A stretch of 64,000 nucleotides of DNA from assembly GCA_035221665.1 (NCBI GenBank), contig CM069163.1:22506001-22570000 (forward strand), written 5' to 3'. The DNA is from Okamejei kenojei. Its lineage: Eukaryota. Shown here piece by piece: positions 1 to 64,000 of this stretch (position 1 is the stretch's first letter; each line of letters begins with the position of its first letter). Under the pieces are notes generated by a model. That model was not told the DNA's origin, did no database searches, and was given only the letters and a program-made list of their open reading frames with translations. A program made the position numbers and the translations under genes.

Positions 1-143
1 ATGTGAATTCAATTGGAAAGAATATTCAAATACCTTTATGCATTTTTTGAATTCAACTCTGTTGAGAAAACTTGTAGTTGCACATGGTCTAGACTATTAG
101 TTACAGATAAAAAATGAATGCGCTGTGTCCCTTTGCCCCAAAG

Positions 144-321
144 GTGTATGTACTCGGGAGCCTCCATTTTACATCATCACGGAATTCATGACTCATGGAA
201 ACCTCCTTGATTACCTCCGTGATTGTAACAAAGAGGAGGTGAATGCGGTTGTGCTGCTATATATGGCAACTCAGATATCCTCTGCAATGGAGTATTTGGA
301 GAAGAAAAATTTCATTCACAG
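144..321 (+). CDS. ABL1: ABL1 kinase exon (human exon 6 equivalent): [26 protein letters not shown]...KKNFIHR
   Basis: Acceptor aag at 141-143, donor AG|gtacgt after 321; 178 nt; contains the gatekeeper Thr (IITEF). Confidence 0.97.
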
Positions 322-1439
322 GTACGTCATCCTCGCATCGTAGAAGTTTACTTTCTTAACTTCTTCATATTTTGTGATTCACTCCTGCAAACTTTCACAC
401 TTAAGCTTAATTTTAAAGACCAATTATTTGCAGAGTGGAGCACAGCATTGAGATCGTGCCTTGAACAACAACTAATTTGAAATGTGAAGTGGTGTTGACA
501 CCACTATTATCATATAGCTGGAGGCACAGTTTGGCAAGTATGGCAAGAATCATTGATTCCAATTTGCATAAATGAAACTATGATGATAAAAAAAAATTAA
601 ATGCTGTAAATCTGAAATAAAACAAGCATCTGTGGAGAGAGCAAGCGTTAAGCAAGCGAGACACAGGTGCTGCTTGACCTGCTGAGATTTTCCAGCATTT
701 TTTGTATTTAGATGATGCATTGTGAGCTTCAAAGAACATTCAGTTGAGGCACATTCCTTTGAGTGCCGAAAAAAGAACAAACTAATTCAGAGTTGTGTGG
801 ATGCCCAAAAATTAAAAGCAGCTGCTTGTGGCAAGCATCAGGTTGTAAATATCAGTGAGAACCTTAGCTGATTACATTTGAATCAGAGAAGTGAAAATTA
901 AAATGGGAGGCAAAGAGAACGTATGAGAAAAGATTGTCTGGCAACATAAATGGGAATCCAAAAGTATTTGCTAAATACATAAATAGTAAAATGGTGATAG
1001 TGCAATAGTGAAGGAATATATAGTTCTGACAGTCGACATTAATATTTGGCAGCATGGCGGTAAGAGGAAAACTGGTTGAACTAGTGAAGTCATTGGGAAT
1101 GAATGGGTGCACTCAAGATTTTGAGGGAAATATTGGAAATATTACCTTAATCAATGTTCTTTGAATATGAGCCTGTTAGCCGTAGAAAAAAAAAGCTGAG
1201 GGAGATTTGATAGAAGAATATAAATGTGGATAGATGTGAAAATGGGCAGAGTAGATGGTGTGAGGTTATTCTCCTTGACAGAGATTAGACCAGAGCTCAC
1301 AAATACTAGGGAAGAGAATTATTAAGAAAGACGTGAGAACATTTTCAATGCATTGCCTGCAGTTGCACTGTGATCTTCAGTAGGAAATGAATAAATACAA
1401 AGTGAAGAGAAAAAAAAAATGTAGATCTAATTGACCAAT

Positions 1440-2460
1440 TGTTCACCAGTCCAGCCATTCCAGTATCAGTCTAATAAATCTTTGTTGCATTCCCTTCCTG
1501 ACAAAAACATCCTCGGATAGGGGCCAAAACTGCATACAAAACCCTAGATGGGAACTTGCCCAGTCTCTGCAAAATGCCTCTGCAAGAATAATTACACTTC
1601 TGAGTAGAAGAGTAATGAAGGCCAACATGCCATCTGCCAGCGTAACTGACTTGCAGCACCAGTGATTGATTTCAGTGACTGATCCGTGCAAAGGCTCCCA
1701 ATCTTATCGCACCACCTCTTTTCCCAATCTGTCACCATTTGGATAATCTGCTTTTCTGTATTTGAATCAAAGTGGATATACTCATTTATCTTTGTTGTAT
1801 TAAGTCTGCCTTTCAATTAACCATTCACCCAACTTACATAAATCATGTTGAAACCTCTCTGCTTCCTCCTCTTGATGCTCAATCCTTCTCTCCCCATCCA
1901 GGTTTTGTATCCTGTGCAAACTTGGAAATGTTACATTTAGTTCCCTGATCCAAGCTATTGATAAGAGGCTTTTCGATAGATGCCTGGATATGGAGGGATA
2001 TGGATCATGTGAGATGATCCATATCCCTCCATATGAGATTGAGATTGGTTTATCTTGGCATCATTTTTGGCACAGATATCGTGGGCCGAAGGGCCTGTTC
2101 TTGTGCTGTACTGTTTTATGATAAATATTCTGAATAGCAGGGACCCTAAACACTGATCTCTGCAGCATCCACGAGCCACTGCCTGCAACCTGTTCATTCC
2201 CACTTCCTCCGTATGTGTCAAATAATTCTCAATCCATGTCATAATATTATTCCCAATCCAGTGAGCCTTAATTCTGCACACACATCTTTTGTAACAAAAG
2301 CCTTGTGCAAGTCCATATGCACAACCTCTGGTGCTCCTTTATCTCCTATGCATGTTACATCATCACAAAAAACTAGTACATTTGTTAGGCATGATTTCCC
2401 TTTCATAAATACATGTTGAAATATGAGAACGATTATTTTCCGAGCAGATAAACCATTAAT
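1440..2460 (-). mobile_element. Degenerate CR1-type LINE fragment (with an embedded + strand CR1 3' end at about 1965-2120)
   Basis: Reverse-frame peptides KGKSCLTN, VVHMDLHKAF and ADGMLAFI are typical of CR1 reverse transcriptase. Confidence 0.75.
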
Positions 2461-2862
2461 CATAAAATGACTATTGTGTGCTATTTATGATGATTGGATT
2501 TTGATTTCATTTCTACAGTTCTATTTAATTTCTATGTAGGTGATGAAATTATAATGTTAATCCATGTGTCAAAAGTGTTTGACTATCTGTCTTTTGCTCT
2601 GTAGAACGTTTGACCTTTTTATACATTCACTAATGCACAATCTTTGCATCCTTCACAGATAAATTTTGGTTCATGACAGACTGTGTTTCATATTGTTTAA
2701 TTTGTGCCTGGAATTCTAATTATTCCATGAAACTTAATTGTTCTTTTGAAATTTCATCTAATAGTAATCGTTTCTTGGAAACATGTTTTCCTGGAAGTTT
2801 AACTATTCCTTGCCTGTTTTTGGCGATCTCATTATTCCTTGTACTGTTTTCACTGATTCTAA

Positions 2863-3111
<249 letters not shown>

Positions 3112-3292
3112 TAATAAATGTTGGTTTAGGAAAGATTCTATTTGAAACATTTTATTTTGAGCGACCTGCTTTATTTCCCTGCATTGACCATATTTACGTT
3201 GAGTTTTCTAACATTGACTTCTGAATTGATTTTAAATTTCATCATTAACAAGAAGTTAGTAGCTTTGTGCAAAATGGTGGATGTGCAGGAGT

Positions 3293-4140
3293 GGGGCGCC
3301 GTTGTGTGTGGCTGCTCTGCCTGCAGTCTGTCTTTTCACCCTTTTTAGTGTTTTAATTTTTTTATTTTGGAGGTCTAGTCTTTTTATGTGGGGGGAAGGG
3401 GGGAAACTACTTTCTCAGTCCTACCTGGTCGGAGATGCGGCTTTCTTCCAAATCGCATCTTCGCCCTCTCCGTGCGGCCTACCAGCAGGACTGGAGCGGC
3501 GTTTCCTGCCTGGACCGGCCGGGACAACAGTTTCGGCGGCGGCACGGCGCTGAAGTACCGTTGTGGAGCGGCCGATGCCTTGCCCGGGTCGCCGTGTAGA
3601 ACTCCGGAGGGCTGAAGACCGCCGACTGGAACATCGCAGAGCTGTGGCTGCGAGCGTCCAGCCGTGGGCGGCGCTGATTTTGAACACCGCGGGGCCTGGG
3701 ATCTCTTGCTGAGATCGCCAATGTCGGAGCTCTGATCGGCGCGGCCCGTGGACTTCGGGAGCCGCGGTCTCCAGGGAGGAAGCGGCCGTTCCAGATGCTC
3801 CGATGCCACTGAAGAGTGTTCTCCCGACGCCGGAACTCCATCATCTGGCCAGAGGGCCTGTAACATCGGGCCACTGTTGTGGCAACTGCAGAGGCCTCAA
3901 ATAGGCCCCGACCTCAGGTGAACTAAGAGGATGAGGACTGGACTTTTAGTGCCTTCCCTCACAAAGGAAAATGTTGATTCTGCTATGAGGGGACGTTCAT
4001 GTTAAATTCTGTAGTGTGTTGTGTCTTTTTCTTTTTTTCTTTGATATGGTTGAATGGTAATCTGATTTTTTCTCTGTAAAGCACTTTGGCTTCAACGTGA
4101 TTTGATTTTAAAGTGCCATATGAATAGAAATTACTTACTT
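3293..4140 (+). mobile_element. GC/CpG-rich non-autonomous retroelement-like insertion in an ABL1 intron
   Basis: Abrupt GC-rich block in an AT-rich intron, ending in a LINE-like tail (taaagcactttgg...aaagtgccatatgaatagaaattacttactt). Confidence 0.55.
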
Positions 4141-4505
4141 GTGTGTTTTGTCAGCTAACCTTTAAAAGACACTTGGACAGGTAATAAATGGATGGGAAAG
4201 GTTTGGTGGGATCTGGGCCAGAGCAGCCAAGTCAGACGTGTTTGGTTAGGTAACGTGGTCAGCATGAACACGTTGGCCAAAGGGCCCGTCTCATTGCTGT
4301 TTGGCTCGATGATATTTCCCTCCTGTTTCCACATAGCCAACCCCCCTGAATACCATCTTTAATCATTATTGATTTGGTAAAAATAATGAGGAAAAATAAT
4401 GAAGGATTATCTTTCTCTCATTTTCATTGTAAGTAGTTTTGAGTGTCATTTGTGTCAGGCTACCATTAATCAGTGAGGATTTTCCAATGATTTGACCATT
4501 TCTAA

Positions 4506-4775
<270 letters not shown>

Positions 4776-6520
4776 TAGGAATTAATTCATTTAGACTCTG
4801 TATAATACACCAGCTCCTGACAAACATTAGAGAAAGAGGGGCAACAAGTTATAACGAGTACTGATGTTTCAGTCACTTAATCAAATGGGTTGCTGTTTAA
4901 TTGTCATAGGTACCACCATCGGAACAGTGATATTTGTGCTTACAGGCGTATAACAGGCCTATAATACCTACAGGTAATATATAATAAACCAAAACAAACA
5001 TAAAATAAATAAATTATTAAATTCACTGAATAGATAAATTAATTCGGCCATGTCTTAATTAGCAACATATTTGATTCTAAATCAAACGCAAGACATTCCT
5101 AGTGTCAATTTAGAGCATAATAACCAAGGTTGGAGACCTGTTCTGTACTCTGGGACATGCCTTCTTTGACATGGGGTAAAGCTCTGCCTATCCTCTTAAG
5201 ATGGAAAAGATCCAAGGGATTAGTGTGTCTGAGAGAGCCTAATCAATATTTATTCTTTAATCAGCACTGTTAAACATTGATTTGCTATACATAAAGTTGC
5301 TGCTAATTTTCCTATGCTTCAGAAGTAATTATTGACAGAGCTATTGCAAACTCATCGTTGCGTTACAGCATCCAAAAATATAATCACTATTGGACAATTC
5401 TTTTAGAATTATTTTTTTTTTTTAATGTTGCCAGATTATTTCCCTGGTTAGTCATGATCTGTAGAATGTAGTTCGGTATATCAATGGGTAAATCGCCTGT
5501 GGTGTTATGAAAATCTTGCAGGACAATAGGCAGCTGCCTGGGCCCTGTGACCATGCTAAATTGTTGGAAAAAGCAGTAGTGATCTGGATGAATAAAAGAT
5601 ACATTGAAAGATTCATTTTCTAAAATACTTGATGCAAACTTGTGTAATTCACTGGAGCTCATGGCCTGTAACTCCATCGTAACTGATGGGACAAAACTGA
5701 ACAGGAACTGTTGACGTACGAACCTGCAAGGTTGATAGTAAAGGAGGGGAAAGGCTTCGAGGGATATGAGCCAAACGCAGATAACGGGGACTGGTTTAGA
5801 TGGGGCTTCTCGGTTGGCATGGACGAGTAGTGACAAACTACTTATTTTCAGCTGTAAGACGCTGCAGGAGTGATGGGAAGCTCTGCAATCACACTCTGCA
5901 GCACATAAATTGCTCATTGCCTTTTCAAAAGAGCCATAACCCTGCAAATTTAATACTCTTCATGCACATTTCACAGCCTGTTAAAAGTTGTTGTGGAATC
6001 ACTATCCTTTATTGCATTTGAGATCTTAATATGCCCTTGTTGTGAAGAAGTTTGTCAATTTCCCTCTACGGCTACTATTGAAAATCTGTAACCTCCTGTT
6101 ACTCACCCCTTCACATAACTGAATTCCTTAATTCTTGTGGGAGAAAAGTGTGATCACACCTCGGGTAAAGTTGCTCACTGAAACTGCCACTGTTTTATTA
6201 AATCACAAAGGCTTGGCTATGGAGAATTAGAATAGACAGCCAAGTATTAAAGTGGAGATTTGCTTTCCGTCAGCAGTTCTTGACCTGGCATAGGTTAGCA
6301 ATCTTTTCTGTCAGAGGTTCTGATGAAGGATCTTCAACCTGAAACATGAACTCTCCACAGGTACTACCTGACCTGTTGACTGTTTCCATTTTTGTATTAT
6401 TTCAGATTTCTAGCATCTAGAGTTTATGAAATTAATGCTAGTAAATCAGTGGGCATGCTGTTGGATGGAAATATTGTTTTCTTTTTAACAAACTTATAAC
6501 TGTGATACTTGTACTTCTAG

Positions 6521-6610
6521 GTTGGAAGTGGAACCCTGGAGATCGACCATCATTTGCAGATGTCCATCGAGCATTCGATACCATGTTTCAGGAGTCCAGC
6601 ATTTCAGAAG
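6521..6610 (+). CDS. ABL1: ABL1 exon 9 equivalent: (C)[29 protein letters not shown]
   Basis: cttctag acceptor, G|gtgagt donor; 90 nt; absent from the ORF track but read directly from the sequence. Confidence 0.96.
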
Positions 6611-7164
6611 GTGAGTGTTGATTGTGCAGTACATTCTAGGGCTCTTTGGCTGGCCCTGTATAAGCTATCAAGTGTCCTGAACTGCAAACAAAACCCCCAG
6701 TTTTAAAGATGTATAAAAACCATATTTATCTATATTCATTTGCACTATATTTATCTATTCATTTGCTGTAATAAATCATGTCTTTGGAACCAGGTCGGTA
6801 TTTTTGAGAGACAATGAACCGCAGGTGATGGAATCTTGAACAAACCAGTGCTGCAGGAACTCAGCAAGTCGGGCAGCATCTGTGAAGGGAAAGGATAGGG
6901 GACATTTCACGTCAGGATGGTTCTTCAGAACTTTGAGTTAGCAAGGAAGTGCATGAGTTTTCACCAGAAGCCTCCACACCTGCAGCCAGTACTTGCAGGG
7001 ACTCTGCCTGGTATTTGCGAGGATGACCTGAGAGTTTGCCAGTATTTGCTGCACTAAACTTTTGTGGCTAATGAGCTGACTTCGTCATTGTAAGTTCAAT
7101 TTTGTAGATGAAATGTGGCATCAGCCTGTAGGTCAAATGTTAAAGCACTAAGTATCTTCCGCTG

Positions 7165-7352
7165 GTAGACAAAAGTGCTGGAGAAATTCAGCTGGTGCGG
7201 CAGCATCTATGGAGCGAAGGAAATGGGCAACGTTTTGGGCCAAACCCCTTCTTCAGACTTCCTTCTCTCCATAGATGCTGCCGCACCCACTGAGTTTCTC
7301 CAGCACTTTTGTTTACCTTAGATTTTCCAGCATCTGCAGATCCTTCTTAAAC
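7165..7352. mobile_element. Fold-back PLE-derived mini-element with a 15-bp TSD
   Basis: AAGTATCTTCCGCTG at 7150-7164 and 7353-7367; the arms are long inverted repeats; degenerate hammerhead core on the - strand. Confidence 0.8.
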
Positions 7353-7824
7353 AAGTATCTTCCGCTGTTTTAATTAGTCTGTGGTTAATGTCTGGATGTA
7401 TACTGATCGAAACAGTGAGCCTATTGCTGATGATATGGACATAGCCACCCAACTTGCCTGACAAGCTCCCACAGTATGTCACCATCATTGGGCTTTTCCA
7501 AATAATTGTAAGTCTACAGGCTTGGGGAAGATTGAGTTTGCAATTTATTTATGACTAAACACATTCACACAGTATGAATGTATTATACGTTGACTTGGAG
7601 CTGAGGGAGGCTCAGTGCCGTGCAGAGTGGACCAGAGTGGGATTCTTTCCAACAGTCCGATCTGATAATACAACAATTGCAGGTCATGCCAGGTTCAGGT
7701 TCAGGTTGAGTGTTAATCTTGTACCCAACCTGTCCTCTATCCTCCTTCATTCGTGTTCTGAATTCGTCGCTTGAAACCGTGTTGCCCAGCAATATAACGG
7801 TAATTTTTGTCATGTGCTTTGCAG

Positions 7825-7995
7825 AGGTTGAAAAGGAGCTCGGGAAGAAAGGAGGGAAGTGCTGCGGCAGTAGTAAGCCACAAGCTCCAGAATTGCCGAC
7901 AAAAACGCGTACCCTTCGCAGAACCACTGAGAACAAAGAACCAAGCGAGATCCAGGAGACGACCCATTCGATATTTAAAGCCACAAGTGAATTTG
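7825..7995 (+). CDS. ABL1: ABL1 exon 10 equivalent: EVEKELGKKGGKCCGSSKPQAPELPTKTRTLRRTTENKEPSEIQETTHSIFKATSEF
   Basis: tttgcag acceptor, G|gtatgt donor; 171 nt; EVEKELGK and QAPELPTKTRT match ABL1. Confidence 0.93.
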
Positions 7996-8511
7996 GTATG
8001 TTTCACATTGCACGAGGTGGGAGTAAGAAAGCAGGATGTGACGTGGAGGTTTGGAAGGTTGTTCATTGCAGGTGACCCCCACATAATAGCATTTGTGTAA
8101 CAGAAATTCCCCCCGTGGGATTCACAAATCATTCCAAAAATCAATCCATGAAATTCATGTAGGGAGAAAAATCTAAATCACAAATTTCTTTCGACTCTCA
8201 TTTTGTTATGTGCAGATGGTGTGGCTTTGTGTTTTTGCAAGAACACAACTGCTTATAATGTGGGAGTCACCTACATGAGGAGCAATTCATTGCAGTGGGC
8301 CAACATGAATTTGTAGCTGAACTGAGTGGATTTGGATTTGTTTCATAGCAGGCTCTTCAGCTCAATGATGAGTCAGATTTGCAAACAAATGTCCTTCTTC
8401 ACCAACAACCCTCCCCTTCCCCTACGGCACATACGGCGACCATGATGCATTATCCCTTTGCAGCGGTGATGCAACCAAGCCTTTAACAGACTTGTCCTTG
8501 CATTCTTTCAA

Positions 8512-8675
8512 NNNNNNNNNNNNNNNNNNNNNNNNNNNNNNNNNNNNNNNNNNNNNNNNNNNNNNNNNNNNNNNNNNNNNNNNNNNNNNNNNNNNNNNNN
8601 NNNNNNNNNNNNNNNNNNNNNNNNNNNNNNNNNNNNNNNNNNNNNNNNNNNNNNNNNNNNNNNNNNNNNNNNNNN
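8512..8675. other. Assembly gap (164 N) in the last ABL1 intron
   Basis: Run of N characters. Confidence 1.
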
Positions 8676-9126
8676 ACCCAAGTGCGTGTATGCTCATTGC
8701 ATAAATCAGGCCCTCCCTCTTTCTCTGCCTCCACTAATGTCCCAACCACATGCCTGCATCTTCATCAACAGTGCTGACTTGCCACCCCACCACAGCCCTC
8801 CACCCCCAGACATGCCCAACACTAATCAGCCTCTATTATTAAGACGGCTTTCCCAGTCACACTGTAAGGAGCAGCATTAGGCCATTTGGTCCATTGGGTC
8901 TGCTCTGCCATTCGATCATGACCGATCTATTCTTCCCTCTTAACCTCATTCTCCTGCATTCTCACCATAACCTTTGACATATTCGTGAACATCTTCATAG
9001 TGCTGAAGGTAATCTGATCCAGGCGATAATTTGTTGGGACAATTAGAATAGCACTTGCTGGTCCAGAGAGTTGAGATCTTGTGATGTGCCAGAAGTACAC
9101 GTACTTATGTTTGCCTCTGCCTCCAG

Positions 9127-10877
9127 ATTCTGCGGACCATGAAATGGCCATTTCTCCAATGCTGCCACGGAGAGACAAAGACACAGATGGCACCTTGGAC
9201 GATGATCGTTTACAGTCTTCTACCAAAGAGAAAGGCAAATCCAGTTCCATCTTCAGCTCTTTCATTAAGAAGAAGAAAAAGACTGCACCCACACCACCAA
9301 AGCGCAGTAGCTCGTTCCGCGATATGGATGGGCAGATGGACAAAAGGGAAGCGGCAGAGGACATCAGCATAGTTGCTAAAGATACTAACAATGGAATTTG
9401 TGTGAACAGCATGATGCCTCCCGACACAATAGATCCTGGAAAATTTCAGCACTCGCTTAGCTCTGGGCCACAAAGTACAAACAATGGAGCCGGAGGGGTT
9501 GCCAATGGCAGTTTCTTGGGAACAACAGGGTTCTTTCTGCATTCGAGAAAGTCCAGTACATTAGCTGCAGGCAAACCAGTTGGAAACGAAGAGGAACTGC
9601 TCTCAAATTCAAAGCGCTTCTTGAGATCTTGCTCTGCATCATCGATGCCTCCTGGAAACAAGGACATGGAGAGGAAAGCATTGACACTCCCTCGAGACCT
9701 CCAGTCTGCAGGGAAACTGTCCGATCCTGCCGGGATCTTAAGTTGCGACAGGAATGAGAAGCCAGCCTTGCCTCGAAAGAGGACAAATGAAACTAAAGTG
9801 GACATTGCACCTCGGATAAACCAAACTGCACCATCTCGACTACCGAAAAAGACTGACGAATTAAATGATGATGTTTTTAATAATCTGGAGTCCAGTCCGA
9901 GCTCAAGCCCACCGTCATCCACTCCAAAGATCGTCCGAAGGCAACCCACAGTCATCACATCAATCAGTCTCGTCCCTAAGGACAAGGACGACGGTGGGAA
10001 GACTTTGGCCTCAAGTTCTGCTTCCCAACAGGACCATATCTCCTCTAGTGTTGCTGCTTGCACATCCAAACACAGCTCCACGTCAATCCTGGGCGGGGTG
10101 AAGCTGCTGAATGAAGATTCCAAGGTACGAAGGTTCAGGCAGCCTCCCGACCAGCTCCTGTCGGCCCCCGTAAGAGACCGGGGTAAATTGCAGAAATCTA
10201 AGCCAGCTCCTCCTCCGCCACCAGGTGTGAAATCTGTTCGACCCTCTCGAAGCCCGACCCACGAGACAACGGGCGAGACTTCTGTGAGCATCAAGCTCAA
10301 GCAGTCCACACAGGGGGCAGACGCTGTGAACAGTGAGGCTTCGAAGCCCAGTCACCCTGGGGATGTGGCGAAAAGACCTGCCCACCATTCGGTAGCAAAG
10401 TCTCAATCATCCACGAAGACATTGACCCCCAACTCAAACGCATCCTCACTCTCTGCACAGTCTGCCCTAGCAAGCCCCAGTGGTGACCAGCAGTCCTCAG
10501 CAACCACTGCCTTCATCCCGCTCATCTCCACCAGAGTGTCCTTACGCAAGACACGACAGCAGCCGGAGAGGATCACCAGTGCCAACATTACCAAGGACAC
10601 CGTTTTACAGAGCAGCGAGGCGTTGCGGGTCGCCATTGGAAAGAACTGTGAGCAGATGGCCAGCCACAGTGCGGTGCTGGAGGCGGGCAAGAATCTATAC
10701 ACCTTCTGCGTCAGCTACGTTGACTCCATCCAGCAAATGCGCAATAAGTTTGCCTTTAGGGAGGCCATCAACAAGCTGGAGTGCAACTTACGGCAGTTAC
10801 AGATCTGCTCGGCCAGTCAGGACTTCACAAAACTGCTCTCATCTGTGAAAGAAATCAGTGATATTGTCCAGAGGTAG
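9127..10877 (+). CDS. ABL1: ABL1 last coding exon: PxxP motifs, NLS (KKKKK), disordered region and C-terminal F-actin-binding domain; stop TAG at 10875-10877
   Basis: cctccag acceptor; lies within the 598-aa ORF 9081..10877; FIPLISTRVSLRKTRQ...FCVSYVDSIQQMRNKFAFREAINKLE...EISDIVQR. Confidence 0.97.
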
Positions 10878-11995
10878 CAAAGGCTCAGGGGGTGCGAGGG
10901 GGAAAAAAGTATATTGTCAAAAAGCTGCTCCCAGACTCCAAAACAGTGTGATAGAATCAGGGGAAAGACTTGAATTTGGCTTACTGCCAGGAGTGTACGT
11001 GGAAGCATGGCTTTCATTGCTTGGTAGCCCTGTTAATTCCTCATGTTTGCTTCAGTTTCCTCTTGTCAGAGTTTTGTTATTGCATTGTATTTTATAACGC
11101 AGAAACAGGAGTCAGCCCACCGGATCTGTGCCAGTGTTTAGACTTCACACAAGCCCTTACTCACCTTTCTGCACCTTGGCCATTTACATTTACATCTATT
11201 CATTCCTCACTCGTGCTTATTCACATCAGTTGGGTCTGAAGGAATTGCCGATTCCTTGATGCAGAGTGTAAACTCTGAGAAGCCATTGTGGTCATTTGCC
11301 TGTTATGATTTTGAGGTTTGTAAACTGTTAATTAAGCCTCCTGTCTTTGGTGTGTTGCAGTACCCGCACTGAATCAACTGCATTAATTACACCTTGAAGC
11401 ACAAGTTCCACTTGGGAGCAGCTGTGATTATTAGGATGACGTGCCAGCGCTGCTCCCTCTTCCTTAGAAAACTCGTTTTTCACTTGTTCAAGGCCTTTCA
11501 TAATTATTTTTGGAAAATGTATTCCTCGTGATCAAATTAGTCATTAGAAACATTGGCATGCTTATGCACCTCGCATCTATTGCCATTCACCATCCGCTGT
11601 GTGGAATATGTCTGACTTCATTCTCATTGCATTACCCACTCCCTCCCTTGACTCTGTCCCTATTAAACATTTCCTTACAGCGTTCCAAATAGATCATTGT
11701 GGATCTGCCTTCCTTATCCCGATAGTTATAATATCAATACAACAGGATATAGAATCGGGAATAAAAACTAAGCTATGCCAGGAGTTTCTCAATAGTTTAT
11801 CTCCATTACTGATACACTGCAGTTTGAAGGCTTCGGAAAAGGAGGCTAGTGGAAGGTATGGGCAGGGGACTAACTAAAGTTTAGGTCCATGCAAACTATT
11901 GAGCTGCAGATATTGGTTGATTTTATCCCATTAATTGGAAGTAACTGGTATGGGTCATCTGGGAGTTCTTTCATATATATCTTTAGAAACTGGGC

Positions 11996-12001
11996 AATAA
12001 A
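11996..12001 (+). terminator. Candidate ABL1 polyadenylation signal (AATAAA); a second candidate lies at 13254-13259
   Basis: Hexamer downstream of the ABL1 stop; usage cannot be determined from sequence. Confidence 0.3.
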
Positions 12002-15000
12002 AATCAAACCAAAATAATTCTGCAAATATGCTGTATATTTACCCCTCGATCAACTTAATTGAAACAATTCTGAGAGACTATGGCATCATGACATCTTTTG
12101 TATGAGTTACTGAGTTGGAGAAAGGACAGGACTCGTAGTAAACAAATTTGCACTGAAAGTGATTTCCATTTAAGAAGCAGCTCATGGCAAACTATATTCT
12201 CCCATCGGAATAAGGCCTCTTACCCAGGGAAATGAGTGGAGGATAATTGCATATAAATTATGTGCATGACATCGATCTCAGTCACTAAACAGTAATGATG
12301 GCCCACAAGCTTCATTGATTGGGAATTATGCAGTTGTTATCTGTTTGAATAGTGTTAGCGCACCACGCAGCTGCACTGGTCATCTGGCCACAATCTCATT
12401 GAGGGATTTGGCCACATTGTCTGCAGTGCAAAATTACACAGTTAACTGTTCTGTGCAAAACAATGTCCTGAGGATTTGAAGGGTATAATACAAATGCATG
12501 GTCTTCTACAACAAAAACGCTCGCTATTTCTCTCAACCTTTTTAGTGCAGTGCGTATGATCCCCGCATTAATTTAAACTGGGTCCAAGGGAAATTAACAG
12601 CCAAATCTCCATTGAAGATTATATATTCCTTGCCAGATCAATATTACTGACATTCAGCAATTTGAGTGTAATGGATATTTTAATCAATGTCAAAATTGGT
12701 TCTGAGAACTAATAAGTAACATTAACTTTGGTGACTGAAGCAAACATGAGGACATGGCCCATCATTCAATATTTACATTTTGTCTCAGTCCTGCTAAAAC
12801 TGAGATCTATTCACAGGGCTTGAATGCAATATTTCTCATAAGTGGTAAAGTTTTATGTGTTCTCTTCTGCAATTAAAATTGCTACCAGCAGTAAATGTAT
12901 TTTTCCAATCACTAAACACACTCAAGCAAACTAAGTCGAGTCATTTGAAACAAATGGAACACTTTGACTTAGCCTGTGAATTTCACCACCCAGAGCCTTT
13001 CTAATGAATGCAGAACTTGCCCGTAAAAATTGAAAAATTTGTAAGTATTTTGTTAATTGCTGGGTTGAGTCAAGACCTTTGATCAAGGCCGCCCGCTGAT
13101 AATCTCATTCCTGGTGACAGTGTGAACTCACAGTTTAATGAGTTTGTTTTGGGGTTGGGATGGGGGGGGGGGGGGGGGGTGAGCTGGGTGTGCCAGTGGA
13201 TGGGGGGAGAAAATTCTGTTTTAATTTGATGGCATCACACAGACGCAGCCTGTAATAAAGCTGGTAAAGTGTATGCTATGCACTGCTTCTGGGGCAGTCG
13301 TCTTTTGTCATAGCTGGCTTAGCATATGTGACACTTCTCACTCTGAATCATTAAGGGCTTGGAAAAGAGACCCGTAGAAGCACAATGTGAAATATCAAGA
13401 TGGTCTAGATGTGAAGTTTATCTTCACACATTAGTTTTATTAAGTATTGCCTTAACTTCCTCCCTACAGCAGTTAAAGATTGATTCAGCCAAACATGTTT
13501 TTCAAAGTTTGTTATCCAGTTGTGTAATGACTTCAGCATCCACCAAACTCTTCAACTATAAAGTTATTTTTTTGTTGGTTCTTAGAATGAGATTTATTTG
13601 TATTATAATTGTAGAACTGCACTGCGTCAAATTCTGGAGAAGGAAGGCTAAATGTGGCACATCAGAGTCAAAACTGTATGTTAATCTGAGAGTTTGCCTC
13701 TTTATTTTAATTCCACTTAATGATCTGAAAAGACTTGAAAAGTAATTGAATACTTGTATATTTTCTACGCTGAGGTCTAGCTTCATTGCTAAGGCTCCTG
13801 TATAAACAGTTCGGAACTGTTCTCTATTCTCTTGTGATTCCCTCATCACAGTGATGATCACTGAAGATTTACTAGCCTCCGAAATACCCAGTCGGGAACA
13901 CCTGATTCTCCTGAGACTGGTTGGATTTCCAAAGCTGCTCTATTTTCATTCTGTACGCATTAGCAGTATTTGTTATGTACAAAGAGATTTTCAGTTTCCA
14001 AGTACAATGTAAGAGGGAAGAAGGCACAATGTTGGCAAGTACAGACTCTGTTCTTTCACCCCTCAAAACAGTACTACAAATGATCTTAAGTTAAACTATT
14101 TACAATTGTTTTGATTGCTCCCCACGGCATCGGAATTGGAGATTTGATTGCAAGCATAATATCAGCGTACATGAATGCTTTAAAAATATGCCACCAGCTT
14201 CTTGTGCATGGATTTGCATGGACACCAGTAATATCCTTATTGTAAACTTGTGTCAGATCATCACTAAATTATTACCAGGAAATAGATTATAGAATGAATT
14301 TATCCATTTGTCCACTGTGTCTGGATTTGATCTGTTAGGAACAAGAATTGGCTATTCATCATCTATCCATTTGTTTCTGTTTTGCTTAATCCATGCTTCA
14401 ACACCTTTTTATCCACATTTGTTCCATATCCCTTAACTCTCACTCAACAAAAATCTATTGAATTTAGTCTTAAATTGCAGTTGCCCTTCTTTCCCCAGCA
14501 TCCAGAACATTTGCAGGGTTGGACCACAAGACCTCTCAACACCGCATGAAAATGTGCTTCCAGTTTTTCCTCAATTGTTATGGATTCTCCTCCAATTGCT
14601 GATTTATTAAACCTCTTTATACTTTTAAACTCCAATGTTCAAGCCAACCTTCAACATTCTAACTCAAAATGATATATTTTATGAAACTTGTCCCACAAAA
14701 TGATTCCATAAAACCTATTGTAATTTAGGTGAATAGAAGCTTTCAAAGGCTTAGATGCTAAACCCAGAATAGCATGTGTTTGCACAGTGTTTATGAGGAA
14801 TGCAGACTGGTTAGAAATCCATGTCGGAGATATTTTAATCTGTCTTGGGGTTTAAATTTAGTTATTTAGTTTAGTTATTTGTTCGTACCATCTATTGGGA
14901 CCAGAATGGCAGAATAATGAGTGTTGGTGTTCTTGGTCATTGCACCTGACTTTAGAAACCTAGCACTGTACAACCACAAGATGACAGTTAAAATATCTAA

Positions 15001-16011
15001 TTGGTAACAATTGATAATCTATCACCACCAATAAGATACTTCCCCTTGCATCTTATTTCCAAAAATCTTGTCCTTTTATCAACTCTGGTTACTTCATTCA
15101 TTCACTCACCGGGGTTCTTTTTTTCCTGCCTACACGTCCCTCTATTCTACATTCACTCTTGTCCCATATCTTCTCCAAACCCCAACTCCTAAAGATCACT
15201 CCATCATAGTCTCCTCTCACCTTTTGATCTCTGATGTATCATTGTTCCCCGGGTCCCTCAGCAATCTGCTCCATGTTCAATCCATTCCCTTATCCTTTGC
15301 CCAGCCCCCTTCCACACCACACCTTACTTACCACCCTCATACTGCACCCAGCCTGTACCCTCATTATACTTTTCTATCTATGTTTTACATTTTGACCGTG
15401 GAATGCAGAAGTTGGAATAACTAGTGGGGGGGGCGGAACAGAATGTAATTAGCTGGTTTTGTTTTGCCAGGATAGAGTATGGAACAAATAGGGGAAGCAA
15501 AGATAATCTGCCACCCTGCTTCATTTCATCATAACTTTAACTTCCTGACTGTTTATCTAACCTTCCCCTAAAAGTATCAATCCTCTCTTCTAACTCCAGC
15601 ACAATCTGTTCCATTCTCTCCCCAGTGTTTTTAGACAGGCGTGAGCCTCAGTTAAGTCGGACTTTCAGGGAGAGCCTAAAAGTTCTGATGTTGCCTCTTG
15701 ATTGTGTGCTTGAAGTCTGGGATTCCGGATGTTTGGGACCAAGCACGTACACTCGCAATTTCCTAGCAGAATGTAGTCTGACCTATTATGAGCAGAGGTG
15801 GTAATATGAACTTTAAAAATAACATGATTAAAGTCTGGTTCGTTCCATTAGTTCTCCCTGGTGTCAAGTGCCACCATCACGAGGCAGATAAATTGAGTTA
15901 ACAAAAGGAGGGTTTTTTTATTTTTTAGGATGAAACAGAAAATTAAGACTATCTGGAAACACTTAACTGGTGGGTTGCATGTGACTTTGCTCAGGGTTGG
16001 TGGAGTTTTGC

Positions 16012-16320
16012 TTTAGATTCTAGAGATACGGTGTGGAAATAGGGCCGTCGTCCACCGAGACCGCACCAACCCGCGATCGCCTCCAGCACTAGCACTATCC
16101 TACACACTAGGGACAATTTACACTTCACAGAAGCAAATTAATCTACAAACCTATACATTTGTTGTCTTTGGAGTGTGGGAGAAAACCAGAGCACCCAGGG
16201 AAACCCCAAGCAGTCACAGGGAGAATGTACAAACACCGTACAGATAGCACCCAGAGGTAGGATTGAACACGGGTGCCTGGTGCTGTGAGGCCGCAACTCT
16301 ACCGCTGCACCACTGTTGTG
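16012..16320 (-). mobile_element. HE1-like tRNA-derived V-SINE
   Basis: Reverse complement shows a tRNA-like head, the GGTTTTCTCCCACACTCCAAAGAC core and a CR1-type tail (...CCGTATCTCTA). Confidence 0.8.
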
Positions 16321-18529
16321 TCTCGACAGGATGATAGGCTAAAACACAAGTTACCAGTTAATCACTTGTTTTAAATCAAAAGAAGTGGATGGATATATAT
16401 TTAATAGAGATGACATGCCAGTAAACTAAAAGCACATTTGAGAACATAGTTAGGAATTTGCTCAGTGTATGGTTAATATTAGTCGCGTAACAAGGAAACA
16501 GGCTCTTGGCCCCAACTCATTCATACCGCCCAAGATGCCGTCAAATTTAGTCCCATTTGGCCCATATGCCTCTAAGCCTTTGCTGTCCGTATAACAGTCC
16601 AAATGTCTAATTTATTGTTAAATAGGTGCACATAATTGCAATTTAGTTTGTGATATGAAACGTCGTTGGTCCAGCAGTTGTACTGGAGGAAATTCCCTTC
16701 CAGAGACCAGTTGAAGTGTTAAAACACTTGCTTGATTTTTTTACAACCAAGATTCCTCATTATAATCAGATTTCCCCCCCTTTTTGCTTCCCACCCTCCC
16801 ACATAAAGAAAAACTAATTCATGATTAGAGTTTTCAGAGTGATTATAGTTTTCTACCCTGAATATTTGTGTGTAGTTGTTATTCTAATAACATTATGCAA
16901 AAACATGGCTACATTTCAAAATACTACGCAATAAAAAAATAAAAATGAAGCACTTTAAATGAAATTACGGTGCTTTGTAAAGGGAGGTAAGGGTGTGATC
17001 TGGAATAATTCTCTTTATCCTGTCCTAAAAAGCCTATGTCAGAACAAGGTTGTTTTTTTTTTTGTGGAGCTGTTGAATGGGCTTGGAACCTTGTCACTTG
17101 AAACTGAGGAAGACATTGAGTCTGTTGTGACGATGATTCAAGGGAATTTAAAATAATAAAGCAGGTTGATGTTGCCACAAAATTCCTTCCAGCAGTTTAT
17201 CTTTTGCAGTCATGGCTGAGTTATCCTCTGCACCTAATATAATACAGGTCACGCTGTGTGTGGTGACCAGAGTATGGTGGGTGTGCATGGCGAGCGCATT
17301 ATTTATTTATTTATTTATTTGTCTCAGGTTTTACGTTTTTATTTTTCCCTGGCCTCCTCTTCCCATTGTCACTCACTTGTACACATCTGTCAATCTAATG
17401 AGCTCCAGGCATTCAGACACCCTAACCTGACGTTTTAGAGATAAATATACCCAAAGAATAACATGTTCTTAAACAAATCCTTTCGTGATGGTATCAGTTG
17501 ACCAATGTAGGCAATCTCAGTCCCAGCTTCCTATGTCAGTGTCTTTTCCAGAAATAACCTGTTTTCTTATGAGTACTGTGAGACATCTAATGAGTGTAGG
17601 CTTCAGCTTAAGTGAGGAGATGTTTGGCAGTATCATTCTTGCAATAGGGTGCCGTACAAATGTGTGGCTCCAACATCCTTCTTCAAAACTTTAGTCTCAA
17701 ATCATTCGCCCTTCCTGACATGTGCTTTTCTTATCCTCCATGCTTGCAGTCTGGAGACAGAAAATAAATTAACGATCCTTTAGAAATAAATAATTCCAAC
17801 ATCAAGTGCAACAAGCAGCTGCTACCTGTGCTCAGCGTGATTCAAATTCTGCCAATTCTGAAACCGTTGTTTGACATGAATTTTGAATTGTTTACTGCTC
17901 ATCTAATACCCAATGTAAAGACACGCAGTAACAATTGAGTCCCGATTGTTAATGTGGCCAGACACTGGTCCTGGGCCAGTGGACACACACTGTCTTATAA
18001 ATATTGTGAAGCAGACCTTTTTTTCAAAACTTGCTCAGAACACACTTTGGAATTAACCCCTCAAAATAAAACCTCTCTGTACGGTATTATTTTCAATCGC
18101 ATTGGTTCAAATTTACAGTTTTAAAGACATTTTCAGTATTAGTATTATGTTCTGACCTCTTATCACTCTAGGCCTTACTGTGAGTTGGAAACAAAAATAG
18201 AAATCGCACGCAAGTTGCCTTTTGTTAAGAACAGAATTCTTTTTTGCCAGGGTACTGTTTTATTTTATTTGGACAACATAATGTGCCACTATTACCATTG
18301 ATTTTTCTCTATTACCAGCAATGTGTTGGGTGATTAATGTATTCCTTGTATGTGTAAGTGTCTTTTTGTATCTGTAACATCTATGGTGCAATTTTAATTT
18401 CTGGTCAAATACAGTTTGTTTATGTACATGATGATTGATGGCTTTTTACTTATTCAAAATGAAACACTCAAGTGATGCACACCTCTCCAGCTGTCTGCCA
18501 TTGCACAATGAACATCTGGTTCCTCAGAG

Positions 18530-18630
18530 AATCTGAAGAAGCGTCTCGACCCGAAACGTCGCCCATTCTTTCTCTTCAGAGATGCTGCCTGTCTTGCTGA
18601 GTTACTCCAGCATATTGTGTCTTATCTTCG
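18530..18630 (+). mobile_element. PLE terminal-repeat fragment with minimal hammerhead core
   Basis: CTGAAGA-AGCGTCTCGACCC-GAAAC-GTC followed by the repeat body shared with 37977-38100 and 62370-62480. Confidence 0.65.
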
Positions 18631-19952
18631 GAGACCTATTGGCTGGTTGAGTATCAGCCAGGGTTCAATGAGTAGCTCTCCTGAGTCAGAAAGCTGCTCA
18701 AGTTTTGCTGAAGAAAACAATGCGAATGATCTTCTCAGTCTTTGTATTGAGTGGTATAGTACACTAATCAGGTAAGGCATGTCATCTTAGATGGATTACT
18801 GCATTACACTATTTTGAAGAAACTTACTGTCACTAAAAACAGTGATTGCATTTACAGTATTTGAATGGCCTGTGGGTGGTAAAGCATCCCATACAAAAAC
18901 AAATTGTCCTCTCTTGCCATTCTTGAGTTAAAATGTATTACTTGGAATTGAAGCTAATGGACTGTTATAGAGTAGCTAACTCAATCTCTGCTACAATTTT
19001 TGATCAGTAAATCGGAGCCAAAGAAAGTAAAGGATATTGTCCACCACTTCAGTGACTGTTCAAAAAATAAATCAAACTTAATCAGGTAATATTCTAAACT
19101 ACTCTGATCAACATGAAATTTCAAAGTCGGTCTTTCCTTAATTATGACCTTTTTCCCCCCCAACAACAGATGTTCGGCTAATTGATCTATAGTTTCCTGG
19201 TTTCATCCTGTCACTTTTTTACCACAAGTTGCAAGATCAGGCCAAGGCTGGCTTTCCTGCAGTTAAAGACTCGCCTCCTACCACCGAAGAGGTTTTCCAC
19301 AATCTGCAGTTATAAGTTTGGAGTGTGATGCAATTTGCCTAGAGAAGTACATCTCCAACACCTCTCAAGAAGCCCAAAACCAACCTCCACCTGCTCGCTT
19401 AATTTCCTCCCCCCTCCCCAACTGGCAACATGGCTGTAATGAGTACCATCTAAAATGTATTAGCTTTACACACATATGCTACTCAAAATACAGCTCGCAA
19501 ATCCATACGCTCTACCACTGACAGCAAGTGCAGCAGAACACCACCAACTGTAGCTTCATGTCACACACAATACTGATTGGAAACCAGTCCCCTATTGCTG
19601 GATCTACCTTCTGCACTAATGAGTTCTCAAATACCAATAAACAAAAAGTGTTTTATGCAATGTTTACAATCTGAAGGAATGGTTGCTAGGCTGAGATAAT
19701 TTGCAAATAATTTTATCAAAATTAAAGTGCAAGTTGGTAGTGGACAGATATCTTAAAGGAGATTTCAACTTTCAAACTAAAATCTTCATGGTTATTCTCA
19801 ATAGGCCTACCACACAGCAGAAAGGAAGCTAATTCTTTCAATTGGTCAAGATTCAACTTTATGGTAATGTAAATGGATTGTTACTACATTAGACAGTTTA
19901 TGAATGGCAGTTATGTATTACTCTGGTAGACAAACCCAGTCTATTACAATAT

Positions 19953-19958
19953 TTTATT
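19953..19958 (-). terminator. Candidate EXOSC2 polyadenylation signal (AATAAA on the - strand)
   Basis: tttatt on the + strand about 37 nt past the stop codon. Confidence 0.45.
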
Positions 19959-19994
19959 CAAAATATTTAACAAAAATAAAGTCAGTAGTTGATG

Positions 19995-20075
19995 TTAGCC
20001 CTCCTGATTGATTAAGCGTTGCCTCGTCTCAAGCACTATTTCTTCCATTATTTCTGGCTTCAAGATATCTTTAAT
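19995..20075 (-). CDS. EXOSC2: EXOSC2 exon 9: IKDILKPEIMEEIVLETRQRLINQEG-stop
   Basis: aattacag acceptor; TAA stop at 19997-19995. Confidence 0.96.
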   Translation of the reverse strand: MKDILKPEIMEEIVLETRQRLINQEG

Positions 20076-20989
20076 CTGTAATTAAAAAAAGGACACGAGG
20101 AAAACAAATGTATGTTGTTGACATGTTTCCATCAGATTGTGTAGGTCCAGTCACCACATTAAACATTTATTTGTGTTTAAAGAGAACTAAATATAAAGTT
20201 TCACTCACTTTTACAAATGCTCATTCTCAATTAAATGCATACATGCACATTCAAATACACACAGAGAGATTGAAAGATCATTAAATTAGTTTGAGACATC
20301 AGTTTTATACTCATAGACAAAGGTTTGTTAAACTCAGAAGTCATTTGATTTACAAAATATTTATTGTCATTATCCAAGCAGAGGCACGCAAGATGGTGCT
20401 AAGAAACCTTGAATTCCTGCACTGGAGGAACATGGAATCCCTGCCTAAATGATAGAAGTCGCACACCACCTCAAAAACACTGCTCCTCCATCTATCCCAC
20501 CGGGTACTTCCCACCCATCTGTGGCCTCCTCGGTTACCTCAGAACTCTCAAAACCAGATGACAGGAAGTCATTCTCCACCCCGAACTATTGTATACTGTT
20601 GTAAGTGACTAATTCATTTTATCAAGGGAATTGATTTAATTCCCTATTACTGTTCTTGCGACATCTTTAATGCTTTTATTCTGAGAAGTTGCAGTCGTAT
20701 CTTTTCCCTCAGCTCGACAAACTGATACCATTTTCCAAGTAAATTGACTCCACTTGCTGTGAGTCAAACATGTTGGCCTCCTCAATGGTTGATGCTGTGC
20801 CGCAATACATATATACATTAACTGGAACAGTGTCTCCCCTAAAATAACCAATTGGGAGACATCTGGCCTTTGAAATTCTGTAAATCATTACTTGGAATGC
20901 GTGACAGTGGTTTATACTTAAATACATTAATATAAAACTGAGAAAAATAGTTAAATGCTAATCAAAGCCATTCTACTTGGATATATTAC

Positions 20990-21118
20990 CTGGTAATGCA
21001 GTGATGCCTCATAGCAGTAGAGAACGCTGGTGTCATAAAGCAACATTTTGTGAATATTCAGGACTAAGATGCAATTGTGGAGTCGTGAGATGACTTCTCT
21101 ATCCGATAAAGAAACCGG
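20990..21118 (-). CDS. EXOSC2: EXOSC2 exon 8: PVSLSDREVISRLHNCILVLNIHKMLLYDTSVLYCYEASLHYQ
   Basis: attacag acceptor, CAG|gtaata donor; 129 nt. Confidence 0.96.
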
Positions 21119-21674
21119 CTGTAATCGGGAAGAATGGATGCACCAAGATTAAGATATTCAAACTTTCAAGCAGATAAAACTATAGTCAGTGACATTGTAG
21201 TAAAACGGAGCCACTGCCGCCTCATCCCCAATCCTTGCAGTTGCAAACATCGTCCAAGGGGGAAAAGGTTCTAACTATTTGCCCTATCTATGCCTTTTGA
21301 CATTTTCTATACTTCTATCAGGTCTCCCCTCAACCTCTGAAATTTCAGGAAAAACAATCCAAGTCTATCCAAACTCTCCTTATGGGCAATGCCCTCTAAT
21401 TTAACTCAAAATTTTAAAAAAGAAATGCCTGTTTTTTGCGATCCCAGGCAGCTGAACTATTAACTCTGCATCTATCCTGTCAAGCCCAAGTAAATACAAA
21501 TGTTGTATATTTCACCTTTAATTCTTGTAAACCCCAACAATTGCCCAAACTCTTTTCATGACAACAAACCCACTTTTCAAGGAAATAAACAAGCATTCCC
21601 TCTACTGCAAGGTAATCCTTCTTTGGGTAGGCAGTCCAGATCTATACACAATATAGTCAGTCATGGTCCCTCAC

Positions 21675-21848
21675 CTCAAAATTAGTCACAAATCCTCCTT
21701 CATCCTCCTTCTGTTCAGTGATGGGATAAATCCAAATATATCCGTTATTTCCAAGAATGATGGCTGCTCCACAAGGCAGGTTGTGAAAATGAGTCTTTCG
21801 ACGTTTTACAAGGGAAGGGGAGACTTGGACCAGAGTCCCTTGTCCCAG
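21675..21848 (-). CDS. EXOSC2: EXOSC2 exon 7: LGQGTLVQVSPSLVKRRKTHFHNLPCGAAIILGNNGYIWIYPITEQKEDEGGFVTNFE
   Basis: Acceptor ctttggtgag (GAG), GAG|gtgagg donor; 174 nt; KH-like GNNG motif. Confidence 0.95.
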
Positions 21849-21942
21849 CTCACCAAAGAGAGATTAGAAAGGGGAAAAATGCATATGGGATTAACTACAG
21901 TGCATCACACAGGGACAAGCTTTGATAAACAATGCCTTATAT

Positions 21943-22430
21943 AGAAACATAGAAAAATAGGTGCAGGAGTAGGCCATTCAGCCCTTCGAGCCTGCACCGC
22001 CATTCAATATGATCATGGCTGATCATCCAACTCGGTATCCTGTACCTGCCTTCTCTCCATACCCCCTGATCCCTTTAGCCACAAGAGCCACATCCAACTC
22101 CCTCTTGAATATAGTCAATGAACTGGCCTCAACGACCTTCTGTGGCAGAGAATTCCAGAGACTCACCACTCTCTGTGTAAAGAATGTTTTCCTCATCTCG
22201 GTCCTAAAGGAATTCCTCCTTAGACTGTGATCCCTTGTTCTGGACTCCCCCAACATCAGGAACAATCTTCCTGCATCTAGCTTGTCCAACCCTTAAGAAT
22301 TTTGTAAGTTTCTATAAGATCCCCCCTCAATCTTCTAAATTCCAGTGAGTACAAGCCAAGTCTATCCAGTCTTTCTTCATATGAAAGTCCTGACATCCCA
22401 GGAATCAAACTGGTGAACCTTCTCTGCTTC
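21943..22430 (-). mobile_element. CR1 LINE 3' fragment
   Basis: ORF 22023..22289 (GESRTRDHSLR...RKTFFTQRVVSLWNSLP); near-identical to 57396-57785; (TTTCTATG)-type tail. Confidence 0.9.
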
Positions 22431-22777
22431 CCTTAATTTCTGCAATATAAAATCCCTGAGCTCCTCCAATTCTTTTTATCCCAGATTTCTGCCCCTTCAA
22501 GGCTGATGGCCTTAATTTTGGTTGATATTCCCACTGTAAACATCTCTATTTCTCTCCTCCATTAAGATGCTCCTTCAAAGCTGTATTCATGACTATGTTT
22601 TTCATCACCTATCCCAATGTCTAAAATGTTCTCCTTGCATACAGATGAGACTGTTTGGAACACTTTAATATGTGAAAAATGTATGTAAATGAGAGTTGTG
22701 TGGAAATTCCAAGCATTTAATGTGGTGTAGAAATGTCACTTCTGTAAATAAATGGACTCTGCATCTCCTAACCTTAC

Positions 22778-22846
22778 CTTTCCATACTTTAGGCTCCTGG
22801 TATGCAAGGACAAAGCACCATCAGCAAACACAGCTTGTACCTCTGC
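22778..22846 (-). CDS. EXOSC2: EXOSC2 exon 6: [23 protein letters not shown]
   Basis: cattcag acceptor preceded by a U12-like branch site TTCCTTAGA; AAG|gtaagg donor; 69 nt. Confidence 0.96.
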
Positions 22847-23378
22847 CTGAATGCATTCTAAGGAACATTATGAACAAGCAGAAAGAGCATAAGAAAAATT
22901 TGTATGCTTTTTTTAAATGTTTGGATTTTGGAGTAGTCATTGCTTGTTATAAATACCTAATCCATCACAAGTGAAAAAGTATTGAATACAATTACTAATA
23001 AATGATTGATCCCTTTATTGTAAATTACAAGAGCATGTTGACATTCTCTTTGTTCCATCCTTTGCCTTCCAACAACTTGTTACTTAGACTAACTTGATTT
23101 CCAAGATCTTCAGTTCTTATTAAAGGTCGTTGACCCAAAATGTCAAAGGATTTATCTTTCAACTGATGTCCTAGTCCATGACTATCCAAGTTCTTCTGAC
23201 ATTTCTTTTTAATTTTGGAAATTTTAACCCAATCCTGCCAGCTGCCTGTTTAAATTAAAAAGCAGCAAAAAAGTATCTCTTCTAGACCATGGTTTACTTA
23301 GTTGTGCCATTTTATACTGGGAGCATCCAGTGGAGAAATCGGCCCTTTGAGCTCCATGCTGATCAGTAAAAAGGATAC
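22847..23378 (-). other. EXOSC2: U12-type (minor spliceosome) GT-AG intron 5 of EXOSC2
   Basis: 5' splice site GTATCCTTTT; branch-like TTCCTTAGA at 22865-22857 close to the AG; no real polypyrimidine tract. Confidence 0.9.
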
Positions 23379-23444
23379 ACTGATCAGGTCTCCCTCCTGC
23401 AAGTAATCCCTCATCATCAGTTCATCCTCAGCAGACCTCCTCCT
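23379..23444 (-). CDS. EXOSC2: EXOSC2 exon 5: RRRSAEDELMMRDYLQEGDLIS
   Basis: ccttgcag acceptor; donor is AGT|GTATCCTTTT (U12-type); 66 nt. Confidence 0.96.
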
Positions 23445-23809
23445 CTGCAAGGATAAAAAGTTTGCATAAAAAATACAGAAAGAAGTGCTTTAAGACAAAC
23501 ATTCTTCTCCCAAAAGTTGGTACTGCATAACCGGGTTCTGTCTTCCTCCGGAGAATTCAAACCCAAGGATGGTGAAGATTTCTCAATTTTATTTCAAAGA
23601 TGTGCAGTGAGAGTCTTAACCAAACCATAACAACATAACTAAAATAGTGTTCTGATCACTATCATGTAGCTGTTTGAAACATCTTGCAACATATAAATTA
23701 ACTGTCACATTCCTACATTATATCAATGATTATATTTAAAGTAGTTCATTGAAACCTTCGGGCTAATATGAAAGGTTACTATAGAAATGCTAATACTTAA
23801 TTTACTCAC

Positions 23810-23899
23810 CAGTTCTCCTCCAGGAAGATTAACAGAAGAGAGGAGGAGCACAGAGTCTAGTCTGGAGTTCGTTTCCACTTTCCAGCGCTTCTGTTGAAC
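23810..23899 (-). CDS. EXOSC2: EXOSC2 exon 4: VQQKRWKVETNSRLDSVLLLSSVNLPGGEL
   Basis: tctgtag acceptor, CTG|gtgagt donor; 90 nt; S1 domain. Confidence 0.96.
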
Positions 23900-24923
23900 C
23901 TACAGATTTAAGAATGAAACATTTTTGTAGGATTTTAAAACCAGGAAAAGGGCTTGATGAGGCTCTGCTGAAAGAGGCCGTGCTGAAATATTAGTAATGT
24001 TGAAACTAAGGGAGCACTGGAGGAGATCAAGATATAGTCCAGGTAGCTGGAAGTACATGTACAAGGTGATTGCCCAGGTAAAAGTGCAGTGCACTTCGTA
24101 AATCGATAAGTAGAAGGAAATGGTCGGGTTTTTGAAGTCTTAAATATAGAAAATAAAAATTATTTATAAAAATCATGCCTTATTACATTTGCACCATGTG
24201 ATAGCAAACAGAAGTAATTTGTTAAAGAATAAATTCAGATTTTTTCACCTTGTATGAAGAACCTTCCTTCAGACTGAAGTTAGGCTCATTGTTACAAGCT
24301 GGTTCTCTGAAGGAGCAATCAGACTCACTCCCATACTCCCAGTTTTTCTGAGGTATTTGATGAGGAATTTATTAAATTACGTTTAACTCCATTTTAAAAT
24401 TATGATGAAATCAGCTACATCACCTTTCCAAATCAGTAGTTTCTCCGAGTAAGTATTATTTAATCTTTTTGAGTCCGTTGGCAGCTATTTCATCACTAAC
24501 TAAATAGAATTACTGTAAACTATCTAATTAAAGCTAAACCCTCCACAAGAAGCCCGATTATGTTGCTTTAAGTGCCTTTGCTGATGGCTCACAATCCTGA
24601 ACCAAATTTTCTTTGCCAGTTGAAACACATCAAGTTGCAGTGACCAGTTAATTTTGCACTGGAACTGTGGCCAAATCACAGGCCATTATCTATGACTTTG
24701 ATACTATTGACTTCAGTTGTTCTGCCTGCCCTATCCCCACATTACACTAAAATATATTTTCCTTTTAAATGATTATAACTATTTGACAACATAAATTCCC
24801 CATTTAGCAATGAACCTCCAAGATTTGCTACTAATTGGTGCAATGGGTACTAATTCTAAGCTTCAAGATATACATGTCATTAAACTCATTTAAACTGATT
24901 AAGAAGCATGAGTTTGATCATAC

Positions 24924-24969
24924 CTCAGTGATCCTGCCCACAACAACATCGCCAACTTCTCCGTTATAT
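24924..24969 (-). CDS. EXOSC2: EXOSC2 exon 3: YNGEVGDVVVGRITE
   Basis: ccctgtag acceptor, GAG|gtatga donor; 46 nt. Confidence 0.95.
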
Positions 24970-25679
24970 CTACAGGGGGAAATATGAAATGCAAAACATT
25001 AGTTATTTTAGTGATTGAAAAACCCCTGTCCATGGCATTTAATCACACAAATAAAATAACATTTTAGCATAAGCTAAAAAGGAAAGGCATTGGACAAACT
25101 GCAAGGAACTGTACAAGCACAAAGGGACTGAGTGCATCCTTCAGGTACAAATTTATTGAATCTTCCATAATTATTGCCTGTCAAGACATTTATATTTTCC
25201 CGGACCATAGAACGGCATTATGGGGTTTATAAGAGTAATGAGGTGATCTATTTGCCAATAAAATTATAAACACTTGGAATTTGTGAATTGAAAAAACTTT
25301 TGTGATATAAGGGTAAAGGAAAATCTCATTCTTTCAATGGTCTCATCTCACCTCACTTTTCTCTCCAATATATTTGCCGCTGGAATTAAGCTGTCCACGT
25401 GGGAAACTGTTGAACATTCTTCACTTCCATTGCAAAACCAGGACCAATCCAATGCAGTCATAAGCTGCTGACAATGCTTGCATTAATGTACACTCAGAAA
25501 CCGCGCTGTAAACCATCAGAAAGTCTTTCAATATATAAGAGGATCATTAAAGTAAGTATTTAAATGACAAAGGCACCAACTTCCCCCCTGCCACGCAGCA
25601 CTACTCCACGACAACCAAGGTCCAGGATGACATCTTGGTCACCTTGCATTACTTCCCATATATTGGGAGCCACAGCTTT

Positions 25680-25950
25680 GCACGAGGTGGCACAGTGGTA
25701 GATACGGGTTTGATCCTGACTACAGTTGCTGCCTGTTTGGAGTTTGTAAGTTCTGCTATGATCATGTCGGTTTTCCCTGGGTGTTCTGGTTTCTTCCCAC
25801 ATTCTGAAGTCATGCAGGTTTGTAGGTCAACTGGTAAGTAGTAACATTCTCCCTAATGTGGAGGATAGTGTTAGTGTAAGGGGTGATCGCCGGTCGGCAC
25901 AGACTCGGTGGGCTGAAGGGCCTATTTCCGCACTGTATCTCTAAAATCTA
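25680..25950 (+). mobile_element. HE1-like V-SINE
   Basis: GGTGGCACAGTGGTAGA head, V-domain core, GAAGGGCCTATTTCCGCACTGTATCTCTAAA tail. Confidence 0.8.
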
Positions 25951-25959
25951 AAGAGATCA

Positions 25960-26570
25960 GGTCAATTTTCAAGGACAATCTGTAACAAAATTCGCCAATA
26001 CCCGGGTGAAACCAGGTGCCATGCAAGATCGAAGACTAAAACCGAGTATGAACAATAAACAAAGTCACCTCAAAGCACTGGAGAAATACCACCAATGTAG
26101 CTCGACAAAAATCGTCCAAAGCCATGGAACGATACACGTACCAATATCCAAATCCTCTCCAGCAACACAAGCTTGAGGATTTGATCATTCTCAACTAGCT
26201 TCGTAAAGAGGGCCATATCATCTGTACACCTAAAGTTTTCCTCTAAAACAAGCACTATCACATCAAGAAAATCCCAGAACCCTGGAAAAGTGCTTCAAGG
26301 ATGTTGTCAAAGCCTCGGAAGAAATATAACATTCTCAATTACATGCGGGAATCCTTGGCCCAAGATTGCTCAACCCGGCAGATAATCACAAGGGAAGCAT
26401 CAAAGTCTCTCCAATGGAAGCACACAGAGCTCAGGAAGAAACACCTGAAGCAGTGCATAATATGCCAAACAACCTATTAACCAGCTATCTGTGAAGGAAT
26501 CTGCAAGATTCATTAGTTGCCCCAGAACTACAGTGGAGGCAAATCATTCTTGTTCCTTAAAGACTACCAA
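25960..26570 (+). mobile_element. Degenerate RTE-type LINE 3' remnant
   Basis: Residual HLKALEKYHQCS-like peptide and an RTE-like C-terminal layout; heavily decayed. Confidence 0.45.
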
Positions 26571-26689
26571 GAGGAAAACTTTGAAATGTCACTTCACCTA
26601 ATCCTACATACAATATTTGGGAATCAAGAGTGGTTCATTCTTTTTGTGTGTATGGTTTGCTTAAATCTTTCCTCAATAGTACACACACA

Positions 26690-26980
26690 CACGGTGACAC
26701 ATCTGGTAGAGTTGCTGGCTTTCAGTGCCAGAGACCCGGGCTCTATTGTGATCTCGGGTGCTGGCTCTGTGGCGTTTGCATGGTTTCCCTGTGACTACAT
26801 GGGTTTCCTCCAGATGCACATCCCACATCCCAAAGACATGCTGGTTTGTCGGTTAATTGGCCTTTGTAAATTGCCCCTAGTACATATGGAGTGGATGAGA
26901 AACTTTCTCAGAGAAAGCACAATAACAGACTCAGCGAGCCCAAGGGCCTGGTTCCATGCTGTATGTTTCAATTCAATACA
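26690..26980 (+). mobile_element. HE1-like V-SINE
   Basis: GGTAGAGTTGCTGG...CAGAGACCCGGG head; CCCACATCCCAAAGAC core. Confidence 0.78.
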
Positions 26981-27006
26981 TAGAAATGTATAAGTTAAGT
27001 TCTTAC

Positions 27007-27108
27007 CTTGTGTGAAGTGGCTTGACACATATCAGCTTGTTCACTCTTTCCACAGCCCCAGCAACTGATGCAATGAGCTTTTCATCTTCCATGTAGGTAC
27101 CATGGCCT
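27007..27108 (-). CDS. EXOSC2: EXOSC2 exon 2: GHGTYMEDEKLIASVAGAVERVNKLICVKPLHTR
   Basis: ttttctag acceptor, AG|gtaaga donor; 102 nt. Confidence 0.96.
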
Positions 27109-28029
27109 CTAGAAAAAAATGGATGAAAATTTGCACAGGATCATAAACGGAAAAGAGTTGTTTCAGCATCAATGTAGTCTCTTGTTCCTGTGTTCTTGAA
27201 GATTCAAAGATGAAGGCGCAAGAAACCGATTTAAAAACTCAAAAGTAAAAATCAAGAGAAGCTTTGGAAATGGAAATTGTGCTCATCTCTTCGGACAATT
27301 TTACTAGTTACAAAAACATTGGCAATTGAAAGAATCTTTTGCTTTTGGAAGGGTTTGAAGCAGGATCCCAACCCAAAATGCTGTAATTCCCAATGCTGCC
27401 TCCCCCAATTGCTGCCTGAGACCCCTTCTTCAATGGAGTTCCTCAAGCAATAAGCATTGTTTAGAAGCCAGGGCCCAGAGGGCTCAGTTTCAGGTCAGAC
27501 TATGCTTTCCAGCATGGTTCGTTAATAATTTTGAAGTGCACCGGGAGGTTTGGTTAACCGATGGCAAGCGATCGCCAAGCTAATTTAAAAGCGGATGCAG
27601 TAGATGAGCTTACACCTGGAAATGTAGCAATGTTGCAGAAAAGTGCCCGGGGACCAGGTTGGATGAGTATAGGAATAATGACAAATTTGAACCCTGGTGA
27701 GCCTCAGTGGGGGATCCCTTCAAATGCATTTGTTGAGTGAAAACCCTCATCCTGTATAACGGAGGAATGGGATAGGTTATTCAGTAAAATGTCGGTCAGA
27801 GAGTTAACAGGAGGTTTTTATTTATATAAGGTTGGTGGTGATATGAATGAAGTCAGTCTAGAGGAGGTAGAGGTCGGGGGAGAAGAATTGACAAAGAGAA
27901 TAACGTGACAAGGAAAAGGAGGGCATAATAAACTGTGTCGGATACAATGGGGAGGGATCCGTTTAAGTCCCAAATGAAAACTGTGCACCTGGGACTAACC
28001 CTGGTTTTATAAATTCAATCGATAGGTCT

Positions 28030-28545
28030 TGAAAATTCCCCTCCCCAGGAACCAGGGTGCAACACTGCCCTCGCTCCCATTCCCACTCGCAAAACTTCCT
28101 CAACATATAGTCCTCCGCCAGTTTCGCCACCTCCAACGAACCCCTCCACCCGCCCATTTTCTCTCCCCCCCTGTCTGCCTTCCGCAGACCGAACTAACCC
28201 CTTCCCCCCGGATGGGGCTATTCTAGTACGACCTCCTCCCCAACCTCATCTACTGCATCCTTGTCTGATTTATCGTCCACTTTTTCTGCGGTTGATGACC
28301 TCTCGGTCCTGGGCCTCCTCTCGGCCAGAAGCAAGCTGGAGGAACAAATCCTTTGAATATTGAATTGTAACATCCCCTGGGCAATCTCTATCTCTCACAC
28401 CCTAGTCGCACTAGATGCTTGTTGGTAAACATCAGTGGGTCTGAAGAAGGTCTCGACCGAAACGTCGCCCTTCGTCCTTAGATGCCCTGAGTTTCTCCAG
28501 TATGTGTACCCTGATTCCTGATCTGCAGTTCCTTCTTTAAAAAAA
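28030..28545 (+). mobile_element. Deleted/degenerate Penelope-like element relic ending in a hammerhead-bearing terminal repeat
   Basis: Residual PLE peptides (ILRQFRHLQR, NLIYCI, KLEEQ); the terminal repeat starts GGGTCTGAAGAAGGTCTCGACCGAAACGTCGCCC. Confidence 0.6.
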
Positions 28546-29009
28546 GAGTTCCTCCAACTTGTTTAGCCAGCAGGTCCCTTGCTTTTCATGGTTCGTTAGG
28601 CAAGATCATAATTTAAAAATGTACTCACCTAATGTGTCATTCGTGATTTATAAACCACAGAGGACAGCGATAAGGTGACAGTTCCTTCCGTTTAAGTCCC
28701 AATGAAATACTGTGCACATTGGTAACAAAAAATTAGGAACAGGACAAGGATCTAATTCTAGCTATTTTTGTCTGCTGGAGAAGGTGCACAGAATACGCAT
28801 ATGTTGGAGTAACAAACTCTCATTCGATTTATAAAACCAGTCGCAGTGTCAGTGTGTCAGTGTGACCAGTTTAGCACCAAATGAAAACGGTCCAAACCCC
28901 ATCATGCAAAGTTGTGAAGAAAGCTACATGAGTGTAAACACGTGCACTGGAACAGGCATCGCCCTGCAATCACGCGAGTCCCTCGAGGCTAGAATTTGAT
29001 TTGTTTTAC

Positions 29010-29125
29010 CTCATAAAACCCGTATCGGTCGTGATCGTATCTCCCGGTGATACCAGATGTTTGTTGACCTCGGCCGGTAAAGTGGCGCGCTTTCGGGCCG
29101 TCGCTAACCGAATGTCCACCGCCAT
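29010..29125 (-). CDS. EXOSC2: EXOSC2 exon 1: [39 protein letters not shown]
   Basis: AAGATGGCG start context, AG|gtaaaa donor; CpG-rich. Confidence 0.95.
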
Positions 29126-29650
29126 CTTTGTCACTGGCAGTTTGCGGGCGGCCAGTATAAATTGCGGTTCGCCATTTTTGATGTGGGCCAATCACACGCC
29201 TTCCAAATACGTTAACATTTATTCCCGAGTTTACAGATCTGAAATAAACAACGACAAAAAAAAACGAATAGGCTGAGAATAGAAATCTGACGTAAAAATA
29301 TTTTTTTGGAAAAATTCAGAATGAGTAGCATCGGTGGAAAAAGAAACAAAGTTAACGTTTAAAATCAAAATAACAAAGTCTCGGAGTAAATAAACAGATC
29401 AGGCTGCAACTGTGGTGAACATAGATATAAGAAGTTTCAGGTCGAGATCTTAAATCGTCAGATTATGTAAACAAAGAAAACTTGAAATCAAGTTAGTTAC
29501 TAAGAAGGATTCCAACACGAAGCGTGTCATGATGTACATGTTTTCCAAGGATGTTGCCTGACCCGCTGAGTTACTCCAGCATTTTGTGTCTTTCTTTGAT
29601 ATAAATCGGTATCTGCATTTCCTTATTATTACTTATTGAACAGTCGGGAG

Positions 29651-29662
29651 CAAAGATCTTTG
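29651..29662. mobile_element. 12-bp palindromic micro-insertion CAAAGATCTTTG with 8-bp TSD GTCGGGAG
   Basis: Direct repeats at 29643-29650 and 29663-29670. Confidence 0.7.
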
Positions 29663-30134
29663 GTCGGGAGCATGTGGTTTGCCAGTATGCTCTGGAGCAG
29701 CGTGTGCCCGCCATCTTTAATGCGGGCAGAGCAGCCTCAATTACTGACTACTACTGCTCGGGACTACTTTCGCCATATCTTTTACTGGCAAACGCTGCGC
29801 TGCTCGTCTTTTGCTACTCGATATCTTTATGATGTCGAACAATCTCACCAGTCTTTACGTTTTCTTTACGCGATCCGGCTTCTTTGGCGTCAGCTGCCAT
29901 GTTTATGATTGTGAGAACAATTAGTTTTAATTTGGGCGACCGACTATCGGTTTTCATAACTAATCATTACTCACAGTCGTTTATAAATTACATCGGTTGG
30001 CACTTCCAGGTACCAGTTGAGATCGTTCACAGGAATATAGTTACAACCATGTTAGTTAAGGTTAAATCTCTAATAAAACCGGGGAATCGCTGTCAAATGT
30101 TGTGACTGAAAATGGTGCTCACCGCCATCTTAAG

Positions 30135-30159
30135 CAAAGATCCTAGAGGAGTATCTTTG
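30135..30159. mobile_element. 25-bp micro-MITE CAAAGAT-cctagaggagt-ATCTTTG with 8-bp TSD ATCTTAAG
   Basis: 7-bp TIRs identical to the 29651 element; direct repeats at 30127-30134 and 30160-30167. Confidence 0.75.
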
Positions 30160-30304
30160 ATCTTAAGTTGTGTTCATATGCAATATTTTAGAGATTCATC
30201 ATAGAAACAAACCTGAGGGATCCCAACCTGAAATGTCATCTGCACATTCCTCAACAGACGCTGACTGACCCGCTAAGCTCCTCCAGCACATTGTGTGTTT
30301 CTCA

Positions 30305-30570
30305 TGGAAACAGGCCGTTCAGCCCACCGAGTTCACACCGTACATTGATCACCCGTTCACACTAGTATGTTATCCGACTTTCTGGTCTCCTTACGCTCCA
30401 GGGGTAATGTTGCAGAGGCCAATTAACTTACAAACCTGCGTATATCTGGCATATTGGAGGAAGCCAGAGCACCCAGAGGAAATCCCCATGGTCACAGGGA
30501 GAAACTCCACACAGACAGCACCCAAGGTGCATTGAGACATCTCTTCCAGCTGCGCCATTGTGTCGCCCCT
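30305..30570 (-). mobile_element. HE1-like V-SINE
   Basis: Same reverse-complement layout as the other copies. Confidence 0.75.
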
Positions 30571-31029
30571 CCCCGTAACTGCCACCAAAGGGAACAAGGC
30601 AAAATCATCCCATTAATACCGTTAGCCTGTTCTCCAAATGTGACATGCTCATTCTTATGCCAGAGTCCATGAAGTGTCATGTATTTACCATTTTCCACAT
30701 TCATGTTTAAGCAGATGGGTTTCGGGAACATGAGCTATGAACAGGAACATGCTCAAGGATGTGACATTTAGAACATAGTGTGGAAAAATTGTGGTTGTCC
30801 ATTTTGATAGAAAACCAATAAGGTAAAGTTTATTTAAATGGTGAGAAGCTGAAAAGTGTCAATGTTCAGAGGAACCCGTGTATCATTGTAAACAAATCAC
30901 TGAAAGTGTATACAGAGTTACAGCAAGCAATCTTACCACAACAGGATTTGAATAGAAGAGTCGAGATATCCTTCTCCACCAATGTGAGATGGCACCAAGA
31001 ACATTGTGCACAGGTACAAACACCTCAAT

Positions 31030-31465
31030 AGATGGAATGCAGCAAACATTCTGCTCTTTCGTCAAAATTCCAATTGACACTCAAATTCAATTGGAACATT
31101 ACTGATAATTCTGTCTCTGTTCTTGATCTCTCTGTTTTCATCTCAAGAGAAAAACTATTCATGGGCATTTACTGCAAACCCACCAACTTCTATAGCTATT
31201 CAGACTACACCTCCTCCCATCTCTTTATTCTTTAATGCTTTTTTATCTCCATTCCTCTCTCCACTATCTGATTCCATCCACTTCTCTTCATCTTAATCTA
31301 CTTATCACATGCCAGTTCTTACCCTATTCCCTCACCTCTTTATACTACCTATTACCGCTCCATTCTTTGAGTCCAAAGGAAAGGTCTCGACCCAAAGCAT
31401 CATCTGTCCATTTCCCTCCACAGATGTCTCTCTGAGTTCTTCCAGAAATTTTGTGTTTTGTAGCA
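31030..31465 (+). mobile_element. Degenerate PLE relic (RT C-terminal fragment plus terminal repeat)
   Basis: LKFNWNITDNSVSVLDLSV...IYCKPTNFYSYSDYTSSH is a typical PLE RT-thumb peptide; followed by aaggtctcgacccaaa. Confidence 0.6.
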
Positions 31466-32099
31466 TAGATTCACCAGCTTGACTCAGCTTGGCAGATTTG
31501 TGGTATGGGGAGAGATCGAGCAGTTCGGGCTGCATTCTCAAGTTTGTAGAACCAGAGCTGATCTACTAAGAAACACAAAATTCATATTGGACTGGAAGAC
31601 AGGTAACCCCTTACGTATGACAATGTCACTCCAGGAAAAAGACTGTGAAATCTACTTTATCCGTGCTTCTCTTAAATGTATATACTTTTATCAGGTCGCC
31701 CCAGTGAAAACAACTTGTCTAACCTGTCCTTATAGCCAGAAAAACACAAAATGCTGGAGATGTCCTCCAGACGTGCTACCTGACCCGCTGAGTTATTCCA
31801 GCACTTTGTTTTTTTTGGTAAACCAGCATCTACAGTTCCCTGATACTTATACACACTCCAATCGGGCAATCTCTTGTGTCTCCATTTATTTTTGTGTTGT
31901 CAGAATATTTACTAATCAGACTACCTAAGTATTGTATCAGCAATTTTGGGGTGTTCAAACGGAGTAACATTTGAAATCTCAGCCACTGCCAGACTTTGAT
32001 GATAGTGCAGACAGATACAAAATGCTGGCATAACTCAGCGGGACAGGCTTCATCTCTGGAGAGCAGGAATGGGTGACGTTTCGGGTCGAGACTCTGCTT

Positions 32100-32340
32100 C
32101 AAATATCGCCATTTTTATTGCTGGCAGCATCAGCGTGTAAAGCGCCATGTTTCTTATTGGCAGAAGCAGCCCGGAGTTACAACCTGCAGGCCGCCAGGAG
32201 CGCTGCGGCAGAAGTTTTGGTCGCGAAGGTCTTTCCTTTTCCGTCGCAAACGGAGCGGTCAGAGGTGGCGAGGGTCGACTTTCTCCGCGGGAACAGCGCT
32301 ATAATCATCATTATTATTAATAATAAAGGATTTGGTTAGC
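32100..32340 (+). promoter_or_regulatory. CIZ1 promoter / 5' UTR region (CpG-rich)
   Basis: CpG-dense stretch directly upstream of ATGATG at 32341; YY1-type motifs at 32107 and 32143; ATTGG at 32156. Confidence 0.6.
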
Positions 32341-32465
32341 ATGATGTTCCCTCAGCAGCAGCAACATTTACAACAGCAACTGCTTCAGCTACAGCAGCTC
32401 ATTCATCAGCAGCGGCAACAGCACCATCGCCATCCACACCCGCCACTACAGACAGGCCCTAACCG
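32341..32465 (+). CDS. CIZ1: CIZ1 first coding exon: MMFPQQQQHLQQQLLQLQQLIHQQRQQHHRHPHPPLQTGPNR
   Basis: ATG in a CpG-rich region, CG|gtaagt donor (phase 2). Confidence 0.92.
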
Positions 32466-33725
32466 GTAAGTCCTTTAATGAAGGCAGACTGAGAAGCTGG
32501 AACAGAGTTGTTCAAAAGTTTTTCGTTTGAACATTCTGTAGGAAACCAAACTCTAATTATAGTGTCACTGAAATAATCGATGCAGTAACCTATATTTGTC
32601 TTTTTGACACTGAATAAGCTGTTGGTTCGGTTCGATTTAGAATTAAAATTTAAACACAAACGCCTGCGGAATTGTGATCGGAAACGGGATCTGCGTCTAA
32701 CCACGTTCAAGACTGTCTATTGAGTGAGTGGCCAGCGTACAGTTAATTCAGGATTTATTTGGTGCTAATATACAACTCTGAACACATACTCAAACAAATG
32801 ACTTAATCAACTGTCGTTACTGTTAATGAGATCTTCTTGTGTGCACATTCGTTGCCATGTTTCCGAGATTGCGCCGTTTCCACCCTTCAAAGGTACTTAC
32901 TATCATAAAATACTTTGGGAGATCCAGAGGTTGTGAGAAATGCTCAAGCAAATGCTACTTATGTACATTCTAAAGTAAGGCTGGAACTTTAGATATGCTA
33001 AATGACCTGCATGGGATGCCACCATCTCTGTCAATGCTAAAACAAACACATATAATATTTCAAACGATCTCAATGAAGCAAATGGAAAACATGGTATCTG
33101 TTGTTATATTGCCATAGAAAACAAGTATAGATATGTCATTTTTAGGAAAAAAGTTTATTCCTTTTCCAGAGTCACCTCAACCCAGCTAAGATCTGTGAAA
33201 AGAAGTGAGGCATCAATAGTGATCCTCTCCCCACTAACCAGGTTTTATCCTGTGATGGCCGTTTCCACTAGGCCCACAAGCGGACTTAAAAAAACAACTT
33301 GCACTCAATTTCATCATCATATGACAAAATGTTAGGAGCAGTGGAGGACACAGAAGGTGCATTTGATTCTAATTTCCAACATAATTTGAAGCAGTTATCT
33401 TTCAGGCTATTTAAAAGAAGTTTTATGAGTTGGTAAATTCTGGGAACAATATTGACCATAAACCAGGCAAGCTAATTAGCATTTGCAGAAGATGAGTGCA
33501 GGTCAATTGTTTTAGGTATATGGTGCAAATATACTTTAAAGCTCTGATTTGAAACTGGGTCAGACAACATTACTCCTGTCCATTTCTACACCGGTTTTAA
33601 CATCCTGGGAAAGTGACGTTACTTTGTTTCAATGTTGTACAGGGCAGACAGGTAATTCTGAGTAACAGAGTTGGTCTTCGTGGCTTGATCTCAAGATGTA
33701 AGTGGTTTATTCAAGTGCATGTAGG

Positions 33726-34990
33726 GAAATGGATAGCAGTAACAGTATCGGTCCGAGTCAGCATGGATTTACGAAGGGGAAATCATGATTGACTAATCTT
33801 CTGGAATTTTTTGAAGATGTAACTAGGAAAATGGACAAGGGAGAGCCAGTGGATGTAGTGTACCTGCACTTTCAGAAAGCATTTGATAAGGTCCCATATA
33901 GGAGATTATTGGGCAAAATTAGGGCACATGGTATTGGGGTTAGAGTGCTGACATGGATAGAAAAGTGGTTGGCAGGCAGGAAACAAAGAGTAGGGATTAA
34001 CGGGTCCCTTTCAGTGACTAGTGGGGTGCCGCAAGGCTCGGTGCTGGGACCGCAGCTATTTACAATATACATCAATGATTTGGATGAAGGGATTCAAAGT
34101 AACATTAGCAAATTTGCAGATGACACAAAGCTGGGTGGCAGTGTGAACTGTGAGGAGGATGCTATGAGAATGCAGGGTGACTTGGACAGGTTGGGGGAAT
34201 GGGCAGATGCATGGCAGATGAAGTTTAATGCGGATAAATGTGAGGTTATCCACTTTGGTAGCAAAAACAGGAAGGCAAATTACTATCTAAATGGCGTCGT
34301 TGGGAAAATGGGAAGTACAAAGGGATCTGGGCGTCCTTGTACATCAGTCTATGAAAGTAAGCATGCAGGTACAGCAGGCAGTGAAGAAAGCGAATAGCAT
34401 GTTGGCCTTTGTAACAAGAGGAATCGAATGTAGGAGCAAAGAGGTCCTTCTGCAGTTGTACAGAGCCCTGGAGTATTGTGTGCAGTTTTGGTCCCCTAAT
34501 TTGAGGAAGGACATTCTTGCTATTGAGGGAGTGCAGCGTAGGTTGACAAGGTTAATTCCCGGGGTGGCGGGACTCATATGCTGAGAGAATGGAGCAGCTG
34601 GGCTTGTACAAGGAGTTTAGAAGGATGAGAGGAGATCTCATTGAAACATATAGGATTGTTAAGGGCTTGGACACACTAGAGGCAGGAAACATGTTCCCAA
34701 TGTTGGGGGAGTCCAGAACCAGGAGCCACAGTTTAAGAATAAGGAGTAAGCCATTTAGAACGGAGACGAGGAAACACTTTTTCTCACAGAGAGTGGTGAG
34801 TCTGTGGAATTCTCTGCCTCAGAGGGTGGTGGAGGCAGGTTCTCTGGATGCTTTCAAGAGAGCTAGATAGGGCTCTTAATGGGGATATGGGGAGAAGACA
34901 GGAACGGGGTACTGATTGGGGATGATCGCATTGAATGGCGGTGCTGGCTCGAAGGGCCAAATGGCCTACTCTTGCACCTATTGTCTATTG
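33726..34990 (+). mobile_element. Young 5'-truncated CR1 LINE (RT domain to 3' UTR)
   Basis: ORF 33789..34397 with DVVYL.FQKAFDKV, GVPQGSVLGP and KFADDTKL; frameshifted continuation to QRVVSLWNSLP. Confidence 0.95.
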
Positions 34991-37189
34991 AAATGGCTAG
35001 AAGCCTCTTCCACTGAGTTACAAATAAGCATGGTATTTATACAGAAAATACAGCTACACACTCTGGGTGATCAACTACTTTTGATTTATTTATCACTGGG
35101 TCTCCTCATTCATTGCCTCATGAGAGTTTGAGATTGTTCAGTTGCTCCTTGCCTGTTTTGAGTGTTTATTCTGTGACCTACATCCTGTCCCCAGGCTAAA
35201 GTTTAAACTGCTTAGTGCCTATACTCCCCTGACTATTTTATGTCTGTGCTTTGTTAACATATTCAGTCTCTTCTTAGATTAATTGACTTATTGTCCTCCT
35301 TCAGCATACACAATGCATAGAGTCACGTGCCTTCATTCATTAAGCCTTAAAATTTTGTAACATGCAATTTTGACTTGGTTGAAAGCATGCTAGCAAAATG
35401 TCCAAGCTGAATCTAATTGTTTTTGAGTCTGAAAGAGTTTAACATTTTAAAGTAGAGAATAATTCAAATAGGCCGGCTTTCTCTTCCCAATTACAACCAA
35501 TCTGAAGAAGGGTTCTGTCCCGAAATAGCACCTATCCATTCCCTTCACAGATGCAGTCTGACCTGCTGAATTCCTCCAGCACTTTGTATGTTGTTGAATA
35601 ATTAAAATACATGCATTCCATCTAATCCATTCATTGAAAGATTGCAGTAACAATATGAATGGTATTGTAAATATGGATGCTCTAAAGCAGTACCTAAACA
35701 TAATCTAATAAAAATTGACACCATGTTCAAATAAAAATTAGATTGGCAACTAAAAGATGGATTAAGGAGTGTCTCAATGGAGAAGTTTGGAGAATAAGCA
35801 TGGGGTAAGGGTGGTTTGAACACAAGAATAAGAGTTGTATAATCATGATCTTCAATTTCCACAATTCATTGCAAGACAGTGGGAATGAATGATGCATGAA
35901 TGATATCTGCTGCAAAATTGGCTCTCTAAGTAATGTGGTTGAAATCTGGAAACTGCATTAAATTATTTTCCTTATGTAAGCAGAACCAGTGTTTGTTAGA
36001 ATGAATGCAACACATGCACTTTTAATTGATGCCTAATGTTGCTGCAGTTTCTAGGAGCAGCAGGTGCAGCAGCAGACCTCGCTGTAAATAAGGTGTACTG
36101 CATTTCAGACACAACAGTCTATCAGTTAATGGTCTGTACTCATTGGGAGCTCTCTGTTTCGAAAGACGATGTTTCTGGTCTGCACACATGTAACCTAAAC
36201 AGAAATCACATATCACAATTGGAAAAGGAAGTTGCAAGACAAAATTTGCAGTTGGTTTTCTCTGAACTTAGTATGAAGACACTGGCATTAATTCACGCGG
36301 TTAACATGCAGGGATTTTGCAGAGATAACATTGGCAACGTTGCTGTTTGGTAGACAATGTTTCACGCACATATAGCAGGTCTGGGATCACTGTGGCCAGG
36401 TAGTCCACAGGTTTTGTGCCAGACGTAAGATTTTGATCTTCAAACACCCTCTGTTCAGCTGACCAAAGTCTATAGTGGCATATTAAAGGCAATGGTGAAT
36501 TTCATCATTGATATATGTCTGCTTTTCCCTTGATATATGATCCATTTTTCCCTTGAACTTTTATTGTCAGAAAATTACATTTGTCAGCAAAGATACATTA
36601 GCAGAGGATGCTGTCCAGTGGACATTTGTGTACGTTGGTGATGACCTGGATTTCAACCTCTGAGCATGAGAAAACAGAAACATTGTCTGCCTACTGTAGC
36701 TTAACTGCATATTGTAACATAACTTAACTAAGATGACAGCATGGTTTTCTAGTATAATTACCATTAGTTAAATAGTTTTACATTAGTTGAGGAAATTAGC
36801 TCTATTCCACTGGAAAGTGTTTTATTTTTGGAGGTGTTACAACATTGAAGAAAGTGCTGGACAATAATAAATTCACATGTTCATAGTTCAAGTTGATGCA
36901 ACGTTATTTGCCGTTAGTCTTCTCTCACAATGATTCTGTAGGTTTGTGGCTTGCATGCAAACATAGGATGTCGGATTAATGTGGGTAGCGTAATTTGTGG
37001 AGTAATTTTCTGCATCAATGAATCCAAGGCAATAAGGAGATCAAAAGACCATGTAGAGTTTCTAGTGCTACTTCCAGTATTTCTCCAGGAGCTGGTGTGC
37101 ATTGAAGGTCCACTGAACCTTCAGGAGAGATGCAGCACTTCACTCATTGGGAGGAGGCAGAGGAGAATGTCCCTGACAGTGACTTCTGC

Positions 37190-38625
37190 TGTAGAAGACA
37201 GGATTTCAGCAAAGCATTCGACAAGGTTCCACATGGTAGGCTGCTCTGGAAGGTTAGATCACATGGGATCCTAGGAGATTATAGCTGAATAGATAGAAAA
37301 TTGGCTTCATGGAAGGAAGCAGAGGGTGATGGTGGAAGGTTGATTCTCGTTGCCTCGGGGTTTGGTGCTGAGCCCATTGCAGTTTGTGATCTATATTGAA
37401 GATAGACAAAAAATGTTGGAGTAAATCAACAGGACAGGCAGCATCTCTGCAGAGAAGGAATGGGTAACGTTTTGGGTCGACTGGTCAGAGAACTAGGAAG
37501 AGTTAGGGATGGAGAGAGGGGGAAAGCAAGGGTTACCTGAAGTTAGAGAAGTCGATGTTCATACCGCTGGGGTGTAAGCTGCACAAGCAAAATATGAGGT
37601 GCTGTTCCTCCAATTTGTGCTGGGCCTCACTCTGACAATGGAGGAAGCCCAGGACAGAAAGGTCATTGTGGGAATGGGAGGGGGAGTTAAAGTGTTTAGC
37701 AACCAGGAGATCAGGTAGGTTTAGGCGGATGAGCGGAGGTGTTCAGTGAAACGATCGCCGAGCCTGCGCTTGGTCTCGCCCGTTTCACCATCCCTCCTCC
37801 TTCCCAGTTCTCCGACCAGTTTTACTCTCACCTACTACATTTTATCTCTATTTGCTTTGTTGTTACATTCTCCCAGCTAACTGATCTATTCTACATTTTC
37901 CTTGATTTCCATTCCATTTGTCCTGTGTCACAACATACTTCCTTTTCTATGTATCTCCCTCTCTCCTGACAGCGGTCTGAGGAAGGGTCTCGACCCAAAA
38001 CGTCACCCATTCCTTCTCTCTAGAGATGCTGCCTGTCCCGCTAAATCCAGCAATCTGTGTCTATCTTAGGTTTAAACCAGCATCTGCAATTCCTTCCTAC
38101 ATGTCTTCTCCAAGACGTTGATGGAACTGTATTCAGAGTATTGTGTCCAGTTCTGGGCACCATGGTATTCGAAAGATGATGTTTAAGTTGGAAAGGTGCA
38201 GAGAAGATTTACAAAGATGTTGCCAGGACTCAAGGATCTGAGCTATAGGGAGATGTTGAGCAGGCTCTATTCCCTGGAGCACAGGAGGATGAGGGGTGAT
38301 CTTGTAGAGGTGTATAAAATCATGAGAGCAATAGATCGGGCAGACGCACAGAGTCTCTTGCCCAAAGTAAGGGAATCGAGAACCAGAGGGCATAGGTTTA
38401 AGGTGAAAGGGGAAACATTTTAAAGGAACCTGAGGGATAACCTTTTCACACAAAGGGTGGTTCGTGTATGGAATGAGCTACTGAAGGTGGGAATTGAGGT
38501 AGGGACTAACGTAACATTTAAGAAGCAATTAGACAGTTAGGGCGGGGCTGGAGGGATATTGGCCAAATGCAGGCCAGAGAGTCTAGTGTAGATGGGACAT
38601 GTTGGTCTGTGGGCAAGTTGGGCGG
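37190..38625 (+). mobile_element. CR1 LINE fragment interrupted by a PLE insertion
   Basis: DFSKAFDKVPH-like segment at 37200; 3' part (QRRFTKMLPGL...SRTRGHRFKV) at 38130-38620. Confidence 0.8.
37400..38103. mobile_element. Penelope-like element derivative with inverted terminal repeats and a GIY-YIG endonuclease C-terminal fragment
   Basis: The - strand reads GETKRRLGDRFTEHLRS / PDLLVAKHFNSPSHS...KLEEQHLIF...HPSGMNIDFSNFR-stop; arms 37400-37480 and 37977-38065 are inverted. Confidence 0.85.
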
Positions 38626-38627
38626 AA

Positions 38628-39355
38628 AAAGCATAGAAAATAGGTGCAGGAGTAGGCCATTCATGGCCTTCGAGCCAGCACCACCATTCAACATGATCAT
38701 GGCTGATCATCCAAAATCAGTACCCCATTCCTGCTTTCTCCTAATATCCCTTGATTCTGTTAGCCCTAAGAGCTATATCTAACTCCTGAAAACATCCAGT
38801 GAATTTTGTGGCAGAGAATTCCATAGATTCATAACTCTCTGGGTGAAAAGGTTTTTCCTCATTTCAGTCCTAATTTGTCTACCCCCTATCGTTAAACTAC
38901 AACCCCTGGTTCTGGACTCCCCAAACATTGGGAAAAAATTTGCTGCATCTAGCCTGTCTAAGCCCTTAAGACTCGTATATGTTTCTATATGATCCCTTCT
39001 CGTCCTTCTAAATTCCAGTGAATACAAACCCAGTCGATCGATTCCTTCATCATATGTCAGTCCAGCCATCCCGGGAATTAACCTGGTGAACCTACGCTGC
39101 ACTCCCTCAATAGCAAGAATGTCCTTTCTCCAATGTGGAGACCAAAACTGCACACAACACTCCAGGTATGGTCTCACCAGGGCCCTGTACAACTGCAGTC
39201 GGACCTCCTTGCTCTTATACTCAAATCTTCTCGCTATGAAGGCCAACATGCCATTTGCTTTCTTCCCTGCCTGCTGTACCGCCATTCTTACTTTCAGTGA
39301 CTGATCTACAAGGATACCCAGGTCTCGTTGCACATCTCCTTTTCCTTCACCATTA
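38628..39355 (-). mobile_element. CR1 LINE 3' fragment nested in another CR1 tail
   Basis: ORF 38779..39375 (RDLGILVD...LYRALVRPYLECCVQFWSP...QRVMNLWNSLP). Confidence 0.9.
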
Positions 39356-39544
39356 GGAAGGGCCTGTTTCCACATAGTATCGCTATGACTCTCTAAGACA
39401 GTAAAACGTCTATGTAGTTAGCACAGTTGAACGTGTCTCCTATCTTGAATACATTATATGATTATATGAATACAGCATCTTTGGGATACCCCTTCTTAAC
39501 CTGCCAGAAGAAGTAGTTGAGGTAGATACAAGTAGTTGAGGTGA

Positions 39545-41231
39545 ATGAGGAGTGGCGGCGGCTGCTGACCCACGCCTGGTGCTGGAGCTGGAGTGAGGGC
39601 CGAGCCCGGGGCTTGCAATGGGGTCATGCCCGGGGCCGAGAAAGAAGCTGTCGCTGGATCCAAGGACGAGTCAGGAACGCGCCCGGAGATTAAGCGGCGG
39701 CCGAGCTGACAGCTGGAGTCGACAGCCAGGGCCAGGCCGAGTACCAGGCCTGGGTAGATCCTAGGGAATGGGAAGAGGATGAGGGAAATGAGGAGGAGGG
39801 AGATGAGTGGGGTGGTAGAGGGAGATTTGGGGGGGGGGGGGTGGAAAAGGGAGATGACCCCTCCCTATCTACGCTCACTCCCACCCTCTACCCCTCCCTT
39901 GCCCCATCCCTCTACCCTCCCTCCCCCCCACTCTACCCCCTCGCTCTCTCTCTAACCCCCTCTCTCTCTACACCCCTCCCTCTCTATCCCCCTCCCTTTC
40001 TGCCCCTCTCCTTCCCTCTCTACCACCCCTCCCTCTCTACCACCCCTTCCTCCCTACCACCCCTCCCTCTAGGGATTGTAGAGGTGATGGTGAAGAGGAG
40101 TGCTGGGGGATGAGGAGAAATGAGCCGCGCATGCGCAGTTGCGGGCTATGCGTGAGTGGTGGAATATTGCCTTGGGGGAACGGTTGAATGGTGGAATCTT
40201 GCATTGGGGGAGCAGACCCAACAGGTCTGCAACTTGGTCTAGTATATAATACTAAAAGTCTTTGTCTTGTTTGTGCCCACGATGTGTCAATCTGCTTTTC
40301 CTATCTTCTTCCAAACGCTAGGCCACAGCCTTCCCATTTTCACATATCCTATTCACATGTTTCCCATCGTGATGATAAATATCTTTCTGTCGCATTCCCA
40401 CCTATATTTCCAAAGTTATTAATCCTTGAAATTTTAAAAACAGCCCAATTTCTTCAAACTCACCCACTTTGGGGGGAAAAAAATCCAAGTGACCTCACAA
40501 TGCACTCGCAAGGCAGGATGGGATACTCAGGGAGGGAGGGGTGCTCCAGTGAACGAGGAGTGACGGTGGCTGCCGATGCCCGCCCGGTACCTGGCGGGGA
40601 GGATGGTGACGGGGGCGAGCCCGTTGAACTGGGCCTGGGCTGGAGCCGAGCCTGGGGCTTGAGCTGGAGTGAGGGCCGAGCCCGGGGCTTGGGATGGGAC
40701 CGAGAAAGAAGCCGCCGCCGGAACCAAGGAAGAGCCTGGGAAATTACGTCGGAGCCTGGACTGGAGCCCAGGCGGCGGCCGAGGTGACAGCTGGAGTCTA
40801 CAGCCATGGCCGGGCTGAGTACGAGAACCAGGCCGAGTTCCAGGCCCTGGCGTTGTTCTATGCCCTGGGTAGGTGATGGGGCAGGAAATGGGAGTGAGGG
40901 GAGGAGAATGAGGGAAATGAGGAGGAGGGTGATGGGGTGGGGAATGGGGTGGTAGAGGGGGGGGGTCACTCCCACTCTCTACCCCCTCCCTCTCCTTCTT
41001 CTCTACCTTCCTTCACTCTCACTCTAACCCCCTCCTCTCTCTCTCTCTCTCTCTACCCTCTCTCTCTCTCTCTCTCTCTCTCCCCCTCCCCCCCTCTACC
41101 CCCTCCCTCTCTCTCTCTACCCCCTCCCCCCCTCTCTCTCTCTTTCTACCCCCTCTCTCTCTCTCTCTACACCCTCTCTCTCTCTACCCCCCCTCCCTCT
41201 CTCTCTACCAACGGGTCTGCAATGGGTCTAG
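39545..41231 (+). mobile_element. Tandem non-autonomous Helitron-like element with GC-rich and (CT)n-rich internal blocks
   Basis: Two diverged units. Unit 1 ends with hairpin GCAGACC-caaca-GGTCTGC (40212-40230) plus CTAG|T (40239-40243); unit 2 ends GGGTCTGCAATGGGTCTAG|T (41228-41232). No TSD; interrupts a CR1 tail. Confidence 0.65.
40970..41208 (+). repeat. CT/C-rich low-complexity tract; a similar tract lies at 39858-40070
   Basis: (CT)n and ctctaccccc repeats. Confidence 0.9.
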
Positions 41232-43204
41232 TAATATTTAAAATACAATTGGAAGGGTACATGGATAAGACAGGTTTAAAGGGATGTGGGCCAAAGACAA
41301 GCAAATGGGATTAGTTTATATGGGGCACCTTGGTTGGCATGGATGTGTAGCGATGAAGGGCCAGTTTCCGTACTGTATGACTTTACATCATGTGAGATTG
41401 TGGATCTGTGAACAGAAGCCTTTGTTGTCAATTTTTAAGCCTTAAATGATCTTGTTAACATTTTGCCGATTGGGAGTGGCAGCACTATTGGATCATAACG
41501 GCTGTGGTGGGGTGTATCATAGAAACTTGCTTTAAGAAAACGTGGCTGGGGAGGTTGAATTAGATTTGTGGCTGTAAAGCATCTTGAAAGCTTCTCAGGC
41601 ATGGTTGGTTTGCATTTCATTGACTCTCTAGTGTAAGTGAATGCACCAAAAATACAGGACTTTTTCTTGTACCACCAAGCGACGATTTTTTGTGATTACT
41701 ATTTAATTCCCTGTACATTTTAGATTTAGGACTGTCTTTTAACAGATTAAAGGATAGTTTTATGAATTGCTAGATGTTAAGGTTCCCCTATTGGATAAGC
41801 AATTGCTGTGGTCTTAAAATCTATAGCCTCCAAATGACATTCCCTTCAGTTTACATTCTTTTATTAAAGTGCCTGGTCTGTTTTCTTACTTTATGATTTG
41901 TGCAAAGGTTTTTAATGTTTTGTATGCATATATGATCTTTCCAAAGTACTCCTTGATAGGTTAAAGAAAAAATGAACATTGACCATTCACAACATTGACC
42001 ATTGACAATAGCTGGCCAATAGAGAATTGGAAATGCAAGAAAAGCGTGGGTTAGTTTATACACACCAAATTTACAGAAGCATCACTTTTACTGTTGACCT
42101 GATAATCTATTTCAGTGTTGATAGATTAAGGTTGACCAGAAGCTGTGGAGCACATTACTCTCTCTAAAAATAATAACACAGGGAATTTTGAATGTTAACG
42201 TCCCATCCAAAAGCTGACGTCTCGAACAGCAAAATTATTGGCCAGTGCCCATGTGGCATGATGTTTTTGTGACTGTGAGTGGGATTTCAAACTACTACAA
42301 ACTAAATTATACTTCAGAGTACTACCCATGAAGTTACAGTTCGTTTTTACAACAATTTTATAGCAAGTGATACAATAAGAATCACAAGGCACAGAAACGC
42401 AGCTTGCAAATTCAATTTGCAAGCAATTGCTCTGTGACGTTTAACAATGTTTAACAAGTGTAAAACAATTCTGATTATGGCCTCTGTTAGGGAATTAATT
42501 GCTATTCCTGTGTCCCATGTTGGGGGGTCAGGGATTTGACTAGTAATGGCACCAATAGTAAATTAAAAAATATTAATTCAAAGCTTACAATGATACGTTT
42601 CAAAAGTTTGATGCACTAGCTCTAAGAATCAGTACTTTAAGCCTTTGGATTGGAGGACTCTGATGATTTGTAAATCTGATAATAGGTAAATCTAAATAGG
42701 AAATCTGATGTTGAAGGGTGCATTTGTGAAGATATTTTTTGTCGCAGTGTTTTCAATAGTGGAATGATGTGGGAACATTTCCATTCTTAATTTCAGGAAA
42801 CACATTTGTTCCATAAAAATGTTGACTTTTGCACTCAATTAACCAAAAAAATGATTCTGACAACTTCACATGTGCACATGCCTGGCTTGATTTATACCAG
42901 TCGTGCTGTCAGGCTGTAATAGGAACTTACAGTGCAGTGATCATTTAAATGAATGTTTTAACAAGGGAAAAGTGTCCCAATAGAGAATTGGAATTACAGA
43001 TCGGGTATTAATTAGTATATCGACAGATGGTTGTGTAACACAATCCTTCAATGAATTGCCTCCACTCATTAAGAATTAAAATTGCTGGTGTCACTTATTG
43101 TGTATCAGAAAACTATGATCTATTACATTTTGACTTTAATCCTCAAATAATTGTGCCTGTTGGGAAAATATTTGTTTTTTATATGTTGATCATTTTCTTT
43201 GTAG

Positions 43205-43383
43205 GGCTATGCAGCAACAGGCACAAACGTTTCATCCACGCCATCCTCTCCAACAGCCGCGGCACCAACTTCAGCGGCAGCAGAAGCAAATGCCTCAGCT
43301 AAACTTGCATCCGTCCAGTCAAACTTCACTCATTAATTCTAATCCTATGCTACAGCGTACCCTGATAATGCAACAGATGTCAG
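43205..43383 (+). CDS. CIZ1: CIZ1 coding exon 2: AMQQQAQTFHPRHPLQQPRHQLQRQQKQMPQLNLHPSSQTSLINSNPMLQRTLIMQQMS
   Basis: ctttgtag acceptor, G|gtggga donor; resembles human LLNGSMLQRALLLQQLQ. Confidence 0.9.
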
Positions 43384-43726
43384 GTGGGATCACACTGTTG
43401 AAAGTTATTAGCAAGAATACAATGACTGAGACCATAGATTAAATTGCTATTTTAATATTGTTGTAACTTATGAAATGTTCACCTCTTGGTAAAATTTTGA
43501 ACTTTTTCTAAGGTTTACTGGTGATATTTTAATTGAAAAAATGAAATCATTTAAAATAGTTTGGATAATGAGTGCAGTCGTCCTTTAATAAGTTTGTTAG
43601 CATTTTATCAATATTGTGTGAGTGCGGTATAATTTTTCGTGGCTGAATTGAAAACATGAATTAAAAATACATTCTGTTCCAATAAAATACACACAGATGG
43701 AGTTCAGTAACTTTTCCGAAGCATTA

Positions 43727-44265
43727 AGGGGCTGTCCCACTTTGGCCACCTAATTGGCGTGTTTAGAAGAGTTTAGGATAGTTTGAAAAAATGTCATGTT
43801 GAAGATCTCCTTCGACTATGTAGAAGACCTCCTTCGACCTCCTTGAACTATTTTGAAGACTAGCTACGACTTGCTTCGGGAAAATTGGACACCAAATAGT
43901 GCAGAGTGACGACGACCTCCTTCGACCTCCCTTCGACTATGATGAAGACTATCTACGACTACTTTCGACTATCCTCGATTACCTACGCCTAACATGCCGA
44001 CCTACTGCAGAGATGACTAAACCTACGAGTAAAAAAAGTGGCGATTTTTTTCCATGGCGACCTTTTTTTACTCACGGGCATTTTTCAACATGTTGAAAAA
44101 TACGCCACAACCTAGCTGAGGCCTCGAGTACGCGGGGACTACTCTCGAGCATGAAGGAGAGTAACAAAGACCTCCTACGACCTCGTGTCGACCATGCTGC
44201 GAGTTTGAGTCGAGGGCAAACTCGCCAGAACTCGGGGATTAGGTCGCCCAAGTGGGGCAGCCACT
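43727..44265. mobile_element. PIF/Harbinger-type MITE
   Basis: TIRs AGGGGCTGTCCCACTTTGGCCACCTAAT and ATTAGGTCGCCCAAGTGGGGCAGCCACT; TTA TSD on both sides; internal CTTCGAC/GACTA short repeats. Confidence 0.85.
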
Positions 44266-44699
44266 TTAGCTTATCTAAACAAAAGGTGTATTTGGTAGCT
44301 ATAGCGATTAGAGTAATTGATTATTTGCCAAATGAACTCAGTTTAAATCTTAGCGACAGTAATTGGATTTTAGATTTAATCTTTTGTGGTTTGGCAATTC
44401 TCAACTTTTGTGTACAACATTGAAGTATTCTTGCAGCTGGCGATCTGTAATGTTATAATAATCTACAACAAATTTGTTTTTAATATATGTAATCATATTG
44501 AACTGTGTCTTGTAAATAATTCTGACGATTACTCTAGGTCAATTTAAATTTAACAGCATTTTTATTTATTTTACCTACTATATATGAATGAACATGAACC
44601 GTCTAACTTTAATTAGATTCTGTAGGAAAGTGATCCTGTTAGATCCTGAAATATACCTGTTTTGAATTTGCAGCTACTTTCCCTTCACATCACTAGAGA

Positions 44700-44985
44700 T
44701 GTCACTCAGAATGAAAGGACGTTATTTTTGGAAGAAGATGAGGGGAAATGTCTTTAGTCAGAGAGTGATGAATCTGGGGAATACTTTGCCACAGAAGGCT
44801 GTGGCGGCCAAGACTGGATATTTTTTATGGCAGAGATATATAGATTCTTGATTAGTACAAGTTTCAGAGGTTATGGGGAGAAGCAGAAGAATGGGGTTCG
44901 AAGGAAGAGATAGATCAGCCATGATTGAATGGCGAAGTAGACTTGATGGGCCAATGGCCTAATTCTACTCCGATCCTTTATGACA
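44700..44985 (+). mobile_element. CR1 LINE 3' end
   Basis: ...GTCAGAGAGTGATGAATCTG...GATCAGCCATGATTGAATGGCG...GGCCTAATTCTACTCC. Confidence 0.8.
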
Positions 44986-45312
44986 CTTAACATAGCTTAA
45001 CATCCTCCCCAGATTGTCATGGTCAGGGATAATATGCTACATACTTGTTTAATTGTGATTTTTTTGGGGTATTGTATTTGCAGTGTGATGTCTGATTTAT
45101 GATGGGCTACTAAAAAGCTTTCAGAGATGGTGATGATTTGCCTTGTGTACATAAGTTTATAATGGGGATTATTTAAATTGGACAATCCAATGAGAAACAT
45201 TTTCACAGTGAAACAGTTCTAAATACTGAAAGTAAACATTGTTTTGAGGTGACTCCATATTGCTAATACATCGTATTTTCTAAATGTCTGATTCTCACGT
45301 CCAATTTTATAG

Positions 45313-45479
45313 GTGGTCTTCCTGGATACAGCATGCCTACACCAGGCCTACAGCCCTTCTTCCCACCAGGATCCAGAGCATCAATTCTTGGCACCCCTCC
45401 TGTTGGCATCCAACTGCAGACTCCTCGCATCAGATTTGGGAACCATCCCTTCCATCCGCATCTTCGCGGATTCAATAAA
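45313..45479 (+). CDS. CIZ1: CIZ1 coding exon 3: GGLPGYSMPTPGLQPFFPPGSRASILGTPPVGIQLQTPRIRFGNHPFHPHLRGFNK
   Basis: ttttatag acceptor, AAA|gtaagg donor; resembles human NLQQFFPQATRQSLLGPPPVGV. Confidence 0.9.
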
Positions 45480-47120
45480 GTAAGGGGAAGCCTCATTATA
45501 ACAGAGTGAATCGTTTTTTATGAAACAATTGATGCAGGGCGGATATGTTTAAATATTATGTAAATCCAGGCAAATCGCAATAGTAGTGTCTGGTTTTCAA
45601 TTGCATAGGTGAAATATCCAATCAAATGTTTAAAAAAAAAACTTATTTGGATATTTTTTGACTAAAAAGAGTACTCTCCACAGCTAGGTTAATGTGAGCC
45701 ACTAGAATGCATTCAGTTAAAAGTAGTTAGTGTGAGAAATGAACTAAAATAAAGAAACATAAACTGTAGTTCCATTTCAATGACTTGCCTGGTATTCCCA
45801 GATGATACTGGATTCTCTAAGATGAAGGCCTGGATGAAAGACTATTGGGCTCTCTTGCCTCCATATGGTGGAGGATCTCTGCGACAATGGTTTCCAAACA
45901 TGCCTTGTTTTTAACCAGTTAACAGCGCAAAGGTAATGTTTGCAGAGAATGCCCTCACCTCGAATCCTCCGCAAATACTTAATTGCATCTTCAATGTACT
46001 GGATTTAAATCCTGGATCTGTGTATTTTACAATATTGTGAGAGTCCATATGAACTACCATGATTATGAAAGGAGGTTAGCCATCTCCTCCTCAAGGGCAC
46101 TTAAATATACTTTGAAATCGTATCATTGTTTTTCAATGAGCATGAGCATGAAATATAAACTGAAAATACTGACAAAAATCAGCAGATCCGGCAGTGCTTG
46201 TGGAAAGAGACACAGTTCATGTTTCAGATTGAAGACCCTTCAACAGAACTGAGAAAGGGGGAAAACAAATTAGTCAAAGTAGCAGAGAAGGTGGGGAAGG
46301 ACAAATGGTAGAACAAATGGAATGTCCATAACAGGGTGAAATGAGGGTGGTTTATGGTGATTTTTGTTTTTAAAAAAAGCACAGTAATCTGACAAAATAA
46401 TGATTGTATACTCGATTAAAATAAAGGGAAAAAATGTTCACAGAGTTTCTGCTGCTTGTGAGACCTTAGTTTTTGCATTCTGGCAGAATATTTTGTGACT
46501 CTCCTCAGAATTTATTTTAAAGCATTAATTGGACAGAGGGCAGAAAATGTGGAGGCTGGGTTTGGCTCAATTGGACGGAATTTACATCAAGACCACAGTT
46601 AACAGTAGTTTACACAGGCACAATTCAGAACATTACAACAATTTCATGCATTCAGAACAAAGAGACACGGTCAGACATTTTGTTCACTGGTAATGAAAAG
46701 TAAAATAAAAACGGAAGTGCTAAAAATATGAGTTGAAAATATATGAAGGAAACTCATTGATGTAAAATCACTCTAGCTCACCACAATCACTTTTGCTCTA
46801 CCCAGAAGCTATCTGATTTGAATATTTGCAATAATTGGTATTTTTATTGCTATCACTCAGAAATTACTATTAAAAGCAACATCCCAAAGTTAATTGACGG
46901 CTGTATTGGCCCTGGCGTGTAAGTGAATGTTAGAATCTGGAATTGATGGGAATGCAGGAAAAGTAAAATGGGATTAGTGTCAGTGGGTGCTTATTGGTCA
47001 GCAAGAAGCACGACAGGCCAAAGGACTATTTTGGTGCTGTGACTATTACGATAACTGAAGAACTATTAGTCATTGCTTTAAAGACGGGGGTTAATGAATT
47101 GGAAAGCAAACAACATATTT

Positions 47121-47410
47121 AGTTTTAATTTTAGAGATACAGTGCGGAAACAGGCCCACCGAGTCCGTACTGACCAGCGCTCTCCGCACATTAACATTGC
47201 CCTACTAGGGACAATTTAACATTTAAAACTACAAACCTGTACATCTTTGGAGTGTGGGAGGAAACCGAAGATCTCAGAGAAAACCCACATGGTCACATGG
47301 AGACTACAAACTGCATACGGACAGCATCCGTCGTTGGGATCAAATCTGGGTCTCCCACTGAAAGCGCTGTAAGGCATCAACTCTACTGCTGTGCCACTGT
47401 GCCACCCCAT
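47121..47410 (-). mobile_element. HE1-like V-SINE
   Basis: Same family as the other copies. Confidence 0.8.
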
Positions 47411-47669
47411 ATGTATTCACAATTCACATATGTAGTGTGAATTCACTTAAGAATATGGATTTTCAGGAAATTGGGTACCTCTTTAAACGTTTGTTTTCTT
47501 AGTCTGCTTATCAGGATCAGGTATGTATCATGGATAATGCAGCTAATAATGAATATGTATGTACACCTTCACTACAGCTTCTTGGATAACGTTCCAATCT
47601 GATGCCTAAGCCCATATTTAATGTCTAGTGCATAATTTCCCACTGAAAGCAAAATGTTCTGACTTGCAG

Positions 47670-47775
47670 GATATTAAGAGAATGCAAGACATGAGAAATC
47701 GTTATTCTCCAAGGGAGCCATTCAGGGCAAAAGCGAATAATAACAAGACAACGCCTGGAGCAAAGGTGACAACAG
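47670..47775 (+). CDS. CIZ1: CIZ1 coding exon 4 (poorly conserved): DIKRMQDMRNRYSPREPFRAKANNNKTTPGAKVTT
   Basis: cttgcag acceptor, G|gtactg donor; open frame and phase 0 to 1 bridges the flanking exons; little recognisable homology. Confidence 0.65.
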
Positions 47776-48127
47776 GTACTGATTATGCAAAAGAAATTGT
47801 GTTAACACAGACATACACCGAATCCTTAAAATAAACTGCAGAATAAAAAGGGGAACATCAACCATTTATGCTCCATCCTTACATAGATGTTTTAGATTTC
47901 AGATGTAGAACGCAATGGATCAGTATTCTTTTTACAATAGATAAACAAAGCATTGTTCATTTGTGTCATGCAGGAGATTGCATGGTTAGTGAATGGGGTA
48001 GGTTTGTAGAAATTGCATCAAGGTGGAATAGAATAGATTGGATGAGCCAGCCAACCAGTTAACTTTTATCCTTTGTGTCACATAACACCAATGTTGAGCT
48101 AATCTCATATTTATAGAAAGATGCTTT

Positions 48128-48415
48128 TGGGTGGCACTGCGGTAGAGTTGCTACCTTACAGCGTCAGAGACCCGGGTTCTGACTACGGGTGCTGTCTGTA
48201 TGGAATTTGTGCATTATCCCTGTGATCGCATGGGTTTTCTCAGAGTTACAGTTTCCTCTCACACTCCAAGGACGTACAGGTTGTAAGTTAATTGGCTTTG
48301 GTAACAATGTAAATTGTTCCTCGTGTGTAGAGGAGAGTGCTAGTGTACGGGGTGATCGCTGGTCGGCACGGACTCTGTGGGCTAAACGGCATGTTTCCGC
48401 GCTGTATCTCTAAAG
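48128..48415 (+). mobile_element. HE1-like V-SINE
   Basis: GGTAGAGTTGCTACCTTACAGCGTCAGAGACCCGGGTTC head; GTTTCCGCGCTGTATCTCTAAA tail. Confidence 0.82.
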
Positions 48416-49049
48416 TGATGTGAAAGAAAAGCTGCCGTTAAAAATTGATATTTTTTTAAGTTTTCCTGTTTAATGCGTGAGTATTTGATCAATTATTGGC
48501 AGTACAGGTTTGTTCTGAATTGTTAATTAAAATAATCTGAAGTGCAAGTTGTCATTCTTCCACTCCTTGTTTTTTGGGGTGCTTGCCTCATTTTGTCCTT
48601 GTGGTTGTTGCTACTAGCATTGGCAGGAGTGGGATGCTTGGGAACACTAGCTTTTTCCTTCTATATATTTTTCTTATTCCATTCATACTGCATCCGTCAC
48701 AAATAAAATAATTTAATAATGTATGACATGCTGAAATCAAAGGAAACTTAAGTGTCAAATGACAGAAGTTATTTTATATTCTGAACCCACTCCAATACTT
48801 GTGCCGAATTGGAACCATATTTGTCATTAAATTGTAACGTTAATTTATGAAGTCTGAAACCACTTTTGTAAAGTTGCAAGAAATTGATTTGGTAATTTTA
48901 AAATGTGTAATCCTCTCCATCAGTATAAAAAAATATTGAGTTAAGCAACTTGGTATGGTAACTTCTATTAGACCAAATTAATCAATGGGAAGGTAAGCAT
49001 TTTCACTTGCAACTTTGTAAATAAAAATAATTGTATTATTTTGCCTCAG

Positions 49050-49155
49050 GTAATAAACTTGTTGATACAAAGAAGGCAGCTGTTTCTCTATCTCTGAAAA
49101 CTCAGGACTCCATGAAAGCCGATGAACCAGAAGTAAAAAGGAGAAAGCTTGGGAG
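49050..49155 (+). CDS. CIZ1: CIZ1 coding exon 5: GNKLVDTKKAAVSLSLKTQDSMKADEPEVKRRKLG
   Basis: gcctcag acceptor, AG|gtactt donor; EPEVKRRKL parallels human ELPAKRLR at an exon end. Confidence 0.78.
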
Positions 49156-49439
49156 GTACTTGGGATTTTATTTAAATTGGTTCTCTTTATCCCACTTTCC
49201 CCTGGGACAGCAAGTACTCATAGACTTTGTTGTGTTTGATCAGAAATGAGCCTTTGACAATAGATCCACAGCGCTGCAAATAAATCTTCCATGACATGCT
49301 TCGTCACCTGCTGAAACCTTCATATAATCTTTTGTTTCTTTTAATTGAAAACAAAAATAATGAACCCATTTGACATATTTCCAAGCCAAAATGAGATAAA
49401 TAATTTGGAAAAATGACAGTGTATTTATTTTTTAATTCC

Positions 49440-50200
49440 TTTTTTGTAAAATTTTTATTAGAAGTAATTACATATTAAGAAAAATAATATAAGATCAAAG
49501 ACAAAGAAAATAATATTATCGTCACATATATTAATATTTTAAGCGTTTACAGTCACTCTTCTTTATACTTCTATATTTTTATTTTATTTTATAATAGTAG
49601 GAAATAGGTAATAAAGAGAAAAAGAGATAAAAAAGAGATAAATTAATGAGTGGAGTATTAAACAAGATATTCTTCATTGGAGATATATTCATGATCTATT
49701 TTATATAATTCTTCATCTATTCATTCATTCAGGCTTCAGTCATGGCCTCGAACCGGACCATCGTAACCCTTTAAATATTCAATAAATGGAGACCATATTC
49801 CTCTGAATTGATCCAACCTGTCCATCAGGACAAGTCTTAATCGTTCCAGATGAAGTGTCTCCGACATTTCTGTAATCCACATTTTAATTGTAGGGGAAAT
49901 GGGACCTTTCCAAAATCTTAGTATTAATTTTTTACCAATTATTAAACTATAACCAATAAAAATTATTTGTTGTGTTGTTAATATCTGATTCGTTTCTAGT
50001 ATTACCAATATGATGAATTTTGAATCTGGAATTAAATTAGCATTAACTACAATTGAGATTATTTTAAAAATTTCTATCCAAAAATTAGTGATTTTTATGC
50101 ATTTTGTAAATGAATGCGTTAAATTAGCTTCTAGTTGACATCTATCGCATATCGCGGAAACTTTTATTTTTAAATTCAAATAGAATAATATGATGTTCTA
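49440..50200 (-). mobile_element. L1-clade LINE 3' end (ORF2 C-terminal zinc knuckle plus AT-rich 3' UTR and poly-A)
   Basis: ORF 49736..50179: CDRC...HSFTKC...FW...KKLILRFWK.....PT...W...HLERL...F..IWSPFI; AATAAA and A-rich tail on the - strand near 49440-49460. Confidence 0.8.
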
Positions 50201-51669
50201 TAAACCTTGAAATACTTAGCTCTTTTGAGGAAATATGTGAGAAGAAAAGAGACATCATATTATGTTGTGCAATTCAGACATTCGCATAAAATAGCCGTTT
50301 GAGTTTCCAGCAAAATTGTCTTTCACTAGACAGCACTTCAGAATTGCTAAACTTGGAATTGTAATTATCATTCCCCATAGATAATGTTGTACAGGTGCAT
50401 TGTAAATGAGCAAAGAATGAGCTAAAGATCTTGAGGGGGTGGGAGGTGAACCTTTAACCCTTGGGAATAGTTTATACGTCATTGAAGCTGTGCTTTGTTT
50501 CTTAAAGATAAATTGTTTATCTCGACGGTCGAGGTTTTATTTCTGCTGAATATCTTTGTGCAAATATTTTGCACAACACAATAATGTGAGTCAGTTGCAT
50601 GTTCTTATTTTGAATTTCGAACGCAGCAATTGGCCTTCCCTGAGGAGATGCCCAAGGTAATTTAGATGAACTTATTTTAATATTTGTTACTCCAGCTGTT
50701 GACTTGGAGTATTAACACCTTGGACTTTTAAACCAGTTTGTATGACGCTCTGTCAAATAAGACTGCAATCGTCTGATAATAATAGTTTAAATAGGTTTTT
50801 AAATGGCAGAATTGAGCGTCACCGCTTAAAATTGAGCGTCACCGCTACAGATCTTAAGCTGTGACGCTCAATTTTGCAGCAGTGACCTTAAATAAGTAAA
50901 ATGCATGCCTTTAAGAAAATAAAAGCTCTTCTTCAGTATTTTAGAATTCAAATAAAATGTTTATTGATGATTTATAGGCACCTTTTCTTACATTTTTAAT
51001 AAATCTGCCATATAGTTGCATTTAAATCGAATTGCTACTCCACCCATCCCTAGAAGATCCTGATGGCCCATTCTCAGCTTCCCTCTGTTGGAGAATAAAA
51101 AATAATTTAAAATACTGTAAAACTAAAATTAAAACATCAAGATGAAGAAAAATAACTAAACTACTTACCTGCCCCATTTAAATTAATGTGGTCAAGCTTT
51201 TAATCTTGAACATCTCTGCCATAAAGCTGAGGAGTAGAATGTAAAGAGCACCTGGCTCTTTAAATCTGTGCTCCAGTTTATGTACAATTTCTGTGCTTCA
51301 ATAATGGGTGAGTAATAGAAGGCTCGCCGTTCACTACAAAATTACTGGATAAAGTATGATCTGGCCTCAAACATAGAACAGCACCAGAAGAGGTTTTCCC
51401 AGAAGTAATGAAACAGTACAGCACCTGGGTCAATTATGAGTATATGGATCTGTTATTAACGTTACAGGGTGGAAATTATAATATTACATGTCCTATTTTT
51501 GTTTCTTCTTCTCTTCCTCTCACTTTCTTAAAAGGGGCTATACATTTTAAGATTTATAGATCATCATATTATTGTATTTGAATTGTTTTCAAAAAGCAAT
51601 TTCCTATTGTGCCTTTAAAAAGAAATATACCCCAGTTCTTCGCAACTCTGCACTTCATTTTTTTCCTAA

Positions 51670-52265
51670 GCCACCTCAGTCCCCCTGTCCATTCCCTTAC
51701 CGATGTATTTGTCTGTAGCCTCTTCCATTGCCAAATTGAGATCACATACAAACTGCATGAACAGCACTTCATATCCCGCTGGGGTGCCAATTCTCCAATT
51801 GCAGGTAAACCACCCTCTTTCTCCTGATCTATTCAGGTTCTCTCTTTCACATTTTCTTTCCCCTCTTCCCACTCACCCCCCACCCCATCATTCTGATCTA
51901 CTCACTGTCGCTCCTTTAGGTTCTATGTTTTCACCTTCGCCTTTCCTTATCAGATTTCACCATCTGTAGCCCTTTGGGTTCTCCATCCTATGTTACTATC
52001 TCCACCTTCTCTTCCTCTCCAACTCATCTGGGAATCAGCCCCTGGATTCACCTTTCTCCCAGGGCGGATTCACCTTTCTCCCAGCTCTTGTCCCACCCCT
52101 TCCCCTCACCTCTTTCTGCTAGTTATCTCCCCTCTACTCCAGTCTTGAAGGATCCTGACCCAAAACAATGTCTGTCCATTTCCCACCAGAGATTATGCCT
52201 TGTTGGTTGTGTTCCTTGTGTAGTTTGTTTCTTTTGCTCAAGATTCAAGATCTGCAGTGTCTTGT
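51670..52265 (+). mobile_element. Degenerate PLE 3' relic (GIY-YIG tail plus terminal repeat)
   Basis: HLSPPVHSLTDVFVCSLFHCQIEITYKLHEQHFISRWG parallels the 37500-37780 GIY-YIG tail. Confidence 0.6.
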
Positions 52266-52685
52266 ATCCCTCAATAAAGTGTGTTTTACTGCCCAGTTAA
52301 TCCTTTGGATTTGGTGATACTGATTGAATGAGAATGTTGTCGCTAGAAGGATAGTATTCAAGATAAACTCGTGTCCGGTGTATAAATCCATGGATCAAAC
52401 AATTATAGAATAAAACAATTTGTGAAAATAAGCTCAAAGAATCATCCAGTTATCTCATTTACAATTATCTTGAGGGTTTTGTTCCATTCTTTCAACTGGA
52501 AGAAGTGCTGTTATTCCCATTTCCATTAAGCCTTAGCAATTAAAAATTCTGAGCGCCTAATTCATCGTAGTTGGAAATCTTCTCAATATTAAAAAAGATA
52601 TTTCCATGAAGCCCTCTGCTACTTATGTCCTGTTACTTCCATTAACTCAGTGGGATTTAACCAAGTCATTTTCTTCTTTCTGCAG

Positions 52686-52759
52686 CCAAAATGATGATGA
52701 TGTAATTGAACAGTCTAATTCGGGCGAGCCAACCATATCAAAGAGTACAACAAATGAAG
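52686..52759 (+). CDS. CIZ1: CIZ1 coding exon 6: SQNDDDVIEQSNSGEPTISKSTTNE
   Basis: Strong pyrimidine tract plus ctgcag, G|gtgatt donor; phase 2 to 1 fits. Confidence 0.65.
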
Positions 52760-53559
52760 GTGATTTAATGAAAACTACTTTGGGAATCTGTAATAAAAGT
52801 ACAGAAGATACTCTGCTTTAACTATCAAAGGCCAACAAATCACCTGCATTTTAACGCTTAATTGTAACATCCAGTGCTATATATCAGTTCTAGAGGTGTG
52901 GATGATTGTTTATCACCACCCTATGTTATTTTCTGACTCCCACACTTCCCAGTGGTTTCCACCTATGTGAATTTCAAGAAAAACATTGTAAGTGGTTGTG
53001 TTGCTACTTCTTATCCAAACAAATGGATTTTGTCAGGGTCTTAAGGCACATTGTTATTGTTGACTGATGATACAAAGGCTAACACTGGAAATACTGCACT
53101 ATGGGTAACAGCTGAAAATCTGGAAATTGTGATTGAGTAAATATATGATTGGTTGAGCTTTCGCACTTGTGTTGTCAGTTGAGGGAGAAGTTGGGACAAT
53201 CACTGCGAGAGTAACATTCAAGTTATTCTCAAATAAATATCTATGGATTAACTGTAATGGAATAAATCAGGTTGTTGAATTTATCACAGAACTTTTACAT
53301 AGTTTGAGTTTTTTTGTAGTTTTCTTACCTGGATGAGATTCTGCTGTCCTCTGTAGTGTCTAATTGCAGTAAGAGAACGTGCCAATGTAAACTTTTTCCA
53401 ATAGCTTCACGTTTCTTCATAATTAGAAACTTTTTTTGCTGTGGTATATTATATTCTATGGCCTCTTCTGGATCTATCCTGATAGTGGCAGCTAGATTCC
53501 AGTCTGCCTGTCAGATTGCTTGGAAAAGCAGTTTATTAAAAAAAAAATTATATTTACAG

Positions 53560-53624
53560 AAACCGATAAAAATGAAGCGAGTGGAGCTGGTGAGAATTTA
53601 GAACACAATGCAGCGAACACAGAG
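53560..53624 (+). CDS. CIZ1: CIZ1 coding exon 7: ETDKNEASGAGENLEHNAANTE
   Basis: tttacag acceptor, GAG|gtaaga donor; phase 1 to 0 fits. Confidence 0.65.
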
Positions 53625-53989
53625 GTAAGAATAACTTTTTTCACTGTATGCTTCCTTACATTATGCCTTTGGTCAAGTGGAGGAATATTAATGGTTTGAT
53701 GGAAGCCAGATATCCCCATTAAACGTGGGTATCTTTGGATGGTTCTCGGTGTCCTAAAAGACTCTGAATAGTCTTGTCTGTAGTTCGTGGCTTAACAAGG
53801 GCGGGTTGACAGAAACCAAACATCATTATTTTTCTTTGGAATTTGCGAAGATCACTTATCAAAGATAGTGTGGTTTCTGATTATTTTTTGCTTTTGCAGA
53901 TTGCAGTAAAATGGAAAATCCACCCTTTTGTTATTGAGAAACAAGGTCAGTGTTGGAGATATCAATGGAGAATACAAATATGCTAGGGC

Positions 53990-55500
53990 ATTTTCAGATT
54001 TAGAAGGAGGTGATGCTTAGGCTATTGAAGACATTAAGGTAAATAAGTTCCTAAGGCTTGATGGGATCTATCCCAGGTTATTTAGGGAGGCAAGAGTAGA
54101 GATTACAGAGGCCTTGATGAGGATCTTTGTTTCTTCTCCAGTCAAAGGCGGAGGTCCCAGAGGGCTGGTAAATGGCCGATGTTGTTCCTTTGTTTAAGAA
54201 GGGAAGTAGAGAGAATCCAGACAACTATAAGCCAGTGAGCCTCACGTAGGGAAAGAATTGGAGAGAATTCTTCATGATAGGATTTACTCCCTTTGGAAAA
54301 GAATGGGTTAATTATGGATAACCTGCACGGTTTTGTACGCATCAGGTCCTGTCTCAATAACTTGATTGAGGTTTTTGAGGTGATGAAGGAGGTTGAAGGT
54401 AGGGCGGTGAATGTTGTGTTCATGGATTTTATCAAGGCATTTGATAAGGTCAGTCATGGTAGGGTGATTAAGATGTATGAGATTCATTATGACTTGGTCG
54501 TATGGATTCAGAACTGGTTTATTCATAGAAGACAGGGTTATGGAGGTGGGTAGAAGTTCTGGCTGGAGGTCTGTGACCAGTGGACCTCTGCTGTTTGTGA
54601 TAGAAATAAATTACTAAAACCTAATGTAGATGGGTTGGGGAGTAGGTTTGGTGATAACACCAAAATTGGAGGTGTTGCAAACAGTGAGAAATGCTCAGAA
54701 GATACAGCGGGATATAGACCAGGTGTAGAAATGGAGTAATTTGCAAATGGAGTTAAACCCGAGCAAGTTTGAGGTGTACTTTGAATGTAAGGAGCCAGTA
54801 AACAGTTAATGACAAGACCCATAACAGCATTGATGTGCAGAGGGATCTTGAAGTCCAAGTTCATAGCTCACTGAATGTGGCAGCGCAGTAGATGGAGTAG
54901 TTAAGAAAGCATATGGTATGCTTGCCTTCATTGCTGGGCACAGTGAGTATAAAATTCACGAAGTTACGATGCAGCTCTACAGGACTTTGGTTAGGCCACA
55001 TTTTGATTATTGTGTGCAGTTCTGGTCACCCATTACAGGTAAGATGGGTGGCTGTGGAAAGGGTGCAGAGGATGTTTACCAGAATGCTGCCTGGATTAAA
55101 GAGTTTCAGCTATAGAGGTTGGGTAGACTTGGATTGTTTTCTCTGGAACATCGGAGGTTGGGTTGAGACTTGATAGAAATATATACAATTATGAGAGGTG
55201 TAGATGGGGTAGAACCTTTTTCCTAAGATGGAAATGTCCAACACTGGAGGGCATTGTTATAAGGTGAGAGGGGGAAACTTTAATGGAGATGCAGGTTTTT
55301 TACACAGTGATGGGGGTCTGGAATGCACTGCCAGGGGGTGGTGGAGGCTGATACGAAAGTGGAATTTAAGAGGCTTTTGGATTGGCTTTTGGAAGTGTAG
55401 GAAATAGAAGGATATGGATCATGTACGTATGGGCAGATGAAATCAGTTTAACTTAGCAACATGTTCGACACAAACATTCCTGTGCTGTATTATTCTATGT
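53990..55500 (+). mobile_element. Degenerate CR1 LINE
   Basis: HGFVRIRSCLNNLIE...FMDFIKAFDKVSH; LYRTLVRPHFDYCVQFWSP. Confidence 0.85.
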
Positions 55501-55830
55501 TAATTTTCTCTGAATAGATAATACTAATTATGCAGGAAATCCCCACAATAGCAGAAAAAATAGTGTTCCAATTAAGCATGATGACAAGCTTGGATTTCAA
55601 AGTCTATAGATTTGCACTAAGAGATGGCCAAAGGCGATATGGCTTTCTCGTTTTGATTGTAAGATTGTAAAATCAGAAATCTCTTTTGTTAACTAATGAA
55701 GAAGTAATGTTGGTATTTGGGGGGGGGAGGGGAGGAGAGGGATCCTTATTCCAAGAAAGTTCCCATCTAGTGCAATTTAGTTTAACATTGTGATGATCCA
55801 CAAGGAAAATGCTAAAAGTGAATTTATTTA

Positions 55831-56143
55831 AGGCCCTGTCCCACTTTCCCGAGTTACTCAAGAACTCTCCCGAGTTTCCCCCTTGATTCGAACTCGGGGA
55901 ATGTCGGTAGCGAGCTCGTAGGAGCCCGTAGATGTTTCGTAGCGGCTCGTAATGCCAGCCGTAGGAACTCGGGGCATCAGGTAAGTCAGAACGTTTTTTC
56001 AACATGTTGAAAAATGTCCATGAATATTAAAAAAAAATAGCCCAGAGTACCTATGAATGGCTATTACCGTAATTCACCCAGTTTGAATCAAGGGGATAAC
56101 TCGATAGAGTTTGTGAGTAACTCAGGAAAGTGGGACAGGGCCT
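55831..56143. mobile_element. PIF/Harbinger-type MITE (related TIR family to 43727-44265)
   Basis: TIRs AGGCCCTGTCCCACTTTCCCGAGTTACTCA and TGAGTAACTCAGGAAAGTGGGACAGGGCCT; TTA TSD at 55828-55830 and 56144-56146. Confidence 0.9.
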
Positions 56144-56524
56144 TTACTCGTGGATCTCTCATTGATCATGATGACCATATATGCCAAGTGAAAGTGACAC
56201 ACCTTGGGCCTAAATGGTGAAATTTCAGGAGGACGTTTTTGTGAATTGTTTTATCTTTTGTAACATTTTCTACATTCTGGTTGAGGAAACGAAAGTAAAA
56301 CTCTTGATTCACGTATGTATCTGGAAATGACAAATTGTTTGTGTAAATGATGCACAAGATACTATGATGATTTGTATGCCACATGTCAATTAACAAAGCA
56401 AGTATTATGCTTTTGCTGACTCTTTCCCTCTGTTCAAATTGGTCTTGATTCCCACTGAATGATTGGGTTTACAGAGAAAACGTATCTTATACAGAGAAAA
56501 CAAGTGTAAATATGTATCTTATAG

Positions 56525-56704
56525 ATGCTGGGTACCATGAGTTCACTGAAAGTAACGATCCAGCAGAGCAGTGAGAGTCGGGCAATCAGTACATCTGCAG
56601 CTGATTCTGGATCCATGGGTAATGAGGACTCTGGGGAGGAGTTGGATTCCATGCCGATCAAGTTCATCTGTTATATCTGTAATGTCAACTGCTATAATCA
56701 AAAG
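56525..56704 (+). CDS. CIZ1: CIZ1 coding exon 8: MLGTMSSLKVTIQQSSESRAISTSAADSGSMGNEDSGEELDSMPIKFICYICNVNCYNQK (start of zinc finger 1)
   Basis: cttatag acceptor, AAG|gtaagg donor; conserved SLKVTI.QSS.SRA.ST and CYIC. Confidence 0.93.
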
Positions 56705-57317
56705 GTAAGGCAAGTGGCACTGACTTGTTTAATTGAATGAACAATGGAAACGATCCCTTAAGGTAGCTATTCACATGAAAGACTACAAACAAGCGTAATT
56801 TAAATGACGAGGAATCTATTGTTTGTAACTGTAAAGAAGTTATTATTGATGCAACAGCTGCACATGCGAGGCTGTATAGTAAATGCATCTGCACCAATCC
56901 ATGCGGACCTTCTGCTTGCAACAATTGCGCAGAAGGTGGTAATTCACAGTGGTTCCCTCTAGAGGTGGTATTGGATGGGTGTATCGTGGGGAGATGCACA
57001 GATGCAGTCTGAGCCATATCCCTCTGTTTACAGTGGCAAATTGGATCAGCAACACACCTTTATTCTGATGAAGTAGCCAGATTTCCCCTGTAACCTACAC
57101 TTTAACACTTGCACTCAGCTCGGAGCAGAATAGCTTCCATTCGAAAGGGGAATAAGGTGAATTTTCTGATACTGTATGGAAGTTTAAAATCCAGAACAAC
57201 AGGCTGCCAAATTACTGCGTGCTTTATATACTGTCACCCTGACTCGCGTTTTTGCAAGTTTATGCAGCTTGCAGACAACCCTCTTTTCAACTCTCGAAGT
57301 AATTTATCTAAAATGAT

Positions 57318-58215
57318 GTCATAGTGATACAATGTGGAAACAGACCCTTTGGCCCAACACCCACACACCGGCCAAGAATGTCCCAGCTACACTAAACATA
57401 GAAACGTAGAAACATAGAAATTAGGTGCAGGAGCAGGCCATTCGGCCCTTCGAACCTGCACCGCTATTCATTATGATCATGGCTGATCTTCCAACTCAGT
57501 ATCCTGTACCTGCCTTCTCTCCATACCCCCTGATCGCTTCAGCCACAAGGGCCACATCCAGCTCCCTCTTAAATATGGCCAACGAACTGGCCTCAACTAC
57601 CTTCTGTGGCAGAGAATTCCACAGATTCACCACTCTCTGTGTGAAAAACGATTTTCTCATCTCGGTCCTAAAAGACTTTCCCCTTATCCTTAAACTGTGA
57701 CCCCTTGTCCTGGACTTCCCCAACATCGGGAACAATCTTCCAGCATCTAGCCTGTCCAACCCCTTAAGAGTTTTGTAAGTCTCTAGCCCCACTAGTCCCA
57801 CTTTCCTGCGCTTGGTCCATATCCCTCCAAACCTGCCCTATCCATGTACTTGTCTAATTGTTTATCTGTCAGCTTGTCCAAACACCCACCACCCTTTGTG
57901 TGAAAAAGTTACCCCTCGGATTCCTATTAAATCTTTTCCCTTTCACCTTGAACCTATGTCCTCTGGTCCTCGATTCCTCTTCTCTGGGCAAAAGACTCTG
58001 TGCATCTACCTGATCTGTTCCCCTCCTGATTTTATATACCTCTGTAAGATCTCCCCTCATCCGCCTGCGCTCCATGGAATAGAGACCCAGCCTACTCAAC
58101 CTCTCCCTATAGCTCACACCCTCTATTCCTGACAACATCCTCAATTTTTTTCTGAACCCTTTCAAGCTTGACAATATGTTTCCCATAACCTGATGCCCAG
58201 AACAAGTGAAGGAGA
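57318..58215 (-). mobile_element. Two nested CR1 3' fragments (57396-57785 inserted into the tail of another CR1 subfamily)
   Basis: ORFs 57496..57801 and 57869..58222; the host tail resumes after the insert. Confidence 0.85.
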
Positions 58216-58477
58216 AATGCATAATACAGCAAAGACTCGTGTCTTATGGAATGCCCTGTCAGCAAAGACTTGTCAACTTATTGTCAAGGTAAGCATTTGA
58301 GAAAGGCGCTTGACAGGTTTTCGCAATATCCGTTGGATAACGGATGCAGAAATACGCTCAAAGCAAATGTAGATCTTGTCTCTGAAGAAAAATTATGATT
58401 CTGTCCAGTATTGCTTGGATTTTGCATATTTGGTTAAAAAAATTGTTAATGTCTCAATTTACTTTTTTCTTTCAAAG

Positions 58478-58602
58478 AACTTTCAGAAGCACATGATAGG
58501 GACACGCCATCATCAGAGACTCTTGGAGATTCAGCAGATGAGTAATGCTTGTCTGTCCACATTAATTCCAGCGACAAGCTCAGTGGGAAGAAGCAGAGAA
58601 AG
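58478..58602 (+). CDS. CIZ1: CIZ1 coding exon 9: NFQKHMIGTRHHQRLLEIQQMSNACLSTLIPATSSVGRSRE
   Basis: ctttcaaag acceptor, AG|gtgagt donor; completes zinc finger 1. Confidence 0.93.
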
Positions 58603-58955
58603 GTGAGTGCAATTGCTGGAGATTGATAATTTGGAATGCTTTGAAATACTTGACATGAAAATCGCTACAGAAAGAAATCTCTAAGTGTTGAATTATGTAT
58701 AATCTTCAGCACAAACAGATTACTCGTGTTAATTGTTCAAATGCCGGTTTTGTATTCCAAAGTCTCTTTTTGCCTCACTTTTGAATCTTGCAAGTATAAT
58801 TTTAATTTTCTATCCTGTATTTATCTAGCATTCCCTAAATATTCCAGTTGTGTCCAAACACTCCCCACTGGAGCAATTTTTGGAAGGTGAGATCAGGTAA
58901 AATCTGAGGATTGGATACCCCAGCCATTTCTAAGTAACTCTTTCTTGCTTCACAG

Positions 58956-59043
58956 TGACAAAAAACGACCTAGATGGTGCAGTACCTGCCAGGGTCATTT
59001 CAGAGGGAATACAATTGAACACCGCAGGACACAGACACACAAG
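58956..59043 (+). CDS. CIZ1: CIZ1 coding exon 10: SDKKRPRWCSTCQGHFRGNTIEHRRTQTHK (zinc finger 2)
   Basis: cttcacag acceptor, AAG|gtagac donor; matches human RWCNTCQ...IQHRRTQDHK. Confidence 0.93.
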
Positions 59044-59532
59044 GTAGACAGAAAATCTTTCCACAGATATTGCTTATGTTGTACTACCATTTGATGAGTG
59101 TCTTTAAGTGAAAAGTTAGTTTTCCTTTTGAATATTGAGAGCTCCTCTGAAGCTTTGGACTAACATTGCAGGTGTTAACGAATCCTGTGCATTTAAAGCA
59201 TTTTCTGTCTTGCTTTTGTTTAAATATGCTTAAATATTTTTTACTATAACAAAATATCCTCAAAACATTTTGGGTTGCATCATCATGAGTCAAGTCAGGA
59301 ATGTTCTATTGTCGTTTGTCTCAAAACAGAACAATGAAATTCTTACTTGCAGCAGCACAACAGATATGTAAACATTGTTTTATGTAAATACCATGACAAA
59401 TAATAATGGCAGGAGTGAAATGAGAGTGTGGCCAGGGTGGTCCGAGTCTCTGATGCTACCTGCCTTCTTGAGGATATGACGCTTGTAGATCCCTGTAGCT
59501 GGAGGGCAGGTCAGTACCCGTAATGGACTGGC

Positions 59533-60050
59533 AGTTTAGAGATACGCTGCAGAAACAGACTCTTTGGCCCACTAAGTCTGTGTCAACCAGGGATCCCTGT
59601 ACACAACACTATCCTACACACAATATGGACATTTTACAATTTTACCAAGCCAATTAGCCCACAAACCTATACGTTTTTGGAGTGTGGGAGGAAACCGGGA
59701 GCTCCCCGAGAAAACTCACACAAGTCACGGGGTTGTTCACTAATTTTCCCTTATCAAAAGTGAACACATCTAGAAGATGCAGTTTAGGGTAAGGGGTAAG
59801 ATATTTGGAGGGAATCTGAGGAGAAGCTTTCTGCGAAAGAGTGATGAGTGCTTGGGTTGTACTGCCAGATAGAATGCTGAAAATGGTCGCTGTCGGCAAA
59901 TAAGAAGTGTCCACACAAGCACTTCAATCGCCTAGGCATTTAAGGTTATGGGCCAAATGCTGAAAGATGGGATTAATAGGGATGGCTTCCCACTGGTTGG
60001 TATGGGCATGATGGTCTGAATGGCCTGTTTCCATGCTGTAATAAGCTATC
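59533..60050. mobile_element. Partial HE1-like SINE (-) followed by a decayed CR1 3' end (+)
   Basis: TTTAGAGATACGCTGCAGAAACAG...GGAGTGTGGGAGGAAACCGG; then ...ATGGCCTGTTTCCATGCTGTA. Confidence 0.7.
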
Positions 60051-60688
60051 CTGTTAGAATTGCGAAGGGTGGAGTGGGACTACTTTGATCCCGATTGCCT
60101 GTAAATTATCATTGTAGAAAAATAATAAAATGATTTGTTAACAAGCCTCCTACTTTGAAAATGATGATACTGCTGTTGGATTTGATGCGCACACTTCTGT
60201 GTAGCACTGGAAAAAACAAAGCACAACGTACTGAAGTAAATCAGCAGATTAGGTAGCAGCTCTGGGGAACATGTATAGGCGATGATTCGGGTCGAGACCC
60301 TTCAGACTGATTGTAGTGGTACTGGAATCTGTATGTCAGAAGGTCACTCGGGGAAGGGAAGTCACAACTGAAGGACTTTTATTTTCATCATGTCATAATG
60401 CACAACTGTACAAAACAATTTGACAGCCCATACGCTGTTTTGAAATTTGCTCTGACACGATTTGTGTATATTCTTTCTGGGTTGTTGGTGTAGTGGTGCA
60501 TGCACTACTATCTTTAATTTCGAGATGGATGTAGCCCCAGCCAAAACAATGTGAATAATATAATAATCAAGAAACGGGCACTCAATTTCTTTTGTGCTCC
60601 ATTTTTAAAAAAAAATAATTGAAACCACTAGGCAAATCCCGTCCCATGCTGCAGCTATATGTCATTTATGTTCTCTGTTTCTCATCAG

Positions 60689-60802
60689 CTTTCTAAGTAC
60701 TCTCTGCGGCCTTTCTGCACTGTTTGCAGCAGACATTTCAAAACCCCCCGCAAGTTTGTGGAGCACATGAAGTCGCCAGAACACAAGCAGAAAGTGGAAG
60801 AG
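60689..60802 (+). CDS. CIZ1: CIZ1 coding exon 11: LSKYSLRPFCTVCSRHFKTPRKFVEHMKSPEHKQKVEE (zinc finger 3)
   Basis: ctcatcag acceptor, GAG|gtacac donor; highly conserved CIZ1 finger. Confidence 0.95.
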
Positions 60803-62271
60803 GTACACTAACCTTTTTTTCTAAGCTTTTCACTTGTTTCCACAGTGGGATTTGTGGGACATTTTTAGGTCAATTTACTTTCATGCATTCGGAATAGCTA
60901 TTCCTGTGCCCTAGAACAGTGCAGATGAATTACAGCGTTCAATGGCAACATTTATACGGAACCTTCAATGTATTGAAACTGAAATGTTGCTTCACAATTG
61001 TGTTATTGAATACATTTTTACCAATGAGACACACGATGATGTTAGAACAGCTGAACAAGTGACGTCGAAGAGCTGAGTTTTATAAATTAGCGTCAAAAAT
61101 AATAGTGTTATAGTTTATTATGGATGTTTCAGAGCTTGGATGAGTGGAAAAACAGATTGGCAGAGACTGGGTGCAAAATCAGGCATGTGCAAGAAGCTGG
61201 CATTAAGGAAGCAGGGAGTTCTTGAATGGATGTAGGAGTCATTGAGATTGCAGATAATTAGGAGGACCAACATCATGAAGTGACGTGAACACTTGAACAA
61301 TGAGGATTTTCAATTTGAGGTTTTGCTGTCTTGGGACAACGTGTAAAGGCAATGACCAAGGTGCTTTGTGATAATTGGACTGTTATCCATGACTTGCCTA
61401 GAGACCATTGAGATACCTATCTGAAAATGTCTTCATTTGGACATGTTCTTTAGGATCCCACTTTTGCACTTGGACTTGGTTTTGTCAGCTTTAGAAAGTT
61501 GTGTGTTCAACTCCATACCCAGAGTAGGCTAAAATTTATGTGCAACACATTCTTTTAATAGGTCTACGTTCTTATTTGCATGATCAAATGGATGTTAAAG
61601 CCGAAAAGTATTGCATTCAGCTGACTCAGAGCCCAAAAGGCAGATTTCAATCATAATCAAGTGCAGTTTGTATGGAATTTGCACATTTTCACTGTGACTG
61701 CGTAGATTTCATCCAAGTTCTTTGGTTTCCTCCCAGACCCCACACTGTAATTTGCCTCTAGTGTGGAGATGTGTAGTATCTGGGAGTGTTGAAGAGAATG
61801 CTTAGAACATTTTAAAAAATGGGATTAATGTAGCATTACTGAAATATGAGTAATTAACAGTCTGCAGTTTGATTGCAGGGGTAATGGACCTGTTTATTTT
61901 TTGTATTGCTCAATGACTTGTTATAATCTTATTAAACAATGCCCTTTTCTCCTGCTAAAAAGATAGAAATTATGCACATTTCCTTCTGACCCCAAGATCA
62001 ACAGGTGTGTTTTGGCTGAGTAGGTCTAACTATTTGGAAAGAATGCACCAATCCATGTCCTGCTTTAGAGGCAGCCAGATGAACTTCATTTACTTAAGAA
62101 CATTTTTGGTTATAAACTCGGCTCATTTTCTGAAAACTTACAAACATAAGTATACTAAATACAGTTTGGTATTAGTTATGTTTATTGACTGTCCAAACCA
62201 AGATTAAAATGACTATTCCGGATAGCTGTTTAGGATGCAAATATCCAAACGTGTAAATAAAAATGTTTGTT

Positions 62272-62483
62272 CTTAGACACAAAAAGCTGGAGTTACTCAG
62301 CGGGACAGGCAGCATCTCTGGAGAGAAGGAATGGGTGAGGTTTCGGGTCGAGACCCTTCTTCAGACTCTACCCAAAACATCACCCATTCCTTCTCTCCAG
62401 AGATGCTGCCTGTCCCGCTGAGTTTCTCCAGCCTTTTGTGTCTATCTTCGGTTTAAACCAGCATCTACAGTTCCTTCTTGCAC
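62272..62483. mobile_element. Fold-back PLE-derived mini-element with a 12-bp TSD
   Basis: AAAATGTTTGTT at 62260-62271 and 62484-62495; near-perfect inverted arms of about 70 bp. Confidence 0.82.
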
Positions 62484-62502
62484 AAAATGTTTGTTTTGTT
62501 TA

Positions 62503-62800
62503 CTTTAGTTTAGAGATACTGTGTGGAAACAGGCCATTCAGTTCACCGAGTCCGCACCGACCAGTGATCCCCACACGCTAACACTATCCTACGCACACTA
62601 GGGGCAATTTATATTTATACCAAGCCAATTAGCCTACAATCATGTACGCCTTTGGAGTGTGGGAGGAAGCCGAAGATTTCTCAGAAAACCCATGCAGGTC
62701 AAGGGCACAAACTCCGTACAGACAAGCACCTGTAGTGAGAGTGGAACTCGGCCCTCTGGCACTGTAAGGCAATAGCTCTACCTCTACAGCCACCGTGCTA
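62503..62800 (-). mobile_element. HE1-like V-SINE
   Basis: Full-length copy on the - strand. Confidence 0.82.
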
Positions 62801-64000
62801 ATTGTAATGTATATAATCTGTGAACAAAAGGTAGAATTAATTTGCTGTGTCTTTAATAGAATAATATTTGTGCAGGAATAGGTCATCCTTGTTACTCTCA
62901 ACGATATCCAAGATGTAAGCTCCCTTGCATTAATTTTAAACATTTTTTTGGCGGGGTGTCACATTTAGAACGTTAGAGGTAGGAATAGCCCATTGCGCCC
63001 CAATTGTCTACTGTGCTATTCTGTAAGATCATGTCTGATTTTGTTTTTGCTTTAACTCCAGTACCTGTGTTAACCCAACTGCGTTGATTTCCTTATTATC
63101 TATGTCTATCATTCTCTGCCTTGAATGTGCTTGTGGACTGCTTCCATGTACTTTGGAGAAGAATTTTAAAGGGTTTATATATTGCTATTCCATGAGTGGA
63201 GAGATTTATCATCTGAGTGCTGAATGCCCAACCCTTCGTACTGGTCCTTTCAGGTCTTTTCAAGAATTTTGGAGGACTTGATGAGATCACTTTCAGAGCC
63301 ATCTTAAATCGGTATTCCCACTTTGCACCGCAATTTGACACAAATTACCTTTTTATGAGTCCAGTTCACAGGATGGTTAAAGAACATTGCTGGGTGTCAG
63401 GAGTCGCCTCGGCCAAACCAAGCAATGATAGACTTCCCTTCTTAGACATTAATAAATAATTTATTCATGACAATTTGATAATTTATGCAATGATAGATAA
63501 ATGCTTGCCTTGATTTATGTTGCAAGATTTTGATCACAAGTTAAATTGACTGTCTTTAAAATGTTTTGCAACAGTTACATTTATATTCATGTCCCTATAT
63601 CATTGGCACATTTAAAAATAACAAAACAAGTATCTTATAGGAGAGCATCTCCACCAGTGATTTTTCGTAACTCATTCTGGTATCTCTGGACACATCCAAG
63701 GGTTTGTCCTTTGCTCCCCCTTCTTCTTCCTCCTGTCCCAAGGCAGAAGCATCCAAACATTTCAAAATTTTGCAATTGTGTCGATGAACCTCTTCTCTTG
63801 ACTTTTCCCTGCATAGGTAGTGTCAATTGCTAATGCAAAGTCCAAATATGGATGATTCATTTAAAGACTGGTACTATCTAAGCCACATAATTGAGAGTTG
63901 GAAGGGTTGGTGGGTTGATACTTGGGGAAGGTTTTCAGGAAATATACACATTTGAGATTTAGGCAGGTATACCACTTCTTTATGTTCATCACCCTGTGTA

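Follow-up and report, generated by a model that had tools for sequence, protein, structure and literature searches.

Two Short Insertions Upstream of EXOSC2

The window, a 64,000-nucleotide stretch of the Okamejei kenojei genome, contains the first coding exon of EXOSC2 (RRP4) on the minus strand (29010..29125), which was identified by its match to human RRP4 (E 6e-7). Approximately 520 bp upstream of the EXOSC2 ATG lies site 1, where a 12-bp insert with no assigned strand (29651..29662) is flanked by two copies of an 8-bp target site duplication (TSD; 29643..29650 and 29663..29670, plus strand). At site 2, a 25-bp insert, also with no assigned strand (30135..30159), stands between its own 8-bp TSD copies (30127..30134 and 30160..30167, plus strand). 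An earlier note on this DNA had reported both micro-insertions at these positions, and re-reading the window reproduced them exactly. The same note had seen no further TSD-flanked copy in the 64 kb, and a blind scan for exact 8-bp direct repeats flanking 10–100 bp with inverted ends of at least 5 bp likewise gave two matches, which are site 1 and site 2. The location had been described as the interval between EXOSC2 and CIZ1; the first name stands on the match to human RRP4, and the second was not confirmed, an Atlas search with 43200-43385 from the Q-rich plus-strand frame giving no usable match. This frame (43140-43442, plus strand) looks like an early coding exon of a plus-strand gene.

Exact CCGCCATCTT motifs, which we take to be YY1-like, occur at 29119-29128, 29708-29717, and 30122-30131, that is, three times in 1 kb, and the first covers the EXOSC2 start codon. 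As had been pointed out, the second TSD overlaps the motif at 30122. A link between the insertions and YY1 sites is not supported: this motif is unbroken with or without the site 2 insert, and no comparable motif lies close to most of the sampled short copies. The inner end of the element itself can also read like CCGCCATCTT. A possible GT..AG intron of a plus-strand transcript (30010..30257), with GT and AG at its borders, would hold site 2. One contig of run X11, of uncertain kind, gives a weak hint of it by leaving the window at 30009 and continuing with letters like those from 30258 onward, joining a repeat-derived segment; the contig is labelled organism A, yet its alleles are like those of the related organisms. 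No function is indicated for either site.

Both structures are insertions relative to related species and differ in age. In organisms B, C, and D, which carry the site 1 TSD as a single copy, the 20 bp starting at 29643 do not occur (three of the four related runs, the run of E having no coverage there). The 33 bp at 30135-30167 are skipped in the contigs of C and D, and organism B carries the site 2 25-mer with one difference. A second study of organism A (run X2) has both insertions. From this pattern of presence and absence, site 2 is older than the split of A and B, and the 12-bp insert of site 1 is the younger of the two and confined to organism A among those compared. The empty orthologous sites with one TSD copy that the earlier note had proposed to look for thus exist for both insertions, and its reading of two independent events of one family with real TSDs is borne out. 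Relatives show only empty or short-insert alleles at both sites, and no allele with a long element was seen in the contigs of seven runs, although contigs drop rare variants.

Short Copies Across the Genome

The exact 12-mer of site 1 occurs 971 times genome-wide compared with 95 occurrences of the reversed control. Among 50 other copies sampled, 13 have a TSD (two mismatches or less), and most of the others lie inside an unrelated repeat. The pattern CAAAGATC-N1..30-GATCTTTG has 3,166 matches versus 16 for its control, with a TSD (again with up to two mismatches) in 32 of 35 sampled copies. The further TSD-flanked copies that the earlier note had proposed to look for thus exist in large numbers. 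Chance origin is ruled out by the reversed-pattern controls together with the empty orthologous sites. The exact 25-mer of site 2 occurs once in the 2.76-Gb genome.

Many copies have been multiplied passively: the 109 short TSD-flanked elements in the fetched DNA collapse to 63 independent sites, 46 of the elements repeating the site of another copy. The raw count therefore overstates the number of independent events, which can be estimated, roughly, at the order of a thousand. In 200 kb of randomly chosen DNA no short copy turned up, as expected at 1–2 per Mb. A tandem array (L227-L234, G000:C1:104.058-104.067 Mb) has a 24-bp unit made of 16–18 nt of one end type, the 18-nt type, plus eight more bases, and seems to be a satellite grown from a short copy plus its TSD. 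One-sided copies at L205, L094:2045, and L097:7588 retain one arm to about the same boundary as complete copies and have lost the other arm together with its TSD.

A P-Type Transposase Between the Same Ends

Exact 25-nt ends of the commonest type number 1,020 genome-wide, and exact ends of a second type, the 18-nt type to which the site 2 insert belongs, number 192. TSD-flanked copies of 370–1,456 bp with the commonest ends were found among 30 sampled, and paired ends of the 18-nt type enclosed TSD-flanked elements of 1.1–7.8 kb in 8 of 10 fetched stretches, with a THAP-coding piece in six of the eight. TSD-flanked elements with the ends of the short copies thus span 0.4–7.8 kb, in addition to two elements that code for transposase (10.2 and 6.45 kb). 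The copies of 370–460 bp and 0.9–1.5 kb do resemble MITEs. In one non-autonomous family of approximately 400 bp (L127-L130, L133, L135, L140, L154; L045), the repeats on either side of an end-like stretch about 280 bp in are inverted and not direct, which may reflect a template switch or a hybrid insertion.

The larger coding element, 10,235 bp long (G000:C28, L087:1883 into L184), has matching 23-nt ends and a perfect TSD and spans the transposase; the 6.45-kb element (L089) also spans it and has a perfect TSD with one worn end. The P-transposase GTP-binding domain has 20 matches in the genome, two of them within these complete elements, and for the other 18 no TSD-matched end pair was found within the 10–46 kb fetched. 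None of the 20 matches represents an intact transposase (open frames of 108–566 aa), all copies seen being broken. A separate stretch of 7,064 bp (L102:2640-9703) spans two P-transposase pieces and has an 8-bp direct repeat with 14-bp inverted ends of other sequence (CTCCGAAG...), representing either another end type or chance.

A 446-aa transposase frame matches the Pfam TNP-like domains RNaseH_N, GBD, and RNaseH_C (PF21787, PF21788, PF21789), all over the cut-off, and a weak THAP piece lies upstream in a broken frame (PF05485, E 4e-4, 21.5 bits, below the cut-off of 23.9). The sole PDB match of the transposase is the Drosophila P transposase 6P5A (E 3.5e-27). By hand count on this alignment, D230, D303, E531, and the eight GTP-site residues listed in PMC7776569 align with identical residues; in a second transposase copy, R stands in place of K400. 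The elements thus combine CA...TG ends and 8-bp TSDs with a split RNase H domain carrying a GTP-binding insertion, all of which are features of the P superfamily, whose TSDs measure 7–8 bp. Their ends are imperfect inverted repeats of approximately 25–35 bp with an inner copy of AAGAT. Judged by its domains and termini, the parent is best classified as a P-element-superfamily (THAP9-like) transposon and not as hAT.

The earlier note had anticipated a long transposase element with CAAAGAT ends, which was found, and had expected it to be of hAT type, which it is not: the same ends bound a P-type transposase whose PDB match is 6P5A, and none of the 71 frames of at least 75 aa in the two complete elements matched a hAT family. 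The reading of the short copies as minimal hAT MITEs or hAT footprints has in its favor the 8-bp TSDs, the ends starting with CA, and a TSD pattern (nTnnnnAn) like that of Hermes and hobo. Among the 63 independent sites, 40 have T at position 2 and A at position 7, with G or C at position 1. As tabulated in PMC2577343, this pattern fits Hermes/hobo targets and P alike and therefore does not discriminate between the two. No hAT transposase, as marked by a dimerization domain and a BED finger, was found between the ends of the two complete elements, and for the parents found here a hAT-type origin is refuted. During hAT excision, hairpins form on the flanking DNA, so that the bases left behind derive from the flanks; hAT excision is not known to leave end sequence at the donor. 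We regard the hAT reading as almost certainly wrong.

A Sharp Limit to the Arms of the Short Copies

In every short form, the outermost bases of the two parent ends are fused. The 12-mer of site 1 comprises 8 nt from each of the left and right ends, which overlap in the self-complementary GATC (a 4-nt microhomology), and the 25-mer of site 2 comprises 17 nt of one end and 10 nt of the other with AG in common (a 2-nt microhomology), a 17+10 join that recurs at unrelated sites (L206, L297). The arms do not extend into the parent ends indefinitely. They stop at the point GAGC|AAGAT, which lies 18, 19, or 20 nt in depending on the end type, and arms that continue into insertions or into the flank stop there too.

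At least 17 nt of an end of the 20-nt type are retained in 323 strand matches, and genome-wide a single arm reaches 22 nt, which reads equally well as 20 nt plus one base plus the other arm. Among the 100 matches listed, 53 by hand count reach base 20 (the C of GAGC) exactly or with one chance base more, and none continues with AA. The 18-nt type has 354 matches with a modal product of 34 bp (18+18-2), and one of the 100 matches listed passes GAGC|AAGAT; this product of 46 bp keeps 28 nt of one end (C2:3065781) and resembles aborted gap repair. In a sample of 88 TSD-flanked short elements, which the queries biased toward long arms and in which a spurious end variant made the arms of 12-mers too long, GAGC|AAGAT is the exact end of 36 of 176 arms; three stop at +1, one at +2, and none beyond. 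Because the boundary GC can serve as a microhomology, the number of joins there is inflated. Sizes are bimodal, with 81 elements of 40 bp or less, none of 41–202 bp, and 15 longer ones; all 109 sampled short TSD-flanked copies are 40 bp or less and none measures 41–200 bp, the 46-bp exception having come from a separate search.

This boundary bears on whether the short forms arose by internal deletion without a staggered cut, that is, by aborted sister-chromatid gap repair or by slippage between the inverted ends that collapsed a long copy. Such deletions are known for cut-and-paste elements and are frequent after P excision (PMC2895639), and besides the 46-bp product with its 28-nt arm there is secondary shortening inside single amplified sites (28 and 12 bp at one, 38 and 33 bp at another). 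This process, however, predicts a smooth spread of arm lengths, and a wall is observed instead at 20 nt (1 of 323 arms reaches 22) and at 18 nt (1 of the 100 listed passes); the sampled elements include no TSD-flanked form of 41–202 bp, and microhomologies further in, such as the AT in AAGAT, go unused. The cut-off thus largely refutes internal deletion as the main route, and we consider it very unlikely to explain the two inserts, although gap repair also yields some short forms, as the 46-bp product indicates. The sharp arm boundary likely records the transposase cut, which would lie 18–20 nt inside each end compared with 17 nt in the fly.

Excision Scars as the Probable Origin

Fly P transposase leaves 17-nt noncomplementary 3' tails of end sequence at the donor site (PMC2895639; PMC7776569). 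End joining of the donor then produces a TSD, part of each tail, and a TSD, with short microhomologies, blunt joins, and templated insertions at the junctions (PMC2895639, Tables 1 and 3). The skate sites have the same composition, keeping both TSD copies and end sequence on both sides up to a fixed limit, and their junctions show microhomology, blunt joins, and insertions repeating nearby sequence, classes that match Table 1 of PMC2895639. We conclude with considerable confidence that both window inserts are germline excision scars of a P-superfamily (THAP9-like) transposon with CAAAGAT ends.

By this account, a long copy would have inserted at each site and made the 8-bp TSD, as the long family elements do. 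The transposase would then have made a staggered, presumably GTP-dependent cut, severing one strand at the terminus and its partner 18–20 nt inside, just before the inner AAGAT. By analogy with the fly enzyme, which also suggests the 3' polarity, both sides of the gap in the chromosome would have carried single-stranded 3' tails made of end sequence. During end joining, these tails may have paired through a short word complementary to itself (GATC in the 12-mer and AG in the 25-mer), and trimming and fill-in would have yielded the arrangement TSD-scar-TSD. The resulting scars would be immobile, identical scars with the same flanks having been copied passively within other repeats. No site with a long element in one genome and a scar in another was seen, so that the step from long to short is inferred. 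The 12-mer may have formed directly at the first joining or when a longer scar collapsed later, as one amplified site holds both 28-bp and 12-bp forms. Scars of the family also lie in the 5' part of transposase-coding elements (L087:2558-2593, L094:2327-2360 and 2404-2438, L091, L092, L098), and we explain these by self-insertion and then excision, followed by spread with the host element.

The recurrence of identical 22-, 28-, 33-, and 34-bp forms at many unrelated sites with their own TSDs could instead suggest mobile micro-MITEs, that is, palindromes of 12–40 bp that a P-type transposase excises and inserts, each insertion making its own TSD. These forms, however, are the products to be expected each time tails join at palindromic words within them, the junctions differ between sites and include insertions, and 46 of the 109 sampled copies only repeat another copy's site. 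In the short forms, moreover, neither the inner half of the inverted repeat nor any of the subterminal sequence contacted by the fly transposase is present (PMC7776569), and a unit of 12–25 bp is too small for two staggers of 18–20 nt. Mobility of this kind is highly improbable. The forms of 12–40 bp were accordingly rejected as a MITE class, being heterogeneous and without the inner end, instead of uniform units with complete ends. The earlier description as a minimal MITE or internal-deletion footprint was right in direction as to a footprint and wrong as to a mobile MITE.

Compared with the junctions left by P{wa} in Drosophila melanogaster (PMC2895639), the scars are alike in that both TSDs are kept, each terminal repeat is kept up to a fixed limit, and joins use tail microhomologies of 1–4 nt, blunt ends, or nearby-templated insertions. 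They differ in the limit, which is 18, 19, or 20 nt by end type here and 17 nt in the fly, and in that thousands of natural, fixed scars in a vertebrate germ line are compared with laboratory isolates. Unlike the P{wa} products, the scars are near-perfect hairpins, because the tails hold several palindromic words.

The inner AAGAT just past the arm limit repeats bases 3–7 of the end. In the fly complex, the transferred strand doubles back and pairs with the 5' part of the other strand (PMC7776569). A similar fold-back, with the ATCTT beside the transferred 3' end as the possible pairing partner of the freed 5' AAGAT, would explain a cut placed by sequence. We lean, by a modest degree, toward a fossil-map reading, by which the scars preserve where a vertebrate P transposase cut, in which the inner nick is set by sequence (before the inner AAGAT, at 18, 19, or 20 nt) and not by a fixed count, and in which long copies were cleared from CpG-island DNA and the scars stayed.

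CpG Content Around Scars and Long Copies

Scars are enriched in CpG-rich DNA, and long copies are not. The median CpG observed/expected ratio is 0.54 for the flanks of independent scars, 0.39 for random windows (n = 240), and 0.37 for the outer flanks of long copies (n = 30), and the difference between scar flanks and random windows is significant (rank test, p 5e-9), the random windows coming from 20 blocks and the scars largely from the start of C1. Of the 63 independent scar sites, 17 are CpG-island-like compared with 9 of 240 random windows and 2 of 30 long-copy flanks, and among flanks without a repeat match in the 1.17 Mb fetched the proportions are 6 of 20 and 3 of 91. The two window sites have ratios of 1.11 and 0.78. 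The earlier suggestion that insertion favors open promoter chromatin is upheld as a lean toward CpG-rich DNA, CpG content being the only measure of promoters used. As such a proxy, it fits the promoter preference of P-type elements together with loss of long copies from such DNA; by the fossil-map reading, scars would mark past insertions in regulatory regions from which long copies were cleared.

Comparison with Known Systems and Significance

The skate transposase shares with the Drosophila enzyme (6P5A; PMC7776569) an RNase H domain split by a GTP-binding insertion and probably the order THAP, HTH, and RNase H, with the three catalytic acidic residues and the GTP-site residues aligned. The elements likewise share CA...TG ends, an 8-bp TSD, and, judged by CpG content, a preference for promoter-like DNA (PMC7776569), and differ in having unrelated end sequences, imperfect inverted repeats of approximately 25–35 bp with an inner AAGAT, and only broken copies among those seen. 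The likeness to hAT MITEs (Hermes/hobo targets, PMC2577343) is confined to ends starting with CA and to an 8-bp TSD whose positions 2 and 7 are T and A, and no hAT transposase was found within the scar-type ends of the two complete elements.

Among the accounts consulted, the nearest vertebrate case is zebrafish Pdre/zfTHAP9 (bioRxiv 10.1101/2024.03.22.586318), which is also a P-like family with 8-bp TSDs, one long copy, and many internally deleted copies, and for which excision was shown in cells. Pdre differs in its 13-bp terminal inverted repeat of other sequence and its approximately 50 copies, and the text covered describes flanking deletions after excision and gives neither a cut position nor genomic scars. 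The literature covered, including the Galileo/P papers PMC4168063 and PMC3698922 and leaving most subscription journals and Repbase outside its scope, contained no natural genome-wide P-type scars. The analysis adds the parent, the arm cut-off, and the empty sites; the mechanism itself is known, and the probable cut geometry and the scale are new.

Within one vertebrate family, the natural scars, which number in the thousands, would reveal how deep the cut lies in several end types and yield a rule for cut placement that is testable with swapped substrates. The scars also document on a large scale how the germ line joins ends that carry long, defined 3' tails, and they offer a means to count past jumps of vanished elements. 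Finally, scars are clean presence/absence markers, and the pair in the window already separates A, A+B, and C/D.
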